Virus record (IMG/VR): IMGVR_UViG_3300032291_002769
Coordinates: 1-56,244 of that record
Direction: 5' to 3' (one strand)
Source of the DNA: a virus
Lineage: Duplodnaviria > Caudoviricetes
Length of the DNA: 56,244 nucleotides
Of the stretch, positions 1 through 56,244 are shown piece by piece; within the stretch, counting starts at the first letter, position 1, and the number at the start of each line of letters is the position of its first letter. Under the pieces are notes generated by a model. It searched no databases and was not told where the DNA came from. It was given only the letters and a program-made list of their open reading frames with translations. The translations under genes were made by a program, and so were the position numbers.

Positions 1-31
1 AAAATCCCACCTATAAAGATAAGATTTAATT

Positions 32-283
32 TTACTTCTCAATGGGTTTGACCATCTTTATATTAACGGTTGGTGTGTCCATCCATTGTCCGTTACACAT
101 TTTTATGGTGCTCATCCCACTTTCGTATGACAATACCTGTGTCGCTTCAATTTGTGATCCATCATTTAATATTACTAATTCATCACAAACTTTATTATTT
201 TGGGATGAGAGATATACAAAATAACCAAATGTTACAGATGTTAATATCATCATTAAAATTATAAGTATACTTTTTCTTATCAT
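32..283 (-). CDS. hypothetical membrane protein
   Basis: 83 aa ORF with N-terminal hydrophobic helix, co-oriented with neighbours. Confidence 0.6.
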   Translation of the reverse strand: MIRKSILIILMMILTSVTFGYFVYLSSQNNKVCDELVILNDGSQIEATQVLSYESGMSTIKMCNGQWMDTPTVNIKMVKPIEK

Positions 284-296
284 ATTATTTATTTTT

Positions 297-1109
297 TTAT
301 TTAGTGTATTTTTGTTTTATTTTTATAAAATTATTATTCTTACGTTTAAGTCCATAATCAAAAAATAATGGCTCTAATTTTAGAATTTCTTTACCATAAA
401 TTTTTAAAACCGAAGATTTATGATTCTTTTTTGAGATACTTTTATAAATATTAAATTTTTTTACTTCTAATTTGTTAATAAAATTTACCAACTCTAAATA
501 TTGATAATCATAGGTTGAGGCAATTTCAAAAAAAGCTCCTCGACCACTTAACCCAATACTCCCGTCACCATCAAAATAACCTTTCCAAAAGTAGATTTTT
601 AATTCATCTGGTATTTTATTTAAAATTAATGTTGGTTCTTTGGATGATTTATATTTATAATCATTACTATATAAAAATTCATACAAATCTTTATTGTTAG
701 TTGTAAATAATGTTACTTCACTATACGTACCTCTTTTTCTTTTTTGTATATTCCAGTCACCAAAACTTAAAAAAATATCACTAACAGTTATAGCATCTGA
801 AGATTTAATTTCTATGGAAACCACATTGTGTGTTATGTTGTTACTAACATAGTTATGTATATACCCATCAGCCCATAAAAACCCTAAAAAATATACAACT
901 TCTTTTTTTGTGATATTATTAAAATTATCAATAGAAACTTTTTGTAATGTTGGATGTGTTTGTTTATTTATAACTTTAATTCCCATTCTAATTGCCATTG
1001 CGTTTATTGCATCTAACTTTCTCCCACCAACAAATGGTTGACAATATTTACTACCGTATTTTGGGTAATTTTCTTTTAAAAATTCAATTTCATCTTCTTT
1101 CCACTTCAT
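297..1109 (-). CDS. free-standing LAGLIDADG homing endonuclease
   Basis: two LAGLIDADG-like helices (YFLGFLWADGYI, YFWKGYFDGDGSI) and N-terminal WKEDEIEFLKENY HTH-like segment; lower GC than neighbours. Confidence 0.85.
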   Translation of the reverse strand: MKWKEDEIEFLKENYPKYGSKYCQPFVGGRKLDAINAMAIRMGIKVINKQTHPTLQKVSIDNFNNITKKEVVYFLGFLWADGYIHNYVSNNITHNVVSIEIKSSDAITVSDIFLSFGDWNIQKRKRGTYSEVTLFTTNNKDLYEFLYSNDYKYKSSKEPTLILNKIPDELKIYFWKGYFDGDGSIGLSGRGAFFEIASTYDYQYLELVNFINKLEVKKFNIYKSISKKNHKSSVLKIYGKEILKLEPLFFDYGLKRKNNNFIKIKQKYTK

Positions 1110-1126
1110 AATGTTATGTATATACT

Positions 1127-1133
1127 ATAAATA
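1127..1133 (-). promoter_or_regulatory. putative late promoter TATTTAT
   Basis: recurrent motif upstream of the LAGLIDADG gene. Confidence 0.55.
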
Positions 1134-1170
1134 TCACCAACATTACAAAAATCCCTAATATTTAAAAATT

Positions 1171-2631
1171 TTATCTCAATTTATTTCTGATTTCCTTTAA
1201 TGTTGTTTTGTTATAAAACTCACCATCTTGGTAGATTGTTTGGAGTGCTCCAATAGATTCTCCATCCCAAGATTGTTTGTCAAACAAAATAAAATCCCCA
1301 TTACTATTTTTAGTTACGTGTAACAAACCTGTTGCCGATTTCTTTGTTCCATCATCTGTGATTGGGTCCTTGAAGATCTCTCTACCAACTCCATCGACTT
1401 CAACGTAAGTTGCTTTAACGGCACCACCTTGATTATCTCTGGTTGCATATCCCATTGAGTATGAACCAACACCAAGAACCACATTTGTTGACGCAAATCC
1501 CTTTGTTTCCAATCTTTTACAGATTTCATCAGCTCTTTCAATCGTAATAGAATCGCCGTACAAGGCCCCAATGTGTGGATCTAAAACTTTATAACCTTGT
1601 TCGTTTACTGTTCCTCCGAATACACCCCAAAGTAATTCAATTACTCCATGTCTTTCAGGTAATTTATTGCACGCGTCATCCGCCATTCTTTGAGTACCAC
1701 AAAGAATATCCACCGGATCTCCAGAGTCAGGACGAATAACAAGTTTACCGTCACGAGCCATAATCTCATCTTTCAATTCAACAACAAACTTTGTACAAAC
1801 GTCCCACAGATTGAACGAATCTGATACTAAACTTAATATACCGGTTGGATATTGTTTGATTAATCGTCTAAACCCGTCAATTTCATTTTCTTTACCATAT
1901 GCTGTCATAACTGCGTGTTCTGATGCCGGAACTGAAAATGCAACATTTTCATCTCCATAATAATATTTGACAGCTTGTAGTGTTGGTATTGTATCGGTTC
2001 CCGAAAATGATGTTAAAAATCCCATCCCTGAGCTAATTGCCGATTCAGGATGTTGCATACCTCTAAATGAAAAATCGTGTCCTTGGAAATCAACAAAACC
2101 AATGTTTGTTTTATCTGTTTTTTCGGCGTGTTTTACCAATATTTTTTTATACCCATACGCTAATGATGCTGAATGTACTGGTTTCCATATTAAACTTGAA
2201 ATTAATGTCTCCAAGAAATTAGGCAACCAAAAGAAATCCGGATGTGTATTATAGATTGTCAACATTGGTATTTTTTCTGTTATAACAGTTCCTTCTGTTA
2301 AACCTTTCACTTTGATTGGTAAATAACCAAGATCGTGTAATGCTTCAAAATGTGAACAATCATAATCGGTTCCCAAATAGTTACTTAAAAATGTTTTTGC
2401 TTCACCAACAACCTCATCTTTTGGTCTATTAAAAAAGTTTTCTTGGTATAATTCGTGAATGTAAGTCATTACATATTGCAAACCAAAAACAACAATATCT
2501 TTTGCGTTCTCTGGCATTCGTTTAACACTTCTTGGTGTAAAGTTTGAATAAACTAATGTTGTTCCTTCCGGATACATTTTGTGATGTGATGTTTTATAAC
2601 CATCTGTCATCGATAGTGGATTGTTTTTCAT
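1171..2631 (-). CDS. nadV: nicotinamide phosphoribosyltransferase-like protein (Namat of NARP1?)
   Basis: TDGYKTSH, HDFSFRG, SVPASEHAVM, VIRPDSGDP, YGDSIT and KDPITDDGTKKS motifs of the Nampt family. Confidence 0.92.
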   Translation of the reverse strand: MKNNPLSMTDGYKTSHHKMYPEGTTLVYSNFTPRSVKRMPENAKDIVVFGLQYVMTYIHELYQENFFNRPKDEVVGEAKTFLSNYLGTDYDCSHFEALHDLGYLPIKVKGLTEGTVITEKIPMLTIYNTHPDFFWLPNFLETLISSLIWKPVHSASLAYGYKKILVKHAEKTDKTNIGFVDFQGHDFSFRGMQHPESAISSGMGFLTSFSGTDTIPTLQAVKYYYGDENVAFSVPASEHAVMTAYGKENEIDGFRRLIKQYPTGILSLVSDSFNLWDVCTKFVVELKDEIMARDGKLVIRPDSGDPVDILCGTQRMADDACNKLPERHGVIELLWGVFGGTVNEQGYKVLDPHIGALYGDSITIERADEICKRLETKGFASTNVVLGVGSYSMGYATRDNQGGAVKATYVEVDGVGREIFKDPITDDGTKKSATGLLHVTKNSNGDFILFDKQSWDGESIGALQTIYQDGEFYNKTTLKEIRNKLR

Positions 2632-2664
2632 AATTTTATTTTTTTTATTTTTTTTTATTTTGTT

Positions 2665-3222
2665 TTAATTCCAGTCAATTTTTGGACAATACTTATGGTA
2701 TTTCGCCTTAATAAATTCTATTAAGATATTTGGTTTCGGTTCGTAGGGAACATAATCTGGATTAATCATATAATCATCCAATTCCTCATTCCAAATAAAT
2801 CGTAAATGTTTTTGTTGTTTTTTTTCTTTTCTACGTTTATATAGATATATCGGTAGAGCTATCAAACAACCTATAATTACACCAATCCAAAGTCCAATAC
2901 CAATCATTTGCCACGCATTAAATGTTGTATCCTTTGGAAACCACCCAACAAATAAATAAGTTATTGGAAATATAGCAATGAATATAAAAAACATCAACAA
3001 CCAACTAATAAAACTAACGGTAAGTCTTTCCCTAAAATCAAAATCCCCATAGTGAATCCTTTTAGAAAATATTGTTGGTAAGGTAATAATTCCAACCGGA
3101 ATTAAAAGTATATACATAACAACCAACTTCCAAAAGTATGGACATAAATTTGTTGGCATATCTTCGGTTAAATAAAACCAACGATAAAGGCGTGCACTAA
3201 TGCTGTTTTGATTTAATTTCAT
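2665..3222 (-). CDS. hypothetical membrane protein
   Basis: three hydrophobic segments, NLCPYFW and YCPKIDW motifs. Confidence 0.7.
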   Translation of the reverse strand: MKLNQNSISARLYRWFYLTEDMPTNLCPYFWKLVVMYILLIPVGIITLPTIFSKRIHYGDFDFRERLTVSFISWLLMFFIFIAIFPITYLFVGWFPKDTTFNAWQMIGIGLWIGVIIGCLIALPIYLYKRRKEKKQQKHLRFIWNEELDDYMINPDYVPYEPKPNILIEFIKAKYHKYCPKIDWN

Positions 3223-3226
3223 AATT

Positions 3227-3646
3227 TTATTTTGTTAATAGATAATATGTTAAGAATAATTGTGTGTAATGAAGGACCTGATCAAATCCAATAATCGTGA
3301 AGGCCCCAAAGTTTGGGATTGGACTTCCGTAGTGTTGGTCTGCAAACCTTTTACTAACAATTTTACTTGTAAAGTAATCGGTGATTGTGTGGAAAACAAA
3401 AGTAATCACAGGAAATAACAACATCCATCCTGACCACCCCAAATCTTTGGCCGAGTATCCACCAAAATGATTCCCACATATCGCAAATACAAACATCACA
3501 AAATACCAAACCAATGAATATGTGATCGTATGTTTAAGTAGAGGTGTTATACCCTTACTTTTATTGTTTGCCCATTCCTCGGCTTGGAAAATAAAATCGG
3601 CAACCCAATGGATAAAGATGATTGATAATACTACTATAAGTGACAT
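3227..3646 (-). CDS. DUF3307-like membrane protein
   Basis: HWVADFIFQ...K, HTITY, HTITD and GFDQVLH motifs. Confidence 0.8.
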   Translation of the reverse strand: MSLIVVLSIIFIHWVADFIFQAEEWANNKSKGITPLLKHTITYSLVWYFVMFVFAICGNHFGGYSAKDLGWSGWMLLFPVITFVFHTITDYFTSKIVSKRFADQHYGSPIPNFGAFTIIGFDQVLHYTQLFLTYYLLTK

Positions 3647-3647
3647 T

Positions 3648-4565
3648 TTAAAATACGTTTAATTGTTTAACAAATGAGTGAATTGTCTTGTGTCTTGAGA
3701 GCATATCTACAATTACCCCGTCCTGAATATCTTTTACACTATTAGTGCAAAATATACCGTCAAGATATTGTACTAAAAAGTCAAATCCTGAACTGAATAT
3801 ACCGTGAGTAACTACGAGATAGATTTTAGCATTTGGTTTTTGGTTTTTAATAGCTGTGGCAAGTTCAATAAACGTACGACCACCATCACATATGTCGTCA
3901 ACGATAACATACTTCATTTCATCACTATGATCTTCAATTGACGGAACTTCGGTTCTTAAAATCTTTCCGGTGTTTACATCTCTAACTTTACTGGCCGTAA
4001 TAATTTTGTTTATTTTAAAAAAGGTTGCAACATCAAATACTTTTTTATAAGCTCCGGCATCTGGTGAAACTAAACAGATACGTTCCTGTGCATCGTTCTT
4101 ATTATCAATTTCAGGTAGTGCCATTCTTAATAATTGGAAATTTGAATACTTCACAAAATTATTAATACATGCTTCCAAAACATCACTGTGAGGGTCCATA
4201 ATTCTAACCTCATCAAAATTTTGTGAATTAATAATTGGTGCAATTACCGTCTTGACATAATTAAGACCACCTTCCTGGAATTTTCTATCACTTCTTCCAC
4301 CAATACAGTATGGTATGTAAAGTTTAACAGACTTAACCCCAATTTCTTTTAATGCTTGGTTTGCACAGATTATAAGTTCAAGGTCTTGGAATGTGTTTAA
4401 TCTTGATTTTATTATAATTGGTGTTTTTTGTTCTGCTAAACTATAATAGGTGTCATAGTTATATTCCACAATCCTAATTGATTGCTGTCCGTCCGGAAAT
4501 CTACTTATCTCATAACTACAAGATAACACATCATCCGGATTTACTAAATTTAATGTTTCTACCAT
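3648..4565 (-). CDS. prs: ribose-phosphate pyrophosphokinase-like protein (Adps of NARP1?)
   Basis: FPDGQ, PY..GRSDR, DPHS, VSPDAGA, IVDDICDGGRTF and VTHGIFS motifs. Confidence 0.9.
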   Translation of the reverse strand: MVETLNLVNPDDVLSCSYEISRFPDGQQSIRIVEYNYDTYYSLAEQKTPIIIKSRLNTFQDLELIICANQALKEIGVKSVKLYIPYCIGGRSDRKFQEGGLNYVKTVIAPIINSQNFDEVRIMDPHSDVLEACINNFVKYSNFQLLRMALPEIDNKNDAQERICLVSPDAGAYKKVFDVATFFKINKIITASKVRDVNTGKILRTEVPSIEDHSDEMKYVIVDDICDGGRTFIELATAIKNQKPNAKIYLVVTHGIFSSGFDFLVQYLDGIFCTNSVKDIQDGVIVDMLSRHKTIHSFVKQLNVF

Positions 4566-4576
4566 TTTACTTTTTT

Positions 4577-5242
4577 TTATTTATTCAAATTTTTATATTC
4601 TTCCAATAACTTAATTTCTTGTACCCTAAAAAGTAATCTCAATACTCTGTGATCACAAAAAAAATTTTTACATCCAGTGACCGACATTTGGTATTTAACT
4701 TTACCAAAAATTTCTTCGTCTCTAAATTTTTTGGTTACAGCCTTTTTTAATTGTTTTTTATATTTACGTGGTGTTCGTTTATATGAATCATCAAAAAATC
4801 TTGGTGGATTTGGATCTTTATGTTTAAATCGTTTGTGTTTCTTACAATACCATTTACCTTTGTAATCTTGACTGTGTGCCGTTGGTATTTTACATTTACA
4901 ACATTTTGTCAATGGTTCAAATACGGTTGAAGAATACGAACAATGTTTACAATACGCATACCCATCAGTTCGATCTCTACGTTCCATTTCGTGATCACAA
5001 GTCATAACTTTTTGGTACTTTTCCCAACATTGATTTTCAGCTTCCTCAATGGTACTTCCTTCTCCCCTTAAAAAACAACTGGGATTCTTTGGGAAAGCCT
5101 CAAAGAATGCTGTTGTGTAACTATTTTCTGTTGATTTGGAATTAAGTACGATACCACTATCACCACATTGGACAAAAATTTCATCTAACCAAGGTTGTTT
5201 ACAAATATAGGGGTTGTTAGAGGAATTTCTAGCCGTTTTCAT
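4577..5242 (-). CDS. hypothetical Cys/His-rich protein
   Basis: FFEAFP...RGEG motif; CDH, CKHC, CCKC and CKKH zinc-binding patterns. Confidence 0.7.
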   Translation of the reverse strand: MKTARNSSNNPYICKQPWLDEIFVQCGDSGIVLNSKSTENSYTTAFFEAFPKNPSCFLRGEGSTIEEAENQCWEKYQKVMTCDHEMERRDRTDGYAYCKHCSYSSTVFEPLTKCCKCKIPTAHSQDYKGKWYCKKHKRFKHKDPNPPRFFDDSYKRTPRKYKKQLKKAVTKKFRDEEIFGKVKYQMSVTGCKNFFCDHRVLRLLFRVQEIKLLEEYKNLNK

Positions 5243-5254
5243 TTCTTTTTTTTA

Positions 5255-5286
5255 CAAAGTTAATCATTATTTTTTAATAGGTCAAA
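5255..5286 (-). promoter_or_regulatory. Bacteroidota-type sigma-A promoter
   Basis: TTTG (5286-5283), N20, TAACTTTG (5262-5255). Confidence 0.7.
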
Positions 5287-5287
5287 C

Positions 5288-5318
5288 AAAAAACCCCAAC
5301 TTTTTGTGTTGAGGTTTT
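5288..5318 (-). terminator. intrinsic terminator
   Basis: AAAACCTCAAC/GTTGGGGTTTT hairpin followed by U-tract. Confidence 0.75.
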
Positions 5319-5343
5319 ATTATTTCTTGTTGTTTGAAAATTA

Positions 5344-6291
5344 TTATTTAATGTTCAAAAATGTTCCGGATCCACCTGCAACTGTTGAAGGTAACACCCC
5401 ATTCCAACTTTGGGCTTTCAAATACTCAACATAAAGTGGTGTAATTTCTTTTTGTTTTAATTTCATTGCCAAGGCCAAGGCTTGTGCGTCAATTATAACT
5501 TTTGCCGAATCACCACGAGCGATTGCGATTTTTTCTTGAGCTTCAGCTTCCGCAACTAACTTACGTTGTGTCGCCGCCTGTGCCTCCTGAACCGCCTTTG
5601 TTTTACCTTCAATTGCCTTTTGAAGAGACTCTGGCGGTGTGATATTAGTTCTTAACTGTGATACTTCAAACCATTTAGATAATCTTTTATTACACTCAGC
5701 AACAATAGCGGCCTCAAATTCTTCTCTTTTATTAAAGATTGCATCCACTTCCCACTTGTTAGCCACGTCATTTACTGAAGAGACAATTGCGTTCATTAAC
5801 CATCCTTGTTCAATTTGTTTTATATCTAAACGTAAGTTCTCAAACATATTACCAATTGCCGTTGGTTTTAATGAATAGTTAAAACTTGGTTTAATTGTTG
5901 CTGCAAATCCACCTTTTGTAATCACGGTCTGATCTTTATATTCAATATGTTGTTGGAATGTAGGAAACTCTAACATCTGTTCTGTCCAAGTGTTGTATAA
6001 TACCCACCCCGTTTTATATTCATAACTTGACACGCCTCTTTTGTCACCGGTTAAATTAACTTTAATCCCAACGTGTCCTGCATCTACTCTATCTAATGCG
6101 AATGGTTGGATACTAGAGATTATAATACCTAAGACAAAAATACCAATTGGTTTTAGTATCCACATTGTGTTAAACATCTCTTTACTATCACCCCATCTGT
6201 CTGTTCCTGTTACATACATTCGGTCTCTTGTTGTAAATGCAATAAATCCTGCAATTACCAATCCTAAAATAAAAATTAAAGTACTAATCAT
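5344..6291 (-). CDS. SPFH/prohibitin (band 7) family membrane protein
   Basis: N-terminal TM segments, VDAGHVGIKV, Ala/Glu-rich coiled coil (AEAEAQEKIAIARG), WNGVLP. Confidence 0.88.
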   Translation of the reverse strand: MISTLIFILGLVIAGFIAFTTRDRMYVTGTDRWGDSKEMFNTMWILKPIGIFVLGIIISSIQPFALDRVDAGHVGIKVNLTGDKRGVSSYEYKTGWVLYNTWTEQMLEFPTFQQHIEYKDQTVITKGGFAATIKPSFNYSLKPTAIGNMFENLRLDIKQIEQGWLMNAIVSSVNDVANKWEVDAIFNKREEFEAAIVAECNKRLSKWFEVSQLRTNITPPESLQKAIEGKTKAVQEAQAATQRKLVAEAEAQEKIAIARGDSAKVIIDAQALALAMKLKQKEITPLYVEYLKAQSWNGVLPSTVAGGSGTFLNIK

Positions 6292-6490
6292 TTTTTTCTT
6301 CTTTTTTGTTAAATAATTTTATTGTTTCATTTATTACATACATAAGGACCCCAACCAACCCAACGAAACTTAACAGTTGGAGGAACCCGTTTACTTCTCT
6401 ACTGACGATGTATTCGCCAAACATTGTTCCGATTGCGATAAAACCTAACCAGATCAGAAACACTTTAAAAAACTTCATTTCATTTTTCAT
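6284..6490 (-). CDS. small two-TM protein
   Basis: two hydrophobic helices; overlaps the SPFH start. Confidence 0.65.
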   Translation of the reverse strand: MKNEMKFFKVFLIWLGFIAIGTMFGEYIVSREVNGFLQLLSFVGLVGVLMYVINETIKLFNKKEEKND

Positions 6491-6495
6491 AATTT

Positions 6496-6879
6496 TTAAT
6501 CGTTAATAAAAACACATTTGTCAAACTCATAAACTTGTCCCGATCTTGATGATATTACAACTAATTCAATATTATAACCAATAATGTTTAATTTTTCTGA
6601 TTTAAAGTTTTTACCTATTCCTATCACTTTTAAATCAAATGGTGGGTCAAATACTATCCCTTGTCTATATGATATTCTTTTAACTGTGTCAGTCCAGGTT
6701 GATAATCCGTATTTTCCATTATACCTAAACTTTCTACCAACAAATCTTGGAATATCAAAACTTTCATCTTCAACATCTGTTGATAATGGGTTTTTCTCAC
6801 CGGTTAATTCTTCATAATACGGATTAAGTTCTCCGGTGTATGGGTCGTGTGTTGGTATATTATTTGCCGAATTTTCCAT
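6496..6879 (-). CDS. hypothetical protein
   Basis: ORF in tightly packed operon; DPYTGELNPYYEELTG motif. Confidence 0.65.
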   Translation of the reverse strand: MENSANNIPTHDPYTGELNPYYEELTGEKNPLSTDVEDESFDIPRFVGRKFRYNGKYGLSTWTDTVKRISYRQGIVFDPPFDLKVIGIGKNFKSEKLNIIGYNIELVVISSRSGQVYEFDKCVFIND

Positions 6880-7054
6880 TAAATAATGCTTTCATTTGGT
6901 TCATTAGTTGAACTTGTCTTGTTTCCAATTCTTTAACTTTTTTCTTTTCTTCCTCATTTAGTTCAAAACTATTCGCTTTAATATCTGCTATCTCATTTTG
7001 AACTCTTCTATGTTCATTTAACATAGATTCATAAATCATTCTCTTATCGTTCAT
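6860..7054 (-). CDS. hypothetical coiled-coil protein
   Basis: ORF in operon. Confidence 0.65.
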   Translation of the reverse strand: MNDKRMIYESMLNEHRRVQNEIADIKANSFELNEEEKKKVKELETRQVQLMNQMKALFNGKFGK

Positions 7055-7301
7055 TTTTTACTATTGCTTTTGTAAGTTGGTTTATCAGTCCTTGAACCTC
7101 TCCAAATTCGTGGAATCTTACAATTGGATCCGTATTAAAAACATCAACATACCAATTGTCTTCCTTTATTTCTTCATTGACTGGTGTAATAAAAGTTAAA
7201 CCATCAACGATATCAAGTACATAGTAATAAGACTCATCATCATCGTGTTCTCTGATTTCTTCACTTTTAAAACCTAAAAGTATTAATTCTCTTTCTGTCA
7301 T
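7044..7301 (-). CDS. hypothetical protein
   Basis: ORF in operon. Confidence 0.65.
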   Translation of the reverse strand: MTERELILLGFKSEEIREHDDDESYYYVLDIVDGLTFITPVNEEIKEDNWYVDVFNTDPIVRFHEFGEVQGLINQLTKAIVKNER

Positions 7302-7302
7302 A

Positions 7303-7566
7303 TTACTTTGTTTCTATAATGTTATAAGTTCCTTCAACTAATCCCCAAGATGACTCTTCTTGAAATTGATATGTCTGTGCCACATCGTTTGAATCCATTG
7401 GTCTTGTTAAATACCAAACTTGGGTTTCTTTCCAAGTTACATTAACTAACTTACGACCTTTTGGTAGGTTAATTGTTCCTTCTCCACCCCAGGCTTTAAC
7501 TCTTTCATTTTCCGTACAGGATGTTACCATAACACCCATCATAATCGCTAAAAATACTTTTTTCAT
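7303..7566 (-). CDS. putative lipoprotein
   Basis: MKK, hydrophobic stretch and VTSC lipobox; KLVNVTWK...WYLTRPM motif. Confidence 0.75.
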   Translation of the reverse strand: MKKVFLAIMMGVMVTSCTENERVKAWGGEGTINLPKGRKLVNVTWKETQVWYLTRPMDSNDVAQTYQFQEESSWGLVEGTYNIIETK

Positions 7567-7817
7567 TTTATTAATTTTACTTTTTTTACTTCACCGTTTT
7601 TATCTGTTTTATATTTTATTCTTGCCGTGTCAACAATAATCCTATAATCATCATCCAAATCCAAACAAACCCAGTCACAAGTTTCGTGGTAATATAAATG
7701 GACGTGAATCTTTTCATTTTTTTTACACCTTAAATATGTAAATTCTTTATATTGCCAGTTAGAACAACTAACTAATAACATAATCAAAAATATACAGATA
7801 ATATTTTTCATAATCAA
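7563..7817 (-). CDS. putative lipoprotein
   Basis: LLVSC lipobox after hydrophobic signal. Confidence 0.6.
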   Translation of the reverse strand: MIMKNIICIFLIMLLVSCSNWQYKEFTYLRCKKNEKIHVHLYYHETCDWVCLDLDDDYRIIVDTARIKYKTDKNGEVKKVKLIK

Positions 7818-8074
7818 ATTTCTCTTGAGGTTAATTCTTTAAGTGCTTCGTCAACAATCTTCATATATTTTTCTTGTTTTTTTTTATGGTAAAGATATAA
7901 TAAAAAACAAATTGGATATACAATTAAAAAGCTAACAACAAAATTAAAAATTAATAATATAGATTGTATTAATCCAATAATTACTAACACCATAGATGAA
8001 TAAAAATGTTTATCAGCAATTGCGAGGTTTTTGTATGCTAAGGATAGTAATTCACTATCAGTTAAATTCTTCAT
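7814..8074 (-). CDS. hypothetical two-TM protein
   Basis: central hydrophobic stretch. Confidence 0.6.
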   Translation of the reverse strand: MKNLTDSELLSLAYKNLAIADKHFYSSMVLVIIGLIQSILLIFNFVVSFLIVYPICFLLYLYHKKKQEKYMKIVDEALKELTSREI

Positions 8075-8313
8075 TCTAATTCTTTTGATTTAACACTTTG
8101 GTGTTTGTTATAAAATCTCATTAATGTTGTTACCAGTTCAGGTATGTTATCAAATGCCCATCTTTCAGTTTCAATAACATAAAAATCACCACCACCACCA
8201 TTTTCTGTTTTGATTGTTAAATATTGACCGTCACTAGAATCACAACAATCGGGATCTTGTGTAAATGTCATTTTAAATTGTTGTGACAACAAATATGTTT
8301 TTCTATCTTCCAT
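8071..8313 (-). CDS. hypothetical protein
   Basis: GGGDFYVIETERWAFD motif; start moved to ATG at 8313, downstream of promoter. Confidence 0.7.
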   Translation of the reverse strand: MEDRKTYLLSQQFKMTFTQDPDCCDSSDGQYLTIKTENGGGGDFYVIETERWAFDNIPELVTTLMRFYNKHQSVKSKELE

Positions 8314-8328
8314 TTGTTTTATTTTCAA

Positions 8329-8359
8329 CAAAAATAAATATTTTTTTTTAATTACACAA
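8329..8359 (-). promoter_or_regulatory. Bacteroidota-type sigma-A promoter
   Basis: TTG, N20, TATTTTTG (8336-8329). Confidence 0.55.
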
Positions 8360-8573
8360 GTGTTATAATAATTTTTCCTGGATTTAAAAAATCTTCTTGG
8401 TATGTCATATTGTAATCATCAACACATTCTTTGACAACAATTTTCATTTGATTACTAATGCCGGTAATTATTGAAACTTCTTTTTGTTTCTTTTGCATAT
8501 TTTCCCAAATAAATTGGTCCAATATTTTTTTAACTTCGGAATGTTTAATCCCGTGAAGATCCAACTGTTTCAT
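8352..8573 (-). CDS. stand-alone Smr domain protein
   Basis: LDLHG...IITG...NPG motifs. Confidence 0.8.
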   Translation of the reverse strand: MKQLDLHGIKHSEVKKILDQFIWENMQKKQKEVSIITGISNQMKIVVKECVDDYNMTYQEDFLNPGKIIITLV

Positions 8574-8748
8574 AAACAACTATTTGATTTGTGAATATAT
8601 TTACATCCACATTGTGTTTACCAAGGTTATAAGTTGTGTAAGTCCCATCTAAATTATTAATTCTTAACATAAGAAAACCTAAATCAGAAACATAAATCTT
8701 TTCAACTTCACCAACACCTTTTGGTGTTAAAACTTTAACATTATTCAT
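8545..8748 (-). CDS. hypothetical protein
   Basis: ORF in operon. Confidence 0.6.
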   Translation of the reverse strand: MNNVKVLTPKGVGEVEKIYVSDLGFLMLRINNLDGTYTTYNLGKHNVDVNIFTNQIVVYETVGSSRD

Positions 8749-8848
8749 CTTTTTTACCCTTTTTATAATTAATATATAATTGTGCAGTTACCGCAACAAT
8801 AACTAAAATTATTACAATAAAATCTAAAATTGTCTCTAAATTGTTCAT
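8741..8848 (-). CDS. small single-TM protein (not in ORF track)
   Basis: MNNLETILDFIVIILVIVAVTAQLYINYKKGKKDE fills the gap and overlaps the next start. Confidence 0.6.
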   Translation of the reverse strand: MNNLETILDFIVIILVIVAVTAQLYINYKKGKKDE

Positions 8849-8850
8849 TT

Positions 8851-9156
8851 TTAAATAGTATAAGTTATTACGCCATTTTCTTCAACAACCTCTAAAACAC
8901 CATCACCCTCTAATAAATTATCAATCTGGTTTTGAGTTAGATTTACTTTATCCGGACCCATAAAAATTTTGAATGGTTGTGTTAGAGTTAGTTTTGAATC
9001 GGTTATTAGATTTATAATTTGTTCATTAGCACACTCAACAATACTTGGGTATTTACCTCCAACTGTAACAATTGCTTTATCCCCAACTTCAATTTTTTCA
9101 AGTGATACAAGGTATGGTTGTTCATCAACCATAAATAATTTAACTTTCTTTGTCAT
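8851..9156 (-). CDS. hypothetical protein
   Basis: ORF in operon. Confidence 0.65.
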   Translation of the reverse strand: MTKKVKLFMVDEQPYLVSLEKIEVGDKAIVTVGGKYPSIVECANEQIINLITDSKLTLTQPFKIFMGPDKVNLTQNQIDNLLEGDGVLEVVEENGVITYTI

Positions 9157-9460
9157 TTTCTTTCTTTATATATACATATTTATGGTTGTAATTTCCACAC
9201 TGATCACAGGAATTTCCTTCGTCAGATTCATCAACTTTATATTTGTATTCACCGGACAATTGGATAACAATTTCAGCAATTGTGGTCCAATCATTCATTC
9301 CCATACCACCTTTTAATTCGTGTAGTTTTGAAATCAACTTATCCTGTAAATGTTCAATTAACTTTGGGTCTCTATTATCGTACTCGTGAATAAATAATGA
9401 TTCACCGTCAATTTCAACGTCTGGACCAAAACAATTTTCACTTAATACAATTTTTTTCAT
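9140..9460 (-). CDS. hypothetical protein
   Basis: C-terminal CDQCG motif. Confidence 0.65.
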   Translation of the reverse strand: MKKIVLSENCFGPDVEIDGESLFIHEYDNRDPKLIEHLQDKLISKLHELKGGMGMNDWTTIAEIVIQLSGEYKYKVDESDEGNSCDQCGNYNHKYVYIKKENDKES

Positions 9461-9780
9461 AACCTTAAATCGTTTTTAGCGTTCATAGTTATAATATAAT
9501 CCATTAAATTTTTAACTAAAGAATCGGCATCAACTTTTTCATATAGTTCTGGATATCTATCTTGAAGTAATTTATTTTCTTCATATTCCCTACAACTTGT
9601 AAGTATATCGGATAACATAGATTTTAGCATATGTTCCTTATTATAGTTGTCTTCAATTTTTTTTTCAAAGATTTCACCTTCAAGGTCCTGGATATATGTA
9701 ACAAGTTCTTTAACCTCCGGGTTGTCAAGAAGTCCTGGATTTCTACGAAATAATTTATTTATGCTTATCATAAGTCCCAA
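9457..9780 (-). CDS. hypothetical protein
   Basis: ORF in operon. Confidence 0.65.
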   Translation of the reverse strand: MGLMISINKLFRRNPGLLDNPEVKELVTYIQDLEGEIFEKKIEDNYNKEHMLKSMLSDILTSCREYEENKLLQDRYPELYEKVDADSLVKNLMDYIITMNAKNDLRL

Positions 9781-9844
9781 ATAGTTTTTCTTTTGTTTTT
9801 TGGTAATCTATATGACAACCAAAATAATATTTTTTTAAAAAGTC

Positions 9845-10390
9845 TCAAATCAAAAATTTTATAATTTTTTCTTTAATTCCTGATTGTTTGATACCTTCAA
9901 GATTAGGTCGTTTACAGTGAACAAAGTTTTCAAGTCCCCAACCATCTCGTTTTGACATATCAAGATCATCAACAGCAACCCAATGTGTTACTTCAGGATG
10001 TTCTTTTAACCAATGTAAAATTTCAATATGTCGTTCATACTCTGTTTTATTAAAATGTGGTAAAACAAAATCATCTGGCAATTTACCTTCACGAAATAGA
10101 ACACTACAAAATGGTGTTATATCAATTGGTGGTTTAATTCCACGAGTAATAAACATTTCTTTTATTTGATTTAATGTTCCGTGTTTTTTCCAATCAGATG
10201 AAATAACTAATTCACAACCGGTTTCTTCTATGATTTTATTTAAAACTTTAACCGCTTTCTCATTAAAGTTATCCATTCGTATATCCATAGGTGTTTCGGG
10301 ATTTGAGTCAAACCCTTTTTTCTTATATCGCCCACCCCACTCTGAAGAAAGACAAATAACCCCGTCGTGATCTAAAAACATTACCTTCAT
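9845..10390 (-). CDS. HAD phosphatase of the Swiss-army-knife RNA-repair type
   Basis: FLDHDGVI, LVISSDW, R..EI..WL and WVAVDD motifs. Confidence 0.82.
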   Translation of the reverse strand: MKVMFLDHDGVICLSSEWGGRYKKKGFDSNPETPMDIRMDNFNEKAVKVLNKIIEETGCELVISSDWKKHGTLNQIKEMFITRGIKPPIDITPFCSVLFREGKLPDDFVLPHFNKTEYERHIEILHWLKEHPEVTHWVAVDDLDMSKRDGWGLENFVHCKRPNLEGIKQSGIKEKIIKFLI

Positions 10391-10395
10391 AATAA

Positions 10396-10425
10396 CAAAG
10401 ATAGTAAAATAAAATTAAATTCCAA
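10396..10425 (-). promoter_or_regulatory. Bacteroidota-type sigma-A promoter
   Basis: TTG, N19, TATCTTTG (10403-10396); ATG 5 nt downstream. Confidence 0.65.
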
Positions 10426-10708
10426 TTAAATCATCACCAACAATCTCATATTTTTTTTTAAGCCATTCATTAACAAAATCATAAGTTTCATTATAGTCTG
10501 TTTGGAATATTTTTAATATTGGGTCAATTACAACTTTTGAATTGACATACGCTAAATTATGTTTTTCTTCATATAAAAAATATTTAGTACCACCTTCGGT
10601 TTTGGATAAGATTACATAGTTATTATTTTTATGATAGTCGTGTTTAATTAAATCACCCATATGGTGTTCAAGAAATTTTTCTACACCAAACTTTTGTTTA
10701 TCGGTCAT
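10415..10708 (-). CDS. hypothetical protein
   Basis: start moved to MTDKQKF, coupled to the upstream small ORF. Confidence 0.6.
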   Translation of the reverse strand: MTDKQKFGVEKFLEHHMGDLIKHDYHKNNNYVILSKTEGGTKYFLYEEKHNLAYVNSKVVIDPILKIFQTDYNETYDFVNEWLKKKYEIVGDDLIGI

Positions 10709-10817
10709 CTTTTTTAAAAAACATATCAAAGGGATGTTTAATGTTAGCTCTTTTTTTTGTTTTACCAAAAAAACCAATAACAATCATTATAATTAAAAAT
10801 ACTGTAAGAAATAACAT
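10698..10817 (-). CDS. small single-TM protein (not in ORF track)
   Basis: MLFLTVFLIIMIVIGFFGKTKKRANIKHPFDMFFKKDDR. Confidence 0.55.
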   Translation of the reverse strand: MLFLTVFLIIMIVIGFFGKTKKRANIKHPFDMFFKKDDR

Positions 10818-10845
10818 ATTGTAAATATATAAAAATTTTTAAAAT

Positions 10846-10881
10846 AAAAAAACCCCAAACTAAATTAGAATGGGGTTTTTA
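10846..10881 (-). terminator. intrinsic terminator
   Basis: AAAACCCCA/TGGGGTTTT hairpin with U-tract, after the 750-aa gene. Confidence 0.75.
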
Positions 10882-10897
10882 TTTTATTTTTTAATTG

Positions 10898-13150
10898 TTA
10901 TGGAACAATAAATAATCCATTTGTTGCTGGATCTCTCCAAACTGAACCAGTTGGTAAACCAGCTGAACTTGTTGGTATATTCATAATTGAAAGATTATTT
11001 ACAAACGTAGCACACTGTCTATTAGAGGTTATATCAGAACCAACTATAAATGAAAGACAATCATTAACAGAATTGTTTTTACCACCTAAAATACCAGATT
11101 TTGATCTTGTAATTTTATTACATTCACCACCAGAAATAACTGAATAACCACCATAAACAGTATTTTGGAACCCAGCACCAATTAAATTAAAAGCACCATT
11201 TAAAGTTGTATTACAATAACCACCAACAATAACATCAGCACTATTTGTTGTATTAAATATACCAGCACCAATGAACGCAAAGGCACCTCCTTGATTAGTT
11301 GTATTGTATATACCACTACCAATAATACTATTGTCGGATCTATTTAAATTACTTGAGCCACCTACTATTGCCGCACCACAACCGATTGCAGTGTTTGAAC
11401 ACCCACCAATAACAGAAGAATGAGGACCACTAAGATAGTTAAGTTCACCACCTAAAATTGATGCAAAATTACCAAGTTCAACAAGATTATTTCTTCCATC
11501 AACAATTGATGAATAACAACCAGAAACCGTATTACATAGACCAGCACCAATAAAGGATCTTGTTTTTGTTATTAAATTACATTCCCCAGCACCAATAAAA
11601 CTTTGACTGGCGGTAGAACCAGATATCTTATTATTATACCCGCTACCAACAAAACCATAATCTGCGGATAATATTTGGTTTTGCCAACCACCAGTAATGA
11701 CAGAATAATTAGCAATTGCAAAATTAAATTGTCCATTACCAACAAATGAGTGTAGTGAGTTTGCGGTATTACGATACCCACCAACCACTGTTGAGTAGCA
11801 CCCACTTGCTGTGTTTTGTCTTCCACCATTTATTGCTGAAGCTTGACCTACCGCTGTGTTACATAGCCCACCATTTACTGTTGAATGAGTATTAGATGCT
11901 GAATTACGACATCCACCGGCTACAGTAGAAAAGTTAGCACCATTTGCTCTGTTGCAAACACCACCACCAACAGTATTTCCGAATTGTGTGGCTTGGTTGC
12001 AATATCCACCACTCACTGTTGACCATTGCCCATCTGCAGAGTTGTTAAGCCCACATCTTAGAGTTGATCCTGTGCCGTTACCAACAATGATAATACCAGA
12101 CCCACCAGTTGCCCCAGTAAAAAATCCGGATGCGGTAACTATTGACCCATTACTATTGTTTAAACTTAAAACTCCAGTTCCAGAATTGTATGAGGCACCA
12201 GTTAATAATACATCTGTAAATCCAGTTAAAAAACCAGACACATTAAATGTATTTCCAGAATTTGTTGTGAATGTTGCAACACCGGTATTAGAATTATATG
12301 TTCCACCAGTAACTGTCATATCGGATGATAAAATTCCTAAATTAACCGTATAATCATTACCATCACTAACAGATGCTGTTAAATCAAAATTTCCAGGATT
12401 CCAAGTAAGACCTGTTAAATAATAGTCAGTTCCACCAGTGTATAAGCCATTTATTGTAACTGTCCCATCTTGTCTTTCCAAAGTAATAGTGCCATTAGAG
12501 TATGTACCACCAGTTACATAAAAATCATCTGTTTGGAAACCAGAAGCATTTAATGTATTACCATTAGAATTTGTTAATGTTAATACTCCAGTTCCGTTAT
12601 TGTATGTTAATCCAGAAACAAAAATATCTGTTGTTGTAACACCGGTTACAACAAATCCAGATGAATCTAAACCAAGGTTTATTACTGGACTTCCGTTTCC
12701 AACATTTCTAATGTTAAGGTTTGGAACATATGCCGTATCTGAAGCTGTTGCTGTAATGTTTCTTCCAGCTAAGATAGAAGAATAAGAACCAGTTACTTTA
12801 TTATTACAACCACCTAATATGGAACTAAAAATACCACTAACTGTGTTGTTATTTCCTCCATTTATAACACCATAATCACCTGTTGATAGTATTTTATTAA
12901 ATCTACCACCACCGATAATTGTTGCATATCCATCGGTTGTATTTGCATTACCACCGCCGATTGTGGAATAAGAAGTTAATCCACTTGTGATTGTATTTTT
13001 ATATCCGCCACTAACTGTTGTGTATGTGTTTCTAACTACATTACCTCTACCACCACTAACTGTAGCGTAGTTTGCTGGTGCTGTGTTACAGTTTCCACAT
13101 CTAACTGTTGAAGTTGGAAATCCAGGATTATCGATAATTACAAAAGCCAT
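10898..13150 (-). CDS. Gly/Asn/Ser-rich repeat protein, probable virion fibre or structural protein
   Basis: dozens of ~15-aa S-x-I-x-GG-x-x-N repeats, five VTGGTYN..G..T repeats, C-terminal PTSSAGLPTGSVW. Confidence 0.75.
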   Translation of the reverse strand: MAFVIIDNPGFPTSTVRCGNCNTAPANYATVSGGRGNVVRNTYTTVSGGYKNTITSGLTSYSTIGGGNANTTDGYATIIGGGRFNKILSTGDYGVINGGNNNTVSGIFSSILGGCNNKVTGSYSSILAGRNITATASDTAYVPNLNIRNVGNGSPVINLGLDSSGFVVTGVTTTDIFVSGLTYNNGTGVLTLTNSNGNTLNASGFQTDDFYVTGGTYSNGTITLERQDGTVTINGLYTGGTDYYLTGLTWNPGNFDLTASVSDGNDYTVNLGILSSDMTVTGGTYNSNTGVATFTTNSGNTFNVSGFLTGFTDVLLTGASYNSGTGVLSLNNSNGSIVTASGFFTGATGGSGIIIVGNGTGSTLRCGLNNSADGQWSTVSGGYCNQATQFGNTVGGGVCNRANGANFSTVAGGCRNSASNTHSTVNGGLCNTAVGQASAINGGRQNTASGCYSTVVGGYRNTANSLHSFVGNGQFNFAIANYSVITGGWQNQILSADYGFVGSGYNNKISGSTASQSFIGAGECNLITKTRSFIGAGLCNTVSGCYSSIVDGRNNLVELGNFASILGGELNYLSGPHSSVIGGCSNTAIGCGAAIVGGSSNLNRSDNSIIGSGIYNTTNQGGAFAFIGAGIFNTTNSADVIVGGYCNTTLNGAFNLIGAGFQNTVYGGYSVISGGECNKITRSKSGILGGKNNSVNDCLSFIVGSDITSNRQCATFVNNLSIMNIPTSSAGLPTGSVWRDPATNGLFIVP

Positions 13151-13189
13151 TTTTAATTGTTTTTTTTTTGATTTATTATTTACTTTTAT

Positions 13190-13196
13190 ATAAATA
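13190..13196 (-). promoter_or_regulatory. putative late promoter TATTTAT
   Basis: motif upstream of the repeat protein. Confidence 0.55.
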
Positions 13197-13216
13197 CATT
13201 AAAACAAAATAAAAAC

Positions 13217-13252
13217 AAAAAAACCCCAAAACTTTTTATGGTCTTGGGGTTC
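13217..13252 (-). terminator. intrinsic terminator
   Basis: AACCCCAAGAC/GTTTTGGGGTT hairpin followed by U7. Confidence 0.8.
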
Positions 13253-13412
13253 AAAGGTAATAGTAATATAATTTTCAGTGTTTTTTAAGAGTTTTAAATT
13301 TTGACAAAATGATTTTTGAACATTTGACTTTTGAATGTTAAGAGCATCATCAAATCTACAATCGTGATCAAGAATTTTGTATTATGTTGAAAATATATAC
13401 TATACTACCTTT
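13253..13412 (-). ncRNA. candidate structured RNA: 24-bp closing stem around a loop with ~7-nt UCAAAA-like repeats
   Basis: 13412-13388 pairs with 13277-13253; no ORF; lies between the 13414 stop codon and the terminator. Confidence 0.65.
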
Positions 13413-13413
13413 A

Positions 13414-13860
13414 TTACAATCCTTCGATTTCTGTTGTAATATTATGATAATCCAACTCCTCTTGTAACTCTTCGATTCTATTTTCTAAAAACTTAATCTC
13501 ATTGTCTCTCTCTACTGTTGAGATTTCAGCGATTTTAACAATTGGTGTATCACTTCTTCTTGATAAATAATCAATAGCAACACCACTTGTACAATCCAAA
13601 AATTTTAATTTATTAACTGCTGATTTCAACTCAGATAAAAGAAAAATTTTATCATAAACTGGTGCGTTTGCTTTATGAATTTGAGTTTTAATTGCTGTTA
13701 ACTCATCAATTCTTACATACATTTCTGCTAACAATTCTTTTGCCGAATAATCTCTTGTGTTACCCTCAATAACTGAATTGTTATTATGTAACTTTTCTGT
13801 AAGTTTATTCAAATCTTGAACCAACTTATTTTTTAATTTTAATGCTTGCTTTACTGTCAT
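13414..13860 (-). CDS. DIP1984-like (septicolysin-annotated) coiled-coil protein
   Basis: MTVKQALKLKNKL, IHKANA and IEELQEELDYHNITTEI patterns. Confidence 0.7.
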   Translation of the reverse strand: MTVKQALKLKNKLVQDLNKLTEKLHNNNSVIEGNTRDYSAKELLAEMYVRIDELTAIKTQIHKANAPVYDKIFLLSELKSAVNKLKFLDCTSGVAIDYLSRRSDTPIVKIAEISTVERDNEIKFLENRIEELQEELDYHNITTEIEGL

Positions 13861-13899
13861 AATTATTTGTTTTGTGCTGAAATTATAATTTATTTATTT

Positions 13900-14241
13900 T
13901 TAATAGTCAATGTTTTCTGTTAAACAAATTTCAGTTTCCGCTAACTCACTATAAACCCAAATGTCCCAACCTAACCCGCCGGTTGATTTAAACTTATATT
14001 CAAAGTTACCATACTTACCATAAACACCTTTAATATGTCCCATCCAATTATTTAACACTTCAACTTCATTTGGTTGAATTGTAAATGTCATAGGTTTTAA
14101 TGTTTCACTAACTTCTGTTTTTTCTTGGTATTTTTTTGCAACTTCTTCACTTGTGAAATATGATAAATTCACAACTCTTTCTTTCATTTTTGAAAGCCTT
14201 TCATTTTCTTTTTCAATAATTCGTTCTTCAAATTTGCTCAT
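13900..14241 (-). CDS. hypothetical protein
   Basis: YKFKSTGGLG motif. Confidence 0.65.
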   Translation of the reverse strand: MSKFEERIIEKENERLSKMKERVVNLSYFTSEEVAKKYQEKTEVSETLKPMTFTIQPNEVEVLNNWMGHIKGVYGKYGNFEYKFKSTGGLGWDIWVYSELAETEICLTENIDY

Positions 14242-14249
14242 AATGTTTT

Positions 14250-14801
14250 TTATTTAAATTCAATTACTTTAACGGACCAGGGATCAAAAAAATTATCCAC
14301 TTCACATTTTAATACTTTATGTGTTTGTGCATTATAATATAAATCACCATTTTTTATTTGTCCAGTTTCTTTTATGAGATATTTTTTACCATCATCTTCA
14401 ATAATAAGTCTTTCATCTCTATGTTCATCGCAAAGTGTGTGAATCCAATTTTTTATTCTATGTTGTTCTCCAGGTTCACCACAAACTTCACAAACAGAAA
14501 ATGTTTCTCTTTCGGCTTCTACAATAAAATTAAAACCGTTTTCCGGTATGTTGTCAATAAAAATACTCATACCACCAAACTTTTCTTTAACATTGATAAA
14601 TTGTTTGTCCCATCCAAGTTTAATTAAAACCTCAAAAAGTCTCTGTATAATTCCCAACCATCCGTTACCAACACCAAAATACCTTCTTTCCATTATTGGT
14701 CCCAAATGTGGTTTGTGTTGTATGGTAACACCACCAATGTTTTTCAAAAAGTTTTCAAACTCCTGATCTGTTCTATGATTATCATTCATCCTTATTCCCA
14801 T
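14250..14801 (-). CDS. hypothetical phage protein with zinc ribbon
   Basis: GW...VKEKFGG...CEVCGEPG...TLCDEH. Confidence 0.75.
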   Translation of the reverse strand: MGIRMNDNHRTDQEFENFLKNIGGVTIQHKPHLGPIMERRYFGVGNGWLGIIQRLFEVLIKLGWDKQFINVKEKFGGMSIFIDNIPENGFNFIVEAERETFSVCEVCGEPGEQHRIKNWIHTLCDEHRDERLIIEDDGKKYLIKETGQIKNGDLYYNAQTHKVLKCEVDNFFDPWSVKVIEFK

Positions 14802-15210
14802 TTTTTCTTTCTTTTCTCACAATTGCAAGTGCTGTTGATAATGTCTCATAACTATCCCAGAACCCACCTCTATCATCAAGGAAGATATTTGCGTATATTT
14901 TCCCATTAATACCATAAGGTTTATCCCATTCTGGGTGCATCTCATTAACACCGTGGACTTCAATTCCCAAATTTTCAACTTGTTCTTTTGCTCGTTCTAA
15001 TTGTAATCCACTTCTTGCCGTGTTTATTAAAAACACAATACCTTCCTTTTGACATTCCAAAATTAAATCAACCATTTTTTTACAGTTGTCTTTAATTTCT
15101 TCATTGTAAGGAATAATTGTGTCGTCAAGATCACAACCAATTATAATCTTACCGTTTTTTAACCATTCGGTTACTAATCTATTTGTATAAAAATTTGCGT
15201 GATATCTCAT
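14782..15210 (-). CDS. HAD-superfamily hydrolase
   Basis: DLDDTI, NTAR and KIYANIFLDDR motifs. Confidence 0.75.
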   Translation of the reverse strand: MRYHANFYTNRLVTEWLKNGKIIIGCDLDDTIIPYNEEIKDNCKKMVDLILECQKEGIVFLINTARSGLQLERAKEQVENLGIEVHGVNEMHPEWDKPYGINGKIYANIFLDDRGGFWDSYETLSTALAIVRKERKNGNKDE

Positions 15211-15214
15211 AATT

Positions 15215-16219
15215 TTATTTTCCAAATCCAACACTACCTGATCCTTTAATTCTTGGTCTTTCAGCTAAAGATTCCAAGTTGTTCATAGTTTCTTCAAAAG
15301 TTCTACCCATAACAATAACTGAAATAACAACTTCTTTCAAGTGTGAAAGTGACATTCCATCAGTTCTTTTAACCCATTCCTCAATGTCAATATCATTAAT
15401 ATCCTCTTCATTTAATTTATGTTGGATGTAGGCTTTTCTTATTTCAGCATTTGGTGTTTCAACTTTATATCTTCTATCAAAACGAGATGGTCTATTTGTA
15501 ATTCTCTCCTGGAGTTTCTCCGGGTAGTTCGTTGTTGCAATATATACAACACCCTCAATTTGTTTAACACCATCAAGAATATTTAATAGTCTTGCAGTCT
15601 GATACCTATTTTCACTGGCAATCGAATCAATGTCTTCCAATAAGACAACAAGTGGTCTATTTGGCTCTATCTTTCTAAATGTAGCAATAAATGATGTAAA
15701 CCTATCAACATCTTCTTCATCTTTTACATTTATTACAATGCCGTCTCTTTCAATTAACTTTTGTGATATAAGTTGAATAATACCTGACTTTCCACAACCT
15801 GGGTCACCATACATCAAAATACCTCTTTTGTGTATAAAGTTGTACTGTTTATATTTATCAGCTCTGTTCCAGAAATTTTCAATATCTTGTAATATGTCTG
15901 TAATTTCTGGTGATGGTAAATGGTACAACTCATCCGTTTTGAATGGTTGTTTTTTAAGAGTGTGTGTTTGTAAATTTCCATTCCAACCAATCTCATATAC
16001 ACCGGCAGGTACTTTTGGTACGGTCACATAGGCCGGAGCATATTCATCATTTTTTAGATTACTCCAACAACAAGGAATATCCAGTTCTTTTTTATCTTCT
16101 GTATTTTTTCTAGTTCTATTTCTTGCAAGTATTTCATCTGTTGTTAAATAGCTTTCTTCGGGTTCAGATGTTAACCCCTCATATGGGTATTCATATTCTT
16201 CTTCAATTATATCACTCAT
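15215..16219 (-). CDS. AAA+ ATPase
   Basis: GDPGCGKS Walker A, LLEDID Walker B, TTNYPEKL and RPSRFDR second region of homology. Confidence 0.9.
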   Translation of the reverse strand: MSDIIEEEYEYPYEGLTSEPEESYLTTDEILARNRTRKNTEDKKELDIPCCWSNLKNDEYAPAYVTVPKVPAGVYEIGWNGNLQTHTLKKQPFKTDELYHLPSPEITDILQDIENFWNRADKYKQYNFIHKRGILMYGDPGCGKSGIIQLISQKLIERDGIVINVKDEEDVDRFTSFIATFRKIEPNRPLVVLLEDIDSIASENRYQTARLLNILDGVKQIEGVVYIATTNYPEKLQERITNRPSRFDRRYKVETPNAEIRKAYIQHKLNEEDINDIDIEEWVKRTDGMSLSHLKEVVISVIVMGRTFEETMNNLESLAERPRIKGSGSVGFGK

Positions 16220-16403
16220 TTTCTTTTAATTTTAAATTATTCCAATCTTCTTTTTTCATTGCCACTCTAACACCATCGATACTTACAAAAACTTCATCTG
16301 TAAAAACCATTGGGTCTTCCATTTTTGTGGGGTCTATTTTTATCTTATTGTAATAGACACTTTCATTTGCAAACCTAACTAAAACTTCAACTTTCTCTAT
16401 CAT
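16212..16403 (-). CDS. hypothetical protein
   Basis: ORF in operon. Confidence 0.6.
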   Translation of the reverse strand: MIEKVEVLVRFANESVYYNKIKIDPTKMEDPMVFTDEVFVSIDGVRVAMKKEDWNNLKLKENE

Positions 16404-16528
16404 AACTTTTGTGAATATGTTCGAGAATTTGTTGTTCCAATTCTTCTCTACAGATTTCTACAGCTGCTTTAGCTTCTTCCAAATATTCTTCACTACATTT
16501 TTCTTCCGTTACATCTTCTTCGTGTGGT

Positions 16529-17518
16529 TCACGAGTGAGCAGGTATTAATCTTGCTGTGTTTCTTCTTAAACGACGAAGTGCTGGTGCTTCTATATATCC
16601 TGGTAATTCATCCGATACCTTCATTTCTTCTCCACAAAGATTATCTTCCGGTAATGATCCATTGTATTTTCTCATTTCATTTTTTTCCTCTTCAGAAAAT
16701 AACCTATAATTTGGAATTGTTGTTGGTGATTTTAAATCACATTCCATTAAAATGATTTGAAGGATATTCATTGGAAGACCGGTCTGTATTGTATCAATTT
16801 GTTTATCTTCCTGGTTATATGTTTTAAACACATATTGTTCGTGATCATCCATTATTTCATATGGTTGTGGGAAACTTCTATAAAAAGCAAACTTTTTATT
16901 TTCTTTTTTATCGATAAGATAAATTAAGATTCCTCTTGAATGATTGTAGAAATAACCGGGATCATTAATCATTGCTGTACACCATTTTGTTTGATACCCA
17001 TATGAACAAGATGACGCATAGGTTAATGGTTTAAAAATCATATAATTATCGTCTTCAAAAATCTTGTGAATTTCTTTTTTTGATTTTTTAAACAACTCAC
17101 GATTCTTGGCTTCAAATAATTGTGTTTCCAACATATCCCAGGAATCGTATTTACTGATGTCTTTTTCATCAATTACACCTTTTTCCATTAGTTCTGTAAA
17201 CTCAACAAATCTTTCCATACTATTCCAAGTAAATATGGAATCACAAAAAACCATTCTTGATAACATATTTTCAAAAGAATTATTTGGTACAACTCTTTCT
17301 AATGGGGGTTGGTTTGTTTCTTGTATTCTAAATGTTCTATTTTCATCTTGTTCTTTTTGCCACGATTCAATTCTTTTATTGAGCATCTTAACCAAAAACT
17401 GTGAATATTTTTTGGTTTTACTAGTATCAAATCTTTCCAACATATTGGCAAGATTTAAATTTAAAATTTCATTTTCTTTTTTTAATTTCTTAATCCCCAT
17501 TTTATTTATTTTATACAA
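16529..17518 (-). CDS. YG-x-x-TKWCT family (PcfJ-like) protein, possibly frameshifted near the C-terminus
   Basis: PLTYASSCSYGYQTKWCT; paralog of 23321-24277. Confidence 0.7.
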   Translation of the reverse strand: MYKINKMGIKKLKKENEILNLNLANMLERFDTSKTKKYSQFLVKMLNKRIESWQKEQDENRTFRIQETNQPPLERVVPNNSFENMLSRMVFCDSIFTWNSMERFVEFTELMEKGVIDEKDISKYDSWDMLETQLFEAKNRELFKKSKKEIHKIFEDDNYMIFKPLTYASSCSYGYQTKWCTAMINDPGYFYNHSRGILIYLIDKKENKKFAFYRSFPQPYEIMDDHEQYVFKTYNQEDKQIDTIQTGLPMNILQIILMECDLKSPTTIPNYRLFSEEEKNEMRKYNGSLPEDNLCGEEMKVSDELPGYIEAPALRRLRRNTARLIPAHS

Positions 17519-17527
17519 TTTGTAATC

Positions 17528-17767
17528 TTACCTTAAAACAAATGCGTGAACTATTATTACAATTGTCTCTTTTATACCATCTGATGTTACAGCTCTATCT
17601 TCTTTTACAATAATATCCATAAATCCAAGATCTTCTTTTAATCTATTAGCTTGGATTTCAACTTCTTTTTTTGCGTCTTCTTCATTTTTGAAGAATCCAA
17701 AATACGAATCACAATTTCCGGTTTTATCACAAACTCCAAAAATCACTTCTCTTACTGGTTTTATCAT
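17528..17767 (-). CDS. hypothetical protein
   Basis: ORF in operon. Confidence 0.65.
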   Translation of the reverse strand: MIKPVREVIFGVCDKTGNCDSYFGFFKNEEDAKKEVEIQANRLKEDLGFMDIIVKEDRAVTSDGIKETIVIIVHAFVLR

Positions 17768-18030
17768 AATCTATTTGCTAGTTGTTTTATTAATAATTCT
17801 TCTTCATTTGTTAATCGGTGATAAGAGTTCCAAATTTTACTTAAATTATCTCTCAATTCTTTTTCTCCGTTTGACTCTTCATCACCTCTAACAATTTTTC
17901 TTATTTCAGTGTTTGGGTGTGTATCTAATATTCCATCTTCGTATAACCATTCGGCCATATTATTTTTATCACTTCTACCCATTTGGTCATAAACCTCATC
18001 CAAATAAACATCTATTCTAACGTAACTCAT
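17764..18030 (-). CDS. hypothetical protein
   Basis: ORF downstream of promoter. Confidence 0.65.
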   Translation of the reverse strand: MSYVRIDVYLDEVYDQMGRSDKNNMAEWLYEDGILDTHPNTEIRKIVRGDEESNGEKELRDNLSKIWNSYHRLTNEEELLIKQLANRL

Positions 18031-18043
18031 TTTTTTCTTTTTA

Positions 18044-18074
18044 CAAAGTTAATAAAAAAAAGTGACTCCATCAA
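18044..18074 (-). promoter_or_regulatory. Bacteroidota-type sigma-A promoter
   Basis: TTG, N20, TAACTTTG (18051-18044). Confidence 0.65.
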
Positions 18075-18084
18075 TGGGAGTCAC
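18054..18084 (-). terminator. intrinsic terminator overlapping the RNA ligase stop
   Basis: GTGACTCC/GGAGTCAC hairpin followed by U8. Confidence 0.75.
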
Positions 18085-19204
18085 CAACATTATTTTTTTC
18101 ACTGAATATACTGTAGTCCGGATTTATCACTTTGCTCACCTTTCCTCGGTTACCTGATACCGATTTAACAACAACACCTTCGTGTGGTACTTTGGTACCT
18201 TCTATGAAATTATCAAACACAAATTTATCCTGTTCTTCTTTAGACCAATTGCCCTGGTATAATAACTCAACTTGTGGTAACTGGAGACAATTAAAATGTA
18301 CTGTCTCATTTATGTATGGTTGGTATTCTCCATCAACTTGGACATCAAATCCAGCAAATTTTATGTCGGTTAATCCGTAGTCATAATTTTTTTGTATACC
18401 AGCACCGTATATCTCACCGTATATAACAACACCTTCACTCAAGTCAAATGGTTCGTAAGTATCTTTTACGTGATCCCACAATTTTTGACGTATGTCGTAT
18501 TTTATAGCCACTTCTTCCCATACGTTGGTGTCATAAAAACCTTGTGAATCAGATCCTTTTTCGACATTATGACTACCCAAAACATATTCAAATGCAACCC
18601 ATTGATTTCCGAAAAACATTTTAACACGGTCCCATAAAGAAAGTTTTTTCTTTCTTACTATTCCGTATCTGGCATTTGTTCCGTGTAACTTACGAGTTAT
18701 AACAACCTCATCTTCTTCACTGAACATATCGGGTACATTCTTCTGGTTAGGAAACTTGTAGTAAACTTTGAAGTTAGGGTTTTGGTGGTATTTTATTTTA
18801 CGACCACCAACACTTAACTGAACGGTTTTAACTGGGGGTTCAAACTTAGTTATCCCAAGTATAGTCATCATATCATCACCTTCATTTACGTTATTCTCCA
18901 AAGATTTTGGTGCCAAGTATTTGAATGGTATTAATAAACACTCGGAATAAACACCACGAAGTTTAACAGTACGTACTCTTTGTCCTTTGCGAAGGTAGTT
19001 AGTTACTTCCATTAAGTCAGATAGTGCTTGTGGTATTACCGCGTCAGTAGTCGCAACAACAACCTTATCTCCAACCTGGTATTCACCTTTTTTAGTTATG
19101 GCATTCCACCCACCAACAGTAACTAACTCTATGTTATCAGCATTTGGTATTTCAGACACGGATCCTATTTTTCCTACGTATGCAACACTATTTAAATTTT
19201 CCAT
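18071..19204 (-). CDS. RNA ligase, DRB0094/Rnl2-like, with N-terminal OB domain
   Basis: IPNADNIEL, KLRGVYSE, KLHGTN (motif I), YGEIYG, FDV, EGVVVK and KVIN. Confidence 0.88.
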   Translation of the reverse strand: MENLNSVAYVGKIGSVSEIPNADNIELVTVGGWNAITKKGEYQVGDKVVVATTDAVIPQALSDLMEVTNYLRKGQRVRTVKLRGVYSECLLIPFKYLAPKSLENNVNEGDDMMTILGITKFEPPVKTVQLSVGGRKIKYHQNPNFKVYYKFPNQKNVPDMFSEEDEVVITRKLHGTNARYGIVRKKKLSLWDRVKMFFGNQWVAFEYVLGSHNVEKGSDSQGFYDTNVWEEVAIKYDIRQKLWDHVKDTYEPFDLSEGVVIYGEIYGAGIQKNYDYGLTDIKFAGFDVQVDGEYQPYINETVHFNCLQLPQVELLYQGNWSKEEQDKFVFDNFIEGTKVPHEGVVVKSVSGNRGKVSKVINPDYSIFSEKNNVGDSH

Positions 19205-19206
19205 TT

Positions 19207-19467
19207 TTATATATTTTCAAATTCTTCTTTTACTGAATCTATTTCTTCTTTCAACCTTTCAAGTTCTTTGGATAACATTTCTTTAATAGCTCCTTTGTTA
19301 TAAAGACTAACCTCATCTTTTCTTGGAAAAGACCCTCCTATTGAGTAACCAATTGTTACACCTAAAGAACAAGATTTTAACGCAGATTCCAATTTATACT
19401 TCTGTCTTTCCAACCTATCAAGATCTTCTTTAACTTTTTTCGCTTGTTCAAATTTTTCTAATTCCAT
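19207..19467 (-). CDS. hypothetical coiled-coil protein
   Basis: ORF 4 nt after promoter. Confidence 0.65.
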   Translation of the reverse strand: MELEKFEQAKKVKEDLDRLERQKYKLESALKSCSLGVTIGYSIGGSFPRKDEVSLYNKGAIKEMLSKELERLKEEIDSVKEEFENI

Positions 19468-19471
19468 AATA

Positions 19472-19502
19472 CAAAGGTATAAATTGTTTTTTAATTATTC
19501 AA
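19472..19502 (-). promoter_or_regulatory. Bacteroidota-type sigma-A promoter
   Basis: TTG, N20, TACCTTTG (19479-19472). Confidence 0.65.
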
Positions 19503-20013
19503 CGTCGTCTTCAAGATATTTCTTCATAGATCTTGGTTCAACAAAATCCCACTTCTTACTTTCAAATTCTTCAATCCATTCTTTCAAATCTTCTCTTGTC
19601 CATATTGGTCCAAAAGAAGGTCTGTATTGGAATGGTACATTATCTTTATTTTCCCACTCATCAAGTCGTTGTGTTACATCATCAATAAAGTTTTTAGTTT
19701 TAGTGTGTTTAATCCACTCTCTGTAATCATCCTCGGATTTAATAAACATAACATCACCATAATTATAAAACTCCATTTCAGGAAATTCTAAATTTGGGTT
19801 GTTAGTATAAACATCAACAATACCATTGTCTCCATTATATGAATCACAAAGTTCTCTTAAAGAATATAAACTACTTGGTCTTTCTTCCCAGACACTACCG
19901 AACTGACGGACAGAACAGATATATAAATAACCATCTTCATAAGAATTTATTTTATATTCAATTTTATTTCGTAATAAAATAAGTTCGTCCATTGTTAGTT
20001 TATCTAAGTTCAT
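19495..20013 (-). CDS. hypothetical protein
   Basis: YNGDNGIVDVYTNNP motif. Confidence 0.7.
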   Translation of the reverse strand: MNLDKLTMDELILLRNKIEYKINSYEDGYLYICSVRQFGSVWEERPSSLYSLRELCDSYNGDNGIVDVYTNNPNLEFPEMEFYNYGDVMFIKSEDDYREWIKHTKTKNFIDDVTQRLDEWENKDNVPFQYRPSFGPIWTREDLKEWIEEFESKKWDFVEPRSMKKYLEDDVE

Positions 20014-20258
20014 ATTATTTGTGAGCTATTTGTGTTTCTAATTAATCTAATTTTTTCAATTATTTCTTCAGGTGTTTCTTTAACTTTGAAGCCTCCGTTA
20101 TTATGTGTTGTTACACCAATCACAGTATGTTTTTTTGATATTGGTTCTCCTTGATGCCACATTTGGCTTTCCTTTACTTCGTAAAAATGTCCAATTTCAT
20201 TAATATTAACGTAAATGAAACCATCGTCTTTATGGGATGTTAATTTAATTAATTTCAT
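20010..20258 (-). CDS. hypothetical protein (FlbD-like pattern)
   Basis: MKLIKLT...IYVN...VKETPEEI; start moved to 20258, after the promoter. Confidence 0.6.
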   Translation of the reverse strand: MKLIKLTSHKDDGFIYVNINEIGHFYEVKESQMWHQGEPISKKHTVIGVTTHNNGGFKVKETPEEIIEKIRLIRNTNSSQII

Positions 20259-20259
20259 A

Positions 20260-20682
20260 TTACAAAGATAAATGTTTTTTTGTGTTTTCCAAAAATGACT
20301 CAATGTTTTTCTTACCAACAGGATTTGCCGAATGGACCAAATATTCCGGTAGTGGTTGGTTCTCATCCGCACAGTATTCAACAAGGAATTTTGCACAGTC
20401 AAGCCCGGTTTTTTCTTTAATATTGTCGTAATCCAAAATTCCGTTGGTTGCAACATTTCTAAAATATTCATCCATTGCAGTATCACCAAGATCATGATCA
20501 AATGAGACAAACTTAGGAGTACCATTCACTTCTAAGTATTGTACGAACTCATCATAATTTCTTACAACATCCCAATCATTCTCCCAATAAAACTTATTAT
20601 GTTTATCCGGGACCAATCCAATTGCGTCCTTTGGTGAACGCACATCATCTAAAAAAAGTTTACAATTCTTCATATAATCCAT
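20260..20682 (-). CDS. cyclic-phosphate-processing receiver domain protein
   Basis: LFLDDVR, VRNYDEF, SFDHDLG, TGLDCAK and HSANPVG motifs. Confidence 0.85.
   Translation of the reverse strand: MDYMKNCKLFLDDVRSPKDAIGLVPDKHNKFYWENDWDVVRNYDEFVQYLEVNGTPKFVSFDHDLGDTAMDEYFRNVATNGILDYDNIKEKTGLDCAKFLVEYCADENQPLPEYLVHSANPVGKKNIESFLENTKKHLSL
20263..20293 (-). promoter_or_regulatory. Bacteroidota-type sigma-A promoter
   Basis: TTTG, N19, TATCTTTG (20270-20263). Confidence 0.65.
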
Positions 20683-21202
20683 TTTCTTCGTCGTCTTTCA
20701 TCATTTGTGTTAATCTGGCTTCTCTCGAATACCTTCGTATAAGTTTGAAGATTTCCTCAATATCTGTAAATTCAGATACCGGACTATCGTTTCTACCAGG
20801 AAGAAATATTAAAGTGAATCCGTGGTTTGCTTGAAATCTTTCTGTAACTCTAATTCCACAGATCTCATCAATATAAACCCAAGGGAAGTTTCCTGATAGT
20901 TTTACATCAATACCAATTTTTTTCAATCTCTCAACAAACCTTGTGATTTTATCACCGGTTATTTTTGTACTACTTTCAGTTTCCACGTAAGTTCCAAATT
21001 TAGTTTCTTTTGTTTTCATACTAGAATTTTTCCATTCTTTCCAAACATCAAAGTCTTTAAGTTTTTCTAAAAACTCATCATCCATTTTTTTTGCTTGTTC
21101 AAATAATTCATCAAACCTATCCCAATTTAAGTTAAGAAATGTTGTATCACCATCTTTTTCAAATTGTTCTTTTAACCATTTTAACGTCTGTTTTACTTCC
21201 AT
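20660..21202 (-). CDS. hypothetical protein
   Basis: RLKKIGI...GNFPWVY...NHGFT motif. Confidence 0.65.
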   Translation of the reverse strand: MEVKQTLKWLKEQFEKDGDTTFLNLNWDRFDELFEQAKKMDDEFLEKLKDFDVWKEWKNSSMKTKETKFGTYVETESSTKITGDKITRFVERLKKIGIDVKLSGNFPWVYIDEICGIRVTERFQANHGFTLIFLPGRNDSPVSEFTDIEEIFKLIRRYSREARLTQMMKDDEENGLYEEL

Positions 21203-21359
21203 AACATTCTAATTTTTTATCTTTAACATTCCACAAATCTTTTTTTCCTTCTGTCATATGACAATTGTGTTTCTTACCGGTTCTGTCGGCAAAATCAACA
21301 ATCATATCGTTGTGACGATTACGAATAAAGTGGGGGCATTCTTTACAGGGTTTTTTCAC
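21159..21359 (-). CDS. small Cys-rich protein
   Basis: KPCKECP, HNCH and CYG; GTG start 4 nt after promoter. Confidence 0.7.
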   Translation of the reverse strand: MKKPCKECPHFIRNRHNDMIVDFADRTGKKHNCHMTEGKKDLWNVKDKKLECYGSKTDVKMVKRTI

Positions 21360-21363
21360 CTTA

Positions 21364-21395
21364 CAAAGGTAGGAAACTAATTTGAATTAAACAAA
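21364..21395 (-). promoter_or_regulatory. Bacteroidota-type sigma-A promoter
   Basis: TTTG, N20, TACCTTTG (21371-21364). Confidence 0.7.
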
Positions 21396-22628
21396 TTATT
21401 TTTTGTATTTGTAGGAAGTTTCTATTGGTCTTTTACCATATCTTTTTTCCATAAGTTTTTGGTGTAGGTCCCAATTTAATATAGATTCATTTGTTTGTTC
21501 TTTTTCATCTGGGATTAATGAATAAACTTTTGATATTCTTTTAATTAGTTTTGTTGCAACATAATTAAATCTTTCACATTCATCTTTAAAAAAATCCATC
21601 TCTCTATCAGCATATTTTGTAACGTGATTTTTATATTTTTTAAGAACTTTTGATTTATCTTCTGTTGGTTCTTTTCCACCAAAAAGTTGTGATAAAGGAC
21701 CCATTTTTGAAAAGATCTGTTCTTCGTGTGACAATACCATATTTTCAAAAAACCCAACTTTAAGACCTGATAAATTAATATAAACTAACTCTAAAACTAT
21801 TTTTATATTTTCTTCAGGTGAGTTTTCTTTTGGTTTTTCTCCGGCATGTTCAAGTAATGCAAATACTTTGTCCATTTGATCGTATAAACCTTGAATCAAG
21901 TATTCAAATGAAAAGTTTTGTATTCTTTTTAATTCTTTGATAACATCGTCTTTCATCAAAAATTCATAAAACTTTTCTTTTGTTATTCCATTTTGTATCA
22001 TTCTTGATGCAATCTCTGTCGGTCTAACAACATTTTCTTCGTTCTGAATAAAATAACTATACCTCATAAATTCATTTATAACTGGTATTCCAAAATTTAA
22101 CTTTCCGGATGCGTATGTCTGATAATCAGCGGTATTGCCGGCCAAACCTTTTGACTTTTTAGTTCTTCTAAATCTGTGCATTAATTCGTGGGCCATTATA
22201 GAAGTATTATGTATTTTTTGTTCTATAAAAACCATATACAAATCAATTGGTTCCCAACCTTCAGGAACTACGAACTGGATGTGTAAATCTATGGTTGATG
22301 TTTCCTTATTTAATTGCATCATTATGCCTTCATCAAAATCAAATTCATTTCCAACACCCATTGCTGCGATTATAGGTTCAGAACCATCATAATCTTCTAA
22401 TTCATCAACTCTAACAATAAAATTTAAATTTGTAAAATTTACATCAGAAACAGTTAAATCAATTTTAATATCCTCAAACAAATATTCTTCTTTGTCGGTT
22501 GAGTTTATTTCCTTTAATTTATCTTTAACAATATTGTATAATACTCTGGCTTCGTTTAGAATATTTTCTGGAACACCTGCAGCTTCTTTGATTAAATTAT
22601 ATTGAGATTCTGTTATAATGATTTTCAT
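21396..22628 (-). CDS. HExxH-motif protein with MKIIITESQ leader (putative virion internal protein)
   Basis: AHELMH plus downstream E; late-type promoter. Confidence 0.65.
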   Translation of the reverse strand: MKIIITESQYNLIKEAAGVPENILNEARVLYNIVKDKLKEINSTDKEEYLFEDIKIDLTVSDVNFTNLNFIVRVDELEDYDGSEPIIAAMGVGNEFDFDEGIMMQLNKETSTIDLHIQFVVPEGWEPIDLYMVFIEQKIHNTSIMAHELMHRFRRTKKSKGLAGNTADYQTYASGKLNFGIPVINEFMRYSYFIQNEENVVRPTEIASRMIQNGITKEKFYEFLMKDDVIKELKRIQNFSFEYLIQGLYDQMDKVFALLEHAGEKPKENSPEENIKIVLELVYINLSGLKVGFFENMVLSHEEQIFSKMGPLSQLFGGKEPTEDKSKVLKKYKNHVTKYADREMDFFKDECERFNYVATKLIKRISKVYSLIPDEKEQTNESILNWDLHQKLMEKRYGKRPIETSYKYKK

Positions 22629-22632
22629 AATA

Positions 22633-22639
22633 ATAAATA
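22633..22639 (-). promoter_or_regulatory. putative late promoter TATTTAT
   Basis: 4 nt upstream of ATG at 22628. Confidence 0.6.
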
Positions 22640-22654
22640 TAATGGAGTTGTGAT

Positions 22655-23308
22655 TTAACCCACAACTCCAATTAAATCATCCAAATGGTGATCTCCAGAC
22701 ATATCGGACCCAACTGGTCTTTTATCCATAATTTTGATTATTTCATCAACACTATATGGATCCAGTCCGTTTCCATCAACACCAACATCCATTTTTTTAC
22801 CATTACCGAATTTAGCTTCTCTTCCAAGATGTACGTGTCCGTGTAAATGGATAACACCTTTATTTAGACCATGCCAGCTCTGTAATGGATAATGACATAA
22901 AACAAAGTTTCTATCATTTATTTTAACTTCAAGGTAGTGTTGAACACTTAAAAATCGTCCTTGAATAAAATCTCTATTTTTTTCTATACTTGTATCATGA
23001 TTTCCTAATATAAGGTGAATGTTTTTACACACCAGTCTATCAAGGAATAATCCGATATTATCAAATCCCCCAAATGAAACATCACCTAACATTATTAGTG
23101 TGTCGTCTTGTCCTACCATATTGTTAATACCGTCAATAAGTCTTTCGTTCATTTGTTCAATAGTTTCAAAATCCCTAACCGAATCAACTGGTATTTGTCC
23201 ATCCTGGGTTCTCCAGTTTGTCACACCACGAACAATATTTTTATGACCGTAGTGTGTGTCTGAAGTTATATATACTTTTCCTGTTGTTAATATTTTTTTA
23301 AAGTTCAT
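22655..23308 (-). CDS. calcineurin-like metallophosphoesterase
   Basis: SDTHYGH, LGD, GNHD, HYP, HGHVH and DVGVD motifs. Confidence 0.9.
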   Translation of the reverse strand: MNFKKILTTGKVYITSDTHYGHKNIVRGVTNWRTQDGQIPVDSVRDFETIEQMNERLIDGINNMVGQDDTLIMLGDVSFGGFDNIGLFLDRLVCKNIHLILGNHDTSIEKNRDFIQGRFLSVQHYLEVKINDRNFVLCHYPLQSWHGLNKGVIHLHGHVHLGREAKFGNGKKMDVGVDGNGLDPYSVDEIIKIMDKRPVGSDMSGDHHLDDLIGVVG

Positions 23309-23320
23309 AATTTTTATTTT

Positions 23321-24277
23321 TTAAGGTAAAACATCACCGGTATAATTAACACTTATCCTTGGATAATCACTGATTCTTCTTGTTACTTCATATTCACCTT
23401 GGTTTGGTAAATCATCGATTGGTCCTACTACTGGTTTCATATACTGTTCAGATGTCCAATTACTATTATAACGATTAAGATCCATTAAACTTCTTATTCT
23501 GTCAAGTATAGTTGGACCGTCTTCCGCTCCAATATTACCTTGGTGAATATTAATTATATCTGAAATAGAAACTGGTTTATTTCTGGTTTCACCATAAATC
23601 AAATCAATTGTTCTTTCATTTTTTTGTAATTCTTTTCTAATTTTTAAAAAGATTTCATCCGGAATAAAATCCACAAACATTGGACTAACTTCACTATCGT
23701 CCGCGGTCCAAGCTTGGAATTTATCATCGCCATAATCTCTTGAGAAAGCGATTTTAGTATCAGTTTTTTTATTAATACAATAAACTAACCTATGTGTTTT
23801 TAAATATCTATCCCAATATCTTTCTTGTGTTGTACACCATTTTGTGTTTGATCCATAAACTCTTGAAGCATCAAAACTTAAAGGTGTTAATACTAACCAG
23901 GTATCATCTTCGTGTATTTTCAAAATTTGTTTTTCAACTTCTTTTTGTTTTTCAATATCTTCGGCAATCTTAACTTGTTCATTTAACTCTTTAAAATTTT
24001 TATATTTACTAATATCTTTTACTTTTATTCTATTAGCTCTTGAGTGTCTTTCAAATTCATTTAAAACTTCAATTTCATTTGACCCAAACAAAAATACTCC
24101 CAGATAACCTTTAAGTTCATCCAAATTTGGGCTGTAATATTGGTTATCCCTTTTAAAGTTTTTAATTAAAAACTCGGTATACTTGTAAGTACCGGTTGGG
24201 TCCAATGATGTTATTATATCAATTAATGATACATTTAAATCCGGATGTTGTTCTTTAAGTTTATCTAATCTACTCAT
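23321..24277 (-). CDS. YG-x-x-TKWCT family (PcfJ-like) protein
   Basis: PLSFDASRVYGSNTKWCTT; paralog of 16529-17518. Confidence 0.7.
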   Translation of the reverse strand: MSRLDKLKEQHPDLNVSLIDIITSLDPTGTYKYTEFLIKNFKRDNQYYSPNLDELKGYLGVFLFGSNEIEVLNEFERHSRANRIKVKDISKYKNFKELNEQVKIAEDIEKQKEVEKQILKIHEDDTWLVLTPLSFDASRVYGSNTKWCTTQERYWDRYLKTHRLVYCINKKTDTKIAFSRDYGDDKFQAWTADDSEVSPMFVDFIPDEIFLKIRKELQKNERTIDLIYGETRNKPVSISDIINIHQGNIGAEDGPTILDRIRSLMDLNRYNSNWTSEQYMKPVVGPIDDLPNQGEYEVTRRISDYPRISVNYTGDVLP

Positions 24278-24684
24278 AATTTTATACTGAATCTATTTTT
24301 CATTTGTTCTATTTTATCTTCTGGAACATTATGAACATTTGTTCCTCCGTGTCTATTTTCAACAATTACAGTAAAAACTTTATATCCGTGTTTCTTTGCT
24401 AATTCAAAGTATGGTTCCATTTCCCACTCCTGGGTAAAGGTGTTTGAAACAACAATTTTATCTACATTAACTTGGGTTCCGTCGGTTTTCATCCAAGCTT
24501 CGGTTTGTGTTCTACAATATTCGTGAGCCAATTTTATTTTGGATCCATCAAATTTGTAATTACCATCACCATCAACAAAATATTGGTCCGCTTCAATGTG
24601 TGTTCCACCTAATGTTTTTGCGAATGTTGATTTTCCTGCACCACTAACGCCTCTTACGATATATAATATTTTTTCCATAGTCAT
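24274..24684 (-). CDS. polynucleotide-kinase-like P-loop kinase (AAA_33)
   Basis: RGVSGAGKST, EADQYF, VVSNTF and HNVP...M..RF motifs. Confidence 0.85.
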   Translation of the reverse strand: MTMEKILYIVRGVSGAGKSTFAKTLGGTHIEADQYFVDGDGNYKFDGSKIKLAHEYCRTQTEAWMKTDGTQVNVDKIVVSNTFTQEWEMEPYFELAKKHGYKVFTVIVENRHGGTNVHNVPEDKIEQMKNRFSIKL

Positions 24685-24896
24685 TATGCTTTAATCCAAC
24701 TTGCCCAGTTTTCTGGATTTACTTTAATTAAACCTTTTTTAATCAAATCATAAGCAATATAAGAAGTTTTATAATAAAAATATTTATCATAACCTTTTTT
24801 ATCTTTTGTTAAAAACTCAATTAGGTCAAAATCCCATACTACACCTTCTTTTTCAAGTTTGTCCAAAAATAACTGTTCTTTCTTTGTGATTTTCAT
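24684..24896 (-). CDS. hypothetical protein
   Basis: ORF 4 nt after promoter. Confidence 0.6.
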   Translation of the reverse strand: MKITKKEQLFLDKLEKEGVVWDFDLIEFLTKDKKGYDKYFYYKTSYIAYDLIKKGLIKVNPENWASWIKA

Positions 24897-24900
24897 AATA

Positions 24901-24931
24901 CAAAGATATATATTTTTTTTTAATCTTACAA
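24901..24931 (-). promoter_or_regulatory. Bacteroidota-type sigma-A promoter
   Basis: TTG, N20, TATCTTTG (24908-24901). Confidence 0.65.
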
Positions 24932-24932
24932 G

Positions 24933-24939
24933 TATTTAT
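24933..24939 (+). promoter_or_regulatory. putative late promoter TATTTAT
   Basis: 4 nt upstream of the ECF sigma ATG. Confidence 0.6.
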
Positions 24940-24943
24940 TAAT

Positions 24944-25501
24944 ATGAAAATTATAATTTCTGAATCACAATATAAAAAACTTTATAAGTTATTAACCGAA
25001 AATGTTAATTTTGATAATGTTTATCGTGAACTTTTTCCAAAAATATATAAAACTGTTTGTTTAAAATATGCAAAAGGTGACAGTGAAAAAGCACAAGATT
25101 TTTGTCAGGATGGTTTTATAAAGGCATATAATAAATTAAGTCAGTTTAGAGGTGATAATCTAAATGGTTGGGTTGCTATGATTGTAAGGAACAATATTAT
25201 TGATGAATTAAGAAAAGAAAAAGGTTCAAAAATTCAAGATTTTGATTTTGGTAGATATGATGCAAAACAAGAAGAATATGATGATTTATTTATGGGTAGG
25301 TATAGTGAAAAAGATATTCAAGATGCAATAAACACATTGTCACCACAATTTCAAAAAGTTTTTAGAATGTATTATTTTGATGGAATGAAACACCAAGAAA
25401 TTGCAAAAAAATTAGGTATTTCCGATAGTACATCAAAAACAAACTTACTTAGAGGAAAAGCAAAAGTTAAAGATTTCCTAGAAAATTTAAAGGAGGCCTA
25501 A
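24944..25501 (+). CDS. ECF-type RNA polymerase sigma factor with MKIIISESQ leader
   Basis: AQDFCQDGFIKAY, W...IVRNNIIDELRK (region 2); L..QFQKVF.MYYFDGMKHQEIAKKLGISDSTSKTNL.R (region 4). Confidence 0.9.
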   Translation: MKIIISESQYKKLYKLLTENVNFDNVYRELFPKIYKTVCLKYAKGDSEKAQDFCQDGFIKAYNKLSQFRGDNLNGWVAMIVRNNIIDELRKEKGSKIQDFDFGRYDAKQEEYDDLFMGRYSEKDIQDAINTLSPQFQKVFRMYYFDGMKHQEIAKKLGISDSTSKTNLLRGKAKVKDFLENLKEA

Positions 25502-25571
25502 GCCCCCTTCAAAATTGGGTCGACATTGAATGTCAACTCTCCACCACCTTGTTTTATTAAACAAGGAAAAA

Positions 25572-26012
25572 TCATTCTCTTGTCATCCAGAAGTAATAGT
25601 TGGTACCATTACCAGATCCCATTGTTATATCTGTAAATTTTAATCCATTCATAACACCCATATTTAAATTACCCTGGTATATTGTTCCACTTAAATTCCC
25701 AAACGGTGTAAAATTAAGTGTTAAGTTGTATGCCGATGCTGTAGTGTAAAATGAATACGGAGCTTCAATTCCATTATAAGTATAGGTGTTTAAATCTAAA
25801 AAAACAATAGTATCACTTAAAGGTATTAAATTTCCAAACTCACCAACTCTATATTGATTTATAACCCAAACTTGTCCAATCAAATTATAGCTAGAATCAA
25901 TTGTTGTTGAATCCGTAATTATCGGTTGTGGTGGATTTGGTGGTCCAATATCTTCTTTAATACAAGATGTTAAACCTAAAAAAACTAAAAATAAAAATGT
26001 TATATATTTCAT
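25572..26012 (-). CDS. putative lipoprotein
   Basis: GLTSC lipobox, Pro-rich linker, L.GQVWVI. Confidence 0.7.
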   Translation of the reverse strand: MKYITFLFLVFLGLTSCIKEDIGPPNPPQPIITDSTTIDSSYNLIGQVWVINQYRVGEFGNLIPLSDTIVFLDLNTYTYNGIEAPYSFYTTASAYNLTLNFTPFGNLSGTIYQGNLNMGVMNGLKFTDITMGSGNGTNYYFWMTRE

Positions 26013-26013
26013 A

Positions 26014-26289
26014 CTACTTTGTTACTAATGCTTCAATTTTACTTTTTACTTGTTCCGTTATTGAAATTTCTTTTGTTGATGTGACAATAACAGAGTCTTT
26101 TAAAATTCTTGATGGTACGTTAATCAAAAACGTATCACCATTAAAGAACGAAAGATTCTCATCCAATTCGATACTTGCGTGAACCATCTTCAAAAACAAT
26201 TTGAACTGAATTTGGTCAACAAATGTTTCGTTTAAGATTTCACCAACCTTATCATTAAATATCTTAATATTGTATCCGTGTTTATTCAT
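26014..26289 (-). CDS. hypothetical protein
   Basis: ORF 4 nt after promoter. Confidence 0.65.
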   Translation of the reverse strand: MNKHGYNIKIFNDKVGEILNETFVDQIQFKLFLKMVHASIELDENLSFFNGDTFLINVPSRILKDSVIVTSTKEISITEQVKSKIEALVTK

Positions 26290-26293
26290 ACAA

Positions 26294-26325
26294 CAAAGAT
26301 ATATATTTTTTTATTATAAAACAAA
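26294..26325 (-). promoter_or_regulatory. Bacteroidota-type sigma-A promoter
   Basis: TTTG, N20, TATCTTTG (26301-26294). Confidence 0.7.
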
Positions 26326-26362
26326 AAACCCACAAAATATTTTCTAGAAATTTGTGGGTTTT
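26323..26362 (-). terminator. intrinsic terminator
   Basis: AAAACCCACAAA/TTTGTGGGTTTT hairpin with U-tract. Confidence 0.8.
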
Positions 26363-26413
26363 AAAACTAAACCATTTTTTTTATAAGAAGAAGGCGGATT
26401 TAGGTTTTTTGTA
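26323..26413 (-). ncRNA. candidate small RNA
   Basis: TATTTAT at 26424-26418, then a hairpin with C/U-rich loop, then terminator; no ORF. Confidence 0.4.
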
Positions 26414-26448
26414 AAATATAAATACTTCAACACAAATCAAAAGTCAAC

Positions 26449-26868
26449 TTATTTTAAAATTTTTTGGATAATTTTTAGTAATTGTTCATTATTTTTTTCT
26501 TTTGGTAATGTTTCTTTAGTGAAATAATCACATTCTGTGTGTTCGTGGCCGTCTTTAGCTTTCTTTAAGTTTGGTTTGTATTCTCTATCACCATCGTGAA
26601 AAAATACATAAACCAACCCTTTTTTTGTTGACCCATCTTTTTTGTATTTGTTTATAAAACCAACAAGATTTATATTATCTGGTAATTTTATATCGGTCTC
26701 TTCTTTAAATTCTCTAAGTGCTGCGTCTTTTGGCGACTCCTTACCTTCTATATGTCCGGATGGTATTGACCACGTACCTGGTAGTGATTTTTTTGGTGAT
26801 CTTTTACACATAAGAACTTTATTATCACTTTTTAATATAATCCCTGAATATCTTTTAAATTCTTCCAT
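26449..26868 (-). CDS. NUDIX hydrolase
   Basis: Nudix box GHIEGKESPKDAALREFKEETD. Confidence 0.9.
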   Translation of the reverse strand: MEEFKRYSGIILKSDNKVLMCKRSPKKSLPGTWSIPSGHIEGKESPKDAALREFKEETDIKLPDNINLVGFINKYKKDGSTKKGLVYVFFHDGDREYKPNLKKAKDGHEHTECDYFTKETLPKEKNNEQLLKIIQKILK

Positions 26869-26875
26869 AACAATA

Positions 26876-26887
26876 TATTTATAAATA
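26876..26887. promoter_or_regulatory. overlapping divergent TATTTAT promoters
   Basis: palindromic TATTTATAAATA between divergent NUDIX and DUF192 genes. Confidence 0.55.
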
Positions 26888-27237
26888 TGAATGAGATAAA
26901 AATAAATAATAATCTATTTAATGTTGTTACAGTAATAACGGATAAGGATATTGAAGAGGGGATGATGGGTAAAAAATTCAACGAAAAATTCAACGGGATG
27001 TTATTTGTTATGAAGCCGGGTTCACATTCTTTTTGGATGAAAAATTGTGATATTTCGCTTGATATTATTTTCATAAAAGATATGAAAATTTCTAAAATAC
27101 ATAAAAATTGTCCTCCTTGTAGAGAGGACAACTGTAAAACTTATTCTGGTGAGGGTGATTTGATTTTAGAAATTGCTGGTGGTGATTGTGACAAATATCA
27201 GATAGAAGAAGGTGAACAAGTCTATATCGAATCTTAA
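26887..27237 (+). CDS. DUF192 family protein
   Basis: GMM, GMLFV, FWMKN..ISLDIIFI, PC..C..Y and LEI.GG motifs. Confidence 0.88.
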   Translation: MNEIKINNNLFNVVTVITDKDIEEGMMGKKFNEKFNGMLFVMKPGSHSFWMKNCDISLDIIFIKDMKISKIHKNCPPCREDNCKTYSGEGDLILEIAGGDCDKYQIEEGEQVYIES

Positions 27238-28070
27238 TTTTCCAATTTACTAATATGGTGTTGTAAATACCACATAGCTTTTTTCAAATCTTCTAATTCT
27301 TTTTGTTTATCTTTTTTACCGGCTCTTGAAATATATTTGACAGTATTTCCTAATGCAAAACCTAAGTCCCAGGCATCGATAACTTTTATAGCTTCATAAA
27401 CATTTGAGGATCCGCCATAATGAGCTGGATGGTCTACTTGTTCATATGGTTTAAGTAAATCCTCCAAAGTATAAATATTTGGTTGTTGTTTTTCAGCCCA
27501 GAATGCACCATCAATATAGTAAGTATTAAAACCTTCCCAATTTATTGTTTCGACACCTTTATCTACCGCCGGAATTGACATATTACTTGATTTGTAATCG
27601 TCAATATACACAACACCGCCTGGTTTTAATCTTGGTATTGTGTTTTTAGCATCTTCTAATAAACATTCAAATGTATGACAACCATCAATTTCAATAAAAT
27701 CAAATAATATGTCATTTGACATCATAAACTGTGGTATTGTTTCTAATGATGAACCGGGAATTAAGTTTAAGTAAATGTTATGTTTTTTAGCTTCTTCGGA
27801 TAATATTTCAAAATTTGGGACCGTACATTCGTGTTCACAAAGATCAAATACGTGAATTGTCACAGGGTCCTGTGTGTATTCGTTATTTTTTTTCATTAAG
27901 GCAATCACATCACAAATAAGTAATGCCGAATGTCCCATATTAAAACCAATTTGTATTAAGTTTGTTGGTTTAAGTTTAGTAATAATTTCACTTAAACTTT
28001 TTTGTCTTTCTGGAAACCAACTAATATTTCCTTCTTGACAATCGTTTCTCATTCCTTCTAATAACTCCAT
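27234..28070 (-). CDS. class I SAM methyltransferase (Methyltransf_24-like) fused to a C-terminal DUF3310-like domain
   Basis: QIGFNMGHS, IDGCH, LKPGGVVYIDD; VDHPAHY...GNTVKYISRAGKK...EDLKKAMWYL. Confidence 0.8.
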   Translation of the reverse strand: MELLEGMRNDCQEGNISWFPERQKSLSEIITKLKPTNLIQIGFNMGHSALLICDVIALMKKNNEYTQDPVTIHVFDLCEHECTVPNFEILSEEAKKHNIYLNLIPGSSLETIPQFMMSNDILFDFIEIDGCHTFECLLEDAKNTIPRLKPGGVVYIDDYKSSNMSIPAVDKGVETINWEGFNTYYIDGAFWAEKQQPNIYTLEDLLKPYEQVDHPAHYGGSSNVYEAIKVIDAWDLGFALGNTVKYISRAGKKDKQKELEDLKKAMWYLQHHISKLEN

Positions 28071-28204
28071 TATTTTTTAATCTTTTCTTTTTTATTTTCT
28101 ACTTGGAGTTTATTTACGAAACTTCTGATTTTTCTTCCTAAGTCTATGTCATTTGGAAATTCCTTTACGAATTTCTTAATTGTTTCTACTGAAATTGTTT
28201 CCAT
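28070..28204 (-). CDS. small hypothetical protein (not in ORF track)
   Basis: METISVETIKKFVKEFPNDIDLGRKIRSF...; stop overlaps the next ATG. Confidence 0.65.
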   Translation of the reverse strand: METISVETIKKFVKEFPNDIDLGRKIRSFVNKLQVENKKEKIKK

Positions 28205-28206
28205 AA

Positions 28207-28983
28207 TTAAATTTTTTGTTCTTCTTTAGATTTTTTATAATTTTCAATCATTTGTTTTTGACTAACATATGATATTAATTTTCTTTTAAACATTGGTAAT
28301 AGTGTTTCTTGTATTGGAAATTCACCTCGACAAATCATTTCAAATACCGGTAGTTTGTTTTTATTTTCAACATTCCATTGACTAAAATTTGTAATAATTT
28401 TCGATAATGTCAAATCATTTTTCTTATCAGAATAGATTAAATTAACTAAAACCTTACTTTCTGGTGAACCTTTTGCTGCCGGTTTTTTATGATACTCCCA
28501 AACATTAATGACTTCACCTTCATTGAAATAAAAATAACCTTTATTTTCTAAAACATTTTTTGTGTTCTTTCTCATTTTTATGTGAACACTGTCAAAAACA
28601 AGTTCCCACACAGATTTTGCAAAACCAAAATATTCAAACATTCTTGGGGCTGAATATGTTAAAATTTTTATAAATTCTTCATATTCATCTTTTGACATTT
28701 CAGGAACATCTTTGATTTTTAAATCCTTAACAAGAAGTTCGTCATCAACTGTTGTGAATTTTTTTGTGGTGTATAAAAGTTTTTTATCTTTCACAAGTGT
28801 CTGGACATTTGCTAAATGAAGTGATAACTCAATAAATCCTGGGTATAATTCCATATTATCCAGTTTTTCACCTACCTTTTGAAAATACGATAAAAGTTTG
28901 TATTCTTTGTGCTCTCTGTCAATTGGTTTCTCGAACATCCAGTCGGTGTTCATTAAAAATTCTATTTTCTTTTTTCTTGCCAT
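28207..28983 (-). CDS. hypothetical protein
   Basis: 258 aa; PID.EHKEYKLLSY and FP..ETLLP motifs. Confidence 0.7.
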   Translation of the reverse strand: MARKKKIEFLMNTDWMFEKPIDREHKEYKLLSYFQKVGEKLDNMELYPGFIELSLHLANVQTLVKDKKLLYTTKKFTTVDDELLVKDLKIKDVPEMSKDEYEEFIKILTYSAPRMFEYFGFAKSVWELVFDSVHIKMRKNTKNVLENKGYFYFNEGEVINVWEYHKKPAAKGSPESKVLVNLIYSDKKNDLTLSKIITNFSQWNVENKNKLPVFEMICRGEFPIQETLLPMFKRKLISYVSQKQMIENYKKSKEEQKI

Positions 28984-29021
28984 TTGACATAATAATAGTG
29001 ATATAATATTACCTGTAAATA

Positions 29022-30515
29022 TTAATCGGTTCTCATTACAATATAATCGGTCCCATTAATATTAATTTGATCATACTCTCCATCGTATCCATTAAGATCA
29101 CTGTAACTACCATCTCGAACTAAACTATCTAATAAATCATCTTTATCAATAAAACTTATCATAGCTCTAAAATCATAACCCATTTCTTCTAAAAATCCAA
29201 GTGGGTCTCTTCTTATATCATCTAATCTATCTTCTACAGCTTCCTCAATTTCATTCTCATTAGGATCACCATCCGGATTATATTTTATTTCTTGTATTTC
29301 ATATTCAATATCTGAAATTCTACTATCACGGTCGTCTTTGTGGTCTTGTGTATCTTCATCATCATATATTTGATGTGGAGAAACAACAGCACCATCTTTA
29401 TATAAAACCCAATGACTTCTATTTGGGTCTGTACTTGTATTTTTATATTGGAATCTATTACCTTCTACGTCTTCAAAATCAAACACATCGCCGTCTTCTC
29501 TTGTTGGTTCAGATATTGGGGCTCTTACACCTTCGTTCTCATATACCCACTTTTCCATTTCAAGTAACCAAATTTCTTCTTCTTGACTATCACTTAAATC
29601 TTTTTCAACACTGTAATTATCCGGGTCCTCTCTTACCCACTCTTCAATCATACTTTCAAATTCATCAGCAACGCTATCGCCATCAATATGATATGAAATT
29701 GTATCACTATTAAGATATGTTACTGGATCATCGACCCAATCTTGATAGTAGTCTCTCATTGATTCATCAGCTTCACTTTCTGTTCCAACAGCAATTACAA
29801 AATCTTCACTTATTGACCTAAATGAATCTAATTCATAATGACTACCATCTGGGATTAAATCATAAACATCGGCATATTCACCCTCAAGTTCATCAACTCT
29901 TTCTTGTACCTCATCAAATTCGCTAGATAATTCATCATATCTTTCTTCATCATCTTCTTGTTCCATTTGAGTTTCAAGTTCCGATAATTTTGTTTTTAAT
30001 TCTCTTAACTCGTTATCTTCGTCTTCCATTCTAGCTTTTAATAAACCTTGTTGTACGGCATATTCAAAAGCAGCATTTGCTCTTTCACCTTCATTATCTG
30101 TATCGTTTAAATTCCAAGCGTCTTCTTCTCTTCTTTCTTCAGCGTCAGCTAATTCTCTTTGTCTTTTTCTTCTTGTAAGTTCTTTTTCCCAAGGTGTCTG
30201 CCAAATACGAGGATATCCAGTAACTTCTACATTGTCCAAAGATTTTATATTTGTATGTGAGATATCTAAATTTCCCTCAACTCTAATTGGACCTAAATCT
30301 GTAATTCTTTCATCACCATTTAAACTTAAATTACCAGTAACAACTAATTTCTTACCTCTAAATTTTGGTAATCGTAATAAACCGTGAGCTTGACCGGCAA
30401 CCTTATTTAAAAGGTCCATATATTCTTGTGGAGAAATTCTTACTTCCTCAACTTCTTCCAAAATTAATTTCTTAATTCTTGATATTAATTGTGATTCTTT
30501 AATAAATCTTTTCAT
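29022..30515 (-). CDS. very acidic protein with IKESQL leader and short LRR-like segment
   Basis: D/E-rich; GNLSL..., GNLDISHTNIKSL. Confidence 0.7.
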   Translation of the reverse strand: MKRFIKESQLISRIKKLILEEVEEVRISPQEYMDLLNKVAGQAHGLLRLPKFRGKKLVVTGNLSLNGDERITDLGPIRVEGNLDISHTNIKSLDNVEVTGYPRIWQTPWEKELTRRKRQRELADAEERREEDAWNLNDTDNEGERANAAFEYAVQQGLLKARMEDEDNELRELKTKLSELETQMEQEDDEERYDELSSEFDEVQERVDELEGEYADVYDLIPDGSHYELDSFRSISEDFVIAVGTESEADESMRDYYQDWVDDPVTYLNSDTISYHIDGDSVADEFESMIEEWVREDPDNYSVEKDLSDSQEEEIWLLEMEKWVYENEGVRAPISEPTREDGDVFDFEDVEGNRFQYKNTSTDPNRSHWVLYKDGAVVSPHQIYDDEDTQDHKDDRDSRISDIEYEIQEIKYNPDGDPNENEIEEAVEDRLDDIRRDPLGFLEEMGYDFRAMISFIDKDDLLDSLVRDGSYSDLNGYDGEYDQININGTDYIVMRTD

Positions 30516-30521
30516 ACAAAT

Positions 30522-30528
30522 ATAAATA
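30522..30528 (-). promoter_or_regulatory. putative late promoter TATTTAT
   Basis: 6 nt upstream of ATG at 30515. Confidence 0.55.
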
Positions 30529-30560
30529 CTTAAAACTTTACAAATAATATAATGGTTTGA

Positions 30561-30567
30561 TATTTAT
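30561..30567 (+). promoter_or_regulatory. putative late promoter TATTTAT
   Basis: upstream of the small ORF at 30600. Confidence 0.55.
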
Positions 30568-30599
30568 AATCAAATAAACATTCAAAAAAACAATTTATT

Positions 30600-30743
30600 A
30601 TGGGATGTGGATGTAAAAACAAAGGAAACCAAGCTGCAACTCCTCAACAAGCGCCCCAACAAGCGCAAAAACCTGCGGTTCAAAACCAAACGGTTCAAGA
30701 GTCAGTTAAAAAAGTAATTGAAAAATATTACAACAAAAAATAA
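30600..30743 (+). CDS. 47-aa MGCGCK peptide (not in ORF track)
   Basis: own promoter and terminator; MGCGCKNKGNQAATPQQAPQQAQKPAVQNQTVQESVKKVIEKYYNKK. Confidence 0.75.
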   Translation: MGCGCKNKGNQAATPQQAPQQAQKPAVQNQTVQESVKKVIEKYYNKK

Positions 30744-30765
30744 TTTCCTTTGGCCAAAGAAAAAC

Positions 30766-30796
30766 AAAAGGTGGGAGTAATTTTCCACCTTTTTTT
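30766..30796 (+). terminator. intrinsic terminator
   Basis: AAAAGGTGGGA/TTCCACCTTTT hairpin with U-tract. Confidence 0.75.
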
Positions 30797-30797
30797 A

Positions 30798-30804
30798 TAT
30801 TTAT
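30798..30804 (+). promoter_or_regulatory. putative late promoter TATTTAT
   Basis: 5 nt upstream of ATG at 30810. Confidence 0.55.
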
Positions 30805-30809
30805 AAAAT

Positions 30810-31913
30810 ATGAATTTAGAAAACTACATAGAACATTTTAATGATAATTATTTTGATGATTTTTTATCAAAGGTATTTGTTAAAGTAAGAAATTTTTTAA
30901 ATGTTGTTGCAAAAAAAGGAAAACAAGACGAAATTAATATTTCAATGCTTAGGTATGAAGATTATGAAAATGATTCGGATTTATTTGATTTTTTAGAAGA
31001 AAAAGGTTTTACTGAAAATGCTACGTATGATGATTTTGAGGATGTTGCAAAAAATTATTATTTAGAATACTGGATAAATAATGCACCAGATGTTGCTTTA
31101 AAATATATTTGTGATAATATTTTAACTGATGTTGAGGTAAGATCCGATGGTTATTGGTTAAAGTTAAGTGATAGGGAAGAATTAGCCGAATTTTTTGATG
31201 ATAGAGGTCGTGACGGAACAGCTAGAGATGTGGCAAAACACGTTTTTAGTGAGGATATGTGGGAACCATATTGGGATACAACTTCTGATGTATACCGTGA
31301 TGTGATTGAGGATCTTAATGACAATAACAAAAAACATTTAGGTGAATACATACTTAAACATATTGGAAATAGAGATTTAAATGTTGAGGATTATGATGAT
31401 GATTTTTTCCAAGAACTATCCGATATTCAAGCTCGTGATGGTATATTTCAAATAACACAAGATAATGTACTATCTTTAATTGACAATGAAGAAGCAATGA
31501 ATGAACTTCTTAATGGTGATTTGGACGAACTAAAAAGTGAATTATATTCTCTACATAATAATGCCTATAACAGTGCATATGAAAGTGAATGTTATGATCT
31601 TGTGTATAATGGACTTGATGAATATTTTTCATCAAAAATTATGGAAGAAACAAAACAAGTTGGTGAAAAAACAAAATATATACCATATATTAAAATAAGA
31701 GATTTTAAAAGTGATGTTATGGCCTTTGTTAATCAAAATAAAGGTGATGCTTATAGTGATTCTACATTAGACTATTGGGGTAGTTATACCAGTATGATGG
31801 AACATCTATTTGATTATGATACTTATTCAGAAATAGATTTTAGAACACCAGATTACGCTGATTGGGATTATGTTAGAAAAAACATTAACGATATGTTAGG
31901 TGATTATATCTAA
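30810..31913 (+). CDS. acidic hypothetical protein
   Basis: 367 aa, D/E/Y-rich. Confidence 0.7.
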   Translation: MNLENYIEHFNDNYFDDFLSKVFVKVRNFLNVVAKKGKQDEINISMLRYEDYENDSDLFDFLEEKGFTENATYDDFEDVAKNYYLEYWINNAPDVALKYICDNILTDVEVRSDGYWLKLSDREELAEFFDDRGRDGTARDVAKHVFSEDMWEPYWDTTSDVYRDVIEDLNDNNKKHLGEYILKHIGNRDLNVEDYDDDFFQELSDIQARDGIFQITQDNVLSLIDNEEAMNELLNGDLDELKSELYSLHNNAYNSAYESECYDLVYNGLDEYFSSKIMEETKQVGEKTKYIPYIKIRDFKSDVMAFVNQNKGDAYSDSTLDYWGSYTSMMEHLFDYDTYSEIDFRTPDYADWDYVRKNINDMLGDYI

Positions 31914-31963
31914 ACTATTTAACAATTCAATAAAAATTCATATCCATTATAAAAAAATGGTAT

Positions 31964-32659
31964 ATGAGAAAAATCAATAAAAATTCCAGAAGAGGCATTG
32001 TAAATTTACTTGCCGATTTTATTCTTACAAGAATAGACAAAAAAGAAAATTCAATTATCCAGGTTACAGATTGTGAAACATTTTTTGTTATAAATGGTCA
32101 AACCACAAGTGAAACTGTCCTTGATATTGAAAAGATTAAAACCGATTTTTCCGAATGGTTTGGTGACATTTTAAAAGAGGTTGGTGTTGAAAAGATAAAC
32201 ACAATTGATGTTATCCGGTATAGTCAGGAAATAAACAACATTGAGAAAGGTTGGGTTAATATAAATAAAGATGTTTTTGTCGAGGAACCAGAACCAATCT
32301 ATGAACTAGCAATAACATCCGAATTTCCTTATGGTTACAGTCTTAATTGTGGTCGTCTAATGACTTACTATTCACACTACATTTTTAATCATATGTATAG
32401 TCTTATGGGTACTGATGAGGTTAAATTCTATTTTACAAAAGAAGAAGATGAAGATGAGGATTTGAAAATTAAAATCGTTTCCAATTCTAAATATAATAAA
32501 GATATTGTTAAGTCTTTGGTTCTTGACGTATTTTCCTTTGATTTAACAGAGTTTAATGAATATGTTAAGGATTACGACTTATTGCAGGATATCTTGTTTC
32601 CTGGTAAAGATAAACCTTACACAAAACAAGATAAATTAGAACACATAATAGTATTTTAA
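31964..32659 (+). CDS. hypothetical protein with faint MetK-like N-terminus
   Basis: ADFIL...FVINGQTTS...DIEKI. Confidence 0.6.
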   Translation: MRKINKNSRRGIVNLLADFILTRIDKKENSIIQVTDCETFFVINGQTTSETVLDIEKIKTDFSEWFGDILKEVGVEKINTIDVIRYSQEINNIEKGWVNINKDVFVEEPEPIYELAITSEFPYGYSLNCGRLMTYYSHYIFNHMYSLMGTDEVKFYFTKEEDEDEDLKIKIVSNSKYNKDIVKSLVLDVFSFDLTEFNEYVKDYDLLQDILFPGKDKPYTKQDKLEHIIVF

Positions 32660-32663
32660 AAAG

Positions 32664-32691
32664 AAACCCCACCTTTTGAGTGGGGTTTTTT
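32664..32691. terminator. bidirectional terminator between convergent genes
   Basis: AAACCCCAC/GTGGGGTTT hairpin with A and T tracts. Confidence 0.8.
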
Positions 32692-32692
32692 A

Positions 32693-32977
32693 TTATCCAT
32701 TAATAAATGATTTTATAATTTCAAAACCTTCATTAATATCTTCAAAATCTCGATCAGGCGCAAACAATTCTGTTACCGGTTCTTTTTCCGGATTTTCAAT
32801 TAACATAAATGCCGGAACGTATTCATTACCAGTTATTTCAACAAATAAATCATATTCTTCTTCGTTTTCGTGTATGTCACGATCAACAAATGGAATATTG
32901 TCTTTTTCTAACATTTCTTTTAATTCAACACAAAAAGGACAACCTTTCATTGTGAAAACTACGGCAATCTTATCCAT
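32693..32977 (-). CDS. glutaredoxin-like protein
   Basis: CPFC active site, VP motif. Confidence 0.85.
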   Translation of the reverse strand: MDKIAVVFTMKGCPFCVELKEMLEKDNIPFVDRDIHENEEEYDLFVEITGNEYVPAFMLIENPEKEPVTELFAPDRDFEDINEGFEIIKSFING

Positions 32978-33284
32978 TTATTAAATCTTTTACCATTTCG
33001 TTTATTTGTCCTTCAGACAACATTCCAACTTTAGTTTCAATAATCTGACCAGCGTTAAACATTTTTACTGTTGGTATACTTCTAATACCTAAAGCGGCAC
33101 CGATTTCTCTATTTAAATCAACATTCATTGTATACAGTTGAACATCACTTGTGTTTTCATTTGCGACTTTTTCAAATGTTGGTTTCATTATACGACAAGG
33201 TCCACACCATTCGGCCCAGAACTCAACAATTAATTTTTCACCATTGTTAATTTTTTCTTGTAATTCAACACTACTAATTTCCAT
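32970..33284 (-). CDS. trxA: thioredoxin
   Basis: FWAEWCGPC and IRSIPT. Confidence 0.92.
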   Translation of the reverse strand: MEISSVELQEKINNGEKLIVEFWAEWCGPCRIMKPTFEKVANENTSDVQLYTMNVDLNREIGAALGIRSIPTVKMFNAGQIIETKVGMLSEGQINEMVKDLING

Positions 33285-33636
33285 TTTTTTCTTTTAATTT
33301 AATTAAGTTATTTATGAAGAAACGAACCTCGTTTAATTTTTCAGAATCAAAATAAATCATCAATTGATAATTTAATTCACTACCACTACTCCTAGATAAA
33401 TACAAGTAAAGTTGTGACTTGTTTTCAAAAATAGCATCATAATATATAAAAGATTCCTTTATTTCAACCATCTTTACATATTCTAATCTAAAATTTTTTT
33501 CTAATAAAATTTCTGGTGTGATTTTAATCGGTGTATTTACTCTTAATTTAGAATAGACTTTACCATATCTTTCATAGAACAATTTTAAAAGTTCCTCTTC
33601 TTTTTCAAAGTATATATCTTTTTTAATTTCTTCCAT
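33274..33636 (-). CDS. hypothetical protein
   Basis: ORF in operon. Confidence 0.6.
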   Translation of the reverse strand: MEEIKKDIYFEKEEELLKLFYERYGKVYSKLRVNTPIKITPEILLEKNFRLEYVKMVEIKESFIYYDAIFENKSQLYLYLSRSSGSELNYQLMIYFDSEKLNEVRFFINNLIKLKEKNGN

Positions 33637-33717
33637 TTGATAAAATATAAAACCAATAATTAAAAAGTCATTATTTGATTTTAAAACAAATTTAAGATTT
33701 TTTTTTAAATAAAAAAA

Positions 33718-33999
33718 TTAATTTAAAATAATATTACCAAATTTTGTCTTTTGGATAACTTTATCAAGTTTATTATATTTCATATCTGGTATTTTAAGGT
33801 CAACAACAATATTAATAATTTGTTCTTTACTTAAAACAATATCCTTACCATCTTCTAAGTTTTTTTCGGACTGATCTCTTAATTTCTTATAAAATTCGTC
33901 TTTTTGTAAATCACCAATTAATGTTAATAAATCATTTGGGTTTTTTTCAAAAAATGCAATTAAGTTTGAAATATAAATTTCTATGTCTACGTTTTTCAT
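33718..33999 (-). CDS. hypothetical protein
   Basis: ORF in operon. Confidence 0.65.
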   Translation of the reverse strand: MKNVDIEIYISNLIAFFEKNPNDLLTLIGDLQKDEFYKKLRDQSEKNLEDGKDIVLSKEQIINIVVDLKIPDMKYNKLDKVIQKTKFGNIILN

Positions 34000-34009
34000 A
34001 AGTTATTTT

Positions 34010-35959
34010 TTAACATCCGTTTGCTTCTCTCATTTCCGGTGGGAAATTAATATCCCAAAACTCACCAACTGGATCAATATATCTTGTAATTTCTTTTGGT
34101 AATGATTCAACATCAATAGCACAATTAATTACTGAAATAAAATCAAGACAAGCTAAAGTACCTACCGATGCTGGAAGCGTAGTCAAACTTCTATTATTTG
34201 TCAAATTAAGGAATGTTAATTTTCTACAGTTACCAATTGATTCTGGTATTTCGTTAACAATGTTATCCAATACTAATGTTGATAAATTTTCAAAGTTACC
34301 AATAGATTCCGGTATTTTGAAGATGATTTCATCGTTTGATTTATTTTCGATTTGTAGGAATGTTACATTCTCTGGTAATACCTCAAATAAATCTTCTAAT
34401 CCAAACATTCTTATATATTTAGCATTTGAATCATTCGGGTATTGTATCGTTACGTAATCAGGATCAAAAGCAGACTCAAGTTCATTTCTATATTTAGCTT
34501 TTAAGTTTCTAAAATAAGGTCTCATTTCTTTACTCATAATAACCTCCATATCGTTTTCACTTAAATCTTTAAGTGATTTTTGAAGTAATTTTTCTCTCTT
34601 TTTAGAAACGTAATAAGCCATAGCACTAGGTGTTAGTTTTCTAACCATACCGGCACTTAATTCATTTCCTAAACCAATATATTTTTTCTGTAATTCTTCT
34701 GGTAGGTTACCAAATATTTCATCGCCACCTTGCGTGCTTTTGAAATCTGGACTTCTTAATTCCATCCATAATTCAACCTCTTCTTCACTACCTAATTCTG
34801 AAATTGGATCTGTTGTTTTTAAATTATAGTATTTGTACTTATTCAGTTTTTCCATATCTTCATCACTATATGGTTTTGCTTCAAAATATTGTTCCTTACC
34901 TTGTAAGACTGGGATTTTACTTAATATTTCTTTCCAAGGAATTACAGTACCACCTGAAAATCTTCCGGAGTTAGAACCATCTGCCAATCTTTTATCACCA
35001 TATCTATCAACTAATATTACTGAAGCGTAATTTAAATCAGAAGTTGGTAAGTTTTTATTTATTACATAATACAATGTTAAATTTTGATTTAATCGGTAAT
35101 TGTAATAGTAATTTGACGAACCTTCCCAGGATGTACACCATCTTCTATCTGGCGCATATTTTTTTCTAATATTAATACACTTATGTTTTTGATCCGGAGC
35201 AAAGATTAACACATCATCATCTTCATATTTGATATCAACATCACTTGTATCAATTTCTGGAACATCATATTCACTTTCTTCCATTGGTGTGTAACCATCA
35301 ACAACGTGTTCAAATTCTTCAAAGTTCATAAACTTACTTAATTTTGTGTTGATTGGTATTAACTCAAAGTGTCTAACAAATCTTTTAGCTCTTGGTAAAA
35401 ATGTTGTCATTGCATCTTCTTCTGGATTTTCATCGTGGAATTTCTGTGTGATTGCCGCAACAAGTTCATTTATACCTTGGTTGTTAAACTTTGAAAAGTA
35501 CTTTTCTACTAAGCTATTTAGCTGTGATGGATTAAATGTTGTTACATCTTTTTTAAATTCTTTAAGTTGTGGAAAATGTGTTTTAACTTCAAAAAACTTC
35601 TTGATATTTAATTTTGTTAACTGTAAGTCAACTTGTACTTTATCTCTCCAGGTATTAAGGTAATCTTGTACCATACCTTCTAAATCTTTTTTTGATTTTT
35701 GTTTTGTTACTTTATCAGCAATCAAACTTTTAATTTTTTCATATGAATGTCTAAAGATATCCTTATCTTCATTAGAGAATGCAGCTTTGAATCTTTCAAA
35801 ATCAGCAATTGTTTTTCTAATGTCATCTTCTGTATCTTCAGTTTCTTTTGAGTACTTATCAACAAGTTTTTTAACTGTTGATTCAGGATATTCTAATAAT
35901 ATTTTTCTTGTATTATAATTTTCTTTTACAACTTTAGAAAGTACTTTGATTAATTCCAT
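34010..35959 (-). CDS. WCT-family protein with C-terminal leucine-rich repeats
   Basis: YEDDDVLIFAP...RWCTS...LYYVINK; IPESIGN.ENL..L repeats. Confidence 0.75.
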   Translation of the reverse strand: MELIKVLSKVVKENYNTRKILLEYPESTVKKLVDKYSKETEDTEDDIRKTIADFERFKAAFSNEDKDIFRHSYEKIKSLIADKVTKQKSKKDLEGMVQDYLNTWRDKVQVDLQLTKLNIKKFFEVKTHFPQLKEFKKDVTTFNPSQLNSLVEKYFSKFNNQGINELVAAITQKFHDENPEEDAMTTFLPRAKRFVRHFELIPINTKLSKFMNFEEFEHVVDGYTPMEESEYDVPEIDTSDVDIKYEDDDVLIFAPDQKHKCINIRKKYAPDRRWCTSWEGSSNYYYNYRLNQNLTLYYVINKNLPTSDLNYASVILVDRYGDKRLADGSNSGRFSGGTVIPWKEILSKIPVLQGKEQYFEAKPYSDEDMEKLNKYKYYNLKTTDPISELGSEEEVELWMELRSPDFKSTQGGDEIFGNLPEELQKKYIGLGNELSAGMVRKLTPSAMAYYVSKKREKLLQKSLKDLSENDMEVIMSKEMRPYFRNLKAKYRNELESAFDPDYVTIQYPNDSNAKYIRMFGLEDLFEVLPENVTFLQIENKSNDEIIFKIPESIGNFENLSTLVLDNIVNEIPESIGNCRKLTFLNLTNNRSLTTLPASVGTLACLDFISVINCAIDVESLPKEITRYIDPVGEFWDINFPPEMREANGC

Positions 35960-35973
35960 AATGTTTTTTCTTT

Positions 35974-35980
35974 ATAAATA
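35974..35980 (-). promoter_or_regulatory. putative late promoter TATTTAT
   Basis: upstream of 35959. Confidence 0.55.
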
Positions 35981-36048
35981 TTAGATTGTGGTAAAAAAAA
36001 ATGATAATAAAATCTTTAAATGTCAATATACTATATTTATTTTTAAGT

Positions 36049-36210
36049 ATGGAAAAAAAAGAAGCAACAAAAGTAGGATGTCAGTCATGTAAAACAAATA
36101 AAGGTGTTATTAGAACACAAAAATTTGTGTTCATAGTTGGTGGTTTTTTATTTAGTTTATCAGTTTATGGTGGGATTAGATTAATACAAGATATTGTTTC
36201 TTTGTTTTAA
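36049..36210 (+). CDS. small CxxC plus TM protein
   Basis: GCQSCK and C-terminal TM; TATTTAT at 36034-36040. Confidence 0.65.
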   Translation: MEKKEATKVGCQSCKTNKGVIRTQKFVFIVGGFLFSLSVYGGIRLIQDIVSLF

Positions 36211-37142
36211 TCTCTATCATATTTTACAAATTGATTAACTAGTAAATCACCATTGGTTTCAGTTTTAAAACCTTTACCTTTAATTCTTAACGGTTTTGAT
36301 GTATCAAATTTCTTTGGGAACTTAACTGTTAGTTCACCATCCGGATGTGGTATTATAAAAGATTCATTTTTTAAATCATCAAGTTCAAAAAACGCATTAT
36401 AAACTAAATTATTTGCAAATTTCTCAAATCCGTTTTCTTTTTCCATTTGGATTCTAACAATTAAATCACCAAAAATTCCATTTCTATAATCTCCCATTCC
36501 TTGTAATCTAAAAAATTGTCCGTCATCAATTCCATGTGGAATTTTAATTTCAACACTTTTCATTTCATCTTTACCGCCGCTACCATTACATACAAAACAA
36601 GGATTTGGGTTAATGGATCCGGAACCAGAACAAACCGGACATGCCATTGCAATCATTTGAATAAACATGCCACTACCCATTTGTTGCATCACCTGTCCCA
36701 TACCATTACATTGTGAACAGGCTCTTTTATCACCGCCGGTACCACTACAAGTGTCACAACTTGTTTTTCTTTTATAAGTAATTTCTTTTTTAGGTGAAAG
36801 ATATGATTCTAACACACCAACATTTACATTAATATTTGTTGTGTGAACTCTTTGTTGTTGTCTTTGTTGGCCAAACACACTATTGAAAAGGTCACTCATT
36901 GAATTACCAAACCCACCCCCTCGCATTCCAGCAAATGGATTTTTTCTTTCCATATCATACTGTTTTCTTTTTTCGTCATCACCAATTGTGTCGTAGGCCA
37001 CAGATATTTTTTTAAACAATTCTTCATCACCACCTTTATCCGGATGATTTTCTTTTGCTAAATTTCTATATGCTTTTTTAATTTCATCTTGTGTTGCGGT
37101 TTCTTCAACCCCTAGTATTGAGTAATGTGTTTCAGTATTCAT
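36207..37142 (-). CDS. dnaJ: DnaJ chaperone
   Basis: J-domain with HPD, G/F region, four CxxCxGxG repeats, C-terminal domain. Confidence 0.93.
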   Translation of the reverse strand: MNTETHYSILGVEETATQDEIKKAYRNLAKENHPDKGGDEELFKKISVAYDTIGDDEKRKQYDMERKNPFAGMRGGGFGNSMSDLFNSVFGQQRQQQRVHTTNINVNVGVLESYLSPKKEITYKRKTSCDTCSGTGGDKRACSQCNGMGQVMQQMGSGMFIQMIAMACPVCSGSGSINPNPCFVCNGSGGKDEMKSVEIKIPHGIDDGQFFRLQGMGDYRNGIFGDLIVRIQMEKENGFEKFANNLVYNAFFELDDLKNESFIIPHPDGELTVKFPKKFDTSKPLRIKGKGFKTETNGDLLVNQFVKYDRD

Positions 37143-37187
37143 TTATTTTTAAATTTTGGTATTTTTATATATTATAGGAAATTATTT

Positions 37188-37826
37188 ATGAAATATCTAA
37201 TAGTTTTATTCAAAAATAAAGAAAGAAAACGAATAATCAAGAAATTTAAAACTTATGAGAGAGCTATAAACTTTTTTGATTCACAAATTTTAAAAAATAA
37301 AGAGGTCATTTTTGACAAGTCTATTGAAAATGGGGAGTCCTGTTCATTTGAGATTGGTTTACTAGAAAAGGATTCAAACAATTTTGATTTATACTTTATT
37401 AAAGATGATATGGGTAGAAATCTAAAAATTGATCTTGATGATCCGGAATACAAAATATTAAATATTTCAAATTACCGGGTTGAGGAATTGGTATTTGATA
37501 TTTCAAAAAATAAAAAAATATCTTTTAATAAATTTGTTACAAACTATCTAACAAAAGGTTCAATAAAGTTAATTTCTAAATTAAATAATAAGGTTGTTGT
37601 CCAGGATGATGATGTTGTAAATTTATTTTCATTAAAAAGTGATGAAGATTGTTATAGGTTTCTTGATATTTTAGAAAATTATATGTTTAACAAAAAAAGG
37701 TCAGATTGTATCATAGTAACTGATGGTAATATAGCACAAAAAAAATACCTTTATAATCTATTACAATCTAAAGGTATTTCTAAATCAATTTTATACAAAC
37801 AATCAACAACTCATTTTAAAGGTTGA
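37188..37826 (+). CDS. hypothetical protein
   Basis: likely start MKYLIVLFKNK. Confidence 0.65.
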   Translation: MKYLIVLFKNKERKRIIKKFKTYERAINFFDSQILKNKEVIFDKSIENGESCSFEIGLLEKDSNNFDLYFIKDDMGRNLKIDLDDPEYKILNISNYRVEELVFDISKNKKISFNKFVTNYLTKGSIKLISKLNNKVVVQDDDVVNLFSLKSDEDCYRFLDILENYMFNKKRSDCIIVTDGNIAQKKYLYNLLQSKGISKSILYKQSTTHFKG

Positions 37827-38157
37827 AAAGTCTTTTAAAGAATCCTTTTTTGGGTTCTTCAACATTAACTTCCTCTTCTTTAACCTCATCTTCTTTAACC
37901 TCTTCTTCTTTAGTCTCTTGGTTAAACTCATAAGAATTTTCCAAAATAAAAACTATCTCGGTTCCGGAAATATCAATCTTTAATTGGTTTTCATCTATTT
38001 TAATATTTTTAAAGTTTGATCTTACATTATTAAAATTTTTTTGTGATAACTCATATAATATGACAGACTTACTTTCTGGATATATTTTTTGTAATCCATC
38101 AACTACTAAAGCTAAGTTAGTTAATTTAAACTCAAAACTGTTTTGATCTTCTGCCAT
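37816..38157 (-). CDS. hypothetical protein
   Basis: acidic linker and KKGFFKRLF amphipathic tail. Confidence 0.65.
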   Translation of the reverse strand: MAEDQNSFEFKLTNLALVVDGLQKIYPESKSVILYELSQKNFNNVRSNFKNIKIDENQLKIDISGTEIVFILENSYEFNQETKEEEVKEDEVKEEEVNVEEPKKGFFKRLFNL

Positions 38158-38318
38158 AATGTTAATTTTTTAATTTCAGTTTTTGGTTTTACAACTTCAT
38201 CTTTTTTAAGATTTTTAATATGTTGTATAAAATAATTTTTTTCTTTTTCTAAATCTTCTTGGTCCTTCTTAATTTCATTCTGTAACCACTGAATCTGCGT
38301 CTCTTTGTTCTTCATCAC
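38121..38318 (-). CDS. hypothetical protein
   Basis: KLTLWQKIK amphipathic tail. Confidence 0.6.
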   Translation of the reverse strand: MMKNKETQIQWLQNEIKKDQEDLEKEKNYFIQHIKNLKKDEVVKPKTEIKKLTLWQKIKTVLSLN

Positions 38319-38700
38319 TAATACCTAAATTAAATTCGTTTAATTCAAACTTTAATGTTTGTAATTTAGTTAAATCTTGTCTTTCAAATATCCTTTTAAG
38401 TTCATCAACTTTATTTGCAAATAATAATTCTTTTTGTTCTAATTCTTTATTAAACTCAATAATTGAATTGATGTTCCCGGTTGTTTTATTTATCTCTTCT
38501 TCGTTAAAGTCAGAAACAAAACTTAACAATTTCATTCCAGGCTGTGACTTTTCTTGTTCAACAACTTTACCTTCAATTGTATATCTTTTTGGGAACTTCC
38601 AAGTTTGTGGGAATTCAACATCAAAACTTAAGTAGTTTTTTAATTTCCTAATTGATTTCAAATATGGAAATAATTTTTCGGTTTCGTTATAAAATGACAT
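38275..38700 (-). CDS. hypothetical protein
   Basis: ORF in operon. Confidence 0.65.
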   Translation of the reverse strand: MSFYNETEKLFPYLKSIRKLKNYLSFDVEFPQTWKFPKRYTIEGKVVEQEKSQPGMKLLSFVSDFNEEEINKTTGNINSIIEFNKELEQKELLFANKVDELKRIFERQDLTKLQTLKFELNEFNLGISDEEQRDADSVVTE

Positions 38701-38703
38701 AAT

Positions 38704-38889
38704 TTAGTTAAATATATAAGTTAATATGTATGATAGAAAAAGTCCAAATAAAAGGGTTTCCCTATTTGTTAATTCCAATTTTGTTGGGGGATTCCTAAAT
38801 AGGGAAACAACACTCAATAGAATTACTCTTGTAACACCTAATAGTGAAAAAATAAAAATGAATAAAAATATTGTATCGGTTTTTAACAT
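38704..38889 (-). CDS. small two-TM protein
   Basis: two hydrophobic helices. Confidence 0.6.
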   Translation of the reverse strand: MLKTDTIFLFIFIFSLLGVTRVILLSVVSLFRNPPTKLELTNRETLLFGLFLSYILTYIFN

Positions 38890-38890
38890 A

Positions 38891-39067
38891 TTATTTTTTT
38901 CTTTCTTCTAAAATTTCACCTCTTAATGTTTTTAAAAGCTCTCTTACTTCTTGTGAAGTTTTTCTAGCTCTAGTTCCTGCAGCTTTATTACCACTTTGTG
39001 ATTTTTCAACATCAACACTCAAAGATTCAACTAGAGTTTTAATTTTTTGTATTGTACTTTCTTCCAT
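38891..39067 (-). CDS. Hc1-like (histone H1-like) protein, Bacteroidota type (not in ORF track)
   Basis: 58 aa with GNKAAGTRARKTSQEVRELLKTLR signature. Confidence 0.85.
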   Translation of the reverse strand: MEESTIQKIKTLVESLSVDVEKSQSGNKAAGTRARKTSQEVRELLKTLRGEILEERKK

Positions 39068-39126
39068 CTTTAATATTAAAATAAGTTTATTATATAATAT
39101 ACATTATAGCTATTATATTGATAATG

Positions 39127-39600
39127 TCAATATATTATAACCATATTTGTATCTATTGATCTATAGATTGTTAATATGACATCTAAATCAGATTTTGTAA
39201 ATGGTGTTTTTCTATCAAACATCTGTATAAAAAAGTCTCCAATTGATTTTCTTACCTTTTCTTCTTTGTGTTTATAAAAAATCTCACTAAAAAAGTCTTT
39301 AAAATATTCGTAATGTTCTCCTTCTTCATTTATGATTAAACCTTCTTTTTGAAAGTTTTCAATGTTTTTTTTCCAACACCAGTTAAAATGATTTAAGGTA
39401 TCTTTATCGGACATATCAACTAAACTTTCGTTTTTTTCTAAATCACCACCAAGATAAGTGTCAACAATAATTAAAGTAAGACTATATGAAAAATCAAAGA
39501 AAAGTTCTAACTTTTCATTCACAATATTATGTGACCTAAACCATATGTCAACTTCATCATAATTCAATGGTTTTGTTATATAATTAAAAAAATTCTCCAT
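39127..39600 (-). CDS. hypothetical protein
   Basis: DTYLG and HFNWCW.K.IENF.KEG motifs. Confidence 0.7.
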   Translation of the reverse strand: MENFFNYITKPLNYDEVDIWFRSHNIVNEKLELFFDFSYSLTLIIVDTYLGGDLEKNESLVDMSDKDTLNHFNWCWKKNIENFQKEGLIINEEGEHYEYFKDFFSEIFYKHKEEKVRKSIGDFFIQMFDRKTPFTKSDLDVILTIYRSIDTNMVIIY

Positions 39601-39648
39601 AAGACTATATCCTATGGAGAATTATAAGTTCATTTAAGATTTTGTAAA

Positions 39649-40908
39649 TTATTGAGTCTTTTGATTATAACCCATTAATTGTTGTATTCTGCTAAACTCC
39701 TCGTTTAATTTTTTATTTTCAACACTTTCTGTTTTTATTTTAATTCCATTACCACCATTTTCACCAACACCATCAGTTACAGGTTGTTTTGATTTACGAT
39801 AAGCAGTCATTTTTGCTTTATGATATTTTTGTTCTTTTCTTTTTTTGTTAATTCTTTCACCAAGTTCAGTTTCTTCAGCATTAGCCCATTCTGGATTATT
39901 ACCAGTTCTTGATGAACCAGCAATATTATCGTCCATCCATTTATTATCGTATTGAACTTCGTCTGGTACTAAATCCTCCATTCCTGGGTGCGTAAAATCA
40001 TCTAAAAATTCTTTACCATCATCAGACATTGTATATTTTTTTGCGCTCATTTTAGCTAATTGTCCATTTCCTTTTGGAAAATGCTTTGGGTTTGTTTCGT
40101 ACTTACCTTTAGAACCGTCTTTTAAATAATCCGTAAGTTTTTTAGCTACAGAATCAAGGTATTCTTTATTTTCTTTACCAGAACCTTTGTGTGCTTTTTC
40201 ATAAGCTGAAAGTCCTTTTGGTTGTACACCTTTTTTAATATTATCTTTTTTCTTTTCTTCATTAACAATTCCTTCGATAATATCAATAATTTCATTTTCA
40301 GTAAACAATGCCGATTCTTTACCATCGACTAATCTATATAGTGTTTCATCAAGGTCACCTTTTACCGGATAAGTTTTACCGTCAACTTTAAATGATTTTT
40401 TCCCTGCGTCTATGGCCTTCTCTCGGGCACCACTAAAAGCGTTTCCTTCCTCAACTTCTTCATCCATTCCAGCTGTAAAGTTTTGACTAGAACCAAACTC
40501 TAAAATATCACCTTTTTTCATTCCACATTCAACACACTGTCCTTCATAAAATTCACTAGAACCACATTCACAAACATTACCTTCCATATATTCACCTTTA
40601 TTGCCGCACTCCATACATTCTTTTTCTTTCATCTCACCTCTTAATTGTTTGAAGTCGTATCTATCTAGTCTACCGTTTTTATTTTTATCTAGTTTGCGTT
40701 GTTTACCATAAAGTTTTTCCATAACTTCACCGGACATTTTTCCACATTCTAAACATTCACCTTCAACCATTGGTGAACCACATTCACAAATTTCACCTTC
40801 AGACATATGATCTCTTTTAATTTTTCCCATAACATCATTAGCCTTATCTGCCAATGTTTCTGCTATAATATTATTAACTAATTTTTTTAAATATTCCTTA
40901 TTATTCAT
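39649..40908 (-). CDS. putative head or internal protein with CxECG repeats
   Basis: five E-C-x-E-C-G-like repeats, LDKNKNGRLD EF-hand-like loop, C-terminal LNEEFSRIQQLMGY; TATTTAT at 40924-40930. Confidence 0.65.
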   Translation of the reverse strand: MNNKEYLKKLVNNIIAETLADKANDVMGKIKRDHMSEGEICECGSPMVEGECLECGKMSGEVMEKLYGKQRKLDKNKNGRLDRYDFKQLRGEMKEKECMECGNKGEYMEGNVCECGSSEFYEGQCVECGMKKGDILEFGSSQNFTAGMDEEVEEGNAFSGAREKAIDAGKKSFKVDGKTYPVKGDLDETLYRLVDGKESALFTENEIIDIIEGIVNEEKKKDNIKKGVQPKGLSAYEKAHKGSGKENKEYLDSVAKKLTDYLKDGSKGKYETNPKHFPKGNGQLAKMSAKKYTMSDDGKEFLDDFTHPGMEDLVPDEVQYDNKWMDDNIAGSSRTGNNPEWANAEETELGERINKKRKEQKYHKAKMTAYRKSKQPVTDGVGENGGNGIKIKTESVENKKLNEEFSRIQQLMGYNQKTQ

Positions 40909-40931
40909 AATATGTTTTTTATAATAAATAC

Positions 40932-41633
40932 TTATAACTTATTGTTTATTTTAATTTCCTTTAATATAATTTCCTGTATTTGATTTTCATTCAAACCATA
41001 TTTTATTGACATTTTTTTGATAGTTGATTTAAGAGTTTCATTTTCAAAAATATTAAGTGCGTTAATGTCACCTTGATTACAATATGGAAATCTTTTACAT
41101 TTTTTTTTAACCTCCACAAATTTACCACCAGGTAATTGTGTTTTCTTAAATGATCTACCGCTACCTCTTGTATGATTACCTTTCATTTTAACGTCTTCAA
41201 AACCTGGGGCGTCATAGATTCCAAAACCAGTTGATGTAGCTTCTTTAGTTTCAACTTTCTTTGTATTAAATGATAGTGCGGGTTCAAATGCACCAACACC
41301 GGCACCGGCTGACATTGCTTCTTTATTTTCTTCCCTTTTACCTCTAATATTTAATATTGATTGTAAAAAATCTTTTAATTCTTCAGGATTTTTAAGAAAT
41401 TCTTTAATCCCAGATTTTATTTTATTTGCGGATAACTTTTTATTTTTAACAAGTTTTAAAATATCAACCATATCATTTTTATTATTTAAAAAATCATAGG
41501 GTGTTTTCCTTGTTTCTTCGCTATTTTCTTCAAACATATCTTTTTTAGCGTTACCGGCGTCAATACCAATAACGCCTTGATTGAATAGCTCGTCATCAAA
41601 AGCGGACTTAAAGTCGTCTACTAAATTGTTCAT
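40932..41633 (-). CDS. hypothetical protein (putative head-associated)
   Basis: KEAMSAG and KEATSTG repeats, KKCKRFPYCNQG. Confidence 0.65.
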   Translation of the reverse strand: MNNLVDDFKSAFDDELFNQGVIGIDAGNAKKDMFEENSEETRKTPYDFLNNKNDMVDILKLVKNKKLSANKIKSGIKEFLKNPEELKDFLQSILNIRGKREENKEAMSAGAGVGAFEPALSFNTKKVETKEATSTGFGIYDAPGFEDVKMKGNHTRGSGRSFKKTQLPGGKFVEVKKKCKRFPYCNQGDINALNIFENETLKSTIKKMSIKYGLNENQIQEIILKEIKINNKL

Positions 41634-41881
41634 TATAATCCTTTAAATTTAGATTCCCAGAAACTTCTTTGTTGGTACATTATAGTGTAAAACTCTCTGA
41701 AAGATTTTATTATTAAGTCTTTGACTTCATTATTTAATTTACCATTTTTTTTCATCTCCTTTGTTATTCTGTCAACAAGTTTATCCTCAAACTGTTTCGC
41801 AGTACTTGAATTTAGAAAGTCTTTTATTTCTTTTCTAACAAGGGTTTCTATTTCTCTTTTTTCAGCTTGATTAAACGGCAT
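41633..41881 (-). CDS. hypothetical protein
   Basis: ORF in operon. Confidence 0.6.
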   Translation of the reverse strand: MPFNQAEKREIETLVRKEIKDFLNSSTAKQFEDKLVDRITKEMKKNGKLNNEVKDLIIKSFREFYTIMYQQRSFWESKFKGL

Positions 41882-42294
41882 TATTTAAAAAGTTGTATAT
41901 AAGTTATGGTAGCAAAGAATGCTGCCGAAACAATTTCAATTATTGTTGTTTTTGTTTTTAGTCTATGAATTTCATCTCTTAAATCTTTATTGTCTTCTTC
42001 GACTAAATTATATTTTTCTTTATTTGCACCAATAATAACCATACTTTCTTTGTCTTTTTTTTCAAGGTCAACAATTATTAATTCTTGTTTTTTAATCTTA
42101 TTTTCAAGTTCGGTTACTTCATTATTGAATAAAACTTCATTTTTTCTTAAACGATCCAAATCATTTAAATCTAGAAGAATTTTTTTTACAATTTCATTTG
42201 GTATACAAACAACATTAGTATCAATTGTTACCATATTTTGTGATAAAGTAATGTTTGAAAATAATAGAAATAGTATAAAAATTAAATTTTTCAT
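41881..42294 (-). CDS. secreted coiled-coil protein with C-terminal TM (spanin-like?)
   Basis: signal peptide ending LS|Q, coiled coil, C-terminal hydrophobic helix. Confidence 0.6.
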   Translation of the reverse strand: MKNLIFILFLLFSNITLSQNMVTIDTNVVCIPNEIVKKILLDLNDLDRLRKNEVLFNNEVTELENKIKKQELIIVDLEKKDKESMVIIGANKEKYNLVEEDNKDLRDEIHRLKTKTTIIEIVSAAFFATITYIQLFK

Positions 42295-42295
42295 A

Positions 42296-42649
42296 TTAGT
42301 AATTGTATCTTTTTTTTAATGTGCTGTCAATCTGTTTATTTGTCATGCCCGGAATCTCTTTTTTCTTTTGTTCGTAATAATTGTTTATTACAGTTTTTTG
42401 AGATCTAATATTTTCAATATTTTCATCAATTCTTTGTATGTCTTTTTTATATAAAGCAATACTATCGTCAAGTTGTTTTTGTCTTTTTTGAGCTTCAATA
42501 ATTTTTTTATCTAACTCTTCTAATTTATATTTTAATAATTCACTTTTATCTGATACTGGTGTAAAAACTCTAACAAGTAAGAATATTAGTACGCACCCTA
42601 ATAAAATTAGGATAATATCTCTAAAATTTTTTGTAAAAAACTCTTTCAT
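42296..42649 (-). CDS. TM plus coiled-coil protein (i-spanin-like?)
   Basis: N-terminal TM and long coiled coil, near the amidase. Confidence 0.6.
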   Translation of the reverse strand: MKEFFTKNFRDIILILLGCVLIFLLVRVFTPVSDKSELLKYKLEELDKKIIEAQKRQKQLDDSIALYKKDIQRIDENIENIRSQKTVINNYYEQKKKEIPGMTNKQIDSTLKKRYNY

Positions 42650-43293
42650 TATTCTTTTGTTTTTTTTCTAACAGCAATAACTTTTGACCATTTTGTTTTG
42701 AACTTTTCATAGAATGATTTTAATTTATTTACCATTTTTAAAAATTCTTCATCAATTTGCATCATTGTACCATTTATGTAAACACCATTATTTTCTCCGA
42801 TTGAAAAGAAGAACTCAACGTCATACTCGGTTATCTTTCCGGACCACTCAACATTGTTTGGATATAAGTTTAATTTATTAAAATCAACAATCTCAGCAAC
42901 CTCATTAACAAACTCATCCATACTTTCCTGGAACGCTGTTTTATCGTCTGTTGTTAATTGTAAATCTTTTTCAGATTTTCCGTGGATATATAATATTCCA
43001 CCTGAAATCCTATAACCTTTTTTCTTATCACTTTTTACTGTTTCTTCTTCCTTATCATCACCATCTTCAGTTGTTTCATAATCAATTTCGTTTTTAATAC
43101 TATCCATAGGATTATCTCTTTTGGTGATATTATTTGGCTCATCGATTTTACCCATCTGTTCATCTGTTATTGGTTGTTCCATTAAAAGATTATATTTTCT
43201 TTTAATTTCATAATCTTCATTAAGTTTTTTTTCACCACCAAGTAAAGTTCTTGATGCTTTAAGTAAGTTTTTAATTTCTTCGTAGTTATTCAT
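42649..43293 (-). CDS. hypothetical protein
   Basis: NVEWSG...NGVYI...Y..F...W motif. Confidence 0.65.
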   Translation of the reverse strand: MNNYEEIKNLLKASRTLLGGEKKLNEDYEIKRKYNLLMEQPITDEQMGKIDEPNNITKRDNPMDSIKNEIDYETTEDGDDKEEETVKSDKKKGYRISGGILYIHGKSEKDLQLTTDDKTAFQESMDEFVNEVAEIVDFNKLNLYPNNVEWSGKITEYDVEFFFSIGENNGVYINGTMMQIDEEFLKMVNKLKSFYEKFKTKWSKVIAVRKKTKE

Positions 43294-43879
43294 TTTCTAA
43301 TTGTTTTATAAAGTATTCAAAATCAAAAGCCGGACTAACATCTGTTGCATCATCATCAATGTTTGACCTTGTTAATATGCCGTTGAATGTCTCCATTCTA
43401 CTTGTTTTTGTATTATGTCCAATACAAGTTAGGTTTATTGATAAATCTTCTGATAACTTTTGACATAATTTTGCAGTTTGTTCTAACTGAATTTTTGTAT
43501 ATGGTTCCCAGAAAAAATAATCTCTCCACTTTCTATCTACAACTTTTTCTTTATAAATACTTCCAATCCAGTTAATGTGATGATTTTTTAAAGGTTCTTT
43601 TTCAAGCCAACCTAAATTTTCTAAACTTATAATTATTGACTGTTTATCATATACTGGTATTCCAACATATTTCGTATATTGATTAAGGTCAAGTGTGTTT
43701 ACAACATTACCAGATTTATCAACAACAAAGTGTGGGATTCTATTGTAAGTCTTATTATGCCTATATTTTAGTGATGTTAAATATTCTTCAATATTTCTTG
43801 AGGTATGTGTTAAAATTATTTGAGTTTTAACTTCAGAAACTTTGTGTTCTGCAATTTTTTTTTCAATTATCTTAATCAT
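43286..43879 (-). CDS. N-acetylmuramoyl-L-alanine amidase (Amidase_2-like endolysin)
   Basis: IILTHT, PHFVVD..G, SLEN.G, YT..Q and DVSP; the last Zn ligands look degenerate. Confidence 0.75.
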   Translation of the reverse strand: MIKIIEKKIAEHKVSEVKTQIILTHTSRNIEEYLTSLKYRHNKTYNRIPHFVVDKSGNVVNTLDLNQYTKYVGIPVYDKQSIIISLENLGWLEKEPLKNHHINWIGSIYKEKVVDRKWRDYFFWEPYTKIQLEQTAKLCQKLSEDLSINLTCIGHNTKTSRMETFNGILTRSNIDDDATDVSPAFDFEYFIKQLENE

Positions 43880-44834
43880 ATTTGCGATAAGTCAATCTTT
43901 TAGGTTTTTGGATATCATCTTGTTCTGGGTAGTAATAATCTTTAACATCAAAATATTCATCATTATCAACTTCGTCGGCACTTGGTCGGTAGTTAGTCGG
44001 TACTTGGTCGGTAACTTGGTCGGTAACTTCTTCTTTTCTATTTTTTTTAAACGCTTGGTTTGTTGCAATAACTAAAGTTATTGCCAGTGGATCAAAAACA
44101 AATATTAATATTAATATAAAAAGATTTGCAGTTTTTTTAACATTCCAGTCTAATAATTCGCTAATGTATTTAATGGCTCCAAGTTCACTTCCGGATATCT
44201 CCTGGGCTTGCATATCAAGTATCTGAACATCAAGTTTTGTAATACTATCATTAAAAGAATCAATTTTTTTTGATATTGTATCTCTTCTTACTTGAGCTTC
44301 TTTTAGTTGTCCCTCAAATGATTTTCTATTTGCGTTATTTGCTCTTGTAATTAGTTGTCCTGTTTTTTGATCCACCGTTTGTGTTGTGGTATTCGTTGAA
44401 AGTCCGTCTCTTAATTTTGTTATATCACCGTCAAGAGTTGTTTTTTCTTTTGTTAATTCAAGTTTTATTTCCTCAAATCTTTTCTTTTTAACTTCAACAT
44501 TTTTAACTTGTTTTTCACCTATTTCAAGTTTTGCGATATTCCCTTGGAACCCTGTGCTCAATAAACCGTAAATACCAAGTGAGGTAATGATTGATAATGT
44601 AATAAGTGCTATTGTCATATAGATTTTTAATGCACCATATGTTTCTTTCCACTTGTCGTGAAGGTATGTGGCTATGGCAATCTTTGAAATTTCAAGGAAG
44701 GTTCCCATAATTATAACTGGTATTGCAACACCAACAAATACAACAGATAAACCGACAACACTATAATATGCGGCAGTTCCAGATAGACCTAAAGCACAAA
44801 ATAACAAAAACCAAGGTAAAAATTTTTCTTTCAT
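43872..44834 (-). CDS. multi-TM coiled-coil membrane protein
   Basis: AAYYSV.GL, LE..K, SLGIYGLLS and IFVFDPLAI; TATTTAT at 44854-44860. Confidence 0.75.
   Translation of the reverse strand: MKEKFLPWFLLFCALGLSGTAAYYSVVGLSVVFVGVAIPVIIMGTFLEISKIAIATYLHDKWKETYGALKIYMTIALITLSIITSLGIYGLLSTGFQGNIAKLEIGEKQVKNVEVKKKRFEEIKLELTKEKTTLDGDITKLRDGLSTNTTTQTVDQKTGQLITRANNANRKSFEGQLKEAQVRRDTISKKIDSFNDSITKLDVQILDMQAQEISGSELGAIKYISELLDWNVKKTANLFILILIFVFDPLAITLVIATNQAFKKNRKEEVTDQVTDQVPTNYRPSADEVDNDEYFDVKDYYYPEQDDIQKPKRLTYRKYD
43971..44025. repeat. imperfect 11/12-nt tandem repeat (TTGGTCGGTA core, 4-5 copies)
   Basis: cttggtcggta gttagtcggta cttggtcggta acttggtcggta. Confidence 0.6.
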
Positions 44835-44882
44835 AATAATTAAACTATAATTAATAAATACTTATAATAAAGTTTAATTAAT

Positions 44883-45302
44883 ATGTCACAACTTAGAGAG
44901 TTAATTAGAGAACATTTATTAATGGAAGAAGTAATTGCAAATTTAAAAAGTAATATTACAATAGATTTTCAAATATCAAAACACGATACTGGTGTTCATT
45001 TTAATAAAAGACAAGGTAGACACGACGAATATATTTATCGTGAAAAAATTGAAGGTCTAATTGAGGATGCTATTGACGAAATTGCAACACAAATTGTTCA
45101 ACACAATATAAGACATATGAGAAGATTTGTGATAAGTCGAGAAGGTGGTGACTATTTAAATGTTGTCATTGAACCTAGTATTATTAATGGTAATTCTTGG
45201 AATTTGGCTGTTGTAACTGTTATGATGAAACCAAATTTTGATGTAAAGCCTGGACAGCTTAGGTTTTTTGTGTCTACAAATGAAGACGAAGATTATGATT
45301 AA
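44883..45302 (+). CDS. hypothetical protein, possible BECR/RelE-like fold after a leader
   Basis: MSQLRELIREHLLME leader; HFNKRQGR...I...VVTVM pattern. Confidence 0.55.
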   Translation: MSQLRELIREHLLMEEVIANLKSNITIDFQISKHDTGVHFNKRQGRHDEYIYREKIEGLIEDAIDEIATQIVQHNIRHMRRFVISREGGDYLNVVIEPSIINGNSWNLAVVTVMMKPNFDVKPGQLRFFVSTNEDEDYD

Positions 45303-45330
45303 AAAAAACCACACCGCTTTGAGTGTGGTT
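45301..45330 (-). terminator. intrinsic terminator
   Basis: AACCACAC/GTGTGGTT hairpin followed by U8. Confidence 0.8.
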
Positions 45331-45369
45331 GCCTAAGTGTATGATGACAAATAGGTCTTTTTAAATAAC
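45301..45369 (-). ncRNA. candidate ~70-nt small RNA
   Basis: consensus promoter directly upstream, no start codon, ends in terminator. Confidence 0.5.
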
Positions 45370-45373
45370 TATA

Positions 45374-45404
45374 CAAAGATATAAATATTTTTTAATCTAC
45401 CAAA
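45374..45404 (-). promoter_or_regulatory. Bacteroidota-type sigma-A promoter
   Basis: TTTG, N19, TATCTTTG (45381-45374). Confidence 0.7.
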
Positions 45405-46294
45405 ATTTCTTGTTTAATATTTTTAAAAATATGTGCAATCACATCAACGGTCCATCCATTACCAATCATATTTTTTCTTTGATTAAGAGATGCTAATGAT
45501 GTATAACCGTCTGGAAGTGTTTGTAGTCTTTCATATTCTGTTATATTCAACTCACGCAGATTACCATTAACAACAACACCATAGTTACAGGCGGTGTTTA
45601 ATGTGTTTGTTTTACCGTTACTTACTCTACCTCTTCTATTTTGACTCTTCGGAAATTCTAAATTAACACAATCACCCTCTTTTGCATATAAGTAACCAGT
45701 TTTAGTTCCGTTCTTGATTTTAAAACCTTCTTCATTTATATCAAGTACAAGTATATGGTCATTAATTATTTTTTCTTCACCAGTTGGTGTAAGGATGTCC
45801 AATATATGAATATTCTTATCCTCAATGTTTTTATCTAATGGAATGTTTGTCCAATAAAGTCTTTGTCTTTTTTGTGCTGAAAATAATTTACTATCAATCA
45901 TTACTGGTTCAACACCAATAGCTTCTGTTATAATATTTTCCCATTCCTTTTTCATTACAACATTTTCAAGTAAAAAATAGGTTGGTTTAACCTCATTTAA
46001 TATTCTAACATATTCCCAAAATAAACCACTCTTACCATCAAAACCAGTATTGTCTCCAGATCTACTAAAAGACTGACAAGGTGATCCTCCAATTAATAAA
46101 TCAATCGTTGGTAATTTTGATGTATCTAAACCAACCACACTTCCTAGTTGAACTGTGTTTGGGAAATGGTGTTGTGTTACACTAATTGCGTGTTTATCAA
46201 TTTCAGAAGCAAAATAATTTTCTACCTCAACACCAGCTCTTTGTAATGCCAGTTGACCACAAGAAATTCCATCAAATAGACTCAATACATTCAT
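45392..46294 (-). CDS. DNA cytosine-C5 methyltransferase
   Basis: LSLFDG, GGSPCQ, LLENV, Q.R.R, ERLQT and GNGW motifs. Confidence 0.92.
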   Translation of the reverse strand: MNVLSLFDGISCGQLALQRAGVEVENYFASEIDKHAISVTQHHFPNTVQLGSVVGLDTSKLPTIDLLIGGSPCQSFSRSGDNTGFDGKSGLFWEYVRILNEVKPTYFLLENVVMKKEWENIITEAIGVEPVMIDSKLFSAQKRQRLYWTNIPLDKNIEDKNIHILDILTPTGEEKIINDHILVLDINEEGFKIKNGTKTGYLYAKEGDCVNLEFPKSQNRRGRVSNGKTNTLNTACNYGVVVNGNLRELNITEYERLQTLPDGYTSLASLNQRKNMIGNGWTVDVIAHIFKNIKQEILVD

Positions 46295-47126
46295 ATTCTA
46301 TGTTTTTAAAAATATGTGCAATCACATCAACGGTCCAACCATTACCTAATAAATTAAACCTTTGCGTGTTTGAAACTATTGATGAATAATTGTCTGGTAC
46401 TGTTTGTAGTCTTTCACATTCAAGTGGTGAAAATAATCGATCTTCTCCTGTTATAGTTTTTATTTCAACATAGCATTTTGGTGTTATATTTTTACCCCAT
46501 CCGTGAGCTAACTCACGAGTAAGTGTTGGTGCTTTGCCGGTTGCTTTATAATTTTTAGCGTAATAAAGTTGTGCTTGGATTGTTTTTGGTGGAAGTATCT
46601 TATGTTCTCCAGAATAATCAATAATATCTTTAACTAAAATTCCTTTATCTTCCGGTTGTCCAATACCTGGTATATTTGTCCAGTATAACCTTTCTCTACT
46701 TTGAGCTGAAACTAAATTACTATTTATTCTTATTGGTTCTACACCCATATGTTCCGTGATTACTTGTTCGTGTTCTTTTTTCATTTTAACATTTTCAAGT
46801 AAAAAATATTTTGGGTTTAACTCATCTCGTAATCTTACAAATTCAAAAAACAACTTACTTCTTGGGTCCTCAAAATTTAACCTTTTGCCGGCAAATGAAA
46901 ATCCTTGACAAGGTGACCCACCAAACATTAAATCAATTTGTGGTAGGTCACTTCCTTTAACATCTAAAATGTCACCAATTTGGATTGTTTCCGGATAGTT
47001 GTGTTGTGTTACCTGGATGGCATATTTATCAATTTCTGAAGCAAAATACTTATCATACTTTATCCCAACCCTATTAAGGGCAATTTGACCACAGCTCATT
47101 CCGTCGAAAAGAGAAAGTACATTCAT
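46272..47126 (-). CDS. DNA cytosine-C5 methyltransferase
   Basis: LSLFDG, GGSPCQGFS, LLENV, QSRER, ERLQT and GNGW motifs. Confidence 0.92.
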   Translation of the reverse strand: MNVLSLFDGMSCGQIALNRVGIKYDKYFASEIDKYAIQVTQHNYPETIQIGDILDVKGSDLPQIDLMFGGSPCQGFSFAGKRLNFEDPRSKLFFEFVRLRDELNPKYFLLENVKMKKEHEQVITEHMGVEPIRINSNLVSAQSRERLYWTNIPGIGQPEDKGILVKDIIDYSGEHKILPPKTIQAQLYYAKNYKATGKAPTLTRELAHGWGKNITPKCYVEIKTITGEDRLFSPLECERLQTVPDNYSSIVSNTQRFNLLGNGWTVDVIAHIFKNIEYECIESI

Positions 47127-47129
47127 ATC

Positions 47130-47930
47130 TTATATATAATCAAATAATTCAGATGATTCATTACGAAGTCTACGAAGAGCTTTTTCTTTTATCTGTCTAA
47201 CCCTTTCTTTTGTAAGGTTAAAATCAGAACCAATGTCTTCTAAAGTTCTTGGTGTTCCGGTAAGACCAAAGTAATCACCTATGATAGATTTTTCACGGTC
47301 ATCTAAAACATTTAGTAATGATAATAACTTATCTTTTAAAATGTCTTTTGTATCAAACCCAGCGTCTGGTGCTACTGCGTCCGGATTTTCAATTAGGTCA
47401 ATAAGTGTATCGCCTTCCTCATTGATATTCATATCAAGATTGATGATTGAAGGTAGTGATGTGAACTTGTCATCAAGTTTTTTGCCGGATTGTTCAACCT
47501 CTTTTTTGGCTTTATGTAAATCTTGGACAACATTAACTGGGAGTCTAATTGTTCTGGCATTGTCATTTAGTGACTGGATAATTGATTGTTTAACCCACCA
47601 TACAGCATAAGATATAAACCTCAAATCCTTATTCCAATCAAAGTTTTTAATTGCTTTCATAAGACCAAAGTTACCTTCAGCAATTAAATCTGGAAGATCA
47701 AGACCTTGATTTTGATACTGTTTTGCAACAGTAATTACAAATCTTAAATTACCTTCAAGTAATTCTTCTTCTATTTTCTTTCTTTCTCTTTCAGAAATCT
47801 CATCAGACTTCATTTTTATAGCCAATTCTTTTTCACGATCAGGTGTCATAACCTTAATCTTTCTAATATCTTTTAGGTAGTGATAAATCTCTTCCTGGTT
47901 GATTGGGGCACCTGTGTTTTTTTCTTTCAT
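47130..47930 (-). CDS. sigma-70 (RpoD/RpoS-like, lacking region 1.1)
   Basis: NLRFVITVAKQYQ, DLIAEGN.GL, FISYAVWW, RTIRLP and TLEDIG...LTKERVRQIKEKAL. Confidence 0.92.
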   Translation of the reverse strand: MKEKNTGAPINQEEIYHYLKDIRKIKVMTPDREKELAIKMKSDEISERERKKIEEELLEGNLRFVITVAKQYQNQGLDLPDLIAEGNFGLMKAIKNFDWNKDLRFISYAVWWVKQSIIQSLNDNARTIRLPVNVVQDLHKAKKEVEQSGKKLDDKFTSLPSIINLDMNINEEGDTLIDLIENPDAVAPDAGFDTKDILKDKLLSLLNVLDDREKSIIGDYFGLTGTPRTLEDIGSDFNLTKERVRQIKEKALRRLRNESSELFDYI

Positions 47931-47934
47931 ATAT

Positions 47935-48453
47935 TTACGCTTGTTTTGAATATTCGTCTAATTTATCTTTTTCCGCTCTTGTTAAGGAATCCATACCAGT
48001 TTGTAAAATTTTATCCAAAATTTCATCCAAAGTCAAATCACAAACATTATTTTTTAAAAATTCGTCAACTTTTTTTCTGTGTTCATCAAGAAATGCTGCA
48101 ACATCAAAATTAGGTTTTGGTGTTTGATTTACCACTTTAGGTTTTCTTCCTCTTTTTTTCTTTCCCATAAGATGTTCAAAGTTGGTTTTATCCATATCGG
48201 ATGAAACGCTCTTTGCGTTTTGTACAAGAACAAACATAAATTCCGGAACATCATCTTTTATAAGATCAACATATCCTTCAACTTCACTTTGTGACATATC
48301 ACTTTCAAAGTTGAAGATTGTGTGACTTTCACCATAAACAAATTTAAGTTTTTCATCTTTGATGATTTGAACGAGTTCTTGTGCAAACTTTTGGTTTGAC
48401 TCGGTTTCATCCCAGTTATCATCACAGGGGTAGACAAATAGTAAGTATTTCAT
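47935..48453 (-). CDS. hypothetical protein with C-terminal DUF6576-like motif
   Basis: LDEILDKI..TGMDSLT..EK..L; TATCTTTG at 48480-48473. Confidence 0.7.
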   Translation of the reverse strand: MKYLLFVYPCDDNWDETESNQKFAQELVQIIKDEKLKFVYGESHTIFNFESDMSQSEVEGYVDLIKDDVPEFMFVLVQNAKSVSSDMDKTNFEHLMGKKKRGRKPKVVNQTPKPNFDVAAFLDEHRKKVDEFLKNNVCDLTLDEILDKILQTGMDSLTRAEKDKLDEYSKQA

Positions 48454-48510
48454 AGAGTTTTTATTTATACGACAAAGATAAGAAAAAGTTTCTGATATTT
48501 TGTTTTTTTA

Positions 48511-49428
48511 CTAGATTAAATTTTTTATTCTTTTTTGCGTTAAATCAAAATAATTCTTGTCTAATTCACAACCTATAAAATTTCTTTCATTATTAATACA
48601 AGAAATAGCAGTCGAACCTCCACCCATAAATGGGTCTAAAATTATATCGCCCTTATTTGAACATACATTGACTAATCTTTCTATCAATTTTAAAGGTTTT
48701 TCTGTTGGGTGAATTTTTTCTTCTTTTGGTATATAAAAATTTATATCATCAAAAACATCTGTTAATCCCATTGGTAGATTAAAAGTATAAACAATGTCTT
48801 CATATTTTGGTAAACCCCCAAATAAACTACTTAATTTATCCCAATCCTCTTTAGTTGGTTCTTGTAATTTTTTTTGTTTTTTGCCAGCAATTGAAGACCA
48901 TGTCCCACCACCATTAGTTGCCTTACCTAAAAAAGTATTAATTTCTTTTGCGTTTAAGCCCTTTTCATTTGCTTTTGATTGTAATAAGTCTCTAATATAA
49001 TCATTACTATCTTTAACAAAATAATAAATATGTTCAGTAGTTGTTGGGAACATTTTTAATTTTGGGGATATCCTACCGGCCGCACTCTTCATTCCTTTCC
49101 AAATAACAATTTGTTGTCTAAATTTAAAACCATTTTCTTCTATTATTGGTAATAAATTAGCTAATTGGTAACTGTAACCAAAAATAAAAAATGAAGCGCT
49201 TTTTTTTGTTATTCTAGATATTTCAACAATCCACTCTGAACACCAATTTTTATATTCATCAATTGTTTTCCATTGTTTATCCCATTCTTCATCAACAACA
49301 CCCCAATATGGTGGATCTGTTATACAAGAGTCAACACACTCATCTGGTAAATTTTTTAAAAATTCAACACAATCTTGATTATATATTTTATTTAATTCTA
49401 CGAATTGTTTTTCCTCTTTCTTTTCCAT
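48511..49428 (-). CDS. N6-adenine/N4-cytosine DNA methyltransferase, beta class
   Basis: DPPY, then HPTEKP and DPFMGGGST. Confidence 0.92.
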   Translation of the reverse strand: MEKKEEKQFVELNKIYNQDCVEFLKNLPDECVDSCITDPPYWGVVDEEWDKQWKTIDEYKNWCSEWIVEISRITKKSASFFIFGYSYQLANLLPIIEENGFKFRQQIVIWKGMKSAAGRISPKLKMFPTTTEHIYYFVKDSNDYIRDLLQSKANEKGLNAKEINTFLGKATNGGGTWSSIAGKKQKKLQEPTKEDWDKLSSLFGGLPKYEDIVYTFNLPMGLTDVFDDINFYIPKEEKIHPTEKPLKLIERLVNVCSNKGDIILDPFMGGGSTAISCINNERNFIGCELDKNYFDLTQKRIKNLI

Positions 49429-50179
49429 GTGTTGTTTTTTTATTTTTTATATCAATAAATTCAAATATTTCATTGTATTGATAAATATCTTTAATTATTT
49501 TAAAGTCTTTATTTAAAACCTTGGACATTTTTTTTAAAATTTTTTCATCATATTCGATTTTTTTAGTTTCATTTCTTTCAACAACAATACCAAAATCATC
49601 ATCAAATTTTATTGTAATTGATGTTGTTTCAATTGGGTTTGATGCGTAAAAATCAGCAGAAAAGGGTAAAAAATTTTTATTTTTAGATTTACCAAGTTTA
49701 TTTTGTGTTTTTAATATTTGAATAAAATGTTCATTATTAGCATCAATAACATATTGTTTTAAATAAAATGTGTTACACTCATAAGAATTTTTTTCTGGAT
49801 ATAAAACCCATAAATGATATAATGGTATTCCATATTCAAAATTAGCCTTAGTATCTATTGACCATCGTGAATCCGAAATATATTCAAAATCTGTTGAACT
49901 ACATAAACATTTTTCAGCAAAAAAATGTAATTTTCCACCACAATTAATACACTTTTTTGGTTGTACCAAGGACGTAGCTTTAGTCTCATCTTTATTATCG
50001 TGGTCATATCCATGGGATATCGAACCGGTACCTTTTATGTCGTGTTCAATACATGTTAGTAATTCAAATTCATCATCAGAAAAACCAATAGAAATTGGTG
50101 TGTTATATTTCTTACCAAGTTTGATTTTTTCAAACCAATTACTGGTTAAATTTTTTATTGTTATTAATGTTTTGTCCAT
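49388..50179 (-). CDS. putative restriction endonuclease partner
   Basis: 263-aa ORF overlapping the MTase; GYD...DETK (PD-(D/E)xK-like) and CINC...CLC. Confidence 0.5.
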   Translation of the reverse strand: MDKTLITIKNLTSNWFEKIKLGKKYNTPISIGFSDDEFELLTCIEHDIKGTGSISHGYDHDNKDETKATSLVQPKKCINCGGKLHFFAEKCLCSSTDFEYISDSRWSIDTKANFEYGIPLYHLWVLYPEKNSYECNTFYLKQYVIDANNEHFIQILKTQNKLGKSKNKNFLPFSADFYASNPIETTSITIKFDDDFGIVVERNETKKIEYDEKILKKMSKVLNKDFKIIKDIYQYNEIFEFIDIKNKKTTHGKERGKTIRRIK

Positions 50180-50184
50180 AACAA

Positions 50185-50216
50185 CAAACTTACAAAAAAT
50201 ATTTTAATTTACCAAA
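50185..50216 (-). promoter_or_regulatory. Bacteroidota-type sigma-A promoter
   Basis: TTTG, N20, TAAGTTTG (50192-50185). Confidence 0.65.
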
Positions 50217-52582
50217 ACTTTTGAAATATTTTCTTCTTTTTTAATCTTCACAGAAAAATCACACCATTGGTTAATTAATGGGTTATGCGAAATAATGAAT
50301 ATCTTATCAAAATAATCTTTAATTTTAACAAAAAACTCAAACACCATTTCCAAGTTATCGTTACTAATTTTCCCAAAAACTTCATCAAATACAACCGAAT
50401 TTGGTTTCGGCAAACTACATATTTTGCTCAATACCGATCTTAATGCAAGAGAGGCTAAAGTCCTCTCGAAACCTGATCCGGAAACCATTAATTTCTCAAT
50501 ACCGGTGCTATTATCGATCATTAAAAATTCAACTTCACTTTTGTCATTAATTCTAATTTCCATTTTAAAATGACAACTATCTTCCATCAATCTTTGTAAT
50601 TCAGAGTTAATTAGTGGCATCATAGTTTTCATAATAATTTTTGATACACCGTTTTTACCATAAGATTCAAGATATATTTTGTAAATTTTATCTTTATCTT
50701 CTTCTTCCTGGATTTTCACAATCATTTTTTTATTATGGTCAATTTTTTCCTCGGTTGTTTTAATACTATACTCGGTTGAAGAAATTTGTTGGTTCTTATC
50801 CTTTTTCATTCGTTCAAGTTCATCAATTCTAATATCAGCTTTAATTAACATTTCGTCAATTTTCAAATTAGATTTGATTTTGTCTTGAGCTTCATTCCAT
50901 CTTTCCAACTTACTATTTAACCCAGAAATTTTTAAATCGCAGCTTTCAATACTTAAATCGTATTTTTCTTTGATAAGTTTGTTTTTTTCATACTCATCAA
51001 ATTGTCTTTTGGTTTCAACAAATTCTTTTTCTTTGACCGATAACTCATTCAACAATACTTCTTTATGTGATTTATGAGTGATAAGTCCTGCAAGTTCTGA
51101 AATTTTTAGTTGGGTAATTGCAGCGTTCATTAACTCAATACCACAGTGTTCACACTTAATACCACCTTTAACAGAACTTTTTAATTTTTCAATTTCAGAT
51201 ATTTTTGTATCAAGTGTAATCTTTTCGGTATTAACTTTTTTGTATTCTTCCTTAACCTCATCATGTTTATCTTCATAATAATAGTTTTCCGGTTCAACAA
51301 CATTTAATTCCTTTAATTTTTCCTGGAAAGATTCTTTTTGACCATTCAAATTCTGGATTTCAATTTGAGTTTCTTGTGGGTTCATAAGGGCAATTTCCTT
51401 ATCAATGTCTGTATGTTTTTTCTTCAACATATCATCACGATATTCTTTACCCTTACTTAATTTTTCTTCAATATCTTTTAACTCATTCTTATACTCAACA
51501 ATTGATTCATTATAACTAACGATTTGGTCCTCATAAGTTTTAATATCCGATTTTAATTGTTCAGAACTATATAAATTTGATAGTTTTGATTTATTAAAGT
51601 CTGAATAAATTTCTTTTGCAACCTCCTCTTTCCGTTTTAAAAACTCAAGACCCATAAATCTTGAAAGGACTTGTCCTCTGGCTGTTGGTTTTGACTCCAA
51701 CAAATCTTCAAGATTTGTTGCTGTTGTTAGAATGGTCATTAAGAAATCCTCCTTGGTTCCAATGGAATTTTTAATGAACGCTTCAGTTTCCCTTCTTTGT
51801 TCTCCGGTGAAGTTTTGTAGTGATCCGTCGTGTAATTTTTTAAAGAAATCTAATTCTGTTTTTACATTCCAGTCACCTTTTTTAGATTTTTTTCTTTCAA
51901 TCTTTCTTAAAATTATATAATCTTCACCATCGATTGTGATTTCACCTTTAACAACTACCGAGTCTTTATCGGTAAATCGGTTAAAGATTTCCTCAGCTTT
52001 TGATGTCTTTGTTGTCTCATTAAAAAATAAGAACATCAATAAATCCACAGTAAGAACCGTTTTTCCACCAAAATTAGGTGGATTAGATTCAACAACGACT
52101 AAACCATTTAGTTTGTCAAAATCTAATCTTTGATTTTCACCATACGATAAAAAATTTGAGAACTCAATGTTTCTAATATACCACTTTTTAAATTGTGTTA
52201 TATCAACATTACCTTCTTCCATTTTGTTTTCAACCATTCGGTTTAATTCCAAAACTTTATCTAGACTTTTTTCATAATTTTTTGATTCCAAAAATTTCTT
52301 TAATAAATCCAATTGATAATTTGTGTCAGTAATATTAACTGAAACGTCAACTGTTTGCATTGTTTCCTGGTCTACATTCTTAACTTTTGTTAACACATTA
52401 ACATTAGTTGTGTTGTATTTCTTTTGGAAATAATGTTTAACACTTTTAATTTTATCTTGTGTAAAATTTTCTTGGAAATCTTCCCACACTACTTGTATGG
52501 ATGGGTTTTCAAACTTTGAAAAGTCCAAATCTTTTATCATAATATTGTAATTATATAATCTTGGTGGATTGAATAAATCCAT
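50204..52582 (-). CDS. sbcC: SbcC/Rad50/gp46-like ATPase
   Basis: NFLSYG, NFGGKT, CEHC zinc hook, SGSGFE, FDEVFG, ISHN and long coiled coils. Confidence 0.88.
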   Translation of the reverse strand: MDLFNPPRLYNYNIMIKDLDFSKFENPSIQVVWEDFQENFTQDKIKSVKHYFQKKYNTTNVNVLTKVKNVDQETMQTVDVSVNITDTNYQLDLLKKFLESKNYEKSLDKVLELNRMVENKMEEGNVDITQFKKWYIRNIEFSNFLSYGENQRLDFDKLNGLVVVESNPPNFGGKTVLTVDLLMFLFFNETTKTSKAEEIFNRFTDKDSVVVKGEITIDGEDYIILRKIERKKSKKGDWNVKTELDFFKKLHDGSLQNFTGEQRRETEAFIKNSIGTKEDFLMTILTTATNLEDLLESKPTARGQVLSRFMGLEFLKRKEEVAKEIYSDFNKSKLSNLYSSEQLKSDIKTYEDQIVSYNESIVEYKNELKDIEEKLSKGKEYRDDMLKKKHTDIDKEIALMNPQETQIEIQNLNGQKESFQEKLKELNVVEPENYYYEDKHDEVKEEYKKVNTEKITLDTKISEIEKLKSSVKGGIKCEHCGIELMNAAITQLKISELAGLITHKSHKEVLLNELSVKEKEFVETKRQFDEYEKNKLIKEKYDLSIESCDLKISGLNSKLERWNEAQDKIKSNLKIDEMLIKADIRIDELERMKKDKNQQISSTEYSIKTTEEKIDHNKKMIVKIQEEEDKDKIYKIYLESYGKNGVSKIIMKTMMPLINSELQRLMEDSCHFKMEIRINDKSEVEFLMIDNSTGIEKLMVSGSGFERTLASLALRSVLSKICSLPKPNSVVFDEVFGKISNDNLEMVFEFFVKIKDYFDKIFIISHNPLINQWCDFSVKIKKEENISKVLVN

Positions 52583-52586
52583 TTAT

Positions 52587-52931
52587 TTATTTTTCTAATT
52601 CTGAAATTTGGTCTTCAACTTGTGATTCTTCTCTGTCTGCAATTGAAAATCCGGCACTATCAAATTCTGGTTCTTCCACTTGGAACATACCTTGGTTGTT
52701 TTCTTTAAATTCAACAATTGAGTTTAATTCAGTATCGTCAATAACACTAAATGGTGTTTCATTACCCCCAACAGTTACATTTAATTGTTGTTCAAGACTT
52801 TCAGCATCTTTTTGTTCTGCCATTTGTTTCATCATCTTGTTTAGTGCGTTTTGCATTGCATATCTTTCTTGTGCAATTCTACGGTTTTTTTTTTCTACTT
52901 TTGCTCTATGAGCTTTTGCTGCTTTTCCCAT
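52587..52931 (-). CDS. hypothetical protein
   Basis: basic N-terminus, acidic C-terminus. Confidence 0.65.
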   Translation of the reverse strand: MGKAAKAHRAKVEKKNRRIAQERYAMQNALNKMMKQMAEQKDAESLEQQLNVTVGGNETPFSVIDDTELNSIVEFKENNQGMFQVEEPEFDSAGFSIADREESQVEDQISELEK

Positions 52932-52943
52932 TTTTATTTATAT

Positions 52944-53342
52944 TTAATCGTTTAAAATTTCTTGTTCATTTTCTGGTTCTTGATAATACTCCATTTTTGG
53001 CGGTCTATTTTCCTCAAACCATTCTATAATTGCATTGATTGCCCATACTGCTCCGGCAGATGTTATACCATCAAAAAACCAAGATATGTTTTGGTTAACA
53101 CCAAATAGTAGATATGTCGGTGAAAATATTACCATACCTAAAAAAAAACCACCCCAGGTAGAAAAACAAAGTGGACAACTTATAAGTCCTGATAAAAACT
53201 TACCTAAATACTGAAATGGTGCGTATTCGTTATTACCCCAATTGTGAATGGATTGTCTAAATCCGTTAAAAATTGATCCGTAGACCATAATGTTCATTAA
53301 TCCATAACTCATAATGAACCAAACTAAAATTTTAATTGTCAT
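52944..53342 (-). CDS. DUF1360-like membrane protein
   Basis: LISCPLCFSTWGG and TM helices. Confidence 0.7.
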   Translation of the reverse strand: MTIKILVWFIMSYGLMNIMVYGSIFNGFRQSIHNWGNNEYAPFQYLGKFLSGLISCPLCFSTWGGFFLGMVIFSPTYLLFGVNQNISWFFDGITSAGAVWAINAIIEWFEENRPPKMEYYQEPENEQEILND

Positions 53343-54063
53343 ATTTTCTATTTTTTTTTAAATTATCCTCCGCCCATAATGGTTGTAGGTTTGTATAATG
53401 ATTTAATTTTATTAAATCTTCTTCATTTTCTGAAAGGTATAGTGGTTTTATATGATCTAAATGCCACTTACCATAATTTTCCCAAGTCATACCTTCAGTA
53501 AACTTATTTTCAATATAAGATTTAAATTTTTCTTTATCAAGTCCTATAATATCAAAAGTTCTTTTACTTTTATTTTCACCCGTTAAATATTCACGAACTC
53601 TGTCTCTAATATTTTTTTTAATTCGTTCAAGTGGATCAATTTTTAATTTATTTTTCTTCCACTCATTTGATTTTTTTCTTTCTTGTTCTTTGTTGTTGTG
53701 GTAATACAATTTTCTTTTTTCTCTTTCTTTTTCTATATTATTTTGATAATATAATCTTCTTCTTTCTTTTTCTTTTTCAACAAATTCTGGATTTTCTCTA
53801 TATTTTTTCATTCTAACAGAACTAGTCATATGTGGGTTTTTTTCCAAATAGTTTTTAATAATTTGTTTATGTTTTTCTTTGTTTTTTTCTAACCATTTTT
53901 TTGCTGTTACCCTTCTTTTTTCTGGATTATTTTTATTATATAATTTGTATCTTTTATTTTCACACTCTTTACAATAAATTGAGATCCCATCTTTTTTGTT
54001 TTTATTTTTACCAAAATCAGAAATTGGTTTAAATTCTAAACATCTTTTACAATTTTTTTCCAT
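53332..54063 (-). CDS. free-standing HNH homing endonuclease
   Basis: CKRC...CKEC; MTWENYG.WHLDHIKP...HYTNLQPLWAEDNLKK; TATTTAT at 54081-54087. Confidence 0.88.
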   Translation of the reverse strand: MEKNCKRCLEFKPISDFGKNKNKKDGISIYCKECENKRYKLYNKNNPEKRRVTAKKWLEKNKEKHKQIIKNYLEKNPHMTSSVRMKKYRENPEFVEKEKERRRLYYQNNIEKEREKRKLYYHNNKEQERKKSNEWKKNKLKIDPLERIKKNIRDRVREYLTGENKSKRTFDIIGLDKEKFKSYIENKFTEGMTWENYGKWHLDHIKPLYLSENEEDLIKLNHYTNLQPLWAEDNLKKNRKYDN

Positions 54064-54119
54064 AATATCTATTTTTATTGATAAATATTACTTAAATGTG
54101 TTTTATGTACATAGACAAA

Positions 54120-54803
54120 TCATATTGTATCATTTAAATTTGAACCCCTCATAAAAATTGCTTTTAATGGATTTTTTGTATTTTGGAGGTCCTGGTTTAT
54201 TTTTTCTAAATTTTTTATTTTTTCATTTTTATCTGAAATTTCTTTTCTTAACTTCTGGAGTGTTTCCTGAAGCATTTTTTGGTTTGTGTCGTCTAACTTT
54301 TCGTCTAAATTACGTCTAACTTCGTCTAATTCTTTATCCTTTTTAGACATTTCTTTTTGGAAAGAATTTTCCATTTCTTCGGTCTTAGTGGAAAAAATTT
54401 TCCGTTCTGACTCCAAATCATTGTTTAACTGGAAAATTTTTTCTTCAAGTTCTTCATTATTGGTTATTGTTACAATTTTTTCAACTTCTTTTATAATCTC
54501 CTTTTCAACAATAACTTCCTTTATTACCTCAATCTCCTTGATAACTTCAACCGGTACTTCCACCCGTATTTCACGGATTACCTCAATTTCTACCTGTTTT
54601 TCACCAACAATACCCGTTTTTAAGTCTTTTTCACCTTCATTAAGTGGTTTTTCCAAAAGTCCGTACTTTTCAATGTTAAAACCAGTGTCAAAACATTTTT
54701 TAATAAACCCATCAACATCTTCAATGTTATTTAGTTTACAATAACTTTCAACACTTTTACTAAAAATTTTTGAGTACTTCGGTTCCATTTTCAATATCTT
54801 CAA
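54120..54803 (-). CDS. hypothetical coiled-coil protein with EVIKE repeats
   Basis: YCKLNNI...G.NIEKYGL; V/I-E-V-I-K-E repeats. Confidence 0.7.
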   Translation of the reverse strand: MKILKMEPKYSKIFSKSVESYCKLNNIEDVDGFIKKCFDTGFNIEKYGLLEKPLNEGEKDLKTGIVGEKQVEIEVIREIRVEVPVEVIKEIEVIKEVIVEKEIIKEVEKIVTITNNEELEEKIFQLNNDLESERKIFSTKTEEMENSFQKEMSKKDKELDEVRRNLDEKLDDTNQKMLQETLQKLRKEISDKNEKIKNLEKINQDLQNTKNPLKAIFMRGSNLNDTI

Positions 54804-55542
54804 ATGATTTTATGGAAAACTTTAAAAATGGTTTTGTATTTAAAAGATTAACAAATTTATATTCATCCGTCTCCACATCATAAATCCCGTATCCGTGATT
54901 GTTTACACTCTCCCCAAAGTTTTGTTGTATGCAACTTCCAACCATCACACCTCTCTTACCATTAGGTATATTAAATGTCGCTCGCTTATGTATGTCCCCA
55001 CATAAAACAATATCTAAACCATCAAATTTATCAATATCATATGCGTGGTCACCAAAATCAAATCCAAGATCCGTTTTTAAACCAGAGATTGGTCCGTGAA
55101 ATAGACCGATTTTAATCCCAGTCGCGACATTAATGTCCGGTGGAACGTTTCCTTGAAATTGTGAGTAAACACACCAACTAACATTTTCATCCTCATAAAC
55201 ACCTCTATCCTTATAATATATAATGTTTTTGTTATTCATTGAATTTATAATCGGTGTTAATGTGTCTAATCTATCTAAATTATTTATTACAGCATCATGA
55301 TTTCCAGGTATAATAATTGTTGGTGTAATATAAGAACATTCAGTAAGAACCCATCTAACCATTTCAATAAGTTCTGGTGTTAATTGATTTTTTGAATGTA
55401 CCAAATCACCGGTAAATACAATTCGGTCCGGTTCCATCTCTCTCCATTGTTCAATTGCAGTTTCCAAAATTGATTTATACAAATCGTGATCTTTAAAAAG
55501 ACGAATATGTAAATCAGAAAAGTGTACAAGTTTTTTTATCAT
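54760..55542 (-). CDS. sbcD: SbcD/Mre11/gp47-like nuclease
   Basis: SDLH, TGD, GNHD, FHG, GDIH and GS..QQNFGE motifs. Confidence 0.88.
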   Translation of the reverse strand: MIKKLVHFSDLHIRLFKDHDLYKSILETAIEQWREMEPDRIVFTGDLVHSKNQLTPELIEMVRWVLTECSYITPTIIIPGNHDAVINNLDRLDTLTPIINSMNNKNIIYYKDRGVYEDENVSWCVYSQFQGNVPPDINVATGIKIGLFHGPISGLKTDLGFDFGDHAYDIDKFDGLDIVLCGDIHKRATFNIPNGKRGVMVGSCIQQNFGESVNNHGYGIYDVETDEYKFVNLLNTKPFLKFSIKSFEDIENGTEVLKNF

Positions 55543-55775
55543 TACATTACAATTTTTGGTGGTTTTCCTAAATCATCATACCCATCATCTTTGAATGGAT
55601 TTTTTGGTGTTGGTATTTGAATTGGTATTGTGGTTCTTGAATTTGGAAAAAGTGGGTTAACCTCTTTAACTTCATTCATTTTTTCAATGATTGGTGACAT
55701 AGAGATATGTTCATCTTCTAATCTACCGTGTAAATAACCTTCTAACCAAAAATAAAATTCTTTGTGTGTTAACAT
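55542..55775 (-). CDS. hypothetical protein
   Basis: EF..WL.GY motif. Confidence 0.65.
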   Translation of the reverse strand: MLTHKEFYFWLEGYLHGRLEDEHISMSPIIEKMNEVKEVNPLFPNSRTTIPIQIPTPKNPFKDDGYDDLGKPPKIVM

Positions 55776-55915
55776 AATTCTCTGTTATAAAGATTTACTA
55801 AAATAATTCTTGCAAATCTGAAATCTTTTGTTTTATTTAATTTTAAACCATACGCGTTTGCAATAGTTTTGAGGTGCGGATAAGCCTCACTAATTGTCAT
55901 TTTACCAATTTCCAT
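55769..55915 (-). CDS. small hypothetical protein (not in ORF track)
   Basis: MEIGKMTISEAYPHLKTIANAYGLKLNK... fills the gap. Confidence 0.6.
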   Translation of the reverse strand: MEIGKMTISEAYPHLKTIANAYGLKLNKTKDFRFARIILVNLYNRELC

Positions 55916-55917
55916 AA

Positions 55918-56133
55918 TTAGTCAATAAAAAGTTCAAAATCTTTATTTACGTGTCCACAGTCATTACACATATATGTTGGGAATGGTACTAATGTATCTT
56001 CAGAACTTCCAGTTAATAATTTTGGTACTTTTTTTAACATTGTCACTTCTTTGAAGTACTTTGACTCACATTTTTCACATTTAACAGTTTCTTGTTGTTT
56101 TAAATCAATTCTAGGTTTAATAATATCTTCCAT
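55918..56133 (-). CDS. zinc-ribbon protein
   Basis: CEKC...CNDCGH. Confidence 0.75.
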   Translation of the reverse strand: MEDIIKPRIDLKQQETVKCEKCESKYFKEVTMLKKVPKLLTGSSEDTLVPFPTYMCNDCGHVNKDFELFID

Positions 56134-56244
56134 AATTTTTTTATTTAAATATAGTTTATTTTTTAAGTTTTGTCAATTCTGATTTTATATCCATTTGGAG
56201 TATTGTATCAATTGTATTTTTATCAACTCTATATTCAACAAATT

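What the first reader, a model, noticed from the sequence alone, without database searches (positions are those of the whole stretch)
13217..13860. DIP1984-like coiled-coil gene followed by a stem-closed RNA carrying ~7-nt repeats: candidate new protein-RNA system
Seen in sequence: on the minus strand, 1 nt after the stop of 13414-13860, AAAGGUAGUAUAGUAUAUAUUUUCA (13412-13388) pairs with UGAAAAUUAUAUUACUAUUACCUUU (13277-13253). This gives 24 bp with two G-U pairs and two single-nt bulges, closing a 110-nt loop. The 3' half of the loop is a run of about eight 7-8-nt units (uUAACAU, UCAAAAG, UCAAAUG, uUCAAAAA, UCAUUUUG, UCAAAAU, UUAAAAC, UCUUAAAA). A strong terminator follows immediately. The ~200-nt stretch is ORF-free in an otherwise gap-free genome, and the G-U pairs favour an RNA-level, minus-strand structure. 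Recognised from memory: the protein resembles the all-helical DIP1984/septicolysin-annotated family of unknown function. Inference: the stem could be an RNase III-type processing or stabilising helix releasing a discrete RNA whose periodic loop is bound one repeat per subunit by an oligomer of the upstream protein (TRAP/Hfq-like geometry). This could be a two-component RNP, an RNA antitoxin or a protein sponge.
Basis: partly seen in the sequence, partly recalled or inferred. Interest (0 to 1): 0.85.

Follow-up and report, generated by a model that had tools for sequence, protein, structure and literature searches.

The report
Conserved RNA partner of DIP1984-like genes
A small helical protein gene of unknown function in this phage is followed directly by a conserved folded non-coding RNA carrying seven-base repeats, and similar gene-plus-RNA pairs occur in many phages, plasmids and bacteria, which points to an undescribed protein-RNA unit.

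Summary
Gene 13414-13860(-) has the DIP1984/DUF6847 fold. It is followed at once by a ~160-nt RNA domain (13254-13411, -) and an intrinsic terminator.

A covariance model built without the window matches this domain (45 bits). The same model finds one copy directly after the homologous gene in 90 of 100 distinct phage and metagenome loci, and nowhere else in them.

The closing stem differs in sequence between loci but always pairs (own arms -22.6 kcal/mol, foreign arms -13.7). G-U outnumbers A-C 78 to 13, which places the RNA on the gene strand. The loop carries a conserved core and a real 7-nt periodic U(C/U)AA array. Neighbouring genes differ between loci, so only gene and RNA travel together.

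Canonical DIP1984 genes in bacteria and on plasmids carry a different downstream RNA. It has the same build: covarying long-range stems around an invariant GGCGR/YGA loop, and 7-nt periodicity.

Neither RNA matches Rfam 15. No paper in the library names the protein family's function. Binding of protein to RNA is inferred, not shown. A homodimer is predicted. Expression could not be tested. Best reading: a new self-contained protein-RNA module, function unknown.

The parts
13882..13910 (-). sigma-70-type promoter-like site (TTGACT, 17 nt, TATAAT; 11 of 12) just upstream of the gene
   Evidence: Consensus scan only. The likely hosts are Bacteroidota (record titles). By my own recall Bacteroidota use another promoter consensus, so this is a lead, not a finding.
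13414..13860 (-). 148-aa DIP1984/DUF6847-like protein gene, all-helical with one beta hairpin
   Evidence: ORF. Pfam PF20935 29.3 bits. NF038048 35.7 bits, below its cut-off. Fold match to 3kdq. Homodimer predicted.
13254..13411 (-). structured RNA domain: full-length match (positions 1-193) to covariance model R2
   Evidence: 45 bits, E 3.6e-4. It is the only match in the window on either strand. The window was not among the 46 sequences the model was built from.
13388..13412 (-). 5' arm of closing stem P1, starting 2 nt after the stop codon
13278..13387 (-). 110-nt loop enclosed by P1: variable 5' part, GAU-rich conserved part, then the repeat array
13285..13341 (-). array of seven U(C/U)AA units spaced 7, 7, 8, 15, 7 and 9 nt
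   Evidence: The 7-nt lag is enriched at z = 22.6 over 79 loops.
13289..13298 (-). most conserved 3' motif of the core (UUUAAAACUC; family consensus UuAAAAcUC)
   Evidence: Invariant or nearly invariant columns.
13253..13277 (-). 3' arm of closing stem P1
13221..13252 (-). intrinsic terminator (12-pair stem, 8-nt loop, U-run) abutting P1

Best explanation
The gene and the RNA form one self-contained transcription unit: promoter, DIP1984-like ORF, structured RNA, terminator. This unit moves as a module between phages.

The RNA is the 3' end of the protein's own mRNA. It folds into a long closing helix that begins at the stop codon. The helix encloses a mostly single-stranded conserved core, which ends in a 7-nt periodic array of U(C/U)AA units and an invariant AAAACUC motif.

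The most likely working is a ribonucleoprotein. The helical protein, predicted to be a homodimer, binds its cis-encoded RNA, and several copies are probably laid along the heptad array. The closing helix fixes the ends and protects the RNA. Because terminating ribosomes must melt the base of the helix, folding of the RNA, loading of the protein and further translation of the gene are probably coupled.

What is shown: the RNA's conservation, structure, strand, periodicity and exclusive linkage to the gene. What is inferred: co-transcription, binding, stoichiometry and feedback. The cellular role of the particle is unknown.
For: 1. Linkage.
- Model R2 finds one match in each of 90 of 100 distinct sources, always on the gene strand directly after the homologous gene. 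No other match at E <= 1 occurs in 433,518 bases read on both strands. 44 of the 54 sources not used to build the model matched.
- With filters off, 6 more sources match at the same place, with E from 2.6e-9 to 0.49.
- The model start lies within -6 to +15 nt of the stop codon in 81 of 87 loci.
- Two whole bacterial genomes each hold exactly one significant copy, at the known locus.
- Homologues at 30-37% identity in two huge-phage records also have the RNA (42 and 32 bits).

2. Only gene and RNA travel together.
- The window's neighbours recur only in 4 to 16 close relatives.
- Elsewhere the neighbours are unrelated: phosphoesterase, M48 peptidase, methylase, glycosyltransferase, KilA-N and others.

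3. Structure.
- Own arms fold at -22.6 kcal/mol, against -13.7 with foreign 3' arms and -14.4 when shuffled. Own is lower than the mean of its foreign partners in 71 of 72.
- 87.1% of cells are paired against 58.5% in shuffles. The covariation score is 0.41 against 0.12 (0 of 500 shuffles reach it) and 0.04-0.06 when partners are slid.
- 22 of the 24 best covarying column pairs are model pairs.

4. Strand. In P1 there are 773 Watson-Crick, 78 G-U and 13 A-C cells of 920.

5. Periodicity.

6. Protein.
- Homodimer prediction: ipSAE 0.62, best of 3 controls 0.01. The runs agree in at least 95% of contacts and the partner's pLDDT is at least 89. The mark was reached by 20 of 30 proteins solved as pairs of one chain and by 1 of 23 solved as single chains. 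These counts hold only roughly with my own alignment. The relative 3kdq is deposited with several chains, so the pass may be from memory.
- An invariant basic N-terminal helix (K4, Q5, K8, K10, N11) lies outside the predicted interface.

7. The pairing is family-wide. Canonical DIP1984 genes carry their own downstream structured RNA with lag-7 periodicity (z = 6.6).
Against: - There is no direct evidence that protein and RNA touch.
- The protein has no recognised RNA-binding domain or fold relative apart from 3kdq.
- The repeated word differs between lineages (UCAA or UUAA in phages; CACA, UACA or GUAU types in bacteria). A single fixed sequence-specific contact would not predict this.
- The start at the stop codon could reflect only the tight packing of phage genomes.
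- R2 does not match the canonical RNAs, so homology of the two RNA types is not shown.
- The covariation counts were made on alignments fitted to the model, which leans towards the structure. The energy test does not have that bias.
Confidence: 0.55

Rival explanations
1. The element is a purely cis-acting 3' untranslated element of the mRNA. The long helix next to the stop codon would act as a stabiliser or as an RNase III-type retroregulation site that sets the level of the protein. No stable particle forms.
For: The stem starts at the stop codon in 81 of 87 loci. It is followed by a terminator, or by a U-run directly after the 3' arm. There is no room for a separate promoter, so it is part of the mRNA.
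Against: A stabiliser or cleavage site needs only a helix. Here a 78-position core inside the loop is conserved in sequence: 76 of 101 loci at E < 1e-3. The core has a 7-nt periodic array. In L063 and L066 an extra small ORF sits between gene and RNA, and the RNA then follows that ORF's stop.
Confidence: 0.2
2. The RNA is an independent trans-acting RNA that only shares the transcript with the gene. It could be a decoy or sponge for a host RNA-binding protein, nuclease or tRNA-handling enzyme. The protein would be unrelated or only a helper.
For: There is a single-stranded array of short repeated words, as in sponge RNAs. The bacterial versions include a hairpin that reads like a tRNA T-arm (L136, L137-L140, L128).
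Against: The RNA was never found away from a DIP1984-like gene in the sequence searched. Two very different RNA versions are both tied to the same protein family, which argues for a functional tie to the protein.
Confidence: 0.12
3. The pair is a toxin-antitoxin-like system in which the RNA neutralises the protein (type III-like logic).
For: It is a compact two-part module. It is mobile between phages and sits on small Acinetobacter plasmids (370 plasmid records).
Against: The protein is not a ToxN/AbiQ-type nuclease and matches no PADLOC model above noise. The repeats are 7 nt, not about 35 nt (length recalled). The RNA lies after the gene, not before it. Chromosomal copies sit among housekeeping genes such as holC, ilvD and redoxin.
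Confidence: 0.08
4. The element works as DNA: an inverted repeat flanking iterons, such as a replication origin or a recombination site.
For: A long inverted repeat encloses short direct repeats.
Against: G-U pairs outnumber A-C 78 to 13. All matches lie on the gene strand. Minus-strand hits are absent or near E = 1. The element is always wedged between a stop codon and a terminator.
Confidence: 0.03

Closest known systems
Ro60 (Rsr) with Y RNA / YrlA modules of bacteria and phages (recalled, not from a call)
   Same: A protein gene has a neighbouring non-coding RNA whose 5' and 3' ends form a long closing stem. The bacterial DIP1984-linked RNAs even contain a T-arm-like hairpin.
   Different: The protein is a 148-aa helical dimer, not a Ro/TROVE ring. 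The RNA is fused to the mRNA's 3' end. No Rfam model matches. There is a heptad repeat array.
Type III toxin-antitoxin systems (ToxIN, AbiQ-antiQ; recalled)
   Same: A two-part protein plus repeat-RNA module on mobile elements.
   Different: Repeat unit of 7 nt instead of about 35 nt. The RNA is downstream of the gene instead of upstream. The protein fold is unrelated. No PADLOC match.
TRAP and HutP, oligomers that read short words repeated along single-stranded RNA (recalled; HutP reads triplets with 4-nt spacers, which is a 7-nt period)
   Same: A short conserved word is repeated with fixed spacing in unpaired RNA.
   Different: Those sites lie in 5' leaders of regulated operons, and the proteins are beta-rich rings. 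Here the array is inside a closed loop after the protein's own gene. The protein is helical and only a dimer is predicted.
TnpB/IscB with omega RNA (recalled)
   Same: The partner RNA is made from the 3' end of the protein's own transcript.
   Different: No nuclease domain, no transposon ends, no guide segment recognised, and a much smaller protein.
Lambda sib retroregulation by RNase III (recalled)
   Same: A long helix just 3' of a phage gene could control the mRNA from its 3' end.
   Different: sib needs no conserved loop. Here the loop holds the most conserved sequence.

Membership tests
DIP1984 / DUF6847 protein family | Pfam PF20935 match at or above the gathering score | tested here: met
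   29.3 bits against 27. Residues 11-144 cover profile positions 2-140 of 141.
DIP1984 / DUF6847 protein family | NCBIfam NF038048 match at or above its cut-off of 70 bits | tested here: not met
   35.7 bits, E 8.9e-9. The phage clade is a divergent branch. PF20935 did not ring in the Arcicella genome that holds a phage-type copy.
DIP1984 / DUF6847 protein family | Fold of the solved member 3kdq | tested here: met
   Foldseek TM 0.75-0.81, E 5e-4. VIA-align Z 12.8, rmsd 2.8, 141 of 152 aligned, next row Z 9.1.
Any Rfam 15 RNA family | cmscan match at the family's gathering score | tested here: not met
   0 matches in the window. Only sub-threshold, terminator-driven rows around the element. 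0 at the element in five further phage-type loci. 0 at E <= 0.01 in seven canonical loci.
Type III toxin-antitoxin | Toxin of the ToxN/AbiQ endoribonuclease kind | tested here: not met
   Helical DIP1984 fold. No Pfam or PADLOC match of that kind.
Type III toxin-antitoxin | Antitoxin is a tandem array of about 35-nt repeats upstream of the toxin gene | tested here: not met
   7-nt units lie downstream of the gene, inside a closed loop. The repeat length of the family is recalled.
Type III toxin-antitoxin | Protein toxic without the RNA | not testable with these tools
   Needs expression in a laboratory strain.
TRAP/HutP-like repeat readers | Short word repeated at fixed spacing in unpaired RNA | tested here: met
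   U(C/U)AA occurs 6.29 times per loop against 2.66 in shuffles. Spacing of 7 nt is 40% against 3%. Lag-7 z = 22.6.
TRAP/HutP-like repeat readers | Ring-shaped oligomer with one site per subunit | tested here: inconclusive
   Only two copies were folded, and a symmetric dimer is supported. Higher oligomers were not tested.
Ro60 - Y RNA | Ro/TROVE protein encoded nearby | tested here: not met
   None among the window's neighbours or the neighbours of 12 other loci scanned with Pfam.
Kink-turn (for the GGCGR/YGA loop of the bacterial RNAs) | Three-base bulge followed by tandem G-A pairs in register with both helices | tested here: inconclusive
   The sequence resembles the motif. By hand the non-bulged strand has one base too many. 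No 3D test was possible.

The most novel reading that the evidence does not exclude
The whole DIP1984/DUF6847 family, in phages, plasmids and at least three bacterial phyla, is the protein half of an old and unrecognised ribonucleoprotein. Each gene would make its own partner RNA from the 3' end of its mRNA. Protein dimers would assemble along a heptad-periodic single-stranded track, about 7 nt per unit, between clamped ends. That would give a particle of fixed length, a bacterial counterpart of measured nucleocapsid-like assemblies. The repeated word would co-evolve with the protein in each lineage.
Probability: 0.3. Interest if true: 0.92.

Novelty: categorically new. Interest (0 to 1): 0.85.

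Why it matters
The protein family is widespread. It appears on 370 plasmid records, mostly small Acinetobacter plasmids where it is labelled 'septicolysin' and listed as a putative virulence factor without evidence. It also appears in scattered bacterial chromosomes and many uncultured phages. No function is known for it.

An obligate, structured partner RNA gives the first concrete handle on what the family does. It also argues against the cytolysin label.

The work adds one RNA family, perhaps two related ones, that are absent from Rfam. They have strong covariation and an unusual feature: a heptad-periodic unpaired array inside a clamped loop.

It also offers a clean test case for how a phage accessory module couples translation termination to the folding of an RNA.

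Tried and rejected
- **Known RNA genes.** Rfam at gathering score and at permissive E-values found nothing at the element. ARAGORN found no tRNA or tmRNA in the window.
- **Solved structures by sequence.** Nothing with the single protein or with the profile.
- **PHROGs.** Only unknown-function families.
- **PADLOC.** Only coiled-coil noise.
- **ESM Atlas.** Viral 'hypothetical protein' clusters, plus one 'putative Septicolysin' cluster.
- **Alignment by sequence alone.** RNAalifold on the MAFFT alignment of 62 phage-type RNAs gave 0 pairs, because the arms share no sequence and were misaligned. I replaced this with an arm-swap energy test and model-based alignment.
- **Conserved partner gene.** None found.
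- **Homology of the two RNA types.** R2 did not match canonical loci.
- **GGAU/UGAA internal loop.** I first thought it general in the phage clade. Only 16 of 79 loci have UGAA and 9 of 79 have GGAU at that place, and the window has neither, so I dropped it.
- **Kink-turn reading of GGCGR/YGA.** It does not fit in register by hand.
- **Extra helices in the loop core.** No pair outside the model stood out apart from weak, mostly G-U candidates.
- **Sequencing runs.** No RNA holder listed.
- **The search of earlier findings.** Closed.
- **Papers.**
  - 'DUF6847', 'DIP1984', 'PF20935' and 'NF038048' have 0 occurrences in the library. '3KDQ' occurs once in each of two papers on unrelated topics. 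'DIP1984 family' occurs once, in an Acinetobacter surveillance paper (search listings only).
  - I read passages of PMC5559437 and of PMC10690425.
  - PMC10690425 lists 8,495 unnamed candidate RNAs from IMG/VR in supplementary tables that I could not open. This RNA may be among them.
  - The preprint 10.64898/2026.09.22.753630 holds none of six search words.
- **Third covariance model.** A model for the canonical RNA was not attempted, because its length would exceed the calibration limit.

Full report
**What the window is.** The window is the whole record: one phage-like contig of 56,244 bases with about 30% G+C. In a simple tiling, 79 of 90 ORFs lie on the minus strand and about 95% of the contig is coding. 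Its nearest DNA relatives in GenBank phages are uncultured huge phages, and only over short stretches.

**The observation.** On the minus strand the ORF 13860-13414 ends in UAA. Two bases later a 25-nt arm (13412-13388) begins. It pairs with 13277-13253 and closes a 110-nt loop, and a terminator hairpin with a U-run follows (13252-13221).
- The fold is far better than shuffles: -43.6 against -28.6 kcal/mol, z = -4.0, 0 of 200 as good.
- The 263-nt non-coding stretch is the second largest gap of the contig. The largest lies between divergent genes.

**The protein.** It is a divergent member of the DIP1984/DUF6847 family.
- Pfam PF20935 scores just above its threshold.
- NCBIfam DIP1984_fam gives E 9e-9 but is below its cut-off.
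- A confident model (pLDDT 89.9; four helices and a beta hairpin) matches only PDB 3kdq over its whole length.
- Sequence searches of the PDB find nothing.

**Relatives collected.** I gathered homologues from three collections:
- 20 viral loci
- 19 loci in species genomes, mostly freshwater Bacteroidota MAGs plus the isolate Arcicella aurantiaca DSM 22214
- 80 metagenome loci, the best of 147.

Of these 119 loci plus the window, 8 had fewer than 200 nt after the gene. 101 were distinct over the first 200 nt downstream. All 20 viral loci already showed a 200-300 nt non-coding stretch after the stop. Its end-to-end stem differed in sequence between loci, while the interior was recognisably conserved.

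**The core is conserved in sequence.** A profile of the interior (78 positions, three nhmmer rounds) is found downstream of the gene in 76 of 101 loci at E < 1e-3 and in 88 of 101 at E <= 10. The consensus runs GAU...GAU..UGAU, then U(C/U)AA words including two nearly invariant UUCAA, and ends in UuAAAAcUC.

**The closing stem covaries.** The arms share no sequence, so MAFFT misaligned them and RNAalifold found nothing. I therefore tested pairing directly.
- For 72 loci the first 45 nt after the stop fold with their own 3' region at -22.6 kcal/mol on average.
- With the 3' region of loci whose arms differ, the mean is -13.7. With shuffled 3' regions it is -14.4.
- Own is lower than the mean of its foreign partners in 71 of 72 loci (Wilcoxon p 2e-13).

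A covariance model built from nine sequences of one subgroup (R1) aligned most other subgroups full-length. On that alignment:
- 87.1% of cells pair, against 58.5% in shuffles.
- All 23 stem pairs show changes on both sides.
- The covariation score is 0.41, against 0.12 for shuffles (0 of 500 reach it) and 0.04-0.06 for slid partners.

These counts lean towards the structure, because the alignment was fitted to it. The energy test does not.

In an open scan of all column pairs of a 79-sequence alignment, 22 of the 24 best pairs are model pairs, and 21 of them lie in the closing stem. No further helix of comparable support appears in the core. The core is therefore probably unpaired or held by contacts other than Watson-Crick helices.

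**Strand.** In the stem, 773 cells are Watson-Crick, 78 are G-U and 13 are A-C, of 920 in all. This is the signature of an RNA made from the gene strand, and it argues against a DNA-level inverted repeat.

**Specificity of the linkage.** A second model (R2) was built from 46 full-length matches, without the window.
- It gives 90 matches in 100 distinct sources. There is one per source, each on the gene strand directly after the gene. Nothing else reaches E <= 1 in 433,518 bases.
- The window scores 45 bits (E 3.6e-4) over 13254-13411, full length.
- With filters off, L119 (not among the 100) and five of the ten missed loci also match at the right place. L025, L039, L092, L096 and L097 do not.
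- The model starts within -6 to +15 nt of the stop in 81 of 87 loci.
- In L063 and L066 a small ORF with two CxxC pairs lies between gene and RNA, and the RNA starts 6 nt after that ORF's stop.
- In whole genomes, two Bacteroidota MAGs each have one significant match, at the known locus. The Arcicella-type variants score only marginally.
- The only GenBank phage records with a homologue (30% and 37% identity, both uncultured huge phages) also carry the RNA.

**A module, not an operon.** The window's neighbours are a tail-fibre-like repeat protein, a 113-aa and a 183-aa protein, a HAD-like hydrolase and an AAA ATPase. They recur only in close relatives, 4 to 16 loci each. In 12 more distant loci the flanking genes are unrelated to each other. 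Where the upstream gene is divergent (L006, L023, L026), the pair must have its own promoter. In the window a strong sigma-70-type consensus lies at 13910-13882 (consensus only).

**The repeats.**
- U(C/U)AA occurs 6.29 times per loop, against 2.66 in shuffles.
- 40% of spacings are 7 nt (3% in shuffles) and 57% are 7-9 nt (9%).
- Runs of four or more evenly spaced units occur in 43 of 79 loops, against 0.1% of shuffles.
- Three-letter autocorrelation peaks at lags 7, 8 and 14, with z = 22.6, 12.9 and 19.5. Related sequences inflate these z values.

**The protein as a dimer.** Two copies folded with the family alignment give ipSAE 0.62 against 0.01 for the best of three controls. The runs agree in at least 95% of contacts, and the partner's pLDDT is at least 89. 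The mark was reached by 20 of 30 proteins solved as pairs of one chain and by 1 of 23 solved as single chains. These counts hold only roughly with my own alignment.

A relative (3kdq) is deposited with several chains, so the pass may be from memory. Many invariant residues (N28, R36, K58, H62, Y69) lie in the predicted interface. The invariant basic N-terminal helix (K4, Q5, K8, K10, N11) does not, which makes it a candidate nucleic-acid face. That last point is inference.

**The wider family.** I then asked whether canonical DIP1984 genes also have a partner RNA. Family searches found canonical genes in:
- 2 of 401 genomes of the phylum of the Arcicella genome (PF20935)
- 10 of 401, over the cut-off, in the phylum of the genome holding L036 (title 'Aquiluna', so Actinomycetota by my own knowledge). 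One of the ten, and one weaker hit, are in unpublished genomes that I did not read.
- 4 of 401 in the phylum of the genome holding L029 ('Polynucleobacter', so Pseudomonadota)
- 370 plasmid records, 341 of them Acinetobacter.

I examined 16 loci: L128, L129, L132, L133, L136-L140, L142-L144 and L149-L152. I left out L141 and L147 (unpublished), L145 and L148 (a split gene) and L146 (partial).

Fifteen of the 16 show a non-coding stretch of about 200 nt after the stop with shared features. L144 does not. The features are:
- Two covarying helices flank an invariant asymmetric loop, GGCG(A/U) on the 5' side and N-GA on the 3' side about 110-165 nt further on.
- A strict search for this arrangement, requiring 10 or 11 of 11 flanking pairs, succeeds in 11 of 16 loci against 0.3% of 800 shuffles. 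The flanking sequences differ in nearly every lineage.
- On a sequence-only alignment of 11 of these RNAs the 12 pairs of the two helices are 86-95% paired, and 11 of the 12 change on both sides. The covariation score, counted over all 16 pairs of the given structure, is 0.667 against 0.307 for shuffles (0 of 500) and 0.07-0.21 when slid. The structure was derived from the same sequences.
- Many of them also have a hairpin that reads like a tRNA T-arm and a strongly conserved G-rich motif near the 3' end.
- The 75 nt before the 3' helix again show lag-7 periodicity (0.056 against 0.018, z = 6.6, n = 10) with lineage-specific words.

None of this matches Rfam. R2 does not match these RNAs. The phage and bacterial RNAs therefore share position, clamp, periodic tract and a conserved 3' motif, but common descent is not shown.

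**Bacterial context.** Chromosomal copies sit among housekeeping genes such as holC, redoxin, ilvD and a methyladenine glycosylase. This does not look like a defence island. PADLOC has no model for the protein.

**What is known.** No paper in the searchable library mentions DUF6847, DIP1984, PF20935 or NF038048 by those names. 'Septicolysin' appears only as an inherited label for the Acinetobacter plasmid gene, treated as a putative virulence factor without experiments (passage read in PMC5559437). A survey of IMG/VR lists 8,495 unnamed candidate RNAs in supplements that I could not open (passages read in PMC10690425), so an unnamed overlap cannot be excluded.

**Verdict.** The element is real, conserved, structured, transcribed-strand specific, and bound genomically to one protein family in two forms.
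- Most likely working: a ribonucleoprotein assembled from one transcript (0.55).
- Main rival: a purely cis-acting 3' element (0.2).
- What the particle does is open.
- Expression could not be tested.

Noticed in passing
L128:1187-1398 and 1930-2260: In one Bacteroidota genome the canonical DIP1984 gene lies directly after tRNA-Gly and tRNA-Val genes. Its downstream RNA contains a hairpin that reads like a tRNA T-arm. The same kind of hairpin occurs in L136-L140.
   Followed up: partly
L063:1940-2128 (also L066): A small ORF of about 60 residues with two CxxC pairs sits between the DIP1984-like gene and the RNA. The RNA then starts 6 nt after this ORF's stop.
   Followed up: partly
L131:1990-2075: In a 595-kb uncultured phage a 28-residue lysine-rich ORF lies between the gene and the RNA. 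The repeated word there is UUAAAAG rather than UCAA.
   Followed up: no
window 6860-8748 (-): There is a run of eight small tandem ORFs of 64-87 aa, head to tail on the minus strand. At a 90-aa threshold this region looks like a 2-kb gap.
   Followed up: no
window 10898-13150 (-): A 750-aa Gly/Asn/Thr/Ser-rich repeat protein lies just downstream of the module. It has only a weak match to a beta-roll ice-binding repeat. It is conserved in position only in close relatives. It looks like a tail fibre or spike.
   Followed up: partly
window 30516-30809: This is the largest intergenic gap of the contig (294 nt). It lies between divergently oriented gene blocks and is probably a control region.
   Followed up: no
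L149:2156-2578 and L150:1040-1489: In two genomes of the Polynucleobacter-centred phylum sample, the canonical DIP1984 gene is next to holC (DNA polymerase III chi). holC lies downstream in one genome and upstream in the other.
   Followed up: no
L021, L023, L024, L026, L028, L030, L035, L037 (about 160-190 nt after the gene stop): In these Bacteroidota loci the 3' arm of the closing stem is itself followed by a run of U, with no separate terminator hairpin. The long-range stem may double as the terminator.
   Followed up: no
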